A stretch of 64,000 nt of DNA from Longimicrobiales bacterium (GTDB lineage Bacteria; Gemmatimonadota; Gemmatimonadetes; Longimicrobiales; Gaopeijiaceae). This document shows positions 1-64,000 of the stretch, one piece after another. The notes under the pieces are model-generated. The model ran no database searches. It saw only the letters and a list, made by a program, of their open reading frames with translations, and was not told where the DNA came from. Position numbers and translations under genes: made by a program. Every line of letters starts with the position of its first letter. Positions within the stretch are counted from its first letter, which is position 1. The stretch spans positions 352,001-416,000 of the forward strand of contig CBDDCX010000008.1 in NCBI GenBank assembly GCA_965226375.1. Reading direction: 5' to 3'.

Positions 1-1761
1 CCAGACCTCCTCGCCCGTGTCCGCGCGGTAGCCCGCGACGAAACCGCGGGCGCCTTCATCTCCTCCGGAGGTACCGGAGATCACCAGGTCTTTGACCACA
101 AGTGGAGCCGACGTGGCACCGTAGTGCTCGCGGTAGTCGGCCATCTCGACGTCCCAGAGCACGCTGCCGGTACGTCGGTGTAGCGCGATGAGGTGGGCGT
201 GGTCAGTCGCTAGGAACACCCGGTTGCCCAGAACCGCCCCGCCTCGGTTGATTCCACCGGCCGCGTCGCCCACGAGCCCGGTCGTGCGGGGTCGGGAGAA
301 GTGCCAGATCTGACGACCGGTTGCGGCGTCCAGCGCATACACCTGGTTGGCCGTGGTTACATACATCGTGCCGTCCACGACCACTGGCGTGACCTGTAGG
401 CGGCTGGCATTCCGAATGGGAAAGAGCCAGTCGAGCCGGAGTTCCGAGACGTTGCCGGCATCGATCCGATCGAGCGTGCTGTGTCGGTTGCCGCTCAGGC
501 GCCCGTGGTAGGTGGGCCAATCTCCGGGCGTGGGGTCGACGATCTCCGAGAAGGGGATGTCGCGGGGCGGTTCGCTCGCTGCGGTTTCCTCGGGGGGCGC
601 CGGCTGGTCGGCGGCAGCGGCTACAAGCGAGCGCACGTATCCGATCAGGGTGTCGAGCTCCCCGTCCTCCAAGGTGGAGGCGGGCATGCCCCCCTCGGGG
701 ATTCCCGCTCGGACCAGCGCCCGAAGCGTCTCCGGGGCGCTCGCACCGACTCCCCCGGGGTGCACGATGCTGGGACCCAACTCGCCACCGGCTCCGTCGC
801 CTCCGTGGCATCGGGCGCACGAGCCCTCGAAGAGCTGTATACCGGACCGCTCTATGTCATGCGGCTCACGGGTGTCGCCATCGGTGGCTTCGGCCCCGAA
901 CACCAGATAACCGAAACGGCTCGGTTCATGGACGTCCGAGAGGGTTGGGGACCAGGCCAGCTCCTCGACGTCTTGGCCGACACTGCGGCTGTAGCGATAG
1001 AAGTTTGCACGCCAGCTATCGCCCGGATCCGGTGTAGGCCCCGCCAGGTCGGAGAAAGGCACCCTCACCTCGGCGACCCACCGCACGTCCTGGTCGCTGC
1101 TGTCCTGGATCGTGCCCTGCACGGTGACTGCACTGGTCATACCCTCGGCGGTGTAGGTCCAGTCGCCTTTGATACCCTGCGAAATCCCGGAGTCGTCGAG
1201 GCTGTTGTGGATGACGGCATCGAAGACGGCCCCCAAAGGATTCCACTGGAGCTCGACGTACTCGGTGAGATCCTCCGGTGTGATGAAGAGTTCGGCTACC
1301 TCCTCTTCCCAGAAACGGCTGTCACGTTCGGTGAACGTTCCCTGGATATCCGAATCGTACACGATCCAGGCCATGTAGAGAGCCGACGCGTCGTAGAACA
1401 GGCGGACCTCGGTCGCGTCTTGGCCCGCGCCGGATCCATCATTGCGGACAAGGCGAAGTTCAGCGGCTGTAGCCCATACGGACTCGGCTAAACGGCCGTC
1501 TATGGTCACTGCTAAAGGGCCGTCTACGGCCACTGCGACGTCGGCTCGGGGGATCGTGATCCGGCTGGGGGAGACGTCGGAGGATTGTTGCGCGTCCACG
1601 ACGGTCGGTGTGATGGTGGCTATGGCCGGGAGAGCAAGTTCGGGAGCCAGCCATGCTGCGGCCCGCGTCCGTCGGGCACACCGACGGTGGAGCTTGCAGC
1701 TCTTGTGCCGACTACAGTCAGGTCGGTCGGGCATGTGGGGGTGCCTCGGTCCCGTGGACAT
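1..1761 (-). CDS. CBM9-like domain + cytochrome c + PQQ-dependent dehydrogenase-type beta-propeller fusion (3' end beyond window)
   Basis: Absent from the ORF track because there is no stop in the window. Manual translation gives an open frame from ATG 1761 (or 1734) to base 1: CBM9-like segment (TEVRLFYDASALY..WEEEVAELFI..WRANFYR), CARCH at 805-819, then DWPTYHG..NRHSTL..QVTPVVVDGTMY..ALDAATGRQIW..INRG..SGGDEGARGFV. Confidence 0.85.
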   Translation of the reverse strand, partial: MSTGPRHPHMPDRPDCSRHKSCKLHRRCARRTRAAAWLAPELALPAIATITPTVVDAQQSSDVSPSRITIPRADVAVAVDGPLAVTIDGRLAESVWATAAELRLVRNDGSGAGQDATEVRLFYDASALYMAWIVYDSDIQGTFTERDSRFWEEEVAELFITPEDLTEYVELQWNPLGAVFDAVIHNSLDDSGISQGIKGDWTYTAEGMTSAVTVQGTIQDSSDQDVRWVAEVRVPFSDLAGPTPDPGDSWRANFYRYSRSVGQDVEELAWSPTLSDVHEPSRFGYLVFGAEATDGDTREPHDIERSGIQLFEGSCARCHGGDGAGGELGPSIVHPGGVGASAPETLRALVRAGIPEGGMPASTLEDGELDTLIGYVRSLVAAAADQPAPPEETAASEPPRDIPFSEIVDPTPGDWPTYHGRLSGNRHSTLDRIDAGNVSELRLDWLFPIRNASRLQVTPVVVDGTMYVTTANQVYALDAATGRQIWHFSRPRTTGLVGDAAGGINRGGAVLGNRVFLATDHAHLIALHRRTGSVLWDVEMADYREHYGATSAPLVVKDLVISGTSGGDEGARGFVAGYRADTGEEVW

Positions 1762-1914
1762 GTGCGCTACACGTGTGGCTTACTCGCGGGCGGGCGTTCA
1801 TGATACGGTTGGGGGCGCGGAGTTCAAAGTGTGACACGACTGTCGAGACGGGCCGTACGTTCCTGGAGTGGAGACGCAGACGTCGTCGATGTCCTTATCT
1901 GGGAGGAAGAAATC

Positions 1915-2481
1915 ATGAGCGCGAGATCCCTGGCATGCGGACTCGTGACCGTGGGTGCGGCCGCTCTCCTGGGCGCTTGCTCTAGCTCGCCCACAGACGA
2001 GGCCGCAGGGCCGGATGGGCCCACCGTGCTGCTCTCCGTCCTCCCCGCAGGCGGGGCCGTAGACATCTCCCTCACCACTGATATCACCGTCGGGTTCAGT
2101 AGAACGATATCCGACAACCTGAGGCACTTCGTAGCTCTGCACGACGGCGACTGTCCGGGGCCGGTCGTGTCCGGAACGTGGACTCGCACGTCGGATGGGA
2201 TGGGGCTCGGCTTTATTCCCTTCGGCCCCCTGATACCGGGCACCGAGTACACCATTCATGTCGGGGGTGGCATGACCGACGGTTTCAGCCAGCTCTTCGA
2301 CCTGCGGCTCCACGGCATCCCGCTAGGTGGAGAGACTGCCACCGAGGAGATGGTGCTCGGACCCGATGGAATGGGGATGGGCGTGGACATGATGGGTGCG
2401 ACGATCACACACACGGGCCTGGGCTGGGCCCACTCCGACGGTACCTACGGGATGGTGTTCCAGTTCACGACCGGCGGCTGA
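1915..2481 (+). CDS. Lipoprotein with Ig-like (Big_5/SbsA-like) domain, Met/His-rich C-terminus
   Basis: GGAGG RBS before ATG 1915; lipobox LLGAC; VLPAGGAVDI..ITVGFS..PLIPGTEYTIHV pattern. Confidence 0.7.
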   Translation: MSARSLACGLVTVGAAALLGACSSSPTDEAAGPDGPTVLLSVLPAGGAVDISLTTDITVGFSRTISDNLRHFVALHDGDCPGPVVSGTWTRTSDGMGLGFIPFGPLIPGTEYTIHVGGGMTDGFSQLFDLRLHGIPLGGETATEEMVLGPDGMGMGVDMMGATITHTGLGWAHSDGTYGMVFQFTTGG

Positions 2482-2538
2482 GCTAGGCAAACCACCTGCC
2501 CATTGCGCGCAGCGGGGTCCGCCGACACCCTATCGCCC

Positions 2539-3807
2539 ATGACTCCCGTTGAGCTCAGTAACTTTGCGAAGTCCCTGACCGCCGAGACGGCGTTTACCGT
2601 CCTCGCCACTGCCAAGATGCTCCAGGCCGGCGGAAAGGACGTGGTCGCACTGGAGATTGGCGACAGCCCGTTCAACACGTCGCCCGCTGCCAAGGCAGCC
2701 GGCATCGAGGCGATCGAGAGCAACCACTCGCGATACTGCGCGTCGCCGGGCCTGCCCGAGCTCCGTGAGGCCGCGGCCCGGTACGTTCGCACCGAGTTCG
2801 GCATTCCTGCCGAGAGCGAGAACGTGGTGGTGGGCTCGGGCGCCAAGGTCTTCGAGCAGTTCTTCTGCGAGGCGTTCCTCGACCCCGGTGACGGGGTGCT
2901 GGTGTTCAGTCCGCACTTCCCGACCTACGTGCCGAATATTTTGCGCCGGGGGGCACGTCCGGTGTTCGCGCCCCTGAAGCAGGCGAACGATTTCCGCCCG
3001 GATCTCACCGACATCGAGCGATTCCTTGCGGACGATCCGTCTCCCAAGGGGATCTTCCTGAACTCGCCTCACAACCCCACGGGTGGTGTTGCTAGCGAGG
3101 CGGACCTGCAGTCCATCGCCGACCTCATCCGGGGCAAGCAGATCGCGGTGTTCAGCGATGAGCCCTACTGCCACATGGTGTGGAAGGGTCGCCACCACTC
3201 GCTGATGGCCCAGCCCGACATGCTGGAGCACGGCGTGGCCGCCTACACGTTCAGCAAGTCCTATAGCATGGGGGGGTGGCGCTTGGGGTTTGCGGTGTCG
3301 TCGCCGACCACGACGGAGCGCATGGGCACCATGATCAACACGACGCTCTCATGCACGCCACCCTTCGTGCAGCTGGCCGGTAGGGCCGCTCTGGAGCACG
3401 ACGGCTCGGAGCGGGATGCGACGATGGACAAATTCCGGGACAAGGTGGCCCTGTTGACCGAGGGTCTCAACCGGATCGATGGTTTACATGCCCTCGAGCC
3501 TCGCGCGACCTTCTACGTGTTCCCGAACGTGGCCCGCGTCTGCAATCGCTTGAGAATCACGAGCCACGGGCTGGCCCTCTATCTTCTGGAGGGGGCGGAT
3601 GACCAGTTCGGTGTGGCGTGCCTGGGCGGAGAGTGTTTCGGCGATGCCGGAGCCGGATTCCTCCGGCTCAGTTGCGCGGCGTCCGACGAGCGGCTCGAGC
3701 AGGCGCTGGACTTCATCCCGACGGCCATCGGCCGGGAGGACAAGGTCCGGGTGTTTCTCGAGGCGCGGCCCGAGTTGAGGTTGACCGAGCCCTATCCGGA
3801 TCCTTAA
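2539..3807 (+). CDS. PLP-dependent aminotransferase class I/II (aspartate aminotransferase-like)
   Basis: NSPHNPTG, SDEPY, FSKSYSMGGWRLG motifs. Confidence 0.9.
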   Translation: MTPVELSNFAKSLTAETAFTVLATAKMLQAGGKDVVALEIGDSPFNTSPAAKAAGIEAIESNHSRYCASPGLPELREAAARYVRTEFGIPAESENVVVGSGAKVFEQFFCEAFLDPGDGVLVFSPHFPTYVPNILRRGARPVFAPLKQANDFRPDLTDIERFLADDPSPKGIFLNSPHNPTGGVASEADLQSIADLIRGKQIAVFSDEPYCHMVWKGRHHSLMAQPDMLEHGVAAYTFSKSYSMGGWRLGFAVSSPTTTERMGTMINTTLSCTPPFVQLAGRAALEHDGSERDATMDKFRDKVALLTEGLNRIDGLHALEPRATFYVFPNVARVCNRLRITSHGLALYLLEGADDQFGVACLGGECFGDAGAGFLRLSCAASDERLEQALDFIPTAIGREDKVRVFLEARPELRLTEPYPDP

Positions 3808-3888
3808 GGGTCGGTCAACTGGACGGCCCAAAGCAGATCTTCGTCATCGACTCGACCGACGGAAGTACGACGCACCTTACCCGGTAGT

Positions 3889-5064
3889 CTATCTCCGGTA
3901 GTCCCGCACCGGCGGTAAACGTGCACCCGTACCACCCGTTGGAGCCTCTTCGGCCACCACGGGCATCCGCAGCGTTCCGATCCCGTCGATCATCGCGACG
4001 ATCTCTTCTCCGGGCTGCAGGAACCGTTGCGCACCACGGACCGCCGTGCCCATCCCCGTCCCGCCCGAGGTTCCGTTGTTGATCACGTCGCCGGGAAAGA
4101 GGGTGACGATCGATGAGGCGTACTCGATTACCTCATAAAGAGTGTGAATCATGTCGCCCGCGGTCGCTTCCTGCATCTGCTCGCCGTTCACGCTCAGGGT
4201 CTGCCTGAGGTTGGCCATCGGGTCGCCGTAGAACTCTTTCGGCACGATCCACGGGCCCATCGGCGCGAAGGTGTCGTGTCCTTTGCCGACGAACCAGTCC
4301 GATCGGAGCGGGTTCCCACCGGGCGGGCGGCCGCCGCGATCCGAAATGTCGATCGAGACCATGTAGCCGAAGATGTAGTCCTGCGCTTCCGGGGCACTCA
4401 CGTACTTCGCGGCGCGGCCGATCACCGTCGCGAGCTCGACCTCCCAGTCAGTGCGGTCGCGGCCGTACGGAATCACCACCGCATCGCCGTTGCCGATGAC
4501 GGCCCCCCTGGTCGGCTTCATGAACAGGTAGGGCACGCCACGATTCTCGCGTCGCGCCCTGCGTGCCGTCGCCCGCTCATCCGGCGTGCCGGTCTCGTCG
4601 ACGTGGCTGTAGAAGTTTACCGCGGCGTTGAGGATCTTTCCCGGATACATGATGGGCGGAAGGGTTCGTACGTTTTCGACCTCGTGCACGAAGTCTGGGC
4701 GAGAGCCCATTGCGAGACTGCCCTCGGCGACCAGATCATTGACGATCTCGTAAAGCCGCGGCTGCAGGCCGTACTCGTATCGGCTGATCAGCTCCAGCAT
4801 GTCCGCCGGCATAGGGATCTTGGGGTACGCCGGATCCATCTCGAGCGCAGCGTTGGCGTCGTTGAGGTTCACGACCAGCTGATCTCGTAGGACGATCCCC
4901 ACCTGGGCCGCACCCTGGATCTCGAACGTGCCGACCTTGAACGGCTCGGCGCTCGTGCGTGCCGGCCCGGCCTGGGCCGAGACAGCCGATACGCCGCTGA
5001 AGGCCCACAAGACGGACCCAAGGACGCCGGCCCGGGCCAGCCTCAGTCGCAGGTTGTTGCGCAT
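3889..5064 (-). CDS. Fumarylacetoacetate hydrolase family protein with N-terminal signal peptide
   Basis: AGGAG RBS before ATG 5064; DWEVELATVIG, DISDR, GKGHDTFAPMGPWIV, PGDVINNGT. Confidence 0.88.
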   Translation of the reverse strand: MRNNLRLRLARAGVLGSVLWAFSGVSAVSAQAGPARTSAEPFKVGTFEIQGAAQVGIVLRDQLVVNLNDANAALEMDPAYPKIPMPADMLELISRYEYGLQPRLYEIVNDLVAEGSLAMGSRPDFVHEVENVRTLPPIMYPGKILNAAVNFYSHVDETGTPDERATARRARRENRGVPYLFMKPTRGAVIGNGDAVVIPYGRDRTDWEVELATVIGRAAKYVSAPEAQDYIFGYMVSIDISDRGGRPPGGNPLRSDWFVGKGHDTFAPMGPWIVPKEFYGDPMANLRQTLSVNGEQMQEATAGDMIHTLYEVIEYASSIVTLFPGDVINNGTSGGTGMGTAVRGAQRFLQPGEEIVAMIDGIGTLRMPVVAEEAPTGGTGARLPPVRDYRR

Positions 5065-5137
5065 CGGACATCTCCTGGTAGGTCCTCTGCTCGATCTCAC
5101 GGTACTCGGCTCGTTGTTGTGGGCACTCCGCTCACTC

Positions 5138-6643
5138 TTAGGCAGTCGGTGCCACGTTCGCGTTGAGCCGGAACAGATTGCCCGGGTCGTACTGGTTCTT
5201 GATCCCGACCAACCGTTGGTAGTTTCGCCCATAGTTGGCGTGGAAGATCTCGTCGGTGGCGTCGGGGTCCCCGTCGTTGTTGTAGCAGCCCTTCGTGCAC
5301 TGCTCGATCTCGGACCAGTATTGCCGCATCCAGGCGATGTGCGGGCTGCCGTCCGACCCGTGCGCCCAATCGGTGATCCCCAACAGGTTGCCGAGGACGT
5401 CGCGGTGCGAGAACGCGGTGTCGTTGTTCGCGACACGGCCGATCGCTCCGCCGCCCTGCTGGTACGTGAGGATCGTGGTCCGATCAGGGTGCCCTTCCAT
5501 GTTGTCCACGATGGCAGTGATCAACTCTGCCGGAAAGTCGGTGAGGAACCCACTCTTGAGATAAGAGGCGCGGGCTCTGAAATCGTCTACGTCGCCAGAC
5601 CGTTGGACCGCCACGTAATCCATGGCTTGAATGGCATCGACCATGGGCGTGCCCAAGTTACGGATCGGGGCGAGTAGCCGCTCCGCGTCGCTCTCGCGTC
5701 CCGAATAACAGACACTGAAGCCGGCCATCCCCGGGGCGCCTCCGGGCGGGTGAACAAGCGCAAAGCTCAGATCGAGCTCGTCCGGGGCCTCCTGACTGTA
5801 GTCTCCGAACAGGCTCACGACGTCGCGTGCTTTGGCGATCGGGAAGAGGATTCGCCCGAAGACCACCGTGCGCTGCATGGGATGCAGCGCGAACTCGAAC
5901 GACGTGACCACGCCGAAGTTGCCTCCGCCTCCCCGCACGCCCCAGAACAGGTCCTGATTCTCATCGGGACTCGCGTGGTAGAGCTCGCCATCGGCCGCTA
6001 CCACGTCGACAGACCGGAGGTTGTCGATGGCGAGACCAAAACGGCGACCGAGCCGACCGAAACCACCCCCCGTAACCAGACCGCCGACACCGGTGTGCGA
6101 AACGGTACCCATCGTCGTGACCAGACCATGGGACATCGCCTCGTGGTCGAGTTGCCCCAACAGGCTTCCGCCCGTGACCTGGGCCCTGCGGGCCTTGGGA
6201 TCTATACGGGTGTTCCGGAAGGGAGACAGGTCGATCATCATGCCCTTGTCGCACGTCGACTTGCCCGAAGCGCTATGGCCTCCGCCCTTCACCGCGACCA
6301 GGATGTCGTTCTCACGCGCAAAGTCGACCGCGCTTCGGATGTCGGCCGTGCCCGTAACCTGCGCGATGAGCGCGGGGTTCCTGTCGAAAGAGGGATTGAG
6401 AATGCGGCGCGCGTCGTCATAGCCGTCGTCTCCACCCAGGAGGAGCTGTCCCTTCATGCGGGCGGCCAGGTCGGCCACATCCGCGCCCTTGAGCGTGATC
6501 TCGCTCCCCCCACCCGTGATCGCATCGATATCGGGCGGTACCTGCTGGAAGGGGTTGTAGCGCGCTCCCAGCAATCGCTTTGCGGGAATCGTGGTAGCTA
6601 TCGCTGCGGCGATCGAACTGCGGACAAAGGTACGTCTCTTCAT
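5138..6643 (-). CDS. FAD-binding oxidoreductase (BBE/vanillyl-alcohol oxidase family), Tat-exported
   Basis: MKRRTFVR Tat motif; KGGGHS; GVGGLVTGGGFG; DLFWGVRGGGGNFGVVT; C-terminal KNQYDPGNLFRLN. Confidence 0.9.
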   Translation of the reverse strand: MKRRTFVRSSIAAAIATTIPAKRLLGARYNPFQQVPPDIDAITGGGSEITLKGADVADLAARMKGQLLLGGDDGYDDARRILNPSFDRNPALIAQVTGTADIRSAVDFARENDILVAVKGGGHSASGKSTCDKGMMIDLSPFRNTRIDPKARRAQVTGGSLLGQLDHEAMSHGLVTTMGTVSHTGVGGLVTGGGFGRLGRRFGLAIDNLRSVDVVAADGELYHASPDENQDLFWGVRGGGGNFGVVTSFEFALHPMQRTVVFGRILFPIAKARDVVSLFGDYSQEAPDELDLSFALVHPPGGAPGMAGFSVCYSGRESDAERLLAPIRNLGTPMVDAIQAMDYVAVQRSGDVDDFRARASYLKSGFLTDFPAELITAIVDNMEGHPDRTTILTYQQGGGAIGRVANNDTAFSHRDVLGNLLGITDWAHGSDGSPHIAWMRQYWSEIEQCTKGCYNNDGDPDATDEIFHANYGRNYQRLVGIKNQYDPGNLFRLNANVAPTA

Positions 6644-6794
6644 GGTCGGCACCCCGTGGGTCGGCGGACTCGAAGCAGACGGATGCTCACGCGGAGACAT
6701 CCACACGATACCATCGCGGATTCGCTAGGGAGGCGGCGGGATCGTAGGGCCTACATTGGGGCGGATCGGGGCGGCTCGCAACAACTCCCGCGGG

Positions 6795-6894
6795 CTACTC
6801 GGCTTCCCCTGCCGAAGCCTGCTCCGTCTTCCTGGAGAACTCTACTCCGTCTCCCTGGCGAAGCCTACTCTGCTCGGCTTCCTCGAGCGGAAGC
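6795..6894. repeat. Four degenerate 23-25 bp tandem units with palindromic cores
   Basis: ctactcggcttcccctgccgaagc / ctgctccgtcttcctggagaact / ctactccgtctccctggcgaagc / ctgctcggcttcctcgagcggaagc. Confidence 0.55.
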
Positions 6895-6897
6895 GTC

Positions 6898-7779
6898 CTA
6901 AGGGTTTGTGAGCCTCTCGCTCAGGCTGCGGAGCCTTGCCCGGGCCTCCAGTTCATAAGCCTGATCGTGTGCTCGGGCCGGCTGTAAGCCGCGGAAGTAC
7001 TGGCCACTCTCCAGGTCGGGTGAGGTGACGAGCTGGAGTACCGCCTCCGCTCCTTCTCCCACCGTGCTCCGCGGACGGAGCCCTCGCTCCACCACCATGT
7101 CCGTGTCCATGTAGGTGGCCGGATGAAGGCTGTTCACCACGACGCCCGTTCCCTCGAGCTCTACGGCGAGATCGAAGGTGAACATCACCTGGGCGAGTTT
7201 GCTCTGCGCGTAGGCCCGTCCATCGTTGTAGCCGCGCTCGAGCATCACGTCGTCGAAGTCGATTGCACGTTGAGCTGCCGATGCGACGTTCACGATGCGA
7301 GATGGAGCGCTGTCGACGATCAGTGGCAGGAGCAGGCGAGTGAGCAGGTATCCCGAGAGGTAGTTCACCTGAAAGTGCAGCTCGTGACCGTCGTCACTGA
7401 CGGGTCGATCGGCACCCTCGAGCCAAATTCCTGCATTGTTGATGAGGATGTCGAGCTTGTCATAGTCCCGCTGGATGGCCTCCGCGAGTTCCCGAACCTC
7501 GGCGTAGGACCCCAGGTCGGCAGCGTAAAAGCGGGCACTGCCGACTCCGTTACGCTCGATCTCGTCGACCAGGGCCTGACCCCGTTCCCGATTCCTGCCG
7601 TGGACGATGATATGGGCACCGGTTGCTGCCAACCTGCTCGCAACCTCGCGGCCCAATCCCCCCGTCGAGCCGGTGACCAGGATCACCTGTTGCCCCTGTC
7701 CGGCGACAGCAGGCGACGTAGCTGCGGCGGCAAAGAGCCAGATTCCGAAGGAAAGCGCCGCACGCGTCGAGGCGACCAT
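6898..7779 (-). CDS. Short-chain dehydrogenase/reductase with apparent signal peptide
   Basis: TGSTGGLG, INNAG, YAQSK; hydrophobic N-terminus ending AVA-GQ. Confidence 0.9.
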   Translation of the reverse strand: MVASTRAALSFGIWLFAAAATSPAVAGQGQQVILVTGSTGGLGREVASRLAATGAHIIVHGRNRERGQALVDEIERNGVGSARFYAADLGSYAEVRELAEAIQRDYDKLDILINNAGIWLEGADRPVSDDGHELHFQVNYLSGYLLTRLLLPLIVDSAPSRIVNVASAAQRAIDFDDVMLERGYNDGRAYAQSKLAQVMFTFDLAVELEGTGVVVNSLHPATYMDTDMVVERGLRPRSTVGEGAEAVLQLVTSPDLESGQYFRGLQPARAHDQAYELEARARLRSLSERLTNP

Positions 7780-7783
7780 GTGG

Positions 7784-9991
7784 CTACCGTGACAGTAGGT
7801 AGGTGAATTTCAACAACACTTGCCGGTCCCGGACTTCGGAGAGGCCCGACGGGTCCCTCCGCACTTCGTCGAAGACCAGGTAGATATCGCTGCCGGGGCG
7901 ATAGATGTAGTTGAAGCGAGCGCTCGTGCTCCACTGCTCCGACAAGGAGTTGTACTGCGTAACCGTCCGTATCGTCATCTTCGGCGAGAGCGCGAAGTCA
8001 ATGCGTATCGACGCGAGCTCCGCCACGAAGTCACCGGCGGGCAGGTCGACATCGTTCCTCGTGTACTTTCCTTCTGTCGAAAGGCGGTTGGTCAGTCGCA
8101 AGCCCAGAGTCGCGCTTACGTCCGTTCGGTCGCCGTCGTAGAACGTCTGGGGTTTGTATTGAAGGCTGGTGTAGAGACGACGTGACGGATCGCTCGTCAA
8201 CCAGAATTGCCACTCACCAAAGTTGTAGTCTCCGGGTGCGATGATCACGTCAGGCCGGAGGACGAACGGCTCATCGAGCCGCTCGAAGTAGTCGTTGTAC
8301 CAGACGATGAAATAGGCCCCGTTGTCCATCCGGACCCCGATCATGTTGTGGATCCGCCGCGACAGGAGCCGATTATTCTGGTCCGTGGTGTACGTCACGT
8401 TAGCCATGGGCTCGAGCACCCGGATGCCCCAGCGATCGGGCCTTGGATTCCATTCGAGGTGAACCCTGGTCTTGCGAATCCCGATCCTGGGCACGAAGCC
8501 GACCTCAGGATTGAAGTTCTCCTGAAGGTTGGAGTATTCGATGTGGGCCTGGGAGGACTGGTTAAGCCACTCGGCGCGGAAGTGCCCACCCACGTCGTTG
8601 CCCGAGACCCCCGAAGAAGATGTCTTCGCGATGAATCCGTTCATCGCCAAGCTCGGGTGGGGCGCTAGCACGAAATCGGCGCCGAAGGTCCGATTGAAGT
8701 GGTCGCCGCCGACCTCTTCCTTATTGATGACGATGGCGCCGACTTTCGAGCGTGTGAGTATGTCGCGGCTGTAGCGCGCCACCAGGAAGTTCTCGCCGTT
8801 GCGCCCGAACGCGTCGTCGGTCTGAATATCCATGACGGCGATGTTGTTGCGGCCCACCTTACCGGTCAGCCGCGCTCCGCCGAGGATGGGAATCGCATCA
8901 CCGGTGTCCGACAGGCCGATGCGCCGGCTGAAGAACAGGTCGGCGATGCGCTGGAACGTGTTCGTGGTGCCGACGTTGAACTGTCCGGCGTTCTCCAGGA
9001 AGAACTCCCGCTTCTCGGGCAGGAACAGGGCAAAGCGGGTGAGGTTGATCTGCTCGTCGTCCACCTCGGCCTGAGCAAAGTCGGTGTTGACCGTAAGATC
9101 CAGATTGAGTCCGGCTGTCACGCCGTACTTCACGTCGAGGCCCACGTCGCCTTGGCTGGACGTGGTGACGACGTCGTCTTCCGATATCCGACGACCCCCA
9201 CCCACTAAGAACGGCTTGATCCTGAGGTCGAGTCCGCGGTTCAGTGAACGAAGTCCTTGAAGGTCACCGGCCAAGCTCACGCGGGTCAGAGTGTAGGGCT
9301 TGGGGATCGGCGCCCAGAACACCTGCTCGTTCTTACGCCGGATGTTGCGCATGAAGTTGACACCCCAGCTCTGCTGGTCGTTCTCGGGAAATCGGAGTGT
9401 GACCAGGGGGATGGCGATTTCAGCGGTCCAGCCGTCGGGGGTCTGTCTGGTCGCAACGTGCCAGACCCCGTTCCAATCGCGATTGATGTTGGACGAGAGA
9501 CCAAAGGTGCGTCCCTCTCCCTCTTCGAAGACCTGCTGCTCGAGCTTCGCACCCAGAGGGCTCGTCACGAACATGTAGCCCGAGCGGGAGTCTTCAAAGG
9601 TGTCGAGGATGATCTGGAAGTTGTCCTCGTCCAGAATCCGCGGAGAGTCTCGCCGCATCTCGGTCGCGATGATCCCGGCCGGGTCGGAGTCGAACGCCTG
9701 GACCCCTATGTAGAGATTGCTCTCGTCGTATAGGAGGCGGACCTCGGTTCGCTCTGTGGCCGCGGCGCCCTCGTCGGGCTCCTGCTGGATGAACGCGTCG
9801 ATGAGCGCTGCATTGCCCCAGACCCCGTCGGACAGGTCGCCGTCGATGTCCGGTCCCTGCTCGACACGGACCGCCTGGGCCTGATGGGCCCCGTTGGTCT
9901 GCTGGGCTGAGAGGGGGAGGGCGGTGGTGCTGGTAAGGGCCGCGATAGTGCTGAGCAGAAGGGCGCTGAGGCTCGAGGGAAATATGCTCAC
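7784..9991 (-). CDS. CBM9-like domain + DUF5916-type outer-membrane protein
   Basis: 735-aa ORF with signal peptide; DIDGDLSD..W, TEVRLLYD, WTAEIAIP, NTDFAQAEVD, NLTRFALFLPEKREFFLE; C-terminal KFTYL. Confidence 0.82.
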   Translation of the reverse strand: MSIFPSSLSALLLSTIAALTSTTALPLSAQQTNGAHQAQAVRVEQGPDIDGDLSDGVWGNAALIDAFIQQEPDEGAAATERTEVRLLYDESNLYIGVQAFDSDPAGIIATEMRRDSPRILDEDNFQIILDTFEDSRSGYMFVTSPLGAKLEQQVFEEGEGRTFGLSSNINRDWNGVWHVATRQTPDGWTAEIAIPLVTLRFPENDQQSWGVNFMRNIRRKNEQVFWAPIPKPYTLTRVSLAGDLQGLRSLNRGLDLRIKPFLVGGGRRISEDDVVTTSSQGDVGLDVKYGVTAGLNLDLTVNTDFAQAEVDDEQINLTRFALFLPEKREFFLENAGQFNVGTTNTFQRIADLFFSRRIGLSDTGDAIPILGGARLTGKVGRNNIAVMDIQTDDAFGRNGENFLVARYSRDILTRSKVGAIVINKEEVGGDHFNRTFGADFVLAPHPSLAMNGFIAKTSSSGVSGNDVGGHFRAEWLNQSSQAHIEYSNLQENFNPEVGFVPRIGIRKTRVHLEWNPRPDRWGIRVLEPMANVTYTTDQNNRLLSRRIHNMIGVRMDNGAYFIVWYNDYFERLDEPFVLRPDVIIAPGDYNFGEWQFWLTSDPSRRLYTSLQYKPQTFYDGDRTDVSATLGLRLTNRLSTEGKYTRNDVDLPAGDFVAELASIRIDFALSPKMTIRTVTQYNSLSEQWSTSARFNYIYRPGSDIYLVFDEVRRDPSGLSEVRDRQVLLKFTYLLSR

Positions 9992-10064
9992 GAGATGGGA
10001 CCTCTCGGATCGTTCTAGGCTCTGGTTCCGTCAACCGAAAACCTCACCGATAGGGGTGGCTCGG

Positions 10065-10370
10065 TCAACGCCTCCGGGAGGCGGGTGGGTCGGCTCGGAT
10101 CGGCACTGACGGTCCAGAGGGCGCGTTTGCCGAGGATGCATCATCCCCAGCCTCGAACGCCCGAACGAAGACGGACGATGGGATGTCGACCTCACGCTTG
10201 TCGCGGGCACCGCTGGTCGAGTAATCGGGCTCGACGCCGTGGAGCCGGTTCTGTTGTCGCATCGCCTCGAGTCTTGCGCCCAACGTCGAGGATCGAGCCG
10301 TCCGGAGCCTCGGTGATCCGGACCACATCAGCATCACAAGACAGCCGCCAAGACGTTTCCGCGGTGGCGC
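10065..10370 (-). pseudogene. Remnant of DUF222/HNH endonuclease-like gene
   Basis: AETSWRLSCDADVVRITEAPDGSILDVGRKTR resembles the DUF222 C-terminus. It is joined out of frame near 10270 to a tail QNRLHGVEPDY..REVDIP..RAFEA; no HNH core and no N-terminus. Confidence 0.6.
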
Positions 10371-10406
10371 CATACGTATACTTGCTTCGTGATCGTACGT
10401 ACGGCC

Positions 10407-12089
10407 CTACCGCGTACTCTCCCCAGAGCTCCGCGCCGGTGACCGACACTCCGGCCACTCCGCCCCGTCCGCCATCACCCGCCGATCCCTCGGCATACGC
10501 TCCGGATCCTCCGACGCCAGATACACCAGCATGGCCGTCATCACCGCGTCGTCCCGCAGATCCTCGAAGATGATCTTGTCGAACGAGTCGCGGTTCGTGT
10601 GCCACGTGTAGATGCTCGTATCCCACCGGTTGGTGCCCATGGGGAGGTCATCGCTCCGGCCCGCGCCCACGTGGAAGCTGAACGCCGGCACACCTGCGCA
10701 CACGAACGACGCGTGGTCGGTTCCGCCCGACTCGGGGCTCCCCGGAATCTCCAGGGTGACCTGATCGGCATACTCGCTCGGTACGCGGGCGAGCCAATCG
10801 CCGAAGTACCCACCGGCCGCGACGAAGCCCTGCATCGGTATGAAGGTGATTGGCCCCGTCCCGTGATCCGAGTTGAACACGGCATGCGTGCGCTCCAGGA
10901 TCTCGGGGTGGTCCTCCACGAACGCCCGAGATCCGTTCAGGCCTTGTTCCTCGCCGTTCCAGAGCGCGCCGATGATCGTCCGGCGTGGATTGGGGACCGC
11001 GGCCTTCAGGATGCGCATAGCCTCCATGACGGCGACCGAGCCGGTCCCGTTGTCGAGCGTTCCCGAGGAGCCGTCCCATGAGTCGTAATGACCGCCCAAG
11101 ATCACGAATTCCTCCGGCTGGGCAGAGCCCTGGATCCGGGCGATCGTGTTGTAGACGGGCACCTCGCCCAGGAAGCGGGCCTCCGCGTTGACGCGCAGCA
11201 CGGGCTCCTGACCGTTCTCGGCGAGCCGATATATCAACCCGTACGCTTCACAACTCAGGTCGAACACGGGCGCCCGCTCCGCCCGCGTGCCGAAGATCTT
11301 GTTGACGCCCCAACCGGCCGACCATTGCGATCGGATGACCCCGGCGGCTCCGGCCGCCTCGAGTCGCTCGGGCAGCACGCGCCGGTCGACGCCCGTGTTC
11401 TCCTCGCGCTCGCGCCACGCGGCCACGGCTGCCTCCCGCTCCTCGGTCATACGCTTGAGCGTCCCGGGCCGGGCGAACCACTCCAGGTTGTCCTGCGGTC
11501 TGCAGCTCGTCTCCGGGCGGGAGATCAGCACGAACTTGCCGCGCACCTCGGGCAGCCACGCCTCGAACGCCTCGGGGCTGCCCGCCTCGGCCGAGTCCCG
11601 GCCGCCCGCCTCCCGGCCCCCCGCGTCCGGGCTCCCTACGTCGGCCAGGATCACCACGCCCGCCTCTACCGACCCGTCGGTCGCGGGACTCCACGCGGCC
11701 GCCATGCCCTCGAGCGACCGCACCCGCGGAGAAACCAGATCGATGTGGCTGATCCCACGCTCCCAGCTTCGCCAGGTACCATATTGCTCCTTGGTCGCCT
11801 CGATACCCCACTCGCCGTACTTGGCCACGGCCCAATCGTTGGCCCGGGCCATGCCGGGGGATCCCGTGAGGCGCGGCCCGATCGAATCCATCATCACCTG
11901 GCCCAACTCGTAGACCTGCGAGCGCTCCACCCCTTCCTCCCAGATCGCTCGGATGACGGGATCGTCGGACGGGAAGGACTGTGCGGCAGCCGTCTGGGTC
12001 GTGCCCATTTGTGACGGAGTAGCCGGAGCAGCCAGGGTGGAGAGGGACGCCAGCGAGCACGCGAACAGGACTCGGACCGAGGGCCTCAT
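10407..12089 (-). CDS. M28 family metallopeptidase (carboxypeptidase Q-like), secreted
   Basis: IGPRLTGSPG, GGHYDSWD, DNGTGS, NGEEQGLNGS, GTDHASF, WHTNRD; ATG 12089 preceded by GGAGG. Confidence 0.9.
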   Translation of the reverse strand: MRPSVRVLFACSLASLSTLAAPATPSQMGTTQTAAAQSFPSDDPVIRAIWEEGVERSQVYELGQVMMDSIGPRLTGSPGMARANDWAVAKYGEWGIEATKEQYGTWRSWERGISHIDLVSPRVRSLEGMAAAWSPATDGSVEAGVVILADVGSPDAGGREAGGRDSAEAGSPEAFEAWLPEVRGKFVLISRPETSCRPQDNLEWFARPGTLKRMTEEREAAVAAWREREENTGVDRRVLPERLEAAGAAGVIRSQWSAGWGVNKIFGTRAERAPVFDLSCEAYGLIYRLAENGQEPVLRVNAEARFLGEVPVYNTIARIQGSAQPEEFVILGGHYDSWDGSSGTLDNGTGSVAVMEAMRILKAAVPNPRRTIIGALWNGEEQGLNGSRAFVEDHPEILERTHAVFNSDHGTGPITFIPMQGFVAAGGYFGDWLARVPSEYADQVTLEIPGSPESGGTDHASFVCAGVPAFSFHVGAGRSDDLPMGTNRWDTSIYTWHTNRDSFDKIIFEDLRDDAVMTAMLVYLASEDPERMPRDRRVMADGAEWPECRSPARSSGESTR

Positions 12090-12294
12090 GGATGCCTCCG
12101 TGAGAGGGTTGGGGCGACGCGAGTGGGGCCGAGCCGATCGCGGGCGACACCATTCGGGCCTGGAGGAAACTAGGGGTGGCGGCGGACCTGGGACACCGCG
12201 CGACGGGGTTGGAGCCGATCCCCCGTTGCATCTTCTCGTCTCACCCCCAACTCTGTCCTTTCGACGCTCACGCAGCCTGAACCCCGGATTCCCC

Positions 12295-13059
12295 ATGCGT
12301 CTCGAAGGCCAACGTGCCCTCGTCACAGGCGGATCGCGCAGCATCGGCCGAGGCCTCGCTCTGGGCCTCGCCCGCGAAGGCGCCGATGTGGCCGTCAACT
12401 TCAAGAGCAGCCGGGAGGACGCCGAGAGCGCCGTCCGCGAGATCGAGGCGTTGGGGCGGCGTGCCACAGCCGTACAGGGCTCCACGGACTCACAGGCCGA
12501 CGTCGAACGGTTCGTCGCACAGGCTGCTGACTTTCTGGGCGGCATCGACCTGTTGGTGAACAACGCGGGCATCCTGAAGCGGACCCCGCTCCTCGACATC
12601 AGCGAGGAGGATTGGGACGCCGTTCTGGACGTCAACCTGAAGGGTTACTTCCTCGTCGGCCAAGCAGTGGCGCGCCGCATGGTCGAGGCCGAGACGCTCG
12701 GCGCCATCGTGAACGTGTCGTCCGCGGGACAGGCAGTGGCCGCCCCCAACCTCACGCACTACTGCGTCGCGAAGGCCGGCGTCGAGATGCTCACCAAGCA
12801 GATGGCGCTCGAGCTCGCACCCCACAAGATCCGGGTCAACTCGATCGCGCCGGGGCTCATCGAGACAGACCTGAACCGCGCCGACCTCGCTCGGGACGAG
12901 TTTCGCGAGCGCCGACTCGCGCGGATCCCACTCAAGGAGATCGGCGTCCCCGAGGACCTCGTAGGTGCTGTAGTGTTTCTCGCGTCGAACGAGGAGGCGC
13001 GCTTGGTGACGGGCGCCTCACTGTTCATCGACGCCGGCCAGACGATCTGGGGTGCGTAG
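12295..13059 (+). CDS. Short-chain dehydrogenase/reductase (glucose 1-dehydrogenase/FabG-like)
   Basis: TGGSRSIG, VNNAG, YCVAK, RVNSIAPG; overlaps the start of dctP. Confidence 0.92.
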   Translation: MRLEGQRALVTGGSRSIGRGLALGLAREGADVAVNFKSSREDAESAVREIEALGRRATAVQGSTDSQADVERFVAQAADFLGGIDLLVNNAGILKRTPLLDISEEDWDAVLDVNLKGYFLVGQAVARRMVEAETLGAIVNVSSAGQAVAAPNLTHYCVAKAGVEMLTKQMALELAPHKIRVNSIAPGLIETDLNRADLARDEFRERRLARIPLKEIGVPEDLVGAVVFLASNEEARLVTGASLFIDAGQTIWGA

Positions 13060-14092
13060 AGCCTGTTCACTGCTGACCATCCTCGCGGTGGCGGCATGCG
13101 GGGATCCAAGGGCGGGCGCTTCGGACTCGGCCACATGGAGCGTTCGCCTCTCCCACGTCCTTTCGAGCAGCTCGGAGCTCCACCTCATGGCGGAACGCTT
13201 TCGAGACCTCATGCTCGAGCGGACCGACGGGAACTTCCAGGTCGGCATCTACCCGTCGGGACAACTCGGGGGCGAGCGTGTAGCGTTCGAGCAGATCCAG
13301 GTCGGCGCAGTGCACATGGCCATCTCCGGCACCCCTGTGCTTTCGGGTTGGGTCCCCGAAGGACAGATGTTCGACCTCCCATTCCTTTTCGAAACCCGGG
13401 ACCACGGTCTCGCCGTCATGAACGGTCCCATCGGAGACTGGTGGAGAGATCTTCTGCTGGAGCGCACCGGCGTTCGTTCCCTGGGTTTCCTCGATTACGG
13501 CTTCCGCCACGTCTACAACAAGCGGCGAGCCGTCGAGACCCCGGCGGACCTCGACGGCCTCAAGCTCCGCGTCCTTCAGAACGCGACCTATCTGGCTGCC
13601 TATTCGGCGCTGGGCGTCCAGGCCACGCCAATGAACTACGGCGAGGTTTACTCCGCTCTCCAGCAAGGCGTGATCGACGGCGGGGAAGCCAACCCCATCG
13701 GCTTCGTGAGCAGCCGGCTCTACGAGGTGGCCAAGTTCTACAGCTTCACGTCGATCACCTACAACCCGATCACGTTCCTCGTGAACGAGCCGTTCTATCA
13801 GTCGCTCCCGGGCGACATCCGGGACGCCATCGACGAGTCGGCCAGCGAAGCCCTCGCCTACCAGAGCCAGGTTGCTCGCCGGATGGAGACGGATGCCCTG
13901 GAACAGATGCGCGCGAACGACGTTGAGATCTCCCGCCCGGATGTCGCGCCGTTCCTGCCGGCTGTGCGCCCGCGGGTTTGGGACGAGCTGGCGCGTCGGC
14001 TGCCGAACGGGGCGACGCTGATCGCGAGGCTTGTGGAAGCGGTGGGGCGGGCGCCGGTCGGGCCTGGTCGGCCTGGAGTGGCTCAGCCGTGA
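13052..14092 (+). CDS. dctP: TRAP transporter substrate-binding protein (lipoprotein)
   Basis: YPSGQLGGE, FDLPFLF, DLDGLKLRV, EVYSALQQGVIDGGE; lipobox VAAC. Confidence 0.92.
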   Translation: MRRACSLLTILAVAACGDPRAGASDSATWSVRLSHVLSSSSELHLMAERFRDLMLERTDGNFQVGIYPSGQLGGERVAFEQIQVGAVHMAISGTPVLSGWVPEGQMFDLPFLFETRDHGLAVMNGPIGDWWRDLLLERTGVRSLGFLDYGFRHVYNKRRAVETPADLDGLKLRVLQNATYLAAYSALGVQATPMNYGEVYSALQQGVIDGGEANPIGFVSSRLYEVAKFYSFTSITYNPITFLVNEPFYQSLPGDIRDAIDESASEALAYQSQVARRMETDALEQMRANDVEISRPDVAPFLPAVRPRVWDELARRLPNGATLIARLVEAVGRAPVGPGRPGVAQP

Positions 14093-14664
14093 TGCAGCGG
14101 CTGCGAGCGCTCAACCGAATCCTGGTCTCCGCCGAGACCGTCGCCGCCGGCTGCCTGGTCGTGGCCGTCTCGGCAGTGGTCCTTCTCCAGGTCTTGATGC
14201 GATATCTGTTCGCGTATCCCAACCCCTGGAGTGAAGAGGTCTCACGCTTCTGCTTCATCTGGGCGTCCATGCTTGGCGCATCGCTGGCGGTGGAGCACGG
14301 GGCCCACTTCGGGTTCGACCAGGTCACGAAGGGCTTGGCTCGCGGAGTACGGTCCGCGGTGGAGACGTTCGCGACGGCGGTGGTGCTGATCTTCTCAGTG
14401 GTCCTCGTCGTTACGGGCATCGCCCTCATGGCCCTCACGGTGGGGGAGCGCTCTTCGGCCTTGAATCTCCCGGTCGCTTTGGTGTACGCGGCGGTTCCGG
14501 TCTCTGGGGCGTTAATGGTGATCCACCTGCTCGCTGGATACGTAAGGCCGGAGGATGGCGGGGATCCGGGGCCGCAGCACGGGCCGACGGGGCTGACCGG
14601 GTCGAGCGGGCGGACAGGGTTGGCGGGGTCGACGGACCGTCCGCCCACTGAGACGACCACCTGA
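14092..14664 (+). CDS. dctQ: TRAP transporter small permease
   Basis: QVLMRY..WSEEVSR..H motif, four TM segments; TGATG overlaps with both neighbours. Confidence 0.9.
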   Translation: MQRLRALNRILVSAETVAAGCLVVAVSAVVLLQVLMRYLFAYPNPWSEEVSRFCFIWASMLGASLAVEHGAHFGFDQVTKGLARGVRSAVETFATAVVLIFSVVLVVTGIALMALTVGERSSALNLPVALVYAAVPVSGALMVIHLLAGYVRPEDGGDPGPQHGPTGLTGSSGRTGLAGSTDRPPTETTT

Positions 14665-15938
14665 TGGGCGTCCTCCTCCTAGGTACATTCGGCACCCTGG
14701 TCCTGGCCGCCGTTCCCATCGGCTTTGCCCTGGCGACCGCCGCCAGCATCGCGGTCGTTGTGGCCGACCTCCCACTCATCATCATCCCGCAGCAGATCGT
14801 TGCGGGCATGGACTCCTTCCCGATGCTCGCCGTACCGCTCTTTATCCTGGCGGGTTTCCTCATGGACGTGGGCGGGATCAGCCGGCGCCTCGTGACGCTG
14901 GCTAGCTCTCTCGTGGGACACCTCCCCGGGGGACTCGGCCAGGTCGTCATCATGGCCGAGATCTTCTTCTCCGGTGTGTCGGGCTCGACCTCCGCGGACG
15001 CGGCGGCCGTCGGTGGCATCATGGTTCCGCAACTCACGGCCAACGGCTACAGCCGGGCGCGTGCCACGGCCATCGTCTCGGCCGCGTGTGGGATGGGGAT
15101 CCTCATTCCGCCCGCTATCGTCATGGTGGTCTACGGGGTCATCGGTAACGTCTCCGTGGGTGCCTTGTTCGTGGCCTCGATCGCGCCCGCCGCCCTGATC
15201 GCCGTAGGCCTGATGACGCAGATCGGGTGGCAGGCCCGCAGGGAAGGGTGGCCGTCGGCGGAGCGCGCATCGCTCGCCGAGGTGCGACACGCGGCCATCG
15301 ATGCCGTGCTGCCCCTCTTCATGATCGTGGTCATCCTTGGGGGCATCCGCTTCGGCCTGTTCACTCCCACCGAAGCCGCGGCCGTCGCGGTCGCGTATGC
15401 CCTGCTCCTGGCCGGGCCGGTGTATCGAGCGCTACCGGCGGCGGAGCTGTGGAACAAGATCGTCCAGACCGCCATGGTGTCGGGGATGGTCTTGTTCGTG
15501 GTGGGTGCCGCGAGGCTACTGGGATGGGTGCTCGCCGTGATGCAAGTTCCGCAGGCGCTGGCATCCTCGGTGGTGGGGTTGGGAGGGGGCCAGGCGGGCT
15601 TCATGCTCCTCACCATCCTCATCTTCCTCCCCCTCGGCGCCATCCTCGAAGGCGTGCCGGCGGTCGTCCTGCTGACGCCGATCCTTCTGCCCCTGGCGCG
15701 ACAGCTCGGCATCGACCCTGTGCACTACGGCACCGTGATCGTGGCGACCCAGGGAATCTCCGTCTTCCTACCGCCGGTGGGCGTGAGTCTGCTGGTGGCC
15801 TGCTCGGTGGGAGGTGTGGAGCCGGCCGAGGTCGCCCGTCCTCTTTGGCCGTACCTGGCCCTCATGTTGGTGCTCACGGTGGTCATCGCGTTCGTGCCGG
15901 GGGTGGTGTTGTTCCTTCCGAGGCTGCTCGGGTACTGA
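14664..15938 (+). CDS. dctM: TRAP transporter large permease
   Basis: LAVPLFILAG, SGVSGSTSADAAA, ILIPP, FTPTEAA, GIDPVHYG, PPVG. Confidence 0.93.
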   Translation: MGVLLLGTFGTLVLAAVPIGFALATAASIAVVVADLPLIIIPQQIVAGMDSFPMLAVPLFILAGFLMDVGGISRRLVTLASSLVGHLPGGLGQVVIMAEIFFSGVSGSTSADAAAVGGIMVPQLTANGYSRARATAIVSAACGMGILIPPAIVMVVYGVIGNVSVGALFVASIAPAALIAVGLMTQIGWQARREGWPSAERASLAEVRHAAIDAVLPLFMIVVILGGIRFGLFTPTEAAAVAVAYALLLAGPVYRALPAAELWNKIVQTAMVSGMVLFVVGAARLLGWVLAVMQVPQALASSVVGLGGGQAGFMLLTILIFLPLGAILEGVPAVVLLTPILLPLARQLGIDPVHYGTVIVATQGISVFLPPVGVSLLVACSVGGVEPAEVARPLWPYLALMLVLTVVIAFVPGVVLFLPRLLGY

Positions 15939-16066
15939 GCGCTTGCCGCTACCGGCCTGGGGACGCACTCTGATTCGCGTTTGGGTCGCGACCCGATGCA
16001 ACGTCGATGTGGCTGGGAGGAAGATGTCCGACGATCATGAGCGTCGGGCCCCAATTGCGAGGGATC

Positions 16067-17296
16067 ATGGAACGTCACGCTTTTCGCCGCAGTCGGTGGA
16101 CAATACTCACGGCCGCCACCCTCGGTCTCCTAGTTACGGCAGCGCCCCTGGTTGCGCAGGCCGGTGCGGCCGACCTGGCCAACATCCACGTTACGGCGCG
16201 CCACAACTTCCAGGTCGTCCCGGTGGCGGAGGACCTGGATCACCCCTGGTCCATGGCCTGGCTCCCCAGCGGGGAGATGCTCATCGTGGAGCGCCCGGGC
16301 CGACTCCGGATCATGCGGGACGGGCAGCTCGATCCGAACCCCATTACAGGCTGGCCGGCGGTCTATAGGCAGCGTGGCCAGGGAGGGTTCATGGACATCG
16401 TCCCTCATCCCGACTTCGCCACGAACCGCCTGCTCTATCTGAGCTATGGAAAACCGAACGAAGACGGCTCGATGGGCACGACCACCGTCGTGCGGGGACG
16501 CCTCGAGGGTGATCACGTGGAGGACGTGCAGGAGATCTTCGAGGCGGATGCCTGGTACGACAACAACAACCATTTCTCCGGACGGATGGTGTTCGACCAC
16601 GACGGATATGTTTTCCTGGCGGTCGGCGATCGCATGCTCGATCCCGACCTCCTCGCCGACCACCCGGCGCAGGATCCCACGAACCACATGGGCACCATCG
16701 TCCGGCTGCACGACGACGGTAGCGTCCCCTCGGACAACCCATTTGTCGGCCGTGACGATGCCCTCGCGGAGATCTGGGGTTACGGGCATCGCAACATGCA
16801 GGGCTTGACTGTGCATCCGGAGACGGGAGAGGTCTGGTCGAGCGAACATGGACCCAGGGGGGGCGACGAGTTGAACCTCATCGTTCCCGGGCGAAACTAC
16901 GGTTGGCCCGTCGTCTCCCATGGCATCCACTACGACGGACGGGTCATCACGATGGAGGAGGGCAGGCCGGGCATGGAGTCCCCTCGATTCGTTTGGGTGC
17001 CCTCGATCGGCACGTCGGGCCTGACGTTCTACTCAGGTGATCAGTTCCCGTGGTGGAGGGGCAACGCTTTCGCGGGGGGCATGGTGGGAGAACAACTAGC
17101 GAGGGTCTCACTCTCGGATGGCGTCGCCATGAGTGTGGAGACACTGCTCGACGGCGCGCTGGGGCGCATCAGGGATGTCCGCGAGGGACCGGACGGCTAC
17201 ATCTACCTGGCCCTCGAAAGTGAGCGAGGTGCGTCGCCGCTGTCCGACGTGGTACGGCTGGAGCCGTGGGTGACGGATGTCGCCCCTCCGCGCTAG
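16067..17296 (+). CDS. PQQ-dependent sugar dehydrogenase (soluble aldose dehydrogenase/YliI-like)
   Basis: LDHPWSMAWLP, GQGGFMDIVPHPDF, YGHRNMQG, EHGPRGGDELN, GRIRDVREGPDG; signal peptide. Confidence 0.92.
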   Translation: MERHAFRRSRWTILTAATLGLLVTAAPLVAQAGAADLANIHVTARHNFQVVPVAEDLDHPWSMAWLPSGEMLIVERPGRLRIMRDGQLDPNPITGWPAVYRQRGQGGFMDIVPHPDFATNRLLYLSYGKPNEDGSMGTTTVVRGRLEGDHVEDVQEIFEADAWYDNNNHFSGRMVFDHDGYVFLAVGDRMLDPDLLADHPAQDPTNHMGTIVRLHDDGSVPSDNPFVGRDDALAEIWGYGHRNMQGLTVHPETGEVWSSEHGPRGGDELNLIVPGRNYGWPVVSHGIHYDGRVITMEEGRPGMESPRFVWVPSIGTSGLTFYSGDQFPWWRGNAFAGGMVGEQLARVSLSDGVAMSVETLLDGALGRIRDVREGPDGYIYLALESERGASPLSDVVRLEPWVTDVAPPR

Positions 17297-17329
17297 CGAG
17301 CGACAGGATCTCGGGGGGGTGGGTGTAGT

Positions 17330-17355
17330 TGAAACCCCGCGGCGTCCCCGGCGTA
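17330..17355 (+). promoter_or_regulatory. Candidate ECF-sigma promoter
   Basis: TGAAAC-N16-CGTA, about 40 nt upstream of ATG 17396. Confidence 0.4.
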
Positions 17356-17395
17356 GAAACAAACGCACCAAGTCGTACAAAGATCTCGGAGCCCA

Positions 17396-18247
17396 ATGGC
17401 TACTCGACGACCCATCGCGTCGCTCATTCTGACGCTGGCGCTTCTATTCTGGCCCGCCGCGCAGGCTCGGGCCCAGACCATTCAGGGTATCATCCTCGAC
17501 GATGTATCGGGGCGCCCTATCGAAGAGGCTGTGGTGGACCTGGTGGACGCGGATGATCGCATCCTTGGCCAGGACGTGACCGACGTGAACGGGTGGTTCT
17601 CCATCCCGGTTCCCGACAGTGACACCTACCAGCTCAGCGTTGGAGGTCTGGGATACATGCCAACCCTGTCGACCGAGTTTTCGTTGCAGCCGGGGCAAAA
17701 CATGGGAGCCCAGCTTCGCCTGGAGGTCAACCCCGTTAGTCTCGCCCCGATCGAAGCGGTGGTCGAGGGCGGGATCGAGATAGGACTCGAACTCGTCGGC
17801 TTTTACCACCGCCGCAATATCGGGTTCGGTACCGTGCGGACTCCGGAGTTCTTCGAGGAAAATCCTCCGCTCGATTTCGGGGACGTGTTCAGGGGCATCA
17901 ACGGGATCAAGTTGGTTCAGCCGACGGCGTTCGCGGATCTCGAGATTCTCTCTGCCCGTCGGTTGTTCGGGGACATCTGTCGCCCGAGCATCAGCATCGA
18001 CCGCGTCGTCGTGCAGAGGGGAGAGCGCCTATCACGGCTGAGCGTAACCCTTTCGGACCTGGAGCGGTCCGTCGGCGGAGGCGGCGACGTGAAGCGCTCC
18101 TTCTGGCAGGACCTCATCAGCGTGCGGGAGATCGCGGCTGTCGAGGTCTACCCGGGTCAGGGCGGCTTGCCGAGCTGGGCATCCGGGGAGGTCAGCCCGT
18201 GTGGTGCGGTCCTGTTTTGGACGAAGGGCTACGTCTCCACGAGGTGA
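17396..18247 (+). CDS. Secreted protein with carboxypeptidase regulatory-like domain and TonB-plug-like C-terminus
   Basis: Signal peptide; TIQGIILDDVSGRPI..TDVNGWF; IAAVEVY..CGAVLFWTK. Confidence 0.75.
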   Translation: MATRRPIASLILTLALLFWPAAQARAQTIQGIILDDVSGRPIEEAVVDLVDADDRILGQDVTDVNGWFSIPVPDSDTYQLSVGGLGYMPTLSTEFSLQPGQNMGAQLRLEVNPVSLAPIEAVVEGGIEIGLELVGFYHRRNIGFGTVRTPEFFEENPPLDFGDVFRGINGIKLVQPTAFADLEILSARRLFGDICRPSISIDRVVVQRGERLSRLSVTLSDLERSVGGGGDVKRSFWQDLISVREIAAVEVYPGQGGLPSWASGEVSPCGAVLFWTKGYVSTR

Positions 18248-18397
18248 GGTTCGGCGGCGGTCTCGGATGTTGTTCAGCGATCAATCTCCGCCGTTCCCGG
18301 TGGCCCGGGCACGGCCTAGGTGGTGTGACTGCGGTCGGGGAGCCGGCACCCGTGATGGATCCCGACCCCCCGGCTTACAGCGTCAGTCGGTCCGGTC

Positions 18398-18844
18398 TCA
18401 GTCGGCCGTCGCAAGCGCCGGAGCGCCATCATGTTGAGCCAGCCAAGCATAGGTCAGCCCGAGGATCCCTCCGTACACCAGGTGGCCGATCAGGCTGGGC
18501 ATCATAGCGGCCGCGGCAGCGCCGTTCCAGTTGACTCCCAGGCCCATCCCCATCATGAGTGGCATCAGAGTCAGAGGACCCAGCACCCACCAAGCCGCGC
18601 CGTAGGCGAGGCCCGTCGTCAGCCCGCTTGCGATGCTGCGGACCAGCCCGCCAAAGACCAGGGCGAAGCCCACCCCGATGATGACACTGTTGACCATGTG
18701 CACCGCGAATCCCGCGAACGCTGAGGGCTGCCCCACCATTTGTCCGATCATGGGAAGCATCCCCATCACCCCCATCATCCCTCCGAAGATCAAACCTCCG
18801 GCGACGCCGCCGAAGACGCCCCATTTCAGTCCTCTCGTGTTCAT
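18398..18844 (-). CDS. Small Met/Gly-rich integral membrane protein
   Basis: 148-aa ORF, AAGGAG RBS, about four TM helices with intramembrane His (AVHMVNS, IGHLVYG). Confidence 0.8.
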   Translation of the reverse strand: MNTRGLKWGVFGGVAGGLIFGGMMGVMGMLPMIGQMVGQPSAFAGFAVHMVNSVIIGVGFALVFGGLVRSIASGLTTGLAYGAAWWVLGPLTLMPLMMGMGLGVNWNGAAAAAMMPSLIGHLVYGGILGLTYAWLAQHDGAPALATAD

Positions 18845-19036
18845 CTATGTGTCTCCTTTTTAGGTCGTTCTGACCGTTCTTCGTATTGGTTGTGCGGTGG
18901 AAATCGGTAGAACCTGCCTGGGGTTCCCTGGGAACACAGATCGTCCGGCATGGATCTTGTACTTACTGACGTCAGAGCGCCGAATGTCGGTGGGGCGTCT
19001 GAAATACATAATGGATGATGAGTGGAGGGGAAAACC

Positions 19037-19483
19037 ATGAAAAACATGACGAAATGGCTGGCTCTGTTAACCCTGGCTCTATCTGGGGGCTTCTTGAACC
19101 CCCTTGCGATGAGAGCTCAGGAGGTGGTGGAGGCGGATCCCGAGGTCGTGCAGACCGAGGACGAGAAGACGAACCAGATCCGGGTGCGGATCAAAAACCA
19201 CAACATGCGGGAGTTGCGCGTCTATGTCGTAGCGGGTCCCATCGGGTCTCCTCTGACGTCGCGGATCTCACTCGGGACGGTCTACGCACAGGGCGATAAA
19301 CTCTTCAAGCTCCGGGATTCGGTGGTCGCGAACGGCGGCGGACAGTTCCGCATCCTCGTTCGGCCTGTGGGGTCGTACCAGTTCCTCGCGTCGGAGCACA
19401 TCGTCATAGGGAAGGGCGGGACGGTAGAGTGGACGCTCGTCCGGCCCTTACAGAGCGGCGGCTACATCTCCATCACGGAGTAG
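19037..19483 (+). CDS. Hypothetical secreted protein
   Basis: GGAGG RBS, signal peptide ending MRA-QE, beta-rich body. Confidence 0.7.
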   Translation: MKNMTKWLALLTLALSGGFLNPLAMRAQEVVEADPEVVQTEDEKTNQIRVRIKNHNMRELRVYVVAGPIGSPLTSRISLGTVYAQGDKLFKLRDSVVANGGGQFRILVRPVGSYQFLASEHIVIGKGGTVEWTLVRPLQSGGYISITE

Positions 19484-19625
19484 ACTGACCTTGACATCTG
19501 GGACTCCGTCCGGCCTCGAGGGGCTCGGGCGGGGTCCCGGATGGCTTGCTCGCTACGGGTGGCGGGCCCGTCGATCGCCGGATTCCCGCTTGTGGGCCGA
19601 AGAGCGGAGGCCACATCTTCAATCC

Positions 19626-21026
19626 ATGTGGTCCTCGCACTTTCTCCCGTCGCTTCGCCCGCTCCTACGAGCGGCCGGGCCCGTGGTGTTCCTCGCGGCG
19701 GCCGAGCTATTGCTACAAGCGCCGCGGATCGAGGCGCAGCAGCTCCGTTATGACCGCGAGTATCCGACGCTCGAGTACTACACTCGTGCGTCCGCGGACC
19801 CGGTCGCAGAACTACAGCGCTCCATGGCCCGAGGTGACGCGGCACTAACCTTCGAGAGCGGAGGCGGCTACCTGGCGTCTCTGCTGGAATCCCTCGGGGT
19901 CCCTGTGGAGTCGCAGATGCTCGTCTTTTCCAAGACGAGCTTCCAGGAGCGTTTCGTCTCGCCGGAGACACCCCGAGCCCTCTACTTTTCGGATGACGTT
20001 TACGTGGCGTGGCTGAAGGGCAGTGACTTTCTCGAGATAGGGGCCATGGACCCTTACCTCGGACCCGTGTTCTACACGCTGAGCCAGGCCCCGAGCGCCA
20101 CCCCCGAGTTCAGGCGGGAATACGGCCTCTGCCTTCAGTGCCACGATACCTACGGGCTTTCCGGGGGTGGAGTGCCGCGTTTCCTCATCGGCTCAGGCGC
20201 TACGAACGAGCTGGGGCGAACCGCCTCACACAACGCATGGCAGCTGACTACGGACCAGACTCCGATCGACCAACGTTGGGGTGGCTGGTACGTGACGGGC
20301 ACCCACGGTAGGCAGACCCACATGGGTAACGTCGTATTGGACGTAGCGGTGGGGGGCGCGGAGTCGCCTAACCCGGCCGCATCGACTCGCGGTAACCTGA
20401 CGGACCTTTCCGCCCTCCTGGATACGGCGCCCTACCTAACCGGTCATAGCGATATTGTCGCGCTCATGGTGGCCGAGCATCAGATCCACGTCCACAACGT
20501 GATGACCCGGGCCAGTTGGGAGGTTCGGAACGCCGACGAGTCGGATCGAGCCGCCGTTGGGTCAGCCGCCGTTGGGTCAGCCGCCGTTGGGTCAGCCGCC
20601 GTTGAGTCAGCCGCCGTTGAGTCAGCCGACATCGTGCAGCTTGCGGAGCCGCTCGTCCGGGCCTTGCTGTTCGTTGGAGAGGCCACGCTGAGTGGTTCGG
20701 TCCAGGGGACATCCGGCTTTCGCAGGGACTTCGAGAGCCGGGGGGTCCGCGACGGGCTGGGTCGCTCGCTCCGTGATCTGGACCTGAGCAGACGGCTGTT
20801 CCGGTACCCGCTCAGCTACCTGTTTCATTCGGACGCATACGGCGCCCTCCCGGGATCACTCAAGGAGCAGGTCTTCCTACGTATCCGAGAGGTGGCCTCT
20901 GGTGAGGATGAGGGTGGCGAGTTCGGCCACATTTCGGCCGTGGACCGCGTGGCGATCCTCGAGATTCTCGGTTCGACTCATGACGAGTTCGCCCGCTGGT
21001 TGTCTGCAGGCGGTGGTGGCCGCTAG
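19626..21026 (+). CDS. Secreted single-CxxCH (putative c-type haem) protein of unknown function
   Basis: Long ORF with SQMLVFSKTSFQ, PRALYF, CLQCH, RWGGWYVTG, SDIVALMVAEHQ, RLFRYPLSY; start uncertain. Confidence 0.75.
   Translation: MWSSHFLPSLRPLLRAAGPVVFLAAAELLLQAPRIEAQQLRYDREYPTLEYYTRASADPVAELQRSMARGDAALTFESGGGYLASLLESLGVPVESQMLVFSKTSFQERFVSPETPRALYFSDDVYVAWLKGSDFLEIGAMDPYLGPVFYTLSQAPSATPEFRREYGLCLQCHDTYGLSGGGVPRFLIGSGATNELGRTASHNAWQLTTDQTPIDQRWGGWYVTGTHGRQTHMGNVVLDVAVGGAESPNPAASTRGNLTDLSALLDTAPYLTGHSDIVALMVAEHQIHVHNVMTRASWEVRNADESDRAAVGSAAVGSAAVGSAAVESAAVESADIVQLAEPLVRALLFVGEATLSGSVQGTSGFRRDFESRGVRDGLGRSLRDLDLSRRLFRYPLSYLFHSDAYGALPGSLKEQVFLRIREVASGEDEGGEFGHISAVDRVAILEILGSTHDEFARWLSAGGGGR
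20550..20624 (+). repeat. In-frame 15-bp tandem repeat x5 (AAVGS x3, AAVES x2)
   Basis: gccgccgttgggtca x3 then gccgccgttgagtca x2. Confidence 0.95.
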
Positions 21027-21178
21027 ATCCCACGGTCGAGAGGCTTAGCGGCTGCAGCCGCCCGGCAGGGCGGGTCCAGCCATCTGCCGGGAGCCTCCCT
21101 CCCATGGCCGGCTGGCGTGAAGCGGCCCGGGATCGCACAATTCCCGCTCGTTTCGACGCACCACCCATGGAGGACTCC

Positions 21179-21982
21179 ATGCAGTCTCGTGTTCTAGTCG
21201 GCGCTTCGACCCTGCTCCTCTTCGCAGGCGCGCTCTCGGCGCAAAGGGGACCCGACACGGTCTTCCTGGAAGAGCTCACCTGGACCGAGGTCCGCGCGCG
21301 GATCGACGCGGGCACGACGACGATCATCGTGCCGACCGCGGGCACCGAGCAGAACGGTCCGCACATGGTGCTTGGCAAGCACAAGTTCATCGTCAACTAC
21401 GCGTCGAACCTCATTGCCCGCGAGCTCGGTAACGCGCTGGTGGCTCCCGTTGTCACCTATGTGCCCGAGGGATCGGTGGAGCGGATTGCCGAGCACCCGC
21501 GGTACAATGGGACGATCACGCTTCCCAACGAGTACTACATGAGGCTCCTGGAGTATGCGGCCCGGAGTCTGGCCATGGGTGGATTCACAGACATCGTCTT
21601 CATTGGCGACAGCGGTGGGAACCAAGGCGGGATGCGCGATGTGGCCGCCATGCTGAACGAGGAATGGGCCAGCGAGCGAGCCCGCGTCCACTTTGTGGGC
21701 GACTACTACGGGGCCTCCAGCCAGATCAACGACTGGCTCCTGGCGGAATACGGGCACACTGTAGAGACGATCGGTGGGCATGCGGGCATCCGCGACACAT
21801 CGCAGCTGCTCTACGTAGCCCCCCAGCACATTCGGACCGACCGGCTCGCGCCCTTGGGCGGAGGCGAGGGGATGGGTGTGTCCGGAGATCCCACCCTGGC
21901 CTCTTCCGAGAAGGGACGCCAAGGGGTCCAGATGAAGGTCGATGCCGCCCTGAGGCAAATCCGTGAACTCGTGGGCCGATAG
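21179..21982 (+). CDS. Creatininase family protein, secreted, divergent active site
   Basis: LEELTWTEV, GTEQNGPH, GTITLP, GDSGGN, GHAG, GVSGDPTLAS; GGAGG RBS. Confidence 0.85.
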   Translation: MQSRVLVGASTLLLFAGALSAQRGPDTVFLEELTWTEVRARIDAGTTTIIVPTAGTEQNGPHMVLGKHKFIVNYASNLIARELGNALVAPVVTYVPEGSVERIAEHPRYNGTITLPNEYYMRLLEYAARSLAMGGFTDIVFIGDSGGNQGGMRDVAAMLNEEWASERARVHFVGDYYGASSQINDWLLAEYGHTVETIGGHAGIRDTSQLLYVAPQHIRTDRLAPLGGGEGMGVSGDPTLASSEKGRQGVQMKVDAALRQIRELVGR

Positions 21983-22055
21983 GTGCCCGAGTGGATGGGC
22001 CGATGGGTGAACAACCTTGGGCGCATTTCCGTCCAATTAACCAGATGAGGTAGTT

Positions 22056-23441
22056 GTGAAAAACGACCACGACGTTCGGCCGTCGGCTGGCCCGAGGGGC
22101 GGAGTCCTCGCGCTGGCACTCCTGTTGGTGGGTCCACTGTTCTGGCACTCGTCGCTCTGTGCCCAGCAGTCCTCCGAGAAGCGGGGCAGTGACAACCTGA
22201 CAGTGGTCTCGCACCTGCCCCTCGGTGGAGCCGAGAGTATGACCGACATCGAGATCGAACAGGACATGTCGCGACCGTTCGTATATGTGGCCCGCCAGAT
22301 GCGACGGGAAGACCGACGCGCGCCGGGCACCCCCGGCGACCGCGGGTTGGACATTCTCGACATATCCGATCCCGCGAACCCCGAGGTGATCCACAGGTGG
22401 CGCATCGAGGATCCCGACCTCCACGTCGGTGCCGGCGGAAAGGATATCAAGACGTTCGAATGGGACGGGCGTCACTACATCGTCCTGTCCTTCCAGTTCG
22501 GCCAAGGGGGCCCCGACGCGGACCTGGGCGCCATCGTCTTCGACATCACGGGCTTACCCGATGTGTCGACGTTCCGGGAGGTCGCGAGGATCCAGGGGCC
22601 CGGAGAGCTCGCGGGCTTCCACAACGCCTACGTCTATCGCCACAGCAACGGTCGGCCGCTCCTGTTCGCCACGGTCGCGGCTCCGCACGCGAACGTCTAC
22701 GACCTGGGGTATCTGGTGGACGGCCGGGAAGACGCGCTCGTGGCCACTGTACCGGTGCCGCAGTCGGAAGTGGTCCCGGGCGGCCGTGGGTATCACGACT
22801 TCTACGTCGGTTATCATCCGGACAGCGAACAGGATCGCTTCTATGGCGGTGGGACGGGCGGATACTACGTGTACAACATCACCGACCTCGAGGCCCCCGA
22901 GCTGCTGGTCACCCTTACCGGCGTCCGGGGCGTCGACCGTGGGCACACGTTCACGCCGTCTCCCGACGGGCGCTACGTCGTGGCCGAGGTCGAATACCAG
23001 TACGCCCCGCTGCGGATTTTCGACCTCAAGCCGGGACTCGACGGCGAAGTCTCGAACATCAATCAGCCCATCGTCGCTTGGTTCGCCAACCCCCAGAACC
23101 TGGTCCATAACCACGAGGTCCGCTGGCCGCTCGTGTTCGTTTCGGCGTACCGAGACGGCCTGCAGGTCTTCAGTCTACAGGATCCGAAGAAGCCGCGGAC
23201 GGTGGCGCACTACGACACCTATCTGGAGCCAGAAGGAGCCGGGGTGACCACGGGTGGGTGGGGTGTAGACGTGCGAAACGCCGATGGCCTGATCGTTCTG
23301 TCCGATAAGGAGACCGGTTTCTGGGCCTTCCGCCTCGAAGGTTTCAACGGCTGGAACGGCTTGGACTATGGTATGCCGAATGTCTCGAGCGTACAGGATT
23401 GGGAGGACGGACCGGCGGTGCAGGCTCGCTCGCGAAGGTAG
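22056..23441 (+). CDS. LVIVD-repeat beta-propeller protein (paralogue 1)
   Basis: Signal peptide; repeated GLDILDISDP-type blades; GFHN, GYHD, GHT, VHNHEV. Confidence 0.85.
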   Translation: MKNDHDVRPSAGPRGGVLALALLLVGPLFWHSSLCAQQSSEKRGSDNLTVVSHLPLGGAESMTDIEIEQDMSRPFVYVARQMRREDRRAPGTPGDRGLDILDISDPANPEVIHRWRIEDPDLHVGAGGKDIKTFEWDGRHYIVLSFQFGQGGPDADLGAIVFDITGLPDVSTFREVARIQGPGELAGFHNAYVYRHSNGRPLLFATVAAPHANVYDLGYLVDGREDALVATVPVPQSEVVPGGRGYHDFYVGYHPDSEQDRFYGGGTGGYYVYNITDLEAPELLVTLTGVRGVDRGHTFTPSPDGRYVVAEVEYQYAPLRIFDLKPGLDGEVSNINQPIVAWFANPQNLVHNHEVRWPLVFVSAYRDGLQVFSLQDPKKPRTVAHYDTYLEPEGAGVTTGGWGVDVRNADGLIVLSDKETGFWAFRLEGFNGWNGLDYGMPNVSSVQDWEDGPAVQARSRR

Positions 23442-23465
23442 ATCAGCGGAGGGCTGCCGCTGGTA

Positions 23466-25472
23466 TCAAGCTTCGGCACTCCGGTGAGCCACTTCCACTC
23501 GGGCATCGTTGAAGCAGGCGGCCCCACCCACGACGTTCAAGTGGGTCGGGCAAAGCGCCGTGGAGGTCTTCCCGTTCATCGATGATTTTCTCCACGCACC
23601 TTTAGGCATCGACACCACACCCTCTCGGACACGCTCCTCGATCCGTGCTTCACAGACGACCTCACCCAGTTCGTTGAAGACGCGGACGACGTCGCCGTCG
23701 ACGATTCCCCGGACCTCGGCATCGGCCGGACTGATGGACACCGCCAGTACCGGATAGTTGAACTCGCCCAGCGTGCTCGAGATCATCTTGTTGCTCGCCG
23801 GGCTGATGAGCGCGAGCGGATAGGGCGTGTCGGAAACCGTTTCGTAGTGGTAGGGGTGGGGCCCGAGCTCCGACGGGCTGAGATGGATCTTCCCGTCGTG
23901 GGTTCGGGGCATGATCGTGCGGAGTTGGATCGCGCCGTCGGGAAAGTCGACGGTGTCCAGGCGCCCGGCAGATAGCGTCTCTACGTCGGCAGGATTGCCC
24001 TCCAGCCTGACTTCTTCGGCGACCTTCCGCAGGTGGGTCTCGCCGTCCCAGGTGAAGGGAGCGTCGTCGAATCCTCGGGCCCGCGCCAGCAGCGAAAACA
24101 CCTCGTCGTTGGGCTTCGCTTCCCCTACGCGGTCGATCACCGGGCGAATCCCGCCGACCACCAAGTTCCCGTAACCGACCCGCAGGTCGTGCTGCTCGAG
24201 AAATGTCGTCGCGGGCAACACGATATCCGCGTAACGGGCCGTGTCGGTCATGACCTGATCGAAGACCACGGTGAACAGATCCTCTCGAGCCAGCCCTCGA
24301 AGCACCGCGTTCTGGTCCGGCACGGTAACCGCCGGATTGCAGTTGTAGACGAACAGGCCCTTCACCGGCGGGGTCGGATCGCCGGTGAGCAACTCTCCAA
24401 GCTTTGTCATGTTGAGGAGACGAGTCTGCCATGCGACGTCTCCGTAGACGCGACCCGTGCTCAACTTGACGGCTCCGGTGTTGCTCATCGTGTATCCGCC
24501 GCCATAGACCCCGAACTTTCCCATGAGGGCGGGCATGGCCAGGATGGCCGCCACCGCCTGGCCACCGTTGCGATTCCGCTCCAGTCCCCACCCGCACCGA
24601 ATGACTGCGGGGCTCGCGTCCGCATAGGCGCGCGCCAGTGTTTCGATGTTTTCGGCGGGCACGCCGGTCTCGGCGGCAGCGGAGTCCAACGTCCAACGCT
24701 CGGCCTGTGCCAGCAGGGCCTCCATACCATCCGCGTGCTCGGCCAGGAACGGCTCGTCGAGCTCTCCTGCCTCATGCCACAGCCTGACCATCGCGAGGGC
24801 TAAGGGCAGGTCGGTCCCGGGAAGAACAGGTAGGTGCAGGTCTATCTCATTGCCGGAAAAGGGGTTCCATGGGTCGACGACTGCGATAAAGGCACCGTTG
24901 CGCTTCGCTTCGCGAAGGTGCGGCACCAGATGGATATTCGAGGCCTTGGGGTTCGCTCCCCAGATGATGATCGATCGGGCGTCCGGATACGCCTCGAAAG
25001 GTACGCCCGGCATCTTGCCGTACATCCCGAGTGCCACCTCGGTGGTAGGAACCGCGCAAATGGTCGGGTCTAGACGCGAAGCACCCAGCCGCGCGAAGTA
25101 GAGCCTGTCCAGGCCACCCTCGCTCAGGAGTCCGTTCGACCCACCATAGTGGTATGGGAGGATGGCCTCGGCGCCTCACTCGTCACTGATCAGCTCGAAT
25201 CGTTCGGTGATCTCGCCGATGGCTTCATCCCAGGAGATCGGCACATACTCCTCGGAGCCTTTGACGCCTGCGCGGCGCATGGGGTGGAGCAGCCTGTCGG
25301 GGTGATAGACCCGCTGCCCGAATCGGCGGACCTTGTCACAGATAAAGCCGTCGGTCAGGCCGTGGTCGGAGTTGCCGGAAATGCTCTGCAGCTTGCCGTC
25401 CTCTACGGTCACCTCGAGGGCACAGGTGTCCGGGCAGTCCATGATGCAGCTGGTGACCAGCGTCTCCGGCAT
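23466..25472 (-). pseudogene. Molybdopterin oxidoreductase (Fe-S + Mo-bisPGD) interrupted by in-frame TGA at codon 99
   Basis: CIMDCPDTC..FICDK N-terminus; ISDE-TGA(25176-25178)-GAEAILPYHYGG continues in the same frame into the 523-aa ORF (TICA, DTARYADIVLPATTFLE, C-terminal FNDARVEV). Confidence 0.8.
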
Positions 25473-25519
25473 CGGTGCGTCCCCGTGGTCCACAGGCTCG
25501 GTTGACGGGCTCACGACCT

Positions 25520-26671
25520 CTAAGCTTCCAGGATCTCGCCCAGTGCCGCGAGCAGGTAGTGTACGTTTCGCTCGCTCGCGCTGTAGCCCATCAGCCCGAT
25601 GCGCCATCCCTGGCCCTTCAGGGGTCCGAACCCTCCCGCGATCTCGATGCGGTAGTCCTGCAAGAGACGCGATCGGACCGTGGCGTCGTCCACACCATCG
25701 GGGATCAGAACGCAGTTGAGCATGGATAGACGGTTTGCCGGGTCGCCGAACAGCTCGATTCCGAGATCGGTGAGCCCCGCCTTCAGCATGTCTCCGCACT
25801 TGTCATGACGGGCCACGCGTGCCTTGAGTCCTTCCTCGACGATGATACGGAGGGCCTCGCGCATCGCACAGATCTGAGGGCCTGGGGCGGTGTGGTGGTA
25901 TCCGCGCTCGGCCGACCAGTACTTCTCATGTAGGAGGAGGTCCAGGTACCACGTGTCGACCAGCTTGCTACGGGACCTGATGACCCCCATCGCCCGCTCG
26001 TTCAACGTGATGCAGGAGATGCCCGCCGGACCTCCGATGCATTTTTGCCCGCCACTGTAGCAGATGTCGATGAGCAGGTCGTCCGCCGGGATATCGGCTC
26101 CACCCAGCGAGCAGACCGTATCCACCAGGAACAGCTTGTCGCGCTCACGCACGAGTTGTCCGATCTCGGCCAGTGGTTGCCCCACGCCCGACGACGTCTC
26201 GCCGTGGACCACGGCCACCATTTTGGCGCCTGAGTTGGAGTCCAGGGCCGCCCGGATCTGGTCCGGCTCGACCACCTGACCGAACTCGACCTCTACTCGG
26301 ATCGCAGTGCCCCCGTGGCGCTCGACGATCTCTGCCATCCGTTGGCCGAAGAACCCGTGGATGCCGACGATGACTACGTCACCCGGCTCGACGACGTTGC
26401 AGATAGCGGCTTCCATGCCGGCCATTCCCGACCCGGGAAGGGTGATGGTCGTCTCGTTCTCGGTCTGGAAGACGTGGCGCAGCAGGGCCATGGTATCGTC
26501 CATGATTGCTATGAACTCCGGGTCCAGATACCCGAGGATCGGGCTCGTCATGGCGTGGAACACCCGGGGATGGATGTTGCTGGGACCGGGACCGAGCAGG
26601 GTGCGAGGCTCGTGTTTGAGTTGTTCGAAGGTGCGGGTGTCGTTGCTCATGGCAGCCTGTGCGTGGGTCAT
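25520..26671 (-). CDS. Alanine/serine-glyoxylate aminotransferase family (class V)
   Basis: LLGPGPS, VHGETSSGV, LVDTVCSLGG, SGGQKC, YHHTAP, WRIGLMG; start could be 26650. Confidence 0.92.
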   Translation of the reverse strand: MTHAQAAMSNDTRTFEQLKHEPRTLLGPGPSNIHPRVFHAMTSPILGYLDPEFIAIMDDTMALLRHVFQTENETTITLPGSGMAGMEAAICNVVEPGDVVIVGIHGFFGQRMAEIVERHGGTAIRVEVEFGQVVEPDQIRAALDSNSGAKMVAVVHGETSSGVGQPLAEIGQLVRERDKLFLVDTVCSLGGADIPADDLLIDICYSGGQKCIGGPAGISCITLNERAMGVIRSRSKLVDTWYLDLLLHEKYWSAERGYHHTAPGPQICAMREALRIIVEEGLKARVARHDKCGDMLKAGLTDLGIELFGDPANRLSMLNCVLIPDGVDDATVRSRLLQDYRIEIAGGFGPLKGQGWRIGLMGYSASERNVHYLLAALGEILEA

Positions 26672-26732
26672 GTCCGTGATGTCTCCTCTAGTTCGTTCCA
26701 ATGCCTCATTGCTGGTGTGTTCTTGCGGGTTC

Positions 26733-27836
26733 TCATCGTTCTTCCCAATCCAGGATCACATCAAGCACCCCCCTCGCGAGGGATCCGGAATCTGTTCCCG
26801 ACCAGTTGCTGGCGAGGACCACTCCGATGCCGTCGTCAGGCAACAACAGGATGTAGCTCCTGAAACCTGTGTCGCCGCCGCCGTGAGAGACCGTGCGGTG
26901 ACGGCGGTGCTCACCGAGGAACCAGCTCAAACCTACCGAAGCCGAGTTGGGGATGGCCCCGGTGGATGGCGTCCAAAGGTTGTCGTAGCTGTCTGCTTGC
27001 AGGATACGCACCCCATCCAGCTCTCCACGGTTGAGGTTTGCCAACATCCAGCGGGTCATCTGCCGTACGCTCGAGTTGAGCGTGGAGCTCGGCGCGTGCC
27101 GGCGATTGTACGGATATACGTCGCTCACCGTGGCCGGGTTGCCCACGTGACCCGTGGTGCGAAGGGACTCGTCGATGTCGGGGTGGATAAAAGAGCTTCG
27201 GTCCATGGCCAGAGGTACCAGGATGTTCTGGCGTATGTATTCCTCGAAGCTCAGCCCGGAGATCTTGGCGATCACGTCGCCGAGGGTGTCGAAAGCCATG
27301 TTGCTGTACCGGAAGCCGTCTCCCGGTGCCCACAGCATGCTCTCGGAGCTGATCGATCGCACGTACCGCTCCGCCGCTCCGTCATCGTATTGTGGCCGGC
27401 GCCACTCGTAGTCCTCCACGTCGGGCATACCCGAGGTGTGGTTGAGCATCTGGCGGATGGTAATCTGCCGGTATGCGGGATCCGCGAGCTCGAAGTAGGG
27501 GAGGTACTCGGTAACGAGATCGTCGAGTCGGACCTGTCCGCGCTCGACCAGCTGCACGATCGCCGTGGCGACAAAGGGCTTGGACACGGAAGCGAAGTGA
27601 AACACGTGGTCCGGCGTGAGCGGCTCAGCTCCACCGAGTCGCCGCTCGCCGAAGGCACCTTCATAGACGACTTCGCCGGCTTGGACCACGGCGGCGGTGA
27701 GGCCGGGGATACCCATCGCATCCACTTGGGCCTCGAGGTAGGCATGGACGAGACCCTCGGTGGCCTGTGCCACCACGGCCGTCGGCGCCCACAAGGCGAA
27801 GGTGGATAGGAACGCCATGGTCCCTGGAGTCCTCAT
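26733..27836 (-). CDS. Serine hydrolase, beta-lactamase/penicillin-binding family, secreted
   Basis: ASVSK (SxxK), LNHTSG, FRYSN, HGG. Confidence 0.9.
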   Translation of the reverse strand: MRTPGTMAFLSTFALWAPTAVVAQATEGLVHAYLEAQVDAMGIPGLTAAVVQAGEVVYEGAFGERRLGGAEPLTPDHVFHFASVSKPFVATAIVQLVERGQVRLDDLVTEYLPYFELADPAYRQITIRQMLNHTSGMPDVEDYEWRRPQYDDGAAERYVRSISSESMLWAPGDGFRYSNMAFDTLGDVIAKISGLSFEEYIRQNILVPLAMDRSSFIHPDIDESLRTTGHVGNPATVSDVYPYNRRHAPSSTLNSSVRQMTRWMLANLNRGELDGVRILQADSYDNLWTPSTGAIPNSASVGLSWFLGEHRRHRTVSHGGGDTGFRSYILLLPDDGIGVVLASNWSGTDSGSLARGVLDVILDWEER

Positions 27837-28089
27837 GTATCCCCTCTTTCAGAAGATCTCGATGCCGCCCGCGTCAGCCGGTTCGACTCTGCGATCACCT
27901 CGCGAGCTCTGGCGGCATCTGGCGGTGGGCGGTCGAAGCGAAAGAAGAAAATGCGGGACGGGCGTCGGATCGGCCAGCAGGGACCGCTACCTGGACCTCC
28001 AGCGCCCGACCCTGTGTGGGGATCCTTGCCTCCGTTCCAACCATCTGCCCCCACGACCCATCTGATTGAACAGTCCGTTGTCGGGGTAG

Positions 28090-28112
28090 ACATAGTATGT
28101 TATACATAGTAT
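28090..28112. promoter_or_regulatory. AT-rich palindromic/direct-repeat site, candidate PadR operator
   Basis: ACATAGTAT occurs twice, forming overlapping palindromes ACATA-G-TATGT and TATGT-TAT-ACATA, upstream of padR in a GC-rich background. Confidence 0.5.
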
Positions 28113-28195
28113 CGACGAACTCGAACGCAACCGACCGAAGGCGTCCGGATTTGAACGGCGTGATGAGACCGTGAACGAGGTGGAGCGGAATCGAT

Positions 28196-28531
28196 ATGAG
28201 TCTTGATCGGGAATGGATTCGGGGGGCAGCCCCGCTGGCCGTACTCACCCTCCTCGACACCCGAGAGATGTATGGGTACGAGTTGGTCGAGGCGTTGGAG
28301 AGGGGCTCCGGCGGTCTGCTCGAGTTGGGGCAGTCTACGGTTTATCCACTTCTCTATAACCTGGAGGGGCGGGGCTACGTGAAGCCGGTCCGGCGTACGG
28401 CTCCGTCCGGTCGGAAGCGGAAGTACTACCGAATCACGGCCGCGGGGCGGTCTTGGTTGGCCGGCCAGCAGGAGCAGTGGGCTACCCTCACGGAGGCGCT
28501 CGGTCGGCTCGGTGTGGCTGGACCCGGGTGA
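28196..28531 (+). CDS. PadR family transcriptional regulator
   Basis: MYGYEL, STVYPLLYNLE, GRKRKYYRITAAG. Confidence 0.93.
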   Translation: MSLDREWIRGAAPLAVLTLLDTREMYGYELVEALERGSGGLLELGQSTVYPLLYNLEGRGYVKPVRRTAPSGRKRKYYRITAAGRSWLAGQQEQWATLTEALGRLGVAGPG

Positions 28532-30233
28532 ACCGCCCAGGCCAACGGGAGGCGATTCCATGACTCGGTGGGAGGGGGAAGCGCTCCCCCACGAAGTCGA
28601 GGAGACCATCCGGCGAGTGTTGAAGGCTGCCCAGCTGCCCTCCTTCGATCGGCCCGACGTCGAGGCGGATCTACGGGGCCATTTCGAGGACGGGCTGGCG
28701 GCAGGCCGTACGGTTCCGGAGCTCCTGGACCGGTTCGGCTGCCCCGACGAGGCGGGCCGCAAGATAGCCCGAGTGCGCGGCAAACATGCGAGCGATCTGA
28801 GTCATGGAAACGATGGGAGGTGGTGGATGTCCGTGAGGGAACTGTGCCGCGAGGCCAAGCTGTCGGCGAGAACGCTGATGCGTGCACCGGCGTTTTCGTT
28901 GTTAGTGGTGACGACCCTCGCCCTGGGCGTCGGGGCCAACACCGCGGTATTCACGGCCCTGGACGCCGTTCTGCTAGCGCCGCTTCCGTACGACGCACCG
29001 GAGCGCCTCGTACGCGTCTACGAAGTGCGGGCCGATGACGAGGGGCAGAGCACCGGTTTCCTGCGACCCGCGGCGGTCCTCGAGTACCGGGAGTGGGACG
29101 AGGTCTTCGAGTCCTTCGGCGTGATCGACAGCTACCGGGAGATGGGAGGTGACCTGACCGACGGGGACCAGCCCGAGCGGGTCATCGTGTCGCACGCCGA
29201 CATAGGACTCTTCGAGTCCCTTGGCGTCGAGCCGCTCAGGGGTCGATTCTTCCATGAGGAGGAGAGCGTCTTTCCCGGAGAGAGCTCGGATCGATCGCCG
29301 GGAGCTCCGGTGACCGTCCTGTCACACGGTCTTTGGGAGCGGCGCTTTGCAGCCGATCCCGGTGTGGTGGGCAGCACGGTCCAGCTCGACGGCAGCACCT
29401 TCGAGGTGGTGGGTGTCATGCCGCAGGGGTTCACCAACCCGTTCGGCAGTCCGCCCGATCTCTGGGTGCCTCAGGACCTGCGCATGGGTGGCTACAACAC
29501 CTGGGGAAACCACTACCTGTCTGGTGTGGCCCGATTGCGGGAGGGCGTGTCGATAGAGTTGGCACAGGACCGGATCGAGGCGCTCGTGGCCGGGCTCGTC
29601 GAGTCCAACAGCGACGCCGAGGGCTGGACGGTGCGGCTCCGCCCGCTTCGAGACGATGTGGTGGGTGAGAACCGGCGCACCATGCTCTGGATTCTCGCAG
29701 TCGCCGTGGGGCTCGTGCTCCTGAGCGCCTGTGTCAACGTGGGTAATCTGATCTTCGCACGGAGTTTGGGGCGCGGAGGCGACCTGGCCGTGCGTGGTGC
29801 GCTGGGATCGGGTCGTGCCAGGCTAATGGCGCACCTCCTGATGGAGAGCGGCCTTCTCGCGGTAGCCGGTGGGATGGCGGGAGTGGTTGTGGGCTGGGTT
29901 GGTGTCAGGGGTATTCTGCTGCTTGCGCCCGATGCCCTCCCGGCACTCATGACTCCCGAGTTGAGCTTTCGGGTCTTCATGGTCGCTCTGGCCGCGACCA
30001 CGGTGGCACTCGCTCTCTTCGGCCTGGTGCCGGCCCTCCGATTTTCGCTGACATCGCCCGCCGATGCACTCCGGGCAGGGGGCCGAGGCGGGACCGGGGG
30101 TCGGGGCCTACGCGGCATGCGCAATCTGCTGGTCGTCATCCAGGTGGCCGTAGCCCTCGTGCTCATGGTGGGAGCCGGACTGCTGGTTCGCAGCTTCTCG
30201 GCCCTCCAGAGAGTGGACCTCGGTCTTGCTCCA

Positions 30234-31300
30234 ATGGGGTATTGCCTTAAGTCCACCGCCCACTACATGTTGTGGTCATGGCGGTTCCGGCTTCTCAGCT
30301 CCGTGGCGGCGTGGACTATCCCCGTACGCGGCTGGAGCTGGACGAGTTCTTCCCCGACGATGCGGCATGCCTGGAGTACGTGGAGGGTCTGCGCTGGCCG
30401 GAAGGGTTTGTGTGCGTGGGCTGTGGCGGGTTGGGAGAGGTCTGGCGAGCATCGCGGGGGCGTCTCGTCTGCCCACACTGTCGAAGGCAGACCTCGGTGC
30501 TGGCGGGAACCGTGTTCCACCGCACGCGCTCGCCCCTGCGTCTGTGGTTTCTCGCTGCCTGGGAGCTCACGAGCCAGAAATACGGAGCCAATGCTCTCGG
30601 GCTCCAGCGCGTGCTCGGACTGGGAAGCTACAAGACAGCGTGGGTCTGGCTCCACAAGCTCCGCCGGGCCATGGTCCGACCGGATCGCGACCAGCTGAGC
30701 GGCGTTGTGCAAGTGGACGAGAGCTATGTCGGGGGCGTGGAGGCTGGAGTGCGGGGCCGCGAGACGATCAAGAAGGCCATCGTCGCGATCGCCGCCGAGG
30801 TCGACGGACGCAAGATCGGGAGAATACGGCTGCGTTGGGTGCCCGACCTCTCCGCTCCGGTTCTGCGAGGCTTCGTCAAGGATAGCATCGCACCGGCAAG
30901 CACGGTGCATACCGACGGATGGCCAAGCTATCAGGGACTCGCCAAACTGGGCTTTCGCCACACGGTCACGAACCTCTCGACCTCCGGCGATCCCGCTCAC
31001 GTGCTCATGTCGGCCGTACATCGGGTGGCGTCTCTCCTCAAGCGCTGGGTCCTCGGAACCCTCCAAGGAGGGATCGCCCGCGAACACCTCCCCTACTATC
31101 TGGACGAGTTCACCTTTCGCTTCAACCGACGCACATCCCGGGCTCGCGGCCTGTTGTTCTACCGCTTGCTTGAGCAGGCTGTTCAGTGTGCTCCCACGCC
31201 AGCTTCGGCCCTTTACCTCGGCACCGGACGTGGGAAACGGCCCGCAGAGCCCCGGTAACCACTATATCTTGGGGTCGGTGGACTTAAGGGAATACCCCCT
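30234..31300 (+). mobile_element. IS1595-family insertion sequence, 1067 bp
   Basis: TIRs ATGGGGTATTGCCTTAAGTCCACCG / AGGGGGTATTCCCTTAAGTCCACCG (reverse complement; 23 of 25 match); direct repeat TTGCTCCA at 30226-30233 and 31301-31308. Confidence 0.95.
30272..31258 (+). CDS. IS1595-family DDE transposase
   Basis: Zn ribbon CVGC..CPHC; GTVFHRTRSPL; VQVDESYVGG; VHTDG; YLDEFTFRFNRR; start could be ATG 30278. Confidence 0.95.
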   Translation: MVMAVPASQLRGGVDYPRTRLELDEFFPDDAACLEYVEGLRWPEGFVCVGCGGLGEVWRASRGRLVCPHCRRQTSVLAGTVFHRTRSPLRLWFLAAWELTSQKYGANALGLQRVLGLGSYKTAWVWLHKLRRAMVRPDRDQLSGVVQVDESYVGGVEAGVRGRETIKKAIVAIAAEVDGRKIGRIRLRWVPDLSAPVLRGFVKDSIAPASTVHTDGWPSYQGLAKLGFRHTVTNLSTSGDPAHVLMSAVHRVASLLKRWVLGTLQGGIAREHLPYYLDEFTFRFNRRTSRARGLLFYRLLEQAVQCAPTPASALYLGTGRGKRPAEPR

Positions 31301-32521
31301 TTGCTCCAAAAGACGTCCTCACGCTGGAGGTCCATCTGCCGGATGCGCGCTACACCGACGGAGCCAGCCGACACGCTTTTCACGAGATGTTCCATGATCG
31401 TGTGGTCGGCCTTGCCGGGGTCGAAGCTGTGGCGGCGATCTCTTGGCTCCCCGTGAGTGGACGATACCACATCTGGAGCGTGACGCCCGACATCGACCGG
31501 CTCCGCGAGTCCGACCGATGGGTGGGCGTCGATGTTCGCGTCTTTGCCGGTGACTACTTCAATACGATGGGCATACCGCTGATGCAGGGCGAAGGCCCGA
31601 TGGATGCGGACCTGGAGGGATCCTTTCCAATCTGGGTAAACAAACTGTATGCCGACGTGATGTTCCCCGACGGCGACGCTGTTGGGAGCCTGATCAGGGC
31701 CTCCGGAGAGAGCCGGAGGATCGCCGGAGTCGTCGGCGACGTGGCTTTCGAGCCCCGAGGATCCACTTCCTACCAGATCTATATCCCACACGTGACCTTT
31801 GCCGACGACAGGAACTGGGCCCTGATCCAGACCGTGCGGGCGCGGGGTGACCTCGACGCGCTCAAAGAGCGCATCGGAGACGAGTTGAGGATGGTCGACG
31901 GTGAGCTCGTCCTGTTCCGGCCGCGCCCCATGCAGAGTCTACTGGCGTCCGCCCAGGCTCAAGACCGTTTCGCGGTGAGTCTCATGGGCATCTTCGCCCT
32001 TTTGGCGCTCGTGCTCTCTGGGGTGGGCACGTACGGTGTGCTGGCCACGGCCGTGGCCGGGCGCCGCCGCGAGATCGGCATTCGGATCGCCCTTGGGGCC
32101 GACGCTTTTTCCGTACGGATGATGGTGCTGACATCGGCGGTCGGCATGACCGCAGGAGGCGCGCTGTTGGGCGTAGCGGGCGCCTGGGTCGGATCGCGGT
32201 GGCTCCAAGACCTTCTGTTCGAGGTCAGCCCGGCGGATCCCGGGGTGATGGTGTTCTCGGTCGTTCTACTCGTGCTCTTGAGCGGCGCAGCGGCGTGGGT
32301 GCCCATCCGTCGCGCGACAGGCGTGGACCCTGCGAGGGTGATTACGATGGAGTAGAGGGGGATTTCGAGCGTCAGCTGTCTTCGACGGACGCGCGCAACG
32401 CGCGATCGAAGGTGTGGATTCGCTTGACCCCGCGACGGCGACAGCAGGCCAGGTGAAGCAGATCCCGAGCGGTGAGACCGGGGTGTCGGGTGATGGAGGA
32501 ATCGTCCGCGGCCGTTGGACC

Positions 32522-33040
32522 TCAGTCCCGTGGTATGGCCAGGTCCGCGAACCCTGCGTCGAGCTCGACGCTCTGGCCTCCGGGGCGGAGGTAGACGGCG
32601 ATCCGGTATTCTCCGTCCGGCAGGTCGTCGCCCAGGATGGTATAGCCGCTCACGAGACCGGTCTGGTACTCTTCCGTCGCGCCGGGAGCCAGATCGAGCT
32701 CGACCAGAGCCTGCGTGCAGGCGACCTCATCACCGTGATCCCACGCCAGGGCGCCACTCGCGTCGTAGGCTCTCATCAACACCACACATCCGTCGGGGAA
32801 GGTGATCGACTGGGAGGTGGTGGACTGGTTCTCGATCTCTACCGTGACCCCGATCTGGACGGGAAACGACTCGGCGATGGCGAAGCTCGTCACATGACAG
32901 GTGACCCCACCGACTACCAGTTGACTCTGCAGGTTGGGCCCGGTCGCGCTCTCCGCACAAGCGGCCAGCGCGGTGGTGGCCAGGAGCGCGCTGCACGCCG
33001 TCGCCCAACGCCACGTCTTCACTCGTCGATTCAGGCTCAT
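32522..33040 (-). CDS. Lipoprotein with Ig-like (BsuPI-like) domain
   Basis: Lipobox LAAC; ITFPDGC..AWD..ACTQAL..LAPG..LPDGEYRI. Confidence 0.65.
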   Translation of the reverse strand: MSLNRRVKTWRWATACSALLATTALAACAESATGPNLQSQLVVGGVTCHVTSFAIAESFPVQIGVTVEIENQSTTSQSITFPDGCVVLMRAYDASGALAWDHGDEVACTQALVELDLAPGATEEYQTGLVSGYTILGDDLPDGEYRIAVYLRPGGQSVELDAGFADLAIPRD

Positions 33041-33216
33041 CTATCGGTCTCCGTCGTCACTTGCAGTCCGTCGGCCCGCTGCCGTCACACACATGGCATC
33101 GGGCGCCACAATAGACATAACGCGCGAAAGGCCGGTTTTGTGACATGAGATGGCGGTGGGCCGTGCGGTCGGGTGTACGCTCTTGGCATGCCGCGCGCCA
33201 GGCATGGCTCGTCCCG

Positions 33217-34653
33217 TCAGCGTATCACGTACCACTCGGTCTGATAGGTCCGGAAGTACTCATACCCGTTCGCCGTCAGATAGCCGTCATCCTCCATGGG
33301 TATCGTCACCGTGCCCCCGTCGTACTCGGGGACCGCCGTGGTCGCGCTGAATTCGATGGAGCGGTACGCGCCGTCACGGAGGTAGGAGTCCCGACTGGGC
33401 GGTGAGGACAGGTCCATGTTGCGAGCGTTGATGGACGGACCCAGGGCGTGGCCGTGATATCCGATGGGGTGGGAATACAAACTGGGAAGGAAGTCCACCC
33501 CTTCGAGCTTGCCGGCGATGGCCAGGGTGGCCTCCCAGCCGCTCATCCCGGGTCGGGGCTCCGATGCGAACGCCTCGTGAACCAGGTTCGCGTTTCGGAG
33601 AGCGGTCTTCAGCCCCTCGGGTACGTCGTCCTCTCCATCCCGCAGGATGTACGCCACCTTCTGCCAGTCGCTCGCGAAGCCCACGTAGTCGAAGCCGCAG
33701 TCCAGATGGATGATGTCTCCCTGCTGGAAGACGAGGTCGTCCGGGGCCGGGTGGACATAGGGTATCATCTCGCCCGTATCGGGATCGTAGCGCTGAACCG
33801 CCACGTGGATCTCGAACCAAGGTTTTCCACCCACCCCAAGCTCGGCCACGCTCTCCTCGAAGAACCACTTGATATCAGCGGCTCGGGTAACCCCGGGGGT
33901 GACGACGACATTGGAGAGAGCCGTCTGCGCGATCACTGAGGTGGCCAGTACCAGGGCTCGATAGGGCTCCAGCTCGTCGGCCAGACGGGTATCGAACACG
34001 TCTTCGATGAGCTCCACGGCGGATACGAAGCGCGATTCCGCCTCGGCACCCATCGCATCCGCGAGAAACTGGTAGCCGTCGTGAGTGAGACCGCTGTCGT
34101 GTCCCCGGCGACCGCCCATGTTGAGTCCGATCGAGGTGGGGCGATAGCGCTCCCACAGCGCCTGGAGACCGGTGCGGGTGTCCTGGATGCCGCGCGCATT
34201 CCTCGCGGCCGGGATGGGCTCGAAGAAGCGGCGGTAATCTTCGGTGGGTCGCCAGTAGTCGGAGTAGCTGGCGAGGCCCCGTTCGCCGTCATCCACGAAC
34301 ACCATCACGTCGCGTCGCCGCGTGTAGTGTAGCGGGGGTGCCACATACTGGGTCACGGCGTCGGGATGGAACTCCTCGCTCACCACGATCCACATTTCGA
34401 TGCCGTGCTCGCGCATCTGTTCGAGGAGGAGCGGGCGCTTCTGGTCCAGCCACTCAAGGCGGAGTTCGTACTGGGCTCGCATGCCGAGGAGCTCGGGCAT
34501 GGCCGGGATGACGCGGCCGTCGAACAGCTCAATCGGGCCTTCGCCAGCCCCCCCGTTCTCGTCGCGCGCAGGACCGTCGGTGCAGGAGACGAGGAGTGCG
34601 GCGACAGCTGAGCAGATGACTACACGGTAGGCTGCTTGTCTCCTGGCCGTCAT
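33217..34653 (-). CDS. M24 family (Xaa-Pro peptidase-like) lipoprotein
   Basis: Lipobox LVSC; GDIIHLDCG..ASDWQ, YSHPIGYHGHALGP, SIE, MEDD; ATGA overlap with the upstream gene. Confidence 0.85.
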   Translation of the reverse strand: MTARRQAAYRVVICSAVAALLVSCTDGPARDENGGAGEGPIELFDGRVIPAMPELLGMRAQYELRLEWLDQKRPLLLEQMREHGIEMWIVVSEEFHPDAVTQYVAPPLHYTRRRDVMVFVDDGERGLASYSDYWRPTEDYRRFFEPIPAARNARGIQDTRTGLQALWERYRPTSIGLNMGGRRGHDSGLTHDGYQFLADAMGAEAESRFVSAVELIEDVFDTRLADELEPYRALVLATSVIAQTALSNVVVTPGVTRAADIKWFFEESVAELGVGGKPWFEIHVAVQRYDPDTGEMIPYVHPAPDDLVFQQGDIIHLDCGFDYVGFASDWQKVAYILRDGEDDVPEGLKTALRNANLVHEAFASEPRPGMSGWEATLAIAGKLEGVDFLPSLYSHPIGYHGHALGPSINARNMDLSSPPSRDSYLRDGAYRSIEFSATTAVPEYDGGTVTIPMEDDGYLTANGYEYFRTYQTEWYVIR

Positions 34654-36077
34654 ATGCTGCAGACCTGCCCTTCCCCGTCTATCATCGGGAAGCCGGCATC
34701 CTCCCAGGCGGTCATTCCGCCTGTCACGTTGTAGAGGTCCCCGTAGCCGTGCCGGAGCAAGAGACTTATGGCCGTGCTGGAACGGTTGCCTCCTCCACAG
34801 AGCACCGCGATGGAGTCGTCGGTGGCCAGCTCCAGCTTGTCGATCTGGGCCAGTACGTCCAGCTGTGGCGCCATACTGATGTAGGGCATGAAGTGGGCCC
34901 CTTCGATGTGACCCTCGTCCCATTCGTCGCTCTCACGAACATCAAGCGTCCTGAGGCCGTTGGCGGACAGCATGCTCTTCAGTTCATGGACGTCGATCTG
35001 GGGGGTCACCTCCAGGGCGTGTCCTGCTTCGACCCATGCCCCGACACCGCCGTCGAGATACCCGGCCACGAGACGATCCAGCGCGATGAACGCCATCTTG
35101 TAGATGCACGTCTGAGCGTCCTCGGCGGTCTCGCTGAGCAGAAGCAACGGTGTGTCGTCGGGCACCACCCAACCGACTCGCTGCTCGAACTCCGACCCCG
35201 ACTGCTGCACATGGTAGGACCCCGGAATGTGGCCGGCACCGAAGGCGGCCGTGGAGCGCGTGTCGATCAAGGCGTGCCCGGCCTCCATCAGTTCCTGGAC
35301 TCGCTCGAGTGTGAGGGGCTGGGCTGTGGGGATCGTCGACGTCAGCTCCACATGCCCTTGATTCGTCGCGACGATGTTCAGGATGTTCGATAGCTTCAGC
35401 GGCTGATCCTCATCCATATAGGCCGTGAACCGGTCCCGATCCTTGATCGTGAGCGCAGCGTTGTAGCGCCGCTCGTATCCAACCGTTGTGGCAACCTTGC
35501 CACTGGAGACGCGGCCTCACGTGGAGCCGGCGATGTGCCCCGGATAGACCTCCACATGGTCGGGGAGGTCGAGGAAACGTGGTATGGACACGTCGAAGAG
35601 GACGGGCGCACCCTCTTCGCCGGCCTGCGCCAGGTCGGGACGAGCCACATCGCCCACGAACACGAAGTCGGCCGTGAGGATGAACCAGGGCTCGGGCCCC
35701 CGCGGATAGTCGTACACCAGAAGGTTGATCTGCTCGGGGCGATGTCCAGGGGCGTGGACGACCTCCATGCCCACGCCACCCATTCTGATCATGTCTCCGT
35801 GCTTCACCCGCGTGGCTTCGTACGTGATTTCGGTCAACTCCGGCAGGATCAACTCTCCGCCGGTCGCCTCGGCCAGAAGCCGTGCACCCGATACGTGGTC
35901 CGCATGGCTGTGGGAGTCGATGACGTACCGGATGGTCGAGCCCTGCTTCTTGGCCATGTCCAGGTAGGGCTGGATATCCCAGAGAGGATCGAACACGGCG
36001 CATTCACCGGTGCGCTGACAGCCGATCATGTAGGCTGCGCAGCCTGTCTCTTCACGGATGATCGTTTCCAACCACAT
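34650..36077 (-). CDS. Probable selenoprotein: MBL-fold persulfide dioxygenase-like domain + two rhodanese domains (CstB/Blh-like), Sec at codon 187
   Basis: SHSHADH, PGH, GDVARPDL, then YPGHIAGST-TGA(35517-35519)-GRVSSGK..VGYERRYN in frame into the rhodanese domains (LCGGGNRS, GGMTAW); SECIS-like hairpin follows the TGA. Confidence 0.88.
35468..35516 (-). promoter_or_regulatory. Bacterial SECIS-like element
   Basis: mRNA: UGA-13 nt-GUGGCA[AGGU]UGCCAC, with a lower stem GCCGCGUCUCCA/UGGAUACGAGCGGC. Confidence 0.78.
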
Positions 36078-36356
36078 CGCGGTACTCCTTACCGGTAGGC
36101 GCTTTCTACGGTTGGGCGCTCTTTCCGGGCCCCGAGGCCGACTCAGGAATGCCGTCTTAAGGTAGCATCCGTCCGGCAAACCGCACGCTTCGGGGCATCG
36201 CGTCGGGTGTGAGACAACGGCTCGGAGTGGGAATCGCGGCGGGAGCCGCGGTAGAGCCCGCGGCGGAGCCGCGGTATATGGCTTGTCGAGTCGCCTGTGC
36301 TGGACGTAGGCTGACGAGCATCGAAACGGCTCGTCTCCGATCAGAAAGGATCAGCC

Positions 36357-36788
36357 TTGCCCGAAGTCCGACTAGAGCTCTCCCCGTATCAGCGCTTCCT
36401 GGGCGTAGAGCTTGTCCAGGCCGAAGAAGGGCTCGTGGTGATACGCCTGCCGTTCCGGGAGGAGTTCTTGCGACTGGACGACTCCGACTGGCTGCACGGT
36501 GGAATCGTCAGTGCGCTGGCGGACATAGCGGGGGCGTACGCGGTCTTCACGTCCATCGGAGAGGGCGTGCCGACCATCGATCTACGAATCGATTGGCTGC
36601 GGCCGGCCCGACGGGGCACGCTGACGGCGACGGGGCGCACGGTGAAGACCGGACGGCGGGTGTGCGTGGCGGACGTGGAGGTTCGCGACGACGCGGATAC
36701 CCTGCTGGCCGTGGCCCGGGGGACGTTCGCCACGCCCGATCGACCGGCCGAGTCGGCAGACGAGTCGCCAGCTTCGTCTAGCGGCTAG
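36357..36788 (+). CDS. PaaI family thioesterase
   Basis: LHGGIVSALAD, TIDLRIDWLRP, TGRR. Confidence 0.9.
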   Translation: MPEVRLELSPYQRFLGVELVQAEEGLVVIRLPFREEFLRLDDSDWLHGGIVSALADIAGAYAVFTSIGEGVPTIDLRIDWLRPARRGTLTATGRTVKTGRRVCVADVEVRDDADTLLAVARGTFATPDRPAESADESPASSSG

Positions 36789-36823
36789 GGGATCGGGCGA
36801 CCCATGGCGACTCCAGGCTCGAC

Positions 36824-37831
36824 GTGAAGGCCGCCGTCCTGCACGGTCACGGTGATCTGGACCAGATCGTCTACCAGGACTTTGCCGACCCGGAGATGGG
36901 GCCCGAGCAGGTGCTGCTCGGGGTGAAGGCGACCTCCGTCAACTTCCACGACCTGTTCACCCGTCGGGGGATGCCGGGCATCGAAATCTCCTTTCCGCTG
37001 ATTACCGGGTCGGACATCGCTGGAGAGATCCTGAACGTGGGGGCGTCTGTGCAAGGCTGGCAGGCAGGCGATCGGGTGCTCGTCGACCCGGTCGACCTCG
37101 AAGATGGCCGGCCGGGCATGCTCGGAGAGACATCTCACGGAGGGAGGGCGGAGCGAGTCGCGGTGAAGGCGTCACAGCTCATTCGCATGCCCGATGACGT
37201 GACCTATGAGGCCGCTGCCTCCCTCCCACTCGCCTATGGCACGGCCTACCGGATGATGGTGACCCAGGGACAGGTGTCTGCCGGTGACAAGGTACTCGTT
37301 CTGGGGGCGTCGGGAGGGGTAGGCACGGGGTGTGTATTGTTGGCCAAGCTCGCCGGCGCCGAGGTAGTCGCGTGCTCCAGCTCCGAGGCGAAGCTCGAAC
37401 GACTCGGCGAGCTCGGCGCCGACCATCTGATCCACTACGGGGAACATGATCTCCACAAGGAGATCTACCGGATCTTCGGCAAGCCCCGTGTTCTGGGTGG
37501 GGGAGGGGTGGACGTGGTCGTGAATTTCACCGGCGGCGACACATGGGCCACATCACTCAAGTGTCTGACCAAGGGAGGCCGGCTTCTGACGTGTGGTGCC
37601 ACGGCGGGATACGATCCCCAGACCGACATCCGCTACATCTGGACGTTCGAGCAGAGGATCATCGGCTCCGACGGCTGGCTGCGGCGCGACCTGGAAGAGC
37701 TTCTGCGCATGGACTCCGACGGACGCCTGTCACCTGTTATCGATCGTGTAATGCCGCTCGCGGAGGCCCGGGAGGCCGAAGCGCTCCTGGAGGCGCGAGA
37801 GGTGTTCGGCAAGCTCGTACTCGTCCCGTGA
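36824..37831 (+). CDS. Medium-chain dehydrogenase/reductase (quinone oxidoreductase-like)
   Basis: SVNFHD, GSDIAG, VLVLGASGGVG, TCGATAG, FGKLVL. Confidence 0.9.
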   Translation: MKAAVLHGHGDLDQIVYQDFADPEMGPEQVLLGVKATSVNFHDLFTRRGMPGIEISFPLITGSDIAGEILNVGASVQGWQAGDRVLVDPVDLEDGRPGMLGETSHGGRAERVAVKASQLIRMPDDVTYEAAASLPLAYGTAYRMMVTQGQVSAGDKVLVLGASGGVGTGCVLLAKLAGAEVVACSSSEAKLERLGELGADHLIHYGEHDLHKEIYRIFGKPRVLGGGGVDVVVNFTGGDTWATSLKCLTKGGRLLTCGATAGYDPQTDIRYIWTFEQRIIGSDGWLRRDLEELLRMDSDGRLSPVIDRVMPLAEAREAEALLEAREVFGKLVLVP

Positions 37832-38763
37832 CGGGTGATGCGCCCCGCTCCTCGGGGGACATCGACCACCTGGTGCTTGCCGTGCCCGATCTGGACGTCG
37901 CCCGTCATGCGTACTCCGCGATGGGCTTCCAGCTTTCTCCCCGGGCCGTGCATGAGTCCCTGGGGACGGCCAACCACGTCTTCGTGTTCGGCTCGACGTA
38001 CTGCGAACTGCTGGACGTGGTGGATCCGGACCTGGCGGCAGACTCGGTCGGGGGAGCGCTGGCTGCCGGCTCGGGCGTTGCCGGGCTCGCACTTCGCGGG
38101 AGCGCCGACGGGGCTTTCTCCGAGTACGGGGAGCGGGGCATCGTCGCCGCCGAAGCCTTGGAGTTCTCTCGTGCGGCACATATAGCCGGAGCAAAGCGGA
38201 CCGCCCGGTTCCGCATCAGCAAGTTCGCCGACGGCAGCGTGCCCGGGTTCTTCACCTTCGTGTGTGAGCACCTCACCCCCGAGTTCGTTTGGTATCCTGA
38301 AGTCCAGATACACGAAAACGGCGTCACCGGCATCGAAGAGGTGCTCGTTCGTGCCGACGATCCGGCGACGGCCGCAGCCCCCTTCGAACGAGTTCGAGCC
38401 GGATCGGCGAGTGAGGATGGCGGCACGTGGAGTGTGGACCTGGGCCCTCGGCTGCTGATGCGTACGCCCGGGGAGCTGAGCGACTGTTATCCTGGGCTGA
38501 GCGAATCCTATCCGGGGCGGATCGGGTCCTATCCTGGACTGAGCCCGGCGGAAGCCGGGGCGTCGGCGGAGCGCGCCGCCGGAGCCGAATCCACCGATGC
38601 GGGTGTGGCGGGTATCGGCGTCGCTTTCTCGACGTCTTCTCTGGCGGGTGCGATCGCATGCCTCGAGGCTGCGACGGTTCCGTACGCAGAGACCGACACC
38701 GGCTCGATCTACGTGCTTCCGGCGGAGGCGTGCGGGGTCCTCGTCGAGTTCCGGCAAGCGTGA
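37828..38763 (+). CDS. VOC/glyoxalase-like family protein
   Basis: IDHLVLAVPDL, GTANH..YCELL, HENGVTGI; GTGA overlap with the upstream gene. Confidence 0.85.
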   Translation: MTGDAPRSSGDIDHLVLAVPDLDVARHAYSAMGFQLSPRAVHESLGTANHVFVFGSTYCELLDVVDPDLAADSVGGALAAGSGVAGLALRGSADGAFSEYGERGIVAAEALEFSRAAHIAGAKRTARFRISKFADGSVPGFFTFVCEHLTPEFVWYPEVQIHENGVTGIEEVLVRADDPATAAAPFERVRAGSASEDGGTWSVDLGPRLLMRTPGELSDCYPGLSESYPGRIGSYPGLSPAEAGASAERAAGAESTDAGVAGIGVAFSTSSLAGAIACLEAATVPYAETDTGSIYVLPAEACGVLVEFRQA

Positions 38764-38764
38764 C

Positions 38765-40156
38765 GTGACGAGCGACCCGTTCCCGCCCTCGATCCCGGCG
38801 ACTCCGATAGAAACGCGCGCCTACCCTCTCGCCGAGCAGATTCCGGCGGAGGTTCTGGACGCCGAGGTTCGGGAGTTGGAGCAGCTCCAGAGCCGACCGT
38901 TGCCGTTCCGGGTGCTCGGGTACTGCCGGTTGGGCGGCCCCGGCTTCATGAACGCCGCCGCCACGCTGGGAGCGGGGACTCTCACTGCCACGATGCTCGG
39001 CGCTGCCACCTTCGGCTACCGGCTCATATGGCTGACCTGGGTCTCGATGGGCCTCGGCGTCTTCATGATGGTGGCGATGGCGCGTTTCACGTGCCGGGGC
39101 GGCTTTCGGGTCATCGCGGTGCAGAACCGCTATCACGGTTGGGTCGTCGGCTCCCTCATGACCGCTCTGGTGGGAACGGTGTTCGTGGCTGTTCTCTTCA
39201 ACGCCGGCCAATATAGTCTGGGCTCTCATCTCATCGAGTCTCTCGCGCCCCTGCTCGGGTTCGAGTTCCCGCGCTCGGTCAATTGGATCGCCTACATGGC
39301 GATCACGACTTGGCTCGTGTTGAGCTACGGGCGTCGCGGCAGGCGCGGGGTGCGCTTCGTCGAAGGCTTCATGAAGGCGGGCATCGGCCTGATGCTTCTG
39401 TGCTTCGGGGCGAGCCTCATGGTTGTGGGTGTCGATTGGGGAGCCGCTCTTCACGGCATCTTCGTTCCGTGGCTCCCACCGGGTGGGGACGGACTCGATA
39501 TCTTCGTCGCCTCGTCTGCGGCCGCGATCGGGGTGATGGACTGGGTCTTCTTCAGCTACGCCGGGCTGGCCCGAGGTTGGGGACGTCGTCACGAGCAGCT
39601 GGCACGGTTCGATATCGTCATGGGCCTGCTGGTGCCGTTCGTCCTTGTCAACTTCATCGTTGCAGGTGTGTTCGCGGCCACGCTTTTCGAACGAGGCCTG
39701 CAACCCGACACGGCACAGCAGCTGGCGGAGGCGCTGGTGCCCCTCCTGGGACCGACCTGGGCGCCGGTCCTCTTCTACCTCGGCTTTCTCGCAGTGCCCA
39801 TCACTACAACGGTGGGGATGAGCATCGCCGGCGCCATGGCACTGCACGAGGCCTTTGGGTGGGAGCCCGACACCAGCTCATGGCGTTGGCGCGTGAGCGC
39901 CCTACTCCCTCAGATAGGCTTCTTGGCCGTTTGGTATCCCAACCCCATCTGGTTGATCATCGTCATCGGAGCTTTCCTGGCACTGACCAACAACATCGTG
40001 GGTTGGTCATTCTTTCTGTTGCTCAACGATCGGAGGGTGCTGGGAGACGATCGCTCGAGGTCCTATCTGTGGAACCTGGGTATCCTTCTCCAGATCACCC
40101 TCCTGAACTCGGTGGCGATCATCTACCTCTTCAACCGACTGGGCTGGTGGGCATGA
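38765..40156 (+). CDS. Nramp-like/APC-superfamily transporter
   Basis: About 11 TM segments; GPGFMNAAATLGAGT..GATFGYRLIW; no DPGN motif. Confidence 0.75.
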   Translation: MTSDPFPPSIPATPIETRAYPLAEQIPAEVLDAEVRELEQLQSRPLPFRVLGYCRLGGPGFMNAAATLGAGTLTATMLGAATFGYRLIWLTWVSMGLGVFMMVAMARFTCRGGFRVIAVQNRYHGWVVGSLMTALVGTVFVAVLFNAGQYSLGSHLIESLAPLLGFEFPRSVNWIAYMAITTWLVLSYGRRGRRGVRFVEGFMKAGIGLMLLCFGASLMVVGVDWGAALHGIFVPWLPPGGDGLDIFVASSAAAIGVMDWVFFSYAGLARGWGRRHEQLARFDIVMGLLVPFVLVNFIVAGVFAATLFERGLQPDTAQQLAEALVPLLGPTWAPVLFYLGFLAVPITTTVGMSIAGAMALHEAFGWEPDTSSWRWRVSALLPQIGFLAVWYPNPIWLIIVIGAFLALTNNIVGWSFFLLLNDRRVLGDDRSRSYLWNLGILLQITLLNSVAIIYLFNRLGWWA

Positions 40157-40193
40157 TGAAGTATCTCCCCAGGCGTCGGGTGCGCGGGGTCGT

Positions 40194-40394
40194 ATGATCG
40201 ACCTCGAGAAGCGCTACGGACCCTGGTCGGGCCGCATATGGGGCCTGATCCTCAATTTCGTCAGCAACGGTGTGGCCCTGTACGGAGTTGCCGGTGTGCT
40301 GGACAATGGCAGCCGCTGGCCTGTGCTGATCGCCGGCGTGGTGATGACCGCCATCTGCGTGCTGGTGCTCGCCAACCCCAGCCCGGACGAGTAG
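40194..40394 (+). CDS. Small 2-TM membrane protein (66 aa)
   Basis: Two hydrophobic helices; fills the gap after the transporter in the same orientation. Confidence 0.6.
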   Translation: MIDLEKRYGPWSGRIWGLILNFVSNGVALYGVAGVLDNGSRWPVLIAGVVMTAICVLVLANPSPDE

Positions 40395-40413
40395 TTGCGC
40401 TGTAGACGCGAGG

Positions 40414-41985
40414 TCACGACTCTCTTGCGGCCTCTTCGGCGGCCCGTTCTGCCAGAGCCGTCCGGTCGATCTTTCCGGTCCCACCAAGGGGAAGAGCATC
40501 GACGATGAAGGCTCGCCGCGGGTGCGCATACGGTGCGCCGCGCTCGAGAAAGAAGGCCTTCAGCTCGGTCTCGTCTGACACCCCGGGCTCCCTCTCGACG
40601 ACGAAGGCCACCGGCACCGCGCCCTTCACGGAGTGAGGCATGGGGACCACGCACGCGTCACGGATGTTGGGATGCCGCAGGAGGATGTCCTCGACCTCCT
40701 TGGGATAGACGTTCTCCCCGGCCACACTGATCATGTCGTCGTTCCGGCCCAGGAAGTAAAAGAAGCCGTCGACGTCCTGACGCATGACATCGCCGGTGTG
40801 GAGCCAGCCGTCACGGAACTTCTCCGCCGTAGCATCGGGCCGATTCCAGTATCCCTTCGCGAGACCCGGATTCCGGGTGACCAGCTCGCCCGGCTCGTCG
40901 GGGCCGACCTCGGTGACGCCGTCTTCGCCCACCAGCTTTACGTGGCATCCGTCGAAGGCCTTGCCACAGCTGCCCAGTCTCTTGTCGCCGTCGCGTGTGT
41001 TGATCACCGGGACCGGACCACCCTCCGTAAGGCCGTAGCTCTCCGCCATCTTGGCACCGAAGACATCCTCGAACTCCGAGAGGAGCTCCTCCGGCACCTC
41101 GGCCGAGCCGACCAGAGCGTAGCGGATCGAGCCGACGTCATGACGGGAGAGTGCTTCGCCTTCTGCGAGGATCATCTTGAACATGGCCGGGACGCCGGTC
41201 ATGAAGGTGACCCGGTAGCGCTCGATGGCCTGGATCACCTGCTTGGGCTCGAAGCCCTCGAGGATCACGAACGATCCGCCGACCAGAAGGAAGGGCTTTA
41301 CCGTTCCGATCATGGCGTTCTTGTGGTAGAGCGGAACCGCCACGAGGGCCCGCTCGTCCTGATTCAATTGGTGGGCCCGCCGGAGGACATCGGTGTTCCA
41401 GATTTGCCCTCGATGCGTCAGGAGGACCCCTTTGGGCTTCCCCGTGGACCCCGACGTGTAAGGCTGCATGCATACGTCGTCCGGGTCGAGCTTGCGCCGG
41501 GGCAGGGAGTTGGACGCTCCCGACATCGCTTCGGCGTAGTCGATCTCGTGAACGGCGCCGTCCCGCGCCCCCGAGCCTACCCCTTGGGGCAGCTCGAAGA
41601 TGAGTTTCGTGACGGCGGGGGTCCGAGCGGCGATCCTTCGGGCCCGCTCCACCATTCCCGAGCTCGCGATGAGAACTTCTGCCGAGGAGTCCGCCAGCAC
41701 GAAGGCGAGGGCCTCGTCTCCCATCCGGATGTTCAGGGGCACCGGCACGGCCCCAAGCCGCATCGGACCGAAACAAGAGTCCAAGAATCGGAAGTCGTTT
41801 TGGAACATGAGGGCCACGCGGTCCCCGGAGCCGACTCCCAGACCCGCGAGGACGTTCGCCATCTTGTTGCACCGGCCGTCGAGCTCCGCATACGTCAGAG
41901 TCGTATAACCCTGAAGCACCGCGGGAGCCGACGGCCTCGACCCGAGGGCGTCGTCGAAGATGTAGCCGAGCGTCTCGGGAAGCAT
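40414..41985 (-). CDS. Class I adenylate-forming enzyme (acyl-CoA synthetase)
   Basis: YTSGSTGKPKG, YGLTE, WLHTGD, GENVYPKEVE, TGKID. Confidence 0.93.
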   Translation of the reverse strand: MLPETLGYIFDDALGSRPSAPAVLQGYTTLTYAELDGRCNKMANVLAGLGVGSGDRVALMFQNDFRFLDSCFGPMRLGAVPVPLNIRMGDEALAFVLADSSAEVLIASSGMVERARRIAARTPAVTKLIFELPQGVGSGARDGAVHEIDYAEAMSGASNSLPRRKLDPDDVCMQPYTSGSTGKPKGVLLTHRGQIWNTDVLRRAHQLNQDERALVAVPLYHKNAMIGTVKPFLLVGGSFVILEGFEPKQVIQAIERYRVTFMTGVPAMFKMILAEGEALSRHDVGSIRYALVGSAEVPEELLSEFEDVFGAKMAESYGLTEGGPVPVINTRDGDKRLGSCGKAFDGCHVKLVGEDGVTEVGPDEPGELVTRNPGLAKGYWNRPDATAEKFRDGWLHTGDVMRQDVDGFFYFLGRNDDMISVAGENVYPKEVEDILLRHPNIRDACVVPMPHSVKGAVPVAFVVEREPGVSDETELKAFFLERGAPYAHPRRAFIVDALPLGGTGKIDRTALAERAAEEAARES

Positions 41986-41987
41986 GC

Positions 41988-43334
41988 TCAGTTCGAGCCG
42001 ACGGTACCCGTGGTCCGGAATCCCGGATCGTTCAGTGCTGGGAACGTCAGAGACCCGCGGTCCAGAACGTCACCTCCCTGGATGACGGTCACGATGTTCC
42101 GCGTGTCTGCGACATTCTCCGCGGGGTTGCCTTCGACCACGATGAGGTCGGCGATCTTGCCAACCTCGAGGGTGCCCCACTCGTCACCGGCGTTCATGAG
42201 TGCGGCGGCGTTTTTCGTGGCGGCCGAGATGGCCTCGAGGGGTGACAGCCCGGCCTCTACCAGGAGCTCCAACTCCCGGTGGACTCCTTCCCCTTGAAAG
42301 ACCCCGGGGTAGGGGGCGTCCGTTCCGGTTACGAGCGGCACGCCGGCGTCGTGCAGACGCTTCAGGTTGGCCTGTGCCGAAGCGAGCCGCTCGATGGAGC
42401 GGGACCGTCGCGCCGCATCACGATCGGTGACTTCTGATGTGCCCATGGCCCGCAAGTCGTCGAGAAACCACGGGGGCGTCGTCTGCGTGACGAGAGGATG
42501 ATCCAGAAAGCTCAAGTCTCCCAGGCGGCGCCATGATCCCCATTCGATCACGGCGAGGGTCGTGATGTTCGCGGTGCCGTTCTCCAGCATCTCGGCGACG
42601 GCGTCGTCACCCCACTCTCCCGTAGGTGCGTGGGCCAGGGCAGTCACGCCGGAGCGGACGGCGGTCCGGTGATCCTCGGGTGGACCCAGGTCCACCACCA
42701 CCCCCAACGACTCCTCCTCGGCGACCGCCACGAGGGAGTCGACCTGCTCGGCGTTTAGACCGCTGTATCCCTTGATCATATCCACGCCCGCGGCCTTCAG
42801 CTGCACGACGAAACTGCGCAGGTCCTCGTAGTTTGCGACGATGTAGGTGATGGGAGGCCACGCGGCGTCCGGGGCGTCCACCAGAGGTCCCACCATGTAG
42901 ATGCGGGGACCCGCGATGCGACCGGCCTCGATCTCAGATCGCATCTGCTGGATGAAGGGCAGGACGTTGCCCACGTCCAGCACCGTGGTCACGCCGGAGT
43001 AGAGCAGGGCGTTCAAGTAGCGCTGATAACCCAGCATGTCCGTAGAGAAGCCGTCCCAGCCACCGACGAGGTGGACGTGCATATCGGCAAGGCCGGGCAT
43101 GACCGTGTTCCCGCCTACATCGAGGACCCGAGCACCGTCCGGGATCAGGACATCCGTCGCAGAGCCGACCGCGCTGATGCGGTCCCCGGTCACCACGAGC
43201 ACACCGTCTTCTATCGGGGCGCCACCGTTCCCGTCGATGATCAGCGCGTTGGTGATGGCCAAGGTGTCGGAGTCGGGCTGAGCGCAGGCCAGGATGGCCA
43301 GGAACGCGAGCCCTCCCATGAATGATCGTTTCAT
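41988..43334 (-). CDS. Amidohydrolase family lipoprotein (imidazolonepropionase-like fold)
   Basis: Lipobox ILAC; PGLADMHVH, GVTTV, IKGY, GTDA, GKIADL. Confidence 0.88.
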   Translation of the reverse strand: MKRSFMGGLAFLAILACAQPDSDTLAITNALIIDGNGGAPIEDGVLVVTGDRISAVGSATDVLIPDGARVLDVGGNTVMPGLADMHVHLVGGWDGFSTDMLGYQRYLNALLYSGVTTVLDVGNVLPFIQQMRSEIEAGRIAGPRIYMVGPLVDAPDAAWPPITYIVANYEDLRSFVVQLKAAGVDMIKGYSGLNAEQVDSLVAVAEEESLGVVVDLGPPEDHRTAVRSGVTALAHAPTGEWGDDAVAEMLENGTANITTLAVIEWGSWRRLGDLSFLDHPLVTQTTPPWFLDDLRAMGTSEVTDRDAARRSRSIERLASAQANLKRLHDAGVPLVTGTDAPYPGVFQGEGVHRELELLVEAGLSPLEAISAATKNAAALMNAGDEWGTLEVGKIADLIVVEGNPAENVADTRNIVTVIQGGDVLDRGSLTFPALNDPGFRTTGTVGSN

Positions 43335-43356
43335 CGGTAGTCCTGTCGGTCCGCCG

Positions 43357-43858
43357 TCACAGCCACTCCATGACCCAGGTGAACTTGAAGGTCCCGTTGG
43401 TCCAGGCGTTCGAGCCCAGGAGGTCCACGACGGCATCACCGAAAGTGGGATCCGTATTGGTTTCCACGGTGACGGCGATGAAGTAGGGACTGTGCGTGGT
43501 CCAGTTGTCGTAGTTGAGCGTGTACCGTTCCTTGGACGAAGCTGTAGTCGGCGGGAAGGTAGGGGGCCAGGCCGGCCGGCATAGCCCCCACCGAGGCGTC
43601 CGGAGGCCACACATGGTTGTCCGCCATGTAGTTCATCACGCCTAAGCGCAGGACTTCGAGATCTGCGACAGCGTCCACGGCGCGCGCCTTGACCAAAGCC
43701 ATCTTGATGTTGGGCATGGCGATGGCCACGAGAATGGAGATGATCAGAGCCACGACCGCGAGCTCGACGAGCGTGAACCCGCGGCGGTCGCGAGGCCCGA
43801 AGATGGATCGCAGGGTCCTCTGGGTGCCCGTGCCGATCATGGCGACCGGGATCCTCAT
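43357..43858 (-). pseudogene. Type IV pilin/pseudopilin-like gene with a +1 frameshift
   Basis: RRG|FTLVELAVVALIISILVAIAMP prepilin motif. The frame breaks at DYSFV (about 43535) and protein-like sequence continues one base over as KERYTLNYDNW..TWVMEWL-stop. Confidence 0.72.
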
Positions 43859-44367
43859 GGTGCGCCCCCTTCCAGCACGATCTGGGCGTTACCCACGAGT
43901 TCCGTCAGCGGTTGGTCGGATACGTAGACGACGACCTGCTCACCCCGCACGGCTGTGAGCCGGAATCGACCGGGGCCGTCGGCAGCGTACTCGAAACGGT
44001 CGGCCCGGATGGTGTCCGGCACGGCCTCCTCTACCGTGGTTGGCAGTCTGCCCGTTCTCGCCTGGAAGTTCAGGATCCGGACCGCCACCACATATACGTC
44101 CATACGCAGGCCCGACTCCTGCACGATGGGCGGGGGTGGAGGGAAGGAGGGTGGCTGGAGGAAGGCCGGTGGAGAAACCCAGAGCCAGACCGACAGCAGG
44201 GTGAGCACTAAGGCCGCCACCGCGGGCGCGCGGCTCGGTCTCTTTGGCTGAGACCGAACTCCGTCTTGCCTTTCTTTACGCTCGACCTGGTCCTCGAGGA
44301 CGGCCTTGAGCGCATCACTGGCTTCCTGTCCTCTCGATGGTTGGGGTGGGGGGGGCTCTCGGCTCAT
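43855..44367 (-). CDS. Single-TM hypothetical protein, coupled to the pilin-like gene
   Basis: 170-aa ORF with one TM helix and a Pro-rich linker; ATGA overlap with the pilin-like gene. Confidence 0.7.
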   Translation of the reverse strand: MSREPPPPQPSRGQEASDALKAVLEDQVERKERQDGVRSQPKRPSRAPAVAALVLTLLSVWLWVSPPAFLQPPSFPPPPPIVQESGLRMDVYVVAVRILNFQARTGRLPTTVEEAVPDTIRADRFEYAADGPGRFRLTAVRGEQVVVYVSDQPLTELVGNAQIVLEGGAP

Positions 44368-44383
44368 GTCGCGCTCAGGAGCC

Positions 44384-44917
44384 TCACGGTTTGAGAGCCT
44401 CGATCACCCCCGCTACGGCGCGCTGCCATCGCTCGAGGTAGCTGTCGAATCCGTCAGCGAACTGCTGAACGTCCGGGTTCGCCCCCTCGGAGAGGGAGGT
44501 GATCCGGTGCTCCACGTGAACCACTGTGCCGCCGTCCGCCGGCTCCGTCAGGCGCATGTCGAACTCCCACGTCTCCATATCCGGAACGAAGATGACGTAC
44601 TTGATACGCTTCGGCGGATCGGAATCCACGACCGTCCAGATCTGTTGGATGCCCGCCCTCTTGTGGGTCTGGCGGAGCACGGCTCCGGGCTGTCCTTCAC
44701 CCGACGTGGGATAGAGGAGTTCTACGTCCCAGGCGGATGCTCGGAGTCGCTTGCCCCGGGGCTCCAGGGCGGCGAAGACTTCAGAAGGACTCGCCTGGAA
44801 GTGGACCGATCCGGATCGTTCGATGTGTGTGGGTTCGAACGAGTTCTGGGCGGAGACGCTCACGGGCACGGTTGCAATCGCCATGACCCCCAGGGCGCCC
44901 AAGTGAAATCCATTCAT
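44384..44917 (-). CDS. SRPBCC/START-like family protein with signal peptide
   Basis: ASPSEVFAAL, VVDSDPPKRIKY, GGTVVHVE; start ATG 44917 inferred. Confidence 0.7.
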   Translation of the reverse strand: MNGFHLGALGVMAIATVPVSVSAQNSFEPTHIERSGSVHFQASPSEVFAALEPRGKRLRASAWDVELLYPTSGEGQPGAVLRQTHKRAGIQQIWTVVDSDPPKRIKYVIFVPDMETWEFDMRLTEPADGGTVVHVEHRITSLSEGANPDVQQFADGFDSYLERWQRAVAGVIEALKP

Positions 44918-45075
44918 CTTCCAAGTTAGCCTCCGCGCGCCGGCATCGCTCGTGGAACATTCATTCCGTCCGTTGCTCGGTCGGGAAGTTAGGCTGTAGA
45001 ATGCTTCTCGACATCCGCTCACGGCCAACACTGCGATTCCGACCCCCGCCCGACGAATCCAATCGAGGTTACTCC

Positions 45076-46413
45076 ATGAAGATGCACCATACCCTCGTCA
45101 TTGCGCTCGTCCTGTCCGGCGCAACGCTGCTGGCGACAGGTTCGGTCCTCGCCCAGATCAATTCCGAGGTGCGTGGGAGCGACAACATAGAGGTCGTCGC
45201 CCACCTGCCGCTCGGAGAATTTCGGACCATCTCCGACGTCGAGGTCGAACAGGACATGTCCCGACCCTACGCCTATGTCGGTCGGCAGTTGGCCAGCGGA
45301 CGACCCCCGGAGACTCTCGTGGCGCGGGGTATGGACGTGATCGACATCAGCGACCCCGAGAACCCCAAAGTGCTGCATCGGTGGCGGATCGAGAATCCCG
45401 ACCTGCACGTGGGGGGCGGCGGCAAGGACATCAAGATCTTCAGCTGGAACGGCCGGCATTATGCGGTCCTGGCGACCCAGTTCCGCCAAGGCGGGCCGGA
45501 TGCGGACCTTGGAGCCATCATTTTCGACGTCACCGACCTTCCTGAGACGCTGACCGAAGTGGCTCGGATCCAGGGACCCGGAGAGCTTGGTGGCTTCCAC
45601 AACATCTACGTCTACAAACACTCCAACGGTCGGGTGCTGCTCTTCAGCACGGTCTCGGCTCCCCATGCCAACATCTACGACCTCGGATACGTGGTCGAAG
45701 GGCGGGTCGATGAGGCCTTGGTGGCCAACGTCCCCGTTCCAGCGGAGGGTGGCAGGGGCTATCACGACTTCTACACGGGCTATCATGCCGACAGCGAACA
45801 GGATCGCTTCTACGGCGGTGGTACCGGCGGATACTACGTGTACAACGTGACCGATCTGGAAAATCCGGAGCTCCTGGTGAGCCTGACGGGCATCAACGGG
45901 GTTCGCGGCGGGCACACCTTCACGCCGTCACCGGATGGCCGTTACGTGGTGGCCGAGACCGAGTATCAGTACGCACCGATCCGCATCTTCGATCTCAAGC
46001 CCGGTCTGGACGGTGAGGTCGCCAACATCAACCGGCCTATCTCCGCCTGGACGGCCAACTGGGAGAACCTGGTTCACAACCACGAGGTGCGCTGGCCGTT
46101 GGTTTTTGTGTCCGGATACCGAGATGGCCTGCAGATCTTCAGCCTTCAGGATCCCAAGCATCCGAAGACGGTTGGTCACTACGACACCAACATTGGGCTC
46201 GAGGAGGGTGTCAACATTACACACGGCGCCTGGGGTGTGGATGTACGCAACGCAGACGGCCTCATTTTGATCTCCGACATGTCGACGGGCTTGTGGCTCT
46301 TCCACATGGAGGGGTTCAACGGTTGGAACGGGTTGGACTACGGAATGCCGAACATCTCGAGTGAGCAGGACTTTGTGAACGGGCCTGCGGTCCAGGCGGT
46401 GACGAGGAACTGA
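45076..46413 (+). CDS. LVIVD-repeat beta-propeller protein (paralogue 2)
   Basis: Colinear and highly similar to 22056-23441; signal peptide. Confidence 0.85.
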   Translation: MKMHHTLVIALVLSGATLLATGSVLAQINSEVRGSDNIEVVAHLPLGEFRTISDVEVEQDMSRPYAYVGRQLASGRPPETLVARGMDVIDISDPENPKVLHRWRIENPDLHVGGGGKDIKIFSWNGRHYAVLATQFRQGGPDADLGAIIFDVTDLPETLTEVARIQGPGELGGFHNIYVYKHSNGRVLLFSTVSAPHANIYDLGYVVEGRVDEALVANVPVPAEGGRGYHDFYTGYHADSEQDRFYGGGTGGYYVYNVTDLENPELLVSLTGINGVRGGHTFTPSPDGRYVVAETEYQYAPIRIFDLKPGLDGEVANINRPISAWTANWENLVHNHEVRWPLVFVSGYRDGLQIFSLQDPKHPKTVGHYDTNIGLEEGVNITHGAWGVDVRNADGLILISDMSTGLWLFHMEGFNGWNGLDYGMPNISSEQDFVNGPAVQAVTRN

Positions 46414-46474
46414 GGGGACGAGTCGAACGATTGGGCAGATGACTGCCGATGCATCGAATCAAAAGAGGTGAGAC

Positions 46475-47794
46475 ATGAGAATGAATCGTACCGTAACGCT
46501 CGGCGCTCTGGTCGGCTTGGCCGTTCTCGCGACCGGCACAGCGCTGGCCGCGCAGGACGACTCCGAGGACCGGGGTAGCGCCAACATCGAGGTGGTCGCT
46601 CACATTCCGCTCGGCGTGGAGGTGTCGGACATCGAGGTCGAGCAGAACATGGACCGTCCGTATGTCTATGTCGCCCGTCAAAATCGCGGCCTGGACATCA
46701 TCGACATCGCAGACCCCTACGACCCCGAGGTCATTCTGCGGTGGAGCTTCGACGACCCGGATCTGCACGTCGGGTCCGCCGGGAAGGACATCAAGATCTT
46801 CGAGTACGAGGGACGTAACTACGTCGTGCACTCGGTCCAGTTCCGACAGGGTGGTCCTGACGCGGACCTCGGAGCCGTCGTGTTCGACGCTACGGACCTT
46901 CCCGACGTCTCGACGTTCAAGGAAGTGGGTCGGATCCAAGGGCCCGGTGAGCTCGGTGGATTCCACAACATCTACGTCTACCGGCACAGCAATGGCCGGC
47001 CACTCCTCTTTGCCACTGTTTCTGGGCCGTACGCCAACGTGTACGACCTGGGCTATGTGATAGACGGGCGTGTCGACGAGGCCCTCGTGGCCCAGGTTCC
47101 CGTTCCCGAGTCGCAGGCGGTTGCCGGCTCACGCGGCTATCACGACTTCTATACCGGATACGACGCCGACAGCGAGCAGGACCGCTTCTACGGTGGCGGC
47201 ACGGGCGGTTACTACGTGTACAACGTTACCGATCTCGAGAATCCGGAGCTCCTGGTGAGCCTTACCGGCATCAATGGCGTCACCCGCGGACACACGTTCA
47301 CGCCCTCTCCCGACGGCCGCTACGTTGTCGCCGAGACGGAGTACCAGTACGCCCCGCTCCGAATCTTCGACCTGAAGCCGGGCCTGGACGGTGAGGTCAC
47401 GAACATCCGGACGCCGATCTCGGCTTGGACGGCCAACTGGGAGAACCTGTCCCACAACCATGAGGTGCGTTGGCCTTATGTGTTCGTGTCCGCCTACCTG
47501 GACGGACTCCAGGTCTTTACCCTTTCGGACCCGAAGCACCCGAAGACGATCGCCCACTACGACACCTATCTCGAGACTGCGGAGGACAAGGAGCGGGCCA
47601 TGAACGGCTCCTGGGGTATCGACGTGCGTAACGCGGATGGACTGATTGTCATGTCTGATATCGAGACGGGCTTCTGGGCCTTCAAGATGGAGGGCTTCTC
47701 CGGTTGGAACGGACTGGACTGGGGCGTGCCGAACATCTCCAGCGCGCAGGACTGGGAGAATGGCCCGGCCGTTCAGGCACGCAGCCGGAACTAG
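46475..47794 (+). CDS. LVIVD-repeat beta-propeller protein (paralogue 3, tandem with 2)
   Basis: GAGGTG RBS; same motifs as paralogues 1 and 2. Confidence 0.85.
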   Translation: MRMNRTVTLGALVGLAVLATGTALAAQDDSEDRGSANIEVVAHIPLGVEVSDIEVEQNMDRPYVYVARQNRGLDIIDIADPYDPEVILRWSFDDPDLHVGSAGKDIKIFEYEGRNYVVHSVQFRQGGPDADLGAVVFDATDLPDVSTFKEVGRIQGPGELGGFHNIYVYRHSNGRPLLFATVSGPYANVYDLGYVIDGRVDEALVAQVPVPESQAVAGSRGYHDFYTGYDADSEQDRFYGGGTGGYYVYNVTDLENPELLVSLTGINGVTRGHTFTPSPDGRYVVAETEYQYAPLRIFDLKPGLDGEVTNIRTPISAWTANWENLSHNHEVRWPYVFVSAYLDGLQVFTLSDPKHPKTIAHYDTYLETAEDKERAMNGSWGIDVRNADGLIVMSDIETGFWAFKMEGFSGWNGLDWGVPNISSAQDWENGPAVQARSRN

Positions 47795-47798
47795 ACGG

Positions 47799-47839
47799 AC
47801 TCCCCCGGAACGACGACGATATCGTTCCCGGTTGGGAGT
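47799..47839 (+). terminator. Imperfect hairpin after the LVIVD pair
   Basis: actccc-ccggaacga...tcgttcccgg-tt-gggagt; no long U-tract. Confidence 0.3.
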
Positions 47840-47846
47840 TGAGGGC

Positions 47847-49769
47847 ATGAGAGAGCCGATCTTCGCGCTCTCGCTCTTGGGCCTCGTCGCCTGGGTCGCT
47901 TGCGACCCGGGCGGCGGGGCCGTTTCGTTGTCGCCCGAGACGTGGCCCGCAGGTGAGCTAGATGCCTACCTAGAGCTCGAAAGTGCCCGTCAGCCGAGCC
48001 CACCAAGCGTCGAGGCGGACAACGTCATGGTGGCGGGGATCACCAGCGCGACCGCCGTGCGCGCCGGATACGAGGCCTTGGTACAGGGTGGGTCCGCGGT
48101 GGATGCGGTCATGACCACCACGCTCACCGAGATTGCGCTTACCACCGGGTCACCGGTCACACTGGCCGGCGAGATGGTGATGCTCTACTACGAGGCTGCC
48201 ACCTCGCGAGTCCACTCGATGAGCGCCACGTACAGTACGGTGCTCGAAGAGGACGACCCGCTCTCGATTCCACCCCAGGGCACGCCGAGCGGTCGGGCCA
48301 CCCTGGTGCCGGGCGTGGCGGCCGGCATCGGCGCCGCGCACGAGCGCTTCGGAGTGCTTCCGTGGGCGAGTCTCTTTACGCCGGCCATCTACTTTGCCGA
48401 GAACGGCTTTGAGGTCAACGCCCTCCGGGCAGCCCAGTTCGAGTCTCGGGGCCACGTCATCACGCGCTATCCCGAGGGCCGTGACATCTTCCAGAAGGAT
48501 GACGGCTCGCTCTATGTGGAGGGAGACTGGCTCACGCAGCCGGCCATGGCCGAGACGCTCAAGCAAATGGCTGCTCAGGGCACGGACTACTTCTACCGTG
48601 GTGAGTGGGCCGAGAGTCTGGTCGAAGCGGTGCAGGAGATCGAGGGCCGTCTGACCATGGAGGACATGGACCGCTACCAGGTGCTCTGGGCGGAGCCGGT
48701 CCACACCACATACCGCGACTTCGATCTGTACGGAGCCGCGCTCCCGAGCTTTGGGGGGATCCACACGGCCGAGGCGTTCAACCTCTTCGAGCTCGCGGAC
48801 CTTCCCGCTCGTGGGCATCCGACCTCGACGCCCGAGTCGCTCTACTGGCTCTTGCAGGTCGCCACCCTGCCGGCACTACTGAGTCCGCCGTTGGCCGGCA
48901 CCTTCCTTCCGGACGGCCTCGTGGATCGTTATCTGCCCGGTGTGGACGTGTCGCCTTCGGGACGGACCAGCAAGGCCACGGCGGCCGAGCTTTGGAACGC
49001 CATGCAGACAGACACCTGGGTCGAGGTGCACCAGGCGGTCGCAGAGGCGCGGGCAGTCGACGCCGCCACCATCGAGAGCCTGACCGACGGCTTCGGACGC
49101 CGTCGATCGTCGCAGGACGAGGACGATGAGAACGCCGACAACAACGATGCCGGGTCGGACGAGGGCAATGGGGCCGATGCCGCTGAATGGGATGAGGAGG
49201 GCCACCATACGGCTGGGATCATCGCCGTGGACGCGGCGGGCAACATGGCAGTGGTTCTACACTCCATCAACAGGCCCCTCTATGGAGAGACCGGGCTGTT
49301 CGTGGGGGGGATCACCGTCCCCGATGCGGCGGCCTTCCAGCAGGATCTCGTCCAACGCGTCGGTCCGGGGCAGCGCGTCCCCGAGTGGGACACGCCTACC
49401 ATCGTGCTGCGCGACGGCAGACCCTATCTGGGTAGCACCACGATCGGTGGAGCCTACCACGAGGTGAACATCCAGAACCTGATGAACGTGCTCGCCTTCG
49501 ACATGGATCCGGCCGAGGCGGCCGTCCAGCCGCGCATCCGCAAGAAGTGGCCCACATTCAACCCGCTCCGACAACCTTACGGGGCTCCCGGTGAGTACTC
49601 CCTCGAGATACTGGAGGCGGTGCGGGATATGGGGATGGACATCGTGCCCACGGAGCCGGGCACCCCTGCCTCGTTCGGAGGTGCGTGGGTAGGTGTGAGG
49701 ATCGATCCGGAAACGGGAGTTCTGCAGGGTGCCCGGACGCCCGGCACGGGTGCCATTATCGGAAACTAG
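47847..49769 (+). CDS. Gamma-glutamyltransferase-like Ntn hydrolase, lipoprotein
   Basis: GGSAVDA, VPG..HERFGVLPW..PAI..AENGF, QPAMAETL, FYRG, HTAGIIAVDAAGN, QPRI. Confidence 0.85.
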   Translation: MREPIFALSLLGLVAWVACDPGGGAVSLSPETWPAGELDAYLELESARQPSPPSVEADNVMVAGITSATAVRAGYEALVQGGSAVDAVMTTTLTEIALTTGSPVTLAGEMVMLYYEAATSRVHSMSATYSTVLEEDDPLSIPPQGTPSGRATLVPGVAAGIGAAHERFGVLPWASLFTPAIYFAENGFEVNALRAAQFESRGHVITRYPEGRDIFQKDDGSLYVEGDWLTQPAMAETLKQMAAQGTDYFYRGEWAESLVEAVQEIEGRLTMEDMDRYQVLWAEPVHTTYRDFDLYGAALPSFGGIHTAEAFNLFELADLPARGHPTSTPESLYWLLQVATLPALLSPPLAGTFLPDGLVDRYLPGVDVSPSGRTSKATAAELWNAMQTDTWVEVHQAVAEARAVDAATIESLTDGFGRRRSSQDEDDENADNNDAGSDEGNGADAAEWDEEGHHTAGIIAVDAAGNMAVVLHSINRPLYGETGLFVGGITVPDAAAFQQDLVQRVGPGQRVPEWDTPTIVLRDGRPYLGSTTIGGAYHEVNIQNLMNVLAFDMDPAEAAVQPRIRKKWPTFNPLRQPYGAPGEYSLEILEAVRDMGMDIVPTEPGTPASFGGAWVGVRIDPETGVLQGARTPGTGAIIGN

Positions 49770-49814
49770 ACGCCGGGCCGTCGATCCCTGCAGGTGAGCG
49801 ATCCATCCCGGCGT

Positions 49815-50480
49815 TCAGTCCGTCTTGTCCAGCAGCCGCAACAGCGAGGCTCGTGCCTCAGGCACGTCGAAGTCGTACGGTCCCTGACCTCGCCGGTAGT
49901 GGATCCGCCCTCCTTCCACGATGTATATCCTCTCGGGCCAGGCTGAGAACGCCTCGCACGCTGCGTCGTCCATGCCGTCCACCAGGGTGGGGATGCTGAG
50001 TCCCAGCCGTTGGGCACACTGACGAGCGGCGTCCCACCGCTCGCTGAATACGGTGTGCTGGGCGATCCGGATTCCGGCGGCCTCGTTCGAGTCCGTTTGC
50101 CACCCGTCTACGGAGTGGGCCTCCGCGATGTAGACGATGAAGAACCGGGCCCGATCACCCAGCTCCTCGTAGAGGGCTTGCAGGGCGCCAGCCTGGCGCC
50201 TGAAGGGCGGTCACGTGTAGCTCCCGAAGATGAGCATCACGGGCCGATCGTACTCGGCCGCGATGTCCACGGTGTCCGAGCCTGCTTTGTCCCCGTCGGC
50301 CAATACGGTCAGGGAGAACGCGGGCACGGGGTCGCCTACCTCCAGACGGTCGGGTCGTCGATACGCCACGAGCGTGCACCGAATAGCCTCTTGCTGTGCG
50401 GCGTCTCGTGCCTCGGTCAGCGAGGACTCGTCACGTGGCTCCACGAGATCTCGGTCTACCGGTTGGTCCATATGCTCCAC
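49815..50480 (-). CDS. Probable selenoprotein: iodothyronine deiodinase-like (thioredoxin fold)
   Basis: RPVMLIFGSYT-TGA(50211-50213)-PPF continues in frame for 131 codons through VYIAEAH, DGW, LVDGMDD, AWPERIY and GPY to TGA 49815-49817. Start is GTG 50480 or ATG 50471. Confidence 0.93.
50177..50210 (-). promoter_or_regulatory. Bacterial SECIS-like element
   Basis: mRNA: UGA-10 nt-GGCGCCA[GGC]UGGCGCC, extendable by CUUCA/UGCAAG. Confidence 0.75.
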
Positions 50481-50562
50481 TTAGCTATCCGAGCCGTTTC
50501 TTTTCCCGCTGAGGATATCGAGTACTATTGGTCCCAGGTCAACTCCTGAGAGTGAGTGAGTA

Positions 50563-51684
50563 TTGAGCGAATCGACGACTGTCGGCCTGCCAGAGGGGCG
50601 TCTGGTATCGTTGGACGTCTTCCGTGGACTCACCATGTTCGTGTTGATCGCCGAGAGCGCGCTCGTCTACGAGGCCCTCATGGACGTGGCTGCGCCGGGC
50701 TCTCTTCTCGAGGGCATCGTCCTTCAGTTCAACCACCACCCCTGGAACGGACTGCGCTTCTGGGATCTGGTTCAGCCTTTCTTCATGTTCATCGTGGGCG
50801 TGGCCATGGCGTTCTCGGTCTCCCGGAGGTGGTCGGCGGGCGATACCTGGGGCCAGACCTTCCGGCACGTCGCGGTTCGATGTCTGATTCTGCTCTGCCT
50901 CGGCGTGTCTCTGCATATCGGGTACGCCGGAGCCATGGTCTGGGAGTTCTGGAATGTTCTCAGTCAGCTCTCGGTCACGATTCTGGTCGCCTTCCTGCTC
51001 TTCAAGCTTCCGTTCCGTACGCAGCTCCTCATCTCGTTTGGACTGATCCTCCTCAGCGAGATCCTCTATCGCACGTTTCCGGTGGAGGGCTTCGACCAGC
51101 CCTTTGTCCAAGGGCAGAACTTCGGCGCCTGGGTGGACACTGTGCTCATGGGGAAGATCAATCCGAGTGGTTGGGTGGCTATCAACGCGCTTCCCACGGC
51201 GGCGCACACGATCTGGGGCGTGCTGGCGGGGAAGCTCCTGATGAGCGACCGTGCCGGTTCGGAGAAGCTGAAGTATCTGTTGATCGGCGGGCTGATCGGG
51301 CTTGGAGTCGGATACGGGCTGGACTGGACGGGGGTGACTCCGATCATCAAGCGTATCTGCACCAGCTCGTTCGTGATCGTGTCGGGCGGCTGGTGCCTTC
51401 TGACGCTCGCACTCCTGTACTGGCTTATGGATCTGAAGGGGCGCCGGTGGGGGACCAAACTGTTCGTTGTCGTGGGTATGAACCCGATCTTCATCTACAT
51501 GTTCGCCGAGACGCTGGGAGAGCAGTGGTTCAACGATTTCGTAGCCGTCTTCACGCACGGCATGTTGGGCTGGCTGGGCGCGGGAATTGGGACGATGGAG
51601 GTTGTCACGTCCTTGGTCGTGCTCGGGCTGATGACCTATCTGTGCTATTGGCTGTACCAGAGACGGATCTTCATACGAATCTGA
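50563..51684 (+). CDS. HGSNAT/NagX-like (DUF5009) membrane acyltransferase
   Basis: RLVSLDVFRG, HHPWNG..DLVQPFFMFIVG, PIIKRICTSSF, GMNPIFIY; TTG start. Confidence 0.88.
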   Translation: MSESTTVGLPEGRLVSLDVFRGLTMFVLIAESALVYEALMDVAAPGSLLEGIVLQFNHHPWNGLRFWDLVQPFFMFIVGVAMAFSVSRRWSAGDTWGQTFRHVAVRCLILLCLGVSLHIGYAGAMVWEFWNVLSQLSVTILVAFLLFKLPFRTQLLISFGLILLSEILYRTFPVEGFDQPFVQGQNFGAWVDTVLMGKINPSGWVAINALPTAAHTIWGVLAGKLLMSDRAGSEKLKYLLIGGLIGLGVGYGLDWTGVTPIIKRICTSSFVIVSGGWCLLTLALLYWLMDLKGRRWGTKLFVVVGMNPIFIYMFAETLGEQWFNDFVAVFTHGMLGWLGAGIGTMEVVTSLVVLGLMTYLCYWLYQRRIFIRI

Positions 51685-51757
51685 CGCCATCCGAACCACG
51701 CCGATCGACCCGTCCGAGGTCGGCGGCCCCAGACCACACTCCACACGATCCGGTGAT

Positions 51758-53167
51758 TTGAGCGCACAGAAGACGAAGACCTTTGATCGGTCCCTCGTGG
51801 AGGGGCCCATCCGCGGTGCCGTGTGGAAGCTCGCCTGGCCAACGATGCTGCAGAACGTCATCGGGGGCCTCCAGGGCATCGTCGATCACGCCATGGTCGG
51901 ACACTACGTGGGCTATACCGGGAACGCTGCGATCGGTGTTTCGTGGCAGATCTTCATAGTCGTGATGGTCTTCATCAGCTCCCTCTTCACAGGGATGGGT
52001 GTGCTGGTGGCGCGGTTCTCCGGTGCGAACCAGCCGGACAAGGTGGACCGGACCGTCTACCAGGCGTTCCTGACGTCGGTTTTCTTGGTCGTCGGGATTC
52101 TGGCCCCGATCGGATACGTGCTTGCGCCCTCGCTTCTGGGCATGGTCAACGCCGCGCCGGAAGTACAGGTGGAAGCGCTGCCCTACCTGCGGATTCTGTT
52201 CGTGTTCTCCTTCGGCATGCTGATGTTCTTCATGCTGGGTGGGGCGCTCCGGTCGGCGGGGGACGCGAAGACACCGCTTCGCCTGGGGGTCGTGCTCACC
52301 GTTCTGAACATCACACTCAACGTGATCCTGATCCGCGGCTTGGGTCCCATTCCTGCGTTCGGGACCAAGGGCGCGGCCATGGGCACGGTCATCGCGGGCG
52401 GCGTGATCAGTGTGTATGCGCTGATCCAGCTGTTCGGCGGAAAGTGGGTAGTGCACTTCCATCGAGGCATGAGCCTGCGGCCCGACTGGGGTATCATTCG
52501 GCAGCTCTTCCGGTTTGGGTTGCCTACCGGCATCCAGGGCATCGCCATGAATGTCGGTGGTGTCATTCTTCTGGGGTTCGTGGGATCGCTGGCCATGAGC
52601 GCCCAGGCTCAGGCCGCCTACGTGGTGACCTACACTCAGCTCTTCTCGTTCATCACGTGGACGTCGGTGGGCATCATGGGGGCCACGGCCGCGGTCGCGG
52701 GCCAGAACCTGGGCGCCGGCCGACCCGATCGGACGAGCAAGGCGGTGCACGTGGCGGCGGAGTTCGGTCTCATGCTGGCCGCCGCCATCGGCGCGACGTT
52801 TCTGGTCATCCCGACCTTGCTTCTCGGGATCTTCGGGATGGAGGACCCCGTGGTGGTAGAACTGGGCGTCCAGCTGCTCCGCTATCTGGCCGTATCGGGG
52901 CTCTTCGTCACCGTCGCCCTTGCGTTTACCGGCGGGCTCCAGGGCACGGGAGACACAAAGAGTCCTCTCTATATCTCCATCGTCTCCCAGATCGTGGTAC
53001 CCCTGGGGATATGCTTCACGATTCAAACGCTCTCGACCCTGGAACCAGGCGACATCTGGCTGGCGATCGTGATCGGCCACCTGACTCGCGCCACGCTGAG
53101 CGCCGTGGTGTTCAAGCGCGAGAAGTGGAAGCACATCGAGGTTGAGATCGACCCCGCGCGCGTATGA
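51758..53167 (+). CDS. MATE family efflux transporter
   Basis: KLAWP, DHAMVG, RSAGDAKTPL, GAAMGT, GQNLGAG, QGTGDTKSP. Confidence 0.93.
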   Translation: MSAQKTKTFDRSLVEGPIRGAVWKLAWPTMLQNVIGGLQGIVDHAMVGHYVGYTGNAAIGVSWQIFIVVMVFISSLFTGMGVLVARFSGANQPDKVDRTVYQAFLTSVFLVVGILAPIGYVLAPSLLGMVNAAPEVQVEALPYLRILFVFSFGMLMFFMLGGALRSAGDAKTPLRLGVVLTVLNITLNVILIRGLGPIPAFGTKGAAMGTVIAGGVISVYALIQLFGGKWVVHFHRGMSLRPDWGIIRQLFRFGLPTGIQGIAMNVGGVILLGFVGSLAMSAQAQAAYVVTYTQLFSFITWTSVGIMGATAAVAGQNLGAGRPDRTSKAVHVAAEFGLMLAAAIGATFLVIPTLLLGIFGMEDPVVVELGVQLLRYLAVSGLFVTVALAFTGGLQGTGDTKSPLYISIVSQIVVPLGICFTIQTLSTLEPGDIWLAIVIGHLTRATLSAVVFKREKWKHIEVEIDPARV

Positions 53168-53288
53168 AGGGCCTTCAACGGAAACCCCACCGACTCCATC
53201 CACGTAGGGCGGGACGAATCAGTCACTCGGCGTCTACTCGGGTCTCCCGAGGCCGAGGGATGTTCGTCATCTGAGTACAGGGACCGCC

Positions 53289-55718
53289 ATGGACTCGCTC
53301 CTGAAGGACTTCCGCTTTGCCGCCCGCATGCTCGTCAAGCAGCCTGCGCTCGCGCTCATCGCAATCGTCACGTTCGCCCTGGGCATCGGTCTCACGACCA
53401 CGGTGTTCAGCATCGTCAGCGGTGCGCTGTATCGTGGCCTTCCATTCGAGCAGTCGGACCGGATCGCGTGGGTGCATCGGAACAAGCCTTCTGAGAACCA
53501 AACCCAGATGGGCGTGACCGCTCCGGACTACTTCGATTGGCAAGCCCGTCAATCCGCGTTCGAGACCATGGCCGCCATGACCTTCAGTCCGGTCAATCTG
53601 GCTTTAGGTCAGGGACGACCCGAGCGCTTCGCGGGTGCCAGCTTTACGTCCGAGATGCTCGATGTTCTCAACGTCGCACCGATCTTGGGGCGCGGTTTCC
53701 GCCAAGGGGAGGACCGGCCGGGGGCGGAGCCGGTGATCTTGATCGGCTATGACTTGTGGCAGGACCGCTTTGACGGTTCGCGGGATGTTCTGGGAGAAAC
53801 TGTGCGTGCGAATGGGGTCACGCGGACCGTCGTCGGAGTCATGCCCGAGGGCTTCGCGTTCCCCCAGCAGGAGCAGGTGTGGTTACCGCTGGAGTTGGAC
53901 CCGTCGACCATCGACCGGGCCGACGAAACCACGTTCACCGTGGTCGGGAGGCTCAACCCGTCGACATCCGTCGACGAGGCCAAGGTGCAGATGGCGTCCA
54001 TCGCTTCGCTCCTTGCCGCGGAGTTCCCCGAGAGCAATGAGGGTATCGGCGCCGAGGTGAAACCCTACACCGAGCGCTTTTTGGGCCCCGAGATCTACGG
54101 GCTTCTATACACCATGCTCGGAGCGGCTTTGGGCGTGCTCATCATCGCGTGTGTAAACGTCACCAACCTGCTGCTGGCCCGCGCATCGGTGCGGACTCGT
54201 GAGGTGACGGTTCGGGCCGCTCTCGGTGCCGGCCCCGGCCGCTTGATTCAGCAGCTCCTGGTTGAAGTCATGCTCCTCGCCCTGGTCGGTGGCACCATCG
54301 GGGTCGGTATGGCGTACTTCGGCGTCGAGTGGTTTGCGAGGTCGTTGGAATCGAATCCACCACCCTTCTGGATGGTGTTCGAACTGGACCTTCCCGTGCT
54401 GATGTTCGTGGTCGCCATCACTTCATTGTCCGCCCTGGTATCGGGCCTGGTCCCGGCACTCCGGGCGACCAAGACGAACATCGTGGAAGGGCTCAAGGAC
54501 GAGGGGCGAGGCTCCTCGAGCCTGAGCGCGGGCAGGTTCACCAGCGGCTTGGTCATCGCCGAGGTGGCCGTGTCATGCGGGCTGCTGATCGCTGCGGGCC
54601 TCATGATCAGCAGCGTGGCGAAGCTCAAGACCGTAAAAATGCCGTTCGCCACGGACAACGTGTTCACCGCACGCATCAACCTGCCCCTGTCGGAGTATCC
54701 CGATACCGTGAGTCGACTGCAGTTCTATTCGGAGCTTCTGCCGAAGTTGGCGGGCATCCCCGGCGTGGAGGCGGCGACGCTCTCCGATGGGCTGCCCGCG
54801 TCCGGGAACGGGACTCGCGTCTTCCAGGTGGAAGGTGAGTCCTACCCTGCCGATACCGACTATCCGTTCGCCCGCGAGGGGATTGTGACTCCCGGATACT
54901 TCCGGACGTTCCAGACGGAGATACTGCAGGGTCGTGGCTTCAGCGTGAACGATCACACCGAAGCTCAACCGGTCGCGATCGCCAATCGGTCGTTTGTCCA
55001 GAGGTTTTTCCCCGACGGCGACCCGCTTGGTAAGAGGATCCGGATGGGCCGGGAGGACACCGACGCACAGTGGCTCACCGTGGTCGGAGTGGTGCACGAC
55101 CTGTCCATGGAGGGCTTTGGAAACGGCGATTCCAGCCCGGCTGGGTTCTACATCCCGATCGCTCAGAGTGGCGTAGGCAACTTCGTGAGCATCGCCGCTT
55201 ACACGGAGGGCCCACCCATGGCCAAGACCACGGCGGTCCGCGAGGCCGTCATGGCCGTCGATCCCAACTTGCCCATCTTCGACGTGATGGACATGCCGGG
55301 GGTGGTCGAGCGGTTCACGTGGTTCTATAGCGTGTTCGGCACGCTGTTCATGGCCTTTGGGGCAGCGGCGCTCTTCCTGGCGTCGGTGGGGCTCTACGGG
55401 GTCATGTCGTTCGCCGTGGCCCGGCGTACGCAGGAGATGGGCATTCGCATGGCGATGGGGGCCCAGGGCAGAGAGCTCGTGAAGCTGATGCTGAAGAAGG
55501 GGATCGTGCAGCTGGCGATCGGATTGATCATCGGCCTGGGCATCGCGGCTCTGGCCGCGGGTCCGCTCCAGTTCGTGCTGTTCGAGGTCGACGCACGCGA
55601 TCCATTCGTGTTCGGAGCGGTGGTGGCCACGTTGGGGGCCGTCGGAGTGCTGGCGAGTTTCATTCCGGCGCGGCGGGTGACGACGGTGGATCCGGTGACG
55701 GCGCTTACGCCGCAGTAG
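53289..55718 (+). CDS. ADOP-type (MacB/FtsX duplicated) ABC permease, intact
   Basis: 809 aa; FALGIGLTTTVFS, IACVNVTNLLLARA, RRTQEMGIRMAMGA, PARR..VDP. Confidence 0.92.
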   Translation: MDSLLKDFRFAARMLVKQPALALIAIVTFALGIGLTTTVFSIVSGALYRGLPFEQSDRIAWVHRNKPSENQTQMGVTAPDYFDWQARQSAFETMAAMTFSPVNLALGQGRPERFAGASFTSEMLDVLNVAPILGRGFRQGEDRPGAEPVILIGYDLWQDRFDGSRDVLGETVRANGVTRTVVGVMPEGFAFPQQEQVWLPLELDPSTIDRADETTFTVVGRLNPSTSVDEAKVQMASIASLLAAEFPESNEGIGAEVKPYTERFLGPEIYGLLYTMLGAALGVLIIACVNVTNLLLARASVRTREVTVRAALGAGPGRLIQQLLVEVMLLALVGGTIGVGMAYFGVEWFARSLESNPPPFWMVFELDLPVLMFVVAITSLSALVSGLVPALRATKTNIVEGLKDEGRGSSSLSAGRFTSGLVIAEVAVSCGLLIAAGLMISSVAKLKTVKMPFATDNVFTARINLPLSEYPDTVSRLQFYSELLPKLAGIPGVEAATLSDGLPASGNGTRVFQVEGESYPADTDYPFAREGIVTPGYFRTFQTEILQGRGFSVNDHTEAQPVAIANRSFVQRFFPDGDPLGKRIRMGREDTDAQWLTVVGVVHDLSMEGFGNGDSSPAGFYIPIAQSGVGNFVSIAAYTEGPPMAKTTAVREAVMAVDPNLPIFDVMDMPGVVERFTWFYSVFGTLFMAFGAAALFLASVGLYGVMSFAVARRTQEMGIRMAMGAQGRELVKLMLKKGIVQLAIGLIIGLGIAALAAGPLQFVLFEVDARDPFVFGAVVATLGAVGVLASFIPARRVTTVDPVTALTPQ

Positions 55719-55748
55719 TCGAGTCGACGAGGTCGGTCGGCGTCGGCC

Positions 55749-55915
55749 CTAGTGTGGTGTAGCAGAAGTCATGCTGCCATTCGGACGCGCCCGCATCCCG
55801 CATCTCTGCGTTGCTTCTCCTCGAAATAGCGGTGCTATTCCTCGTCGTCGCGCCTTGATCTGCGGGCGCGGACCGCGCCCTCGGTGACTACCAGACTTCT
55901 GCTACACCACACTAG
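55749..55915. mobile_element. MITE, 167 bp including terminal CTAG
   Basis: Perfect 22-bp inverted repeat ctagtgtggtgtagcagaagtc (55749-55770) / gacttctgctacaccacactag (55894-55915); non-coding, self-complementary interior. Confidence 0.85.
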
Positions 55916-56014
55916 CGGGCCGGCGCCCACCTGCTTGCGATAGCCCGGCCATCTCCGAAGGTTACCAGGGAATCCGTCCTTTGACGGAAGCGCAACCCGT
56001 TTCCGGAGGTTCTC

Positions 56015-57385
56015 ATGCGTGCCAGGCTTTCGGCTGCCACGATGCCACTCGTAGGTGTTGTCTCGCTGCTCGTCCTCGCCCCGACCGAGACGTCGGCCCA
56101 GTACGCCCCCGGCCGGCAGGGCAGCGACAACGTGGAGATCGTTGCACACGTGCCGCTGGCCGGAGCGCTGGCCGTCGCCGACATCGAGATCGAACAGGAC
56201 CTCGAGCGGCCCTATGCTTATGTGTCCCGGCGGCTTACTCCCGCGGGGTTCCAGATCATCGACCTATCTGCCCCTGAAGACGCCAAGATCATCTACTCGT
56301 GGTTTATCGAGAACGCCGAGTTGCATCGCGGGGACGCGCTCGACGGCAAGTACTTCAAGCTCGACGGGCGCTACTACTACGTGCAGTCCATGAGCTTCCG
56401 GCAGAGCGGGCCCGATCAGGATCTGGGCGCAGTAGTGTTCGACGTGACCGGACTTCCGGATCCATCGACGGTCCGGGAAGTGGGCCGTATCCGGGCCCCG
56501 GACACGCCGGGGGGATTCCACAACATCTACGCGTACAAGCACTCCACGGGCCGTGTGCTCCTCTTCGCCACGACCGAGTCGCCCCAATCGGTTCCCCACG
56601 GTGCGAACGTCTACGACATGGAGCTGTTCCTCCAGGGTGATCCGGACTACGGGCTCGTCTCTCGTATGCCGCTGCCCGAGCCCCGGGGGGCCGCGCGGGG
56701 CTATCACGACGCATATGTGGCCTACGACCCGGCGACCGGACAGGACAAGTTCTACGGTGGCGGTCCCGAGACCACGTACCAGGGCGGGAACTATGTCTGG
56801 GACGTCACCGACATCACGAACCCGCAGCTGCTCGTCACACAGATGGCCGTCATGGGTCAGCAGTCGGGTGGGCACACCTGGGTGGCCACGCCCGACCACC
56901 GGTACGCAATAAGCGAGATGACGTCACCGGCTCACGCCCCGCTTCGGTTCTACGATCTGAAGCCGGCTCTGGACGGTGATGTTGCGGTCATTCGCCAGCC
57001 CATCGGAGAGTGGACTGCCGACTGGAAAAAATCGTCTCACAACATGGAGATCCGCTGGCCTTATGTGTTCGTCTCGGCGTACGAGGACGGACTCCAGATC
57101 ATCAACATGAGAAATCCCGCCAAACCCCGGACGGTCGGCTTCTACGACACCTACGACGAGGACACCCCGTACACCGGCGGCGGTGTGGCGAACGGAGTGT
57201 TCGGAGTCGATGTGCGTAACGCCGACGGACTCATCGTCGTCAGCGACATGCACAGTGGGTTCTGGGCCTTCAGGATGGACGGCTTCAACGGTTGGAACGG
57301 AAACGACTGGGGCATGCCCAACATCTCCAGCGTGCAGGACTGGGACAATGGGCCGGAAGGCGTGAGGAACGTGGCTTTTCAGTAG
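56015..57385 (+). CDS. LVIVD-repeat beta-propeller protein (paralogue 4, most divergent)
   Basis: GGAGG RBS; GFHN, GYHD, GHT, SHNME; shared C-terminal GFNGWNG..GMPNISS.QDW. Confidence 0.85.
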   Translation: MRARLSAATMPLVGVVSLLVLAPTETSAQYAPGRQGSDNVEIVAHVPLAGALAVADIEIEQDLERPYAYVSRRLTPAGFQIIDLSAPEDAKIIYSWFIENAELHRGDALDGKYFKLDGRYYYVQSMSFRQSGPDQDLGAVVFDVTGLPDPSTVREVGRIRAPDTPGGFHNIYAYKHSTGRVLLFATTESPQSVPHGANVYDMELFLQGDPDYGLVSRMPLPEPRGAARGYHDAYVAYDPATGQDKFYGGGPETTYQGGNYVWDVTDITNPQLLVTQMAVMGQQSGGHTWVATPDHRYAISEMTSPAHAPLRFYDLKPALDGDVAVIRQPIGEWTADWKKSSHNMEIRWPYVFVSAYEDGLQIINMRNPAKPRTVGFYDTYDEDTPYTGGGVANGVFGVDVRNADGLIVVSDMHSGFWAFRMDGFNGWNGNDWGMPNISSVQDWDNGPEGVRNVAFQ

Positions 57386-57415
57386 TGGCTCGCTACAGCG
57401 GTTACGGGCAACAAG

Positions 57416-58147
57416 TCATGGGTCGCTTGATGTGATCCGTCGTGCATTGGCACCGCTCTCCAGCATCACAGGGGCTTCCGAGTGCAGGGCCCCACGAAGC
57501 CGCTGACGCCACGACGCCCGCTGGATCAGAACGACCTGGATGCAAGGCTCGATTCCGTCCACGATGACAAAGTGGATGTCGCCCAGGTCCTCGGGGCGCG
57601 GGATCCGGTAGACCTGTCCTTGCCAGGTGAAGTCGATCGAGTCCAGGCCATCGAACTCCGCTGACGTGAGCACCCGCTCGATGTATATCTCCTCCTCCAC
57701 CTGGTACGCACCTTCGCCCTGGGGCTCGCCCCATTGGAAGTACCATGGATCGAAGGGCTCGTCCCGCTCTCGCTTGAACGACTCGTCCATGGCGTAGTCC
57801 ATGGCTTCGAGCGCATCCTCGTCGGCGAGGGACTCCAGGTGGTGTTGGAGCTCGTGGGTGAGAGTCTCCCAGAGCTCCTCCTCCCAGTCGAAGTCCGGAT
57901 CGTCCCCGGCCATCTTCCGAAAGGACCCGTAGTAGAGCACCACACGCGAGCGTGTGGTTTCCGGGCTTTGCCAGTCGGAGATGTGGCCTTGCGTGAGGCA
58001 CTCCCCGAGCGTGACCACGTCGGGGAGCTCGGGATGTGTCTCTACCGCTTCCACGGTCGTGACGCCGTCAACTCCCTCCCGGTACACCACGGGGATACTC
58101 TGGAAGGCCTCCTGGGCCACGCGAGAGAACTCGTCGTAGGTCATCAT
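57416..58147 (-). CDS. Zincin-like metallopeptidase family protein
   Basis: TLGEC, VLYYGSF, ETLTHELQHH (HExxH). Confidence 0.8.
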   Translation of the reverse strand: MMTYDEFSRVAQEAFQSIPVVYREGVDGVTTVEAVETHPELPDVVTLGECLTQGHISDWQSPETTRSRVVLYYGSFRKMAGDDPDFDWEEELWETLTHELQHHLESLADEDALEAMDYAMDESFKRERDEPFDPWYFQWGEPQGEGAYQVEEEIYIERVLTSAEFDGLDSIDFTWQGQVYRIPRPEDLGDIHFVIVDGIEPCIQVVLIQRASWRQRLRGALHSEAPVMLESGANARRITSSDP

Positions 58148-58344
58148 TTCAGCTTGTGAGAGCTGCGCGTTATTGAATGGGACGAGGGGCACCGTGCTTT
58201 CGCGTGGGACTAGAGTCCAACCCGCCTGGTCCGCCTCGGACCCCGTGCCTGAAGGTCCGCGAGCCCTTACTGTGGCTGTCGAGACCTCCTGACAACAGGG
58301 GAGTTCACCTGCAGGAGTCATCTTGGACTCAGCACGGGGGCATC

Positions 58345-60127
58345 ATGCGTCGAGTAGCGGCCCGATCCATCTCTCTCCTCCTCCTCGCGCTGTTTCATAG
58401 CACGCTCCATCCGGATCGGGCTGGAGCGTGGCTGACCGATCCTTCCCACACGCAGGAAGTCGCGCCGACGCAGCAGCAGGAGACTCTTTCGGCGCAGGAA
58501 GCGCTCATCGAGCAGGCCCAGGTTTCCCTGGACCGTCTGGAGGAGATCCAGGACACCCTGACGGTGATGATCGCACTCATCGAAGGGGGTCTGTCCGACG
58601 ACGAGGTTGACCTGATTCGCATCGGGCTGACGCCCGTGGAGGAAGAGTCCCGCCGACTCATGCAGGAGCTGGGCGGGCTCATCCTTCGGATAGAGGACGC
58701 GGGCGGTTCGGTGGCGGAGATCCGGGCGCGCATGGGAGACCTGCTCGGGTGGTTCTTTGCCGCATACCAGACGGGCCTGGAGCAGAGTTTCGTCGAGTTG
58801 ACCGGTTTGGCCGCCGCCCAGGACACCTCGACGGCGGGGGGGTTGGCGGATCTCGCTGCCCTAGGCCAGGAGATTCGTAGCCGTATCCTGAGCGGAGGCT
58901 TGGGTGAGATCCGGGTACTGGACCAGGCTCAGGATTTGGGGTTCGATGTAACTCCGGAGTTCTCCGGCCTCGATGCCATACTTCTGGATCGCACAGAGGC
59001 GCTGGTGGGCCGCCTCCAGCTGCGAGTCCTCGAGCGGGACCGGGAGAGCACCAACTACGCCGAGGCTCAGTCGGCTGATGCCGGTGAGGAGGCTATTGAG
59101 CAGGCCCGGCGCCGGGTGTTGGATGCGGACGAGCGAGGGGAGGGAGCCGCGGCCACGCTGGACGTGGTGAGCGATCTCCTGGACCTACGTGGCTACTCGA
59201 CCGCCGAGTACCGCCAGCTTGTCATCCTTGCGACCGGCGAGGTGACCGGAGATCTGTTCAACCCCCGTGTGCTGGTGGGGTTGGTTCGCGGCTGGTTCAC
59301 CGGGGGAGCGCGCTGGGTGCGCGACAGTGGACCTACGATTCTGGCCCGCCTTTTTCTGGTCCTGCTCACCGTCTGGGCATTCCGTGTCCTCTTCAGATTC
59401 GGCTGGTGGCTGCTGCGGGTGGTCGGCATCGTCAGGATGCCGCGCCTCGCCTCCGATCTCCTGGGCAGGACCCTCCAGCCCATAGCCACGGTGTTGGGTC
59501 TGATTGTCGGACTGTGGACCGTGGGCGTGGATAGCACGGCCCTGCTCACCGGGCTGGGCGTATTCTCCCTGATCGTGGGTTTGGCGCTACAGGATTCCCT
59601 GAGCAATTTCGCTGCGGGGCTCTTCATTCTGGCCCACCGACCCTACGACGTGGACGACGTCATCGAGACCGGCGGCCTACTGGGCAGAGTCGTGGCTCTG
59701 GGCCTGGCCAATACCACCCTCATCACCTTCGACAATCGCAAGGTGTTCGTGCCCAACGTGAACATTTCGAAAGATCTGGGGCGACGTGATCGCCAATCGC
59801 TCAACCGAGCCCACCCGGCGAGTGGACGTGGCGGTCGAGGTGGCCGACCATGAAGACCTGGACCGCGTCTTTACGATTCTCCACAGCGTCCTGGACGAAC
59901 ACGAGTACGTGCTCGCTGAGCCCGCCCCTCTCGTCTTCATGAAGGGTCGAAGCGACTCGTGGCGAAAGCTCGAGGTGCGGCCCTGGGTGGAGAGCGAACA
60001 CTGGTGGGAGTTGAAATCGACCTTGCCCGCGATCATCGATCGACGCTTTGCCCGCGAGGGTATCCGGGCGCCCACGCCACGGCGCGAGGTCGTGTACGCC
60101 GAGGGCGAAGCCGAAGGGTCCGCGTGA
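58345..60127 (+). pseudogene. MscS-family mechanosensitive channel with large N-terminal domain, frameshifted near 59760
   Basis: VGLALQDSLSNFAAG, RPYDVDD, VFVPN; the expected KIWGDVIAN..RRVDV continuation lies in another frame (59786-60127 ORF). Confidence 0.82.
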
Positions 60128-60128
60128 G

Positions 60129-60833
60129 GTGACAGCCCCCCTTATCGGGCTCACGACCTATCACCGGAACGGTGACAACAAGTTCGAGCTCCCAGCCGAG
60201 TACGTGGACGCCGTCCGCCGCGCCGGAGGCATCCCGGTGTTGCTGCCGCCGGGTGAGTCCCGTCGGGAGGATGTGCTCCACCGATTGGATGCGGTGATCC
60301 TCACCGGGGGTGGGGACCTGTCCCCGGAAGCCTATGGGGGGAGTGACCATCCGACGCTTTACCTGGTCGACGACGAGAGGGACGAGAGCGAACTCGCGCT
60401 CGCTCGGCGGGCGGTAGATACCGGGCTCCCGACCCTGGGGATCTGCCGGGGCACCCAGGTGCTCAACGTCGCGTTGGGCGGCACCCTCGTGGAGCACCTG
60501 CCCGACGTGGTGGGGGAGGAGGTCGCCCACAGAGCACCACCCCGAGATCCGATTCCCCATGTCGTGGTGGTCGAGCCGAGTTCTCGCTTGGCCGGCGTGG
60601 TGGGAGACCTGCGGTTCGAGTGCGCCTCCTGGCATCACCAGGGCCTCAAGGAGGTGGCGGGCGGCCTGGAGGTGGTCGCGCACGCTCCGGACGGCACCAT
60701 CGAGGCGGTCGAGCTCCCGAGCCATCCCTGGCTCGTCGCGGTGCAGTGGCATCCGGAGCTGACGGCCGCAAACGACCCGATCCAGCAGCGGCTGTTCGAG
60801 GCGCTGGCAGAGGCCGCCAGGAGGCAGAGATGA
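60129..60833 (+). CDS. Gamma-glutamyl-gamma-aminobutyrate hydrolase family (peptidase C26, PuuD-like)
   Basis: LTGGGDL, LGICRG.Q.LNVALGGTL, HHQ, VQWHPE. Confidence 0.92.
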   Translation: MTAPLIGLTTYHRNGDNKFELPAEYVDAVRRAGGIPVLLPPGESRREDVLHRLDAVILTGGGDLSPEAYGGSDHPTLYLVDDERDESELALARRAVDTGLPTLGICRGTQVLNVALGGTLVEHLPDVVGEEVAHRAPPRDPIPHVVVVEPSSRLAGVVGDLRFECASWHHQGLKEVAGGLEVVAHAPDGTIEAVELPSHPWLVAVQWHPELTAANDPIQQRLFEALAEAARRQR

Positions 60834-61321
60834 AGATGCACCCCTTGATTACCGTTGGGCTTCTTGCTGCGATCGCCTGTGGCCCGACAACGCCAGATGC
60901 TCCCGTCCCTGGATCCACCGACCCCGATGGTGGGTTCGACGGGCCGGCCGGAACGGTGCGTTCATCGGCTGAGACCGTCGAGGCTGTCGAGATGGCCATC
61001 CGGCAGTTCTACCTCGACGTCAACGCGTTCGACCACGCGGCGCTCAGAGCGACGACCACCTCGGACTTCGAGTTTATGGACGGTGGGCGGCGAATGGACG
61101 GGGACGCGTTCGAGGCCTTCCTGCGCGGCGTTGAGAGCGGCGGCACGACGCTGGACTTCGAGCTCTCCGAGCTCAACACGGAAGTCGTGGGCGATGTCGC
61201 ATACACGAGCTACCTGGCCTCAACACCGCGTTCGACCTTGCTGGAAGCGAGCGTGCTCCGACGTTCAGGCGGCCGCTGGCTCGTCGATCGCACCATATCG
61301 GCTGGGACTGTGCCCCCGTGA
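60830..61321 (+). CDS. NTF2-like/SnoaL-like lipoprotein
   Basis: Lipobox AIAC; TTSDFEF.DGG, VVGDVAY, LRRSGGRWLV; ATGA overlap. Confidence 0.72.
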   Translation: MKMHPLITVGLLAAIACGPTTPDAPVPGSTDPDGGFDGPAGTVRSSAETVEAVEMAIRQFYLDVNAFDHAALRATTTSDFEFMDGGRRMDGDAFEAFLRGVESGGTTLDFELSELNTEVVGDVAYTSYLASTPRSTLLEASVLRRSGGRWLVDRTISAGTVPP

Positions 61322-61377
61322 TGCCGTCGTAGGCTCACCGGTAACAGGGCGCCCTACTCAACGCTCGTTCATGGGTA

Positions 61378-61392
61378 TACCGATCATCGGTA
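61378..61392. promoter_or_regulatory. Perfect palindrome, candidate PadR operator
   Basis: TACCGAT-C-ATCGGTA, about 48 nt upstream of the padR start. Confidence 0.5.
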
Positions 61393-61439
61393 CATCATGT
61401 TAGCTTCTCTTGTCTCGAATCGGATAGGGGAGGTCTTCG

Positions 61440-61790
61440 GTGGCCCAAACCGGAACGAAGGACCCACAAGAGCTACTGCCGCTCACACACCTGAGTTATC
61501 ACATCATGCTGTCACTCCGTGAGGCGGGCCTGCATGGGTACGCCATCGTGAAGAGCGTGAAGGAACGCTCCGACGGTGCCATAAGCCCCGGGACCGGCAC
61601 GTTCTACTCTGCGCTCCGGCGCATGCTCGACGAGGGTGTGTTGATCGAGGTGCAGGAGCCCACGGACGTAGACGGACACGACTCACGGCGCCGCTACTAC
61701 GAGCTGTCTCCGTTTGGGCGTCAGGTCTTGGTTGCGGAGACGGCACGTCTTCGAGAGCTGGTGGAGTGGGCGGAGTCGGCGGCCGGCTGA
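61440..61790 (+). CDS. PadR family transcriptional regulator
   Basis: LHGYAI, GTGTFYSALRRM, DSRRRYYELS.FG; GGAGG RBS with GTG start. Confidence 0.92.
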   Translation: MAQTGTKDPQELLPLTHLSYHIMLSLREAGLHGYAIVKSVKERSDGAISPGTGTFYSALRRMLDEGVLIEVQEPTDVDGHDSRRRYYELSPFGRQVLVAETARLRELVEWAESAAG

Positions 61791-64000
61791 TGCCCCGACC
61801 GCTTCGCACGTATCGCTGGCTCATGCAAGCGCTTCCGTCTGCGTTTCTCGCGCGCTTCGGCGCGGATATGCTTGCCATGGTCGAGGGCCGGGCGGACGAC
61901 GTGCGCGGAGCAAGCCCGCTCTTCTGGGTCAGGGAGTACGTCGATCTCGGCCTTACCGTCCTCCGGGAGTGGAGGGCCGAGTTTCATAACCGTCGAACTC
62001 GCGCTGGGCGTGGTAGGCGGATTCTGTCATTCAGGAATGGATTGGGGGATGGGATGGGTGGTGACCTGAAGTTGGCGATTCGCATGGTGCTCAGGAGCCC
62101 GGGCTTCAGCGCGGTGGTCGTGTTGACCCTCGCGCTCGGCATGGGCGTAAACGCGGCGATCTTCAGCATTGTCGATACCGTGGTGCTCAGACCATTGCCG
62201 TACGACCGCGCCGACGAGCTGGTCGGTTTCACGGCCTTCGATACTCGGACGGGCCAGCAGAGCACCCGCATCTCGTACGCAGACTTCCTGGAGTTTCAGG
62301 ATCAGGCCGAGTCGTTGGACGGGATCGCGGGCTACCTGCCGGGCACGTGGACGCTGTCGGGCGTCGATCGAGTGCCCACGCAGATCAACATCGCCCAGGT
62401 GACGAACGACTTCTTTTCTCTCCTGGGGGCCCGCCCGGTCCTTGGGAGAACGTTCGTCCCCGAGGAACACCTTCCCGATCGGCGTGGGTCTTTGATCATC
62501 AGCCACTCGTTCTGGCAGTCGGAATTCGGGGGGAGCCCCGACGTGCTTGGGAAGGTGGTGACGCTGTCCATACGACCGATGACGATCATCGGTGTCATGG
62601 AGCACGGATTCGATTACCCCTACCTGCGCGAGATGGCGGGCTGGGTCGCGATGGAGCACCGCGAGTTCATGGGGGCCGATCCGAACCTGGCGTTCTCGCA
62701 GCGAGATTGGAGGGCCCTGGTCGCGTTCGCTAGGCTCAATGAGCAAGCTTCGCTTGAGCGCGCCGGGGCCGAGATCGACGCCTTGGCGGTCGGCATCGCG
62801 GTCGCGTTTCCGGAATCCAACGCTAACCTCGAGACACGGCTGATCTCGCTCAAGGAGGTCGAGGTCGGCCAGCTCAGGCGGCCTCTCCTGCTGCTTCTGG
62901 GTGTCGTGGCCGCCATCCTCCTGATCGCGGCGGTGAATACGGCGAGTCTCTTGTTGGCTCGGGGCACCGCGCGTGCTGGTGAGGTTGCGGTGCGCACCGC
63001 ATTGGGCGCCAGCCGCGGTCGGCTGGTGCGTCTGTTCCTCAGTGAGGCGCTCGTCTATGCGGTCTTGGGCGCCGGTGCCGGCCTCGTTCTCGCCCAGGGT
63101 GTGTTGGCGATCGTGGCACGACTCGGTTTGCAGGGCCCCCGTCTCGAGTACGTTTCACTCGACGGTCGAGTCATGGCCATCATGGGACTCGTGACGATCG
63201 TCACCGGCCTGCTGTTCGGCCTCGCCCCGGCGCTGCAGGGCTCCAGGGTGGATCTTCAGGATCAGCTCAAGGATGGAGGTCGCGGGTCCAGCGCCGGGCT
63301 CGGCAAGAGCCGCATCCAGAAGGTCTTCGTCGCCACGGAGATGGCACTCTCGACGGTGCTGGTTATCGGTGCCGGCCTGCTCGTCACGAGCTTTATCAAC
63401 ACCATTCGTGAGGATCCGGGCTTCGATCCCGACAACGTGATGAGTGTTCGGATCTCCCTGCCCGGCGCATACATGGAGGATCCGGACGACAACTGGTCGG
63501 GCTCGAACGAGTTCTTTTTCCGGTTGGGCGAAGACATAGAGCGCATTCCCGGAGTCGAGTCTGTGGCGTTCTCCTATACCAATCCCCTCGAGCCTGCCAC
63601 TGCGTTCAACACGCGCTTCCAGATTCAGGGATTTCTCGAGCGCCCACGCTCAGAGCAGCCGTTCGCGAACCTGCGTACGGTCACGCCGGGGTTCTTCGAG
63701 GCCTTCAGGATCCCGGTCCTGCAGGGTCGGACCTTCAACGATCGTGACTTGAAGGAATCACCCGGTGTCGTGGTGATTAACGAGACGTTGCGCCGGCTCC
63801 ACTTCGGTGACGAGAACCCGATCGGGCACCGTCTCCAAGGCCCGAACTTCTGGGGGCCGGCGGGCTATCCGCGGGACTGGGAGATTATCGGCGTGGTCGG
63901 TGACGTGAGATCGGCGGGGCTGTCGCGTGATCCGACGCCCGCGTTCTACTTTCCGTTCCGCCAGGCACCGATGGGGAACATGCGCTTGATCACGCGCGCC
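61790..64000 (+). CDS. ADOP-type ABC permease (3' end beyond window)
   Basis: Absent from the ORF track (no stop in window). ATG 61790 overlaps the padR stop; MPRPLRTYRWL..RFGADM..DLKLAIRMVLRSPGFSAVVVLTLALGMGVNAAIFS..LRPLPY. Confidence 0.9.
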   Translation, partial: MPRPLRTYRWLMQALPSAFLARFGADMLAMVEGRADDVRGASPLFWVREYVDLGLTVLREWRAEFHNRRTRAGRGRRILSFRNGLGDGMGGDLKLAIRMVLRSPGFSAVVVLTLALGMGVNAAIFSIVDTVVLRPLPYDRADELVGFTAFDTRTGQQSTRISYADFLEFQDQAESLDGIAGYLPGTWTLSGVDRVPTQINIAQVTNDFFSLLGARPVLGRTFVPEEHLPDRRGSLIISHSFWQSEFGGSPDVLGKVVTLSIRPMTIIGVMEHGFDYPYLREMAGWVAMEHREFMGADPNLAFSQRDWRALVAFARLNEQASLERAGAEIDALAVGIAVAFPESNANLETRLISLKEVEVGQLRRPLLLLLGVVAAILLIAAVNTASLLLARGTARAGEVAVRTALGASRGRLVRLFLSEALVYAVLGAGAGLVLAQGVLAIVARLGLQGPRLEYVSLDGRVMAIMGLVTIVTGLLFGLAPALQGSRVDLQDQLKDGGRGSSAGLGKSRIQKVFVATEMALSTVLVIGAGLLVTSFINTIREDPGFDPDNVMSVRISLPGAYMEDPDDNWSGSNEFFFRLGEDIERIPGVESVAFSYTNPLEPATAFNTRFQIQGFLERPRSEQPFANLRTVTPGFFEAFRIPVLQGRTFNDRDLKESPGVVVINETLRRLHFGDENPIGHRLQGPNFWGPAGYPRDWEIIGVVGDVRSAGLSRDPTPAFYFPFRQAPMGNMRLITRA

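Follow-up and report, generated by a model that had tools for sequence, protein, structure and literature searches.

A putative selenocysteine-containing relative of the persulfide dioxygenase–rhodanese CstB

Sequence comparisons leave little doubt that a gene in a 64,000-nucleotide stretch of DNA from a Longimicrobiales bacterium (the window) encodes one selenoprotein with selenocysteine (Sec) at residue 187. We consider it probable that the single protein made by reading through UGA187 works like CstB, the persulfide dioxygenase–rhodanese of S. aureus. This selenoprotein type is missing from the inventory, the NCBIfam matches and the literature that we searched.

Results

One reading frame with a single internal UGA

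The preliminary description had taken two open reading frames on the reverse strand (35517–36179 and 34650–35417) for one frame broken only by a TGA. Translation with TGA read as Sec (U) confirmed this: the two share a frame, and the read-through contains a single internal TGA, in YPGHIAGST-U-GRVSSGKV (Table 1). The gene likely starts at ATG 36077, since AAGGAG stands just upstream (36090–36085) and the homologs begin at the same Met; most of the seven homologs inspected also have purine-rich motifs upstream. The concern that reads might carry TGC or TGT at codon 187 was not borne out. Contigs from all four sequencing runs (three studies; one perhaps the source) cover the codon and show no other letter than those of TGA, despite strain differences at six other places in the same contigs. 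Because these independent assemblies agree on TGA, an assembly error is ruled out.

Table 1 Features of the gene and its predicted product
Feature	Position	Strand	Remarks
Full gene, 475 codons plus stop, UGA187 read as Sec	34650..36077	(-)	CstB-type persulfide dioxygenase/pseudo-rhodanese/rhodanese, predicted from frame, domains, alignment and AlphaFold2 model
Shine-Dalgarno-like AAGGAG	36085..36090	(-)	7 nt before ATG 36077
In-frame TGA, codon 187	35517..35519	(-)	predicted Sec at the position of CstB C201
Putative SECIS upper stem-loop	35488..35503	(-)	6 bp stem, 4-nt loop, G at loop position 2; overlaps codons 192–197
MBL-fold persulfide dioxygenase domain, ~residues 1–245	35343..36077	(-)	H56/H112/D137, H58, R146, C13
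C13 codon	36039..36041	(-)	second-shell position; Gln in CstB, Thr in canonical PDOs (3R2U, 4YSB alignment)
Middle pseudo-rhodanese, ~residues 255–350	35028..35315	(-)	catalytic-loop Cys absent
C-terminal rhodanese, ~residues 360–462	34692..35000	(-)	C427 (codon 34799–34797), R381, R432

UGA and Cys at codon 187

TGA occupies codon 187 in 60 distinct loci of Gemmatimonadota, Chloroflexota and Acidobacteriota, whose products are 50–86% identical to the window protein. The first set of 87 rows comprised 52 with TGA, representing 47 distinct loci, and 33 more distant rows with TGC or TGT; the remaining two are misaligned pieces of a frameshifted locus (L082). One of the 47 loci (L078) is frameshifted elsewhere, and 46 genes were included in the codon alignment. 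All 46 have TGA, as do all 13 further loci; TAA or TAG never occurs. Cys/TGA pairs in other genomes, which the preliminary description had pointed to as informative, were thus found in numbers. Its suggestion that the family carries Cys at this site also held, although its wording of the motif (PGHGAGSxCG) did not: the motif of the closest Cys relatives is PGH[VLI]AGSTCGRV. The close Cys relatives are ~52% identical, and the Cys forms of the subfamily share all other motifs. Trees were built with FastTree on 76 and on 100 rows.

Beyond this group, a metagenome scan with a Cys relative (P0004) returned only distant relatives, and all 27 that aligned over the site have Cys. Viral contigs gave no match to a degenerate pattern of the site, and no RNA data set was listed as carrying the gene. 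Four distant CstB-like paralogs (G149, G006, G128 and G237) were considered as independent gains of Sec and rejected: all carry Cys at this position, and their stops fall at other places or beyond the aligned region.

Were the UGA a true stop, the locus would be a pseudogene, or would yield a 186-residue MBL piece and a separately translated rhodanese piece. Public records do stop the protein at 186 residues and hold C-terminal pieces of 277–286 residues, the split that had been anticipated from standard annotation. Such breaks also occur in this DNA, as another gene of the window carries an apparently true nonsense TGA at 25178–25176. We nevertheless regard a true stop as highly improbable. 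In 60 loci from three phyla, with identity as low as 50%, the same triplet is kept at the same codon; the break falls exactly at the catalytic Cys and would remove the last MBL helices; and the codons beyond it are conserved as protein (82% for codons 188–219) without a conserved start codon.

A frozen hairpin downstream of the UGA

The perfect hairpin GUGGCA[AGGU]UGCCAC described earlier is present at 35503–35488: it begins after 13 nt, and its loop starts 19 nt past the UGA. Rules for bacterial SECIS elements specify a loop of 3–9 nt with G in the first two loop positions, a stem of 4–16 bp, a spacing of 16–37 nt and an MFE of at most -7.5 (PMC13188914). The window hairpin falls within all of these, with a 4-nt loop, G at position 2, 6 bp, 19 nt and -8.0 kcal/mol for the 16-mer; the bare 16-nt core of a G-U variant found in 28 of the 46 genes reaches only -5.3 kcal/mol. 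We rejected stability itself as evidence: z-scores against chance were unremarkable (-0.5 to -1.9 in four sequence windows), and 8,671 of the 110,346 TGA triplets in the genome (~8%) precede a hairpin that satisfies a loose rule. By itself the hairpin does not exceed what chance would give; its significance lies in its conservation.

That conservation is seen at the level of synonymous codons. Among 152 conserved four-to-six-fold degenerate columns of the 46-gene alignment, only three are fully frozen (S192 as AGT in 46/46, G193 as GGC in 46/46 and V195 as GTT in 45/45), and among 77 two-fold columns only K194 is; elsewhere in the same genes AGT accounts for 12% of Ser codons and GTT for 20% of Val codons. 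This freeze, confined to the hairpin codons, indicates nucleotide-level selection on the predicted SECIS. Pairing in the upper stem is complete (100%) in all 20 sequences compared, with one G-C/G-U switch. Five of its six pairs are invariant and the sixth varies on one side only, so that a check for covariation found conserved pairing but, in a nearly invariant stem, no compensatory double change. The longer lower stem proposed at first fell away: 79% of its cells are paired, which is the level of shuffled sequences, and it is absent from the consensus fold of the 20 sequences. The concern that the TGA might be peculiar to one assembly and lack a conserved hairpin is likewise met by 60 distinct loci in which both are conserved.

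Selenocysteine machinery

As the preliminary description would require, the genome encodes Sec machinery: selA, selB and selD score above their cut-offs, and tRNA-Sec (selC) scores 69.5 bits, over the Rfam cut-off. The selD gene itself has an in-frame TGA, and four other likely selenoprotein genes have similar stems 8–16 nt after the UGA. Across genomes, selA is present in 42 of 46 carriers of the first set (background 112/151) and in 12 of 13 carriers of the further loci (background 162/201, a tally that includes three genomes flagged as unpublished, G511, G536 and G639, used in no other result); with background frequencies this high, co-occurrence is weak support for Sec. In one carrier genome (G174), the queries used found no selA, selB or tRNA-Sec.

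A changed code or special tRNA might instead read the UGA as Cys or Trp and give an ordinary Cys-type enzyme, as the Cys of the homologs at this site could suggest. However, TGA is the commonest stop of the genome (1250 of 2391 long ORFs), the sole UCA-anticodon tRNA found is tRNA-Sec, and such an enzyme would have no need of a frozen hairpin at the distance of a SECIS. We give this reading as little weight as a true stop.

Domain architecture and comparison with CstB

A domain search identified Lactamase_B followed by two Rhodanese stretches. The AlphaFold2 model (pLDDT 89.5, pTM 0.87) matches 3TP9 over its full length (TM 0.83). The order first described (MBL, Cys-less rhodanese, rhodanese with CGGGNR) stands, as does the C-terminal motif, with C427 in LCGGGNRS; the middle domain lacks the loop Cys but has a Cys in a helix, C324, and is not strictly Cys-less.

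In S. aureus CstB, a loop cysteine, C201, becomes persulfidated, undergoes oxidation by Fe/O2 and then travels to the Cys of the rhodanese (preprint PMC12934615). We placed the CstB residues of that study on 3R2U by a constant offset of 24. They map to H56, H58, H112, D137, R146, G184, U187, G188, R381, C427 and R432 of the window protein, all invariant. In the alignment, U187 is the exact counterpart of C201, and the rhodanese C427 is kept, in agreement with the CstB-like layout with Sec at the dioxygenase-domain Cys that the preliminary description had proposed. The two proteins (phmmer E 5e-52) share the three-domain order, the Fe triad (H56/H119/D145 in CstB, H56/H112/D137 here), the X-Gly pair at 201–202, and counterparts of G198, R154, H58, C20, R370 (R381), C408 (C427) and R413 (R432). 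Among the TGA loci, H56 is conserved in 45/45, H112 and D137 each in 46/46, U187-G188, G184 and R146 each in 46/46, and C427, R381 and R432 each in 44/44.

The window protein also differs from CstB, with Sec for C201, Cys for Q13, Ser/Thr for L205 and HxHxDH for HxHxDF; in the family F148 is mostly Met, there is an extra C-terminal Cys, and identity is ~29%. The metal motif HxHxDH makes a two-metal site possible. Position 140 is Met in 25 of 46 genes (Phe in the window protein) and position 191 is Thr or Ser. C13 is present in 45/45 loci of the first set and 13/13 further loci, and is also Cys in the Cys-form relatives; 37 of 39 retain the C-terminal C473, which most Acidobacteriota forms lack. 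In CstB, Q13T is inactive, and L205 of the F148/L205 pair is described as invariant in CstB-like proteins (PMC12934615). As neither this pair nor Q13 is kept, the alignment places the proteins in a distinct subfamily, not a strict CstB orthology. No cst-type operon surrounds the gene in the window genome.

The best match in both sequence (E 1.7e-75) and structure (TM 0.83, 34% identity) is the beta-lactamase/rhodanese protein 3TP9 of Alicyclobacillus acidocaldarius, which differs in having Cys at the Sec site and His at position 13. ETHE1 (4CHL), the M. xanthus enzyme 4YSB and B. phytofirmans PRF (5VE3) have the MBL fold and His-His-Asp Fe site in common with the window protein. These canonical GSSH PDOs, by contrast, have no C201/U187 loop (the 4YSB alignment shows a gap there), and their substrate is free glutathione persulfide (PMC12934615). 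Blh (NF040641) also has an MBL-type dioxygenase domain, but the Blh-like label given at first was not upheld: the match scores 48.3 bits against a cut-off of 625 and covers profile positions 150–384, which implies a different domain order.

Proposed mechanism

By homology, CstB-like chemistry seems quite probable. SelB and tRNA-Sec almost certainly read UGA187 under the direction of the short hairpin in codons 192–197. A small-molecule persulfide or polysulfide would then give its outer sulfur to the U187 selenol on a glycine-rich mobile loop, forming a Se-S adduct that would mimic glutathione persulfide. The loop would bring this adduct to the non-heme Fe(II) of H56/H112/D137, where O2 would convert its outer sulfur into a tethered sulfonate, and would then swing to the rhodanese, steered by R381 and R432, where persulfidated C427 would remove the sulfonate as thiosulfate. 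The overall effect would be to remove sulfane sulfur by oxidation. C13 lies next to the metal site and may serve to reduce U187 or to protect it. From general Sec chemistry, selenium could offer faster capture and release of sulfur, and over-oxidation that is reversible, not irreversible; it may be favored because the iron that activates O2 would be within a few angstroms of U187. More tentatively, and at somewhat less than even odds in our judgment, a non-heme iron dioxygenase would use Sec as a covalent substrate that it supplies itself, with a Se-tethered sulfonate passing to thiosulfate and C13 as resolving or protecting partner. The CstB model itself comes from a 2026 preprint and invokes a non-canonical two-electron-reduced S-sulfonate on C201 (PMC12934615).

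Genomic neighborhood

In Anaerolineae the gene lies beside genes for a Mo-oxidoreductase, YeeE and sometimes SQR. The 31 Chloroflexota loci included a Psr/Phs-like Mo-oxidoreductase in 25, a TorD-type chaperone in 24, two YeeE/YedE sulfur transporters in 20, NrfD in 10, and SQR with DUF1641 in 6. The best matches of the Mo-oxidoreductase are PhsA/PsrA, below cut-off, and the same cluster occurs elsewhere in the window genome (C7:335061–340980, 57% identity). The sulfur neighbors tested were found in none of 16 Gemmatimonadota/Acidobacteriota loci and none of 14 of the further set. An SQR-like gene was not found in the window genome (best E 1.4e-6), nor, with a single query, in 11 of 18 carrier genomes.

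These neighbors bear on whether the selenoprotein could be mainly an O2-independent sulfur carrier or transferase, in which sulfane sulfur passes to or from the neighboring Psr/Phs-type molybdoenzyme by way of U187 and C427, possibly aided by C13 and C473, while dioxygenase chemistry is minor or yields sulfite. The prevalence of the Mo-oxidoreductase, chaperone and NrfD over SQR, the second cluster in the window genome, C13 in place of Q13 and the retention of C473 all fit such a role. We think it unlikely, however: the residues that CstB turnover requires (the Fe triad, the glycines of the loop and the arginines of the rhodanese) are all invariant, the Mo enzyme adjoins the gene in no Gemmatimonadota/Acidobacteriota locus examined, and most Acidobacteriota forms are without C473.

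A preference for selenium species (selenide, selenopersulfides) over sulfur, plausible from the chemical similarity of the two elements, would accord with a faint match of the YeeE/YedE neighbors to selenium-linked YedE/FdhT (E 8e-4). The YeeE neighbor fits models of the thiosulfate transporter TsuA better, though, and selA, selB, selD and selC all lie away from the gene in the window genome; the Cys forms, moreover, share all other motifs. We judge this specialization improbable, and the selenide metabolism first offered as an option found no support here beyond its possibility. The CstB-like reading remains our preferred one.

Catalog status and annotation

None of the 119 prokaryotic selenoprotein families inventoried in 2026 is an MBL-fold or dioxygenase family (PMC13188914). 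Table 1 of that inventory lists sulfur-handling selenoproteins: rhodanese forms 1–5, type III SQR, YeeE/YedE and DsrE-like proteins. As predicted for the window protein, these have Sec for a sulfur-carrying Cys and a bacterial SECIS directly after the UGA, but their Sec lies in a rhodanese, flavoprotein or transporter domain, whereas here it would lie in the MBL/dioxygenase domain and the rhodanese keeps its Cys. No NCBIfam selenoprotein model scored over cut-off (weak matches to NF041203 and NF045694, far short of it, come from the rhodanese domain), and a literature search found no earlier description of a Sec-form CstB-like enzyme.

The apparent uses of Sec in bacterial chemistry would thereby extend to the metallo-beta-lactamase fold and O2-dependent persulfide oxidation. 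If the proposed mechanism is true, the catalytic role of Sec would be unlike its thiol-oxidoreductase and metal-ligand roles, in a fold without a cataloged selenoprotein. A natural selenium version with Cys relatives at ~52% identity would be a probe of the CstB S-sulfonate intermediate and of the benefit of selenium beside iron. The carriers, for the most part uncultured, belong to Gemmatimonadota, Anaerolineae and Acidobacteriota, so the protein may tie selenium supply to microbial sulfur detoxification. Read-through also corrects an error that annotation makes systematically: among the best 120 short database matches, 118 stop one residue short of the Sec, and 337 and 160 sequences make up the two largest clusters.

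The Sec codon and its decoding

The gene at 36077-34650 on the minus strand almost certainly encodes a genuine selenoprotein. The two open reading frames that the preliminary description had joined are one: the sequence, the ORF list and the read-through translation agree on a single frame, from an ATG at 36077 to a stop at 34652-34650, broken only by a TGA. Contigs of four out of four public runs (three studies) cover this TGA with no other letter, never TGC or TGT; the same contigs show six strain differences elsewhere in the stretch, and one run, X3, is identical to the window and may be its source.

Homologous loci came from two sources: the 30 best matches among 151 genomes of the same family, and a GTDB scan (77 loci). 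The 87 alignments across codon 187 comprised 52 with TGA, 33 with TGC or TGT, and two pieces of a frameshifted locus (L082), where both TGA and hairpin can be made out once the frame is shifted. The 52 TGA rows represent 47 distinct sequences, or 46 for codon analysis once a locus frameshifted elsewhere (L078) was dropped. TGA was also present in all 13 new loci from phylum samples (50–61% identity). The Cys/TGA pairs anticipated earlier thus occur, and the TGA is not unique to this assembly. The coding sequence of the homologue L047, titled Longimicrobiales, is carried by a same-genus genome, G093. The subfamily is patchy: carriers number 10 among the 151 genomes of the family, 6 among 401 sampled from the phylum and 12 among 401 from the phylum to which the Acidobacteria carrier belongs; in a Chloroflexota sample of 301 the sole carrier was the centre genome. 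Two near-identical Sec copies (L044 and L045) lie on separate contigs of one assembly.

The selA, selB, selC and selD check proposed in the preliminary description bore out: selA, selB, selD and tRNA-Sec are all present. TGA closes 1250 of 2391 long ORFs, more than any other stop in the genome, and besides tRNA-Sec ARAGORN found no tRNA with a UCA anticodon; the genome therefore uses the standard code with Sec recoding. We found selA in 42 of 46 carrier genomes of the first set and in 12 of 13 for the later loci (all but G732). Of the four first-set genomes lacking it, two contain both selB and tRNA-Sec, one only tRNA-Sec and one neither. Because selA occurs in 74–81% of sampled genomes anyway, this co-occurrence is consistent but weak. 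The likely deiodinase-like selenoprotein of the window belongs to a known family; its gene scores 161.8 bits with NF038285 (cut-off 250) and has a 7-bp hairpin after the TGA.

Features of the selenoprotein gene, the window and its genome (C6, C7 and C8 are contigs of that genome, G000; positions without a contig are those of the window)
Feature	Location	Strand	Remarks
In-frame TGA	35519-35517	-	codon 187 of 475
Hairpin (SECIS)	35503-35488	-	sequence inspection
Deiodinase-like, likely second selenoprotein in window	49820-50480	-	GSYT-U-PPF; TGA 50213-50211
selA	C8:1329876-1331225		above curated cut-off
selB	C7:545741 on		above curated cut-off
selD	C6:613956 on		above curated cut-off; own in-frame TGA
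tRNA-Sec	C7:594801		above curated cut-off
SelD, likely Sec codon	C6:613986	+	stem-loop after TGA
FdhA-like, likely Sec codon	C8:1866912	-	RA-U-HAP; stem-loop after TGA
Redoxin-like, likely Sec codon	C8:2149757	+	GHW-U-PWC; stem-loop after TGA
Mo cluster, unlinked to Sec gene	C7:334129-341041 (L196:6129-13041)

Selection on the SECIS hairpin

In a folding comparison the stability of the hairpin was unremarkable, and a hairpin by loose rules follows 7.9% of the genome's TGA triplets. The strong evidence for the SECIS comes from selection acting at synonymous positions. Of 152 conserved columns with four-to-six-fold degeneracy (median entropy 1.65 bits), only S192 (AGT), G193 (GGC) and V195 (GTT) show one and the same codon throughout the sequences, and K194 alone does so among 77 two-fold columns; the next most biased columns reach 86% (Ser), 76% (Gly) and 76% (Val). 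These four frozen codons are the stem-loop. The same hairpin recurs in the 13 later loci, once with G-to-T in the loop. Only one stem position varies, pairing as G-C or as G-U with a switch from Ala to Val in the protein, and a covariation check of the homologues gave no compensatory stem pair. The upper stem-loop proposed earlier is kept across TGA loci; the longer lower stem is not conserved. The hairpin agrees with the four bSECIS rules given in PMC13188914, and the four other likely selenoprotein genes (SelD, FdhA-like, deiodinase-like and redoxin-like) have comparable stems.

A variant of the CstB kind

Pfam finds Lactamase_B and two rhodanese stretches in the protein, and no NCBIfam model reaches its cut-off. 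The best solved relatives, by sequence and by the fold of a confident predicted model, are 3TP9 and 3R2U. The title of the latter says no more than S. aureus metallo-beta-lactamase, but a preprint on CstB (PMC12934615) names residues that coincide with those of 3R2U once a constant offset of 24 is applied. On this alignment U187 corresponds to C201, as expected of Sec at the sulfur-handling Cys; C427 corresponds to C408, H56/H112/D137 to the Fe triad, G184 to G198, and R381/R432 to R370/R413. Each of these counterparts is invariant across the Sec set. Judged by sequence, the selenoprotein is a CstB-like variant whose catalytic loop residue is very probably Sec.

According to the preprint, CstB C201 lies 3.4 Å from Fe without being a ligand and mimics glutathione; it is persulfidated, S-sulfonated by Fe/O2 and shuttled about 27 Å to C408 to yield thiosulfate, and C201A and C408A are inactive, as is Q13T. 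Given Sec, a similar mechanism is probable, by analogy with an enzyme of 29% identity described in this single preprint. The proteins also differ: position 13 is Cys in the Sec protein, Gln in CstB and Thr in canonical PDOs; the F148/L205 pair is lost; position 61 is His; and 37 of 39 Sec proteins have a C-terminal Cys. We therefore treat the subfamily as separate from CstB and its CstB-like action as inferred. At C20 (36018-36020), whose CstB counterpart is persulfidated in a crystal, 44 of 45 sequences of the first set have Cys, and all 13 later loci have Ala, Ser or Val. Two subfamily proteins (P0074 and P0086) have a gap in the protein alignment (A1) where the Cys/Sec loop segment would be; they are possibly inactive or canonical-type revertants.

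Genomic context and evolution

The neighbours in the window are an M24 peptidase-like gene, a hotdog thioesterase and a zinc-type dehydrogenase, with no sulfur operon around the gene. Across 31 Chloroflexota loci, we found a Psr/Phs-like Mo-oxidoreductase (25), a TorD-type chaperone (24), two YeeE/YedE genes (20), NrfD (10), SQR with DUF1641 (6) and SulP (3). No such neighbours appear in 16 Gemmatimonadota/Acidobacteriota loci (several with short flanks) or 14 later loci. In the window's genome, the Mo enzyme cluster and a pair of YeeE genes lie on contigs other than that of the Sec gene, and no SQR-like match was found. The cluster encodes a ferredoxin-NrfD fusion, a 972-aa Mo-oxidoreductase without obvious twin-arginine leader, a TorD-type chaperone and SulP, and corresponds to the cluster found beside the Sec gene in Anaerolineae. 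One Chloroflexota sulfur cluster (L070:1535-4538) has the Sec gene next to a canonical Cys CstB-like paralogue, suggesting non-redundant roles. The neighbourhood supports sulfane-sulfur metabolism; it is also compatible with the less likely alternative of a mainly O2-independent sulfur carrier or transferase working with a Psr/Phs-type molybdoenzyme.

A FastTree phylogeny of 76 rows, with a subset of Sec loci, grouped 32 Sec rows with 15 non-Sec rows as a subfamily (support 100) that is distinct from canonical CstB-like proteins. Within it, 12 Gemmatimonadota rows form a clade (96) inside the Chloroflexota rows, which suggests transfer. An N-domain tree (77 truncated and 23 Cys rows) requires three changes, compatible with one gain and reversions.

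Annotation records and literature

No full-length database match exceeds about 52% identity, and wherever the motif is intact these matches have Cys; closer matches are C-terminal pieces only. Databases list N-terminal pieces of 186 aa under the name 'MBL fold metallo-hydrolase', among them MCB8924811.1 and NOX63713.1; the clusters that hold such pieces have 160 and 337 members. Among the best 120 short matches, 118 stop just before the predicted Sec position, and no protein record retrieved contains U.

Table 1 of PMC13188914 (119 families) has no MBL, PDO or ETHE1 entry, and no MBL/PDO selenoprotein family was found in the accessible main texts of PMC9312934, PMC13326102, PMC12013277 and PMC13745706 or in the available supplements of PMC13326102 and PMC12013277; 'mbl' occurs once in PMC9312934, not as the MBL family in the passages available. 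We found no earlier description of a Sec CstB-like family in these texts (BSepDB apart from its family list, Table S2) or in the other literature searched.

Other features of the window

A molybdopterin oxidoreductase gene (23466-25470, minus strand) has an in-frame TGA at 25178-25176. We rejected it as Sec, the codon being TGG (Trp) in L047, a relative of the same genus; it reflects a nonsense change or an assembly error. At 28512-32355 on the plus strand, the ORF list shows what is probably an ABC-permease-like gene, apparently interrupted by a putative transposase-like ORF (30272-31258), presumably IS1595-like from its motifs, with a putatively PadR-like ORF upstream.
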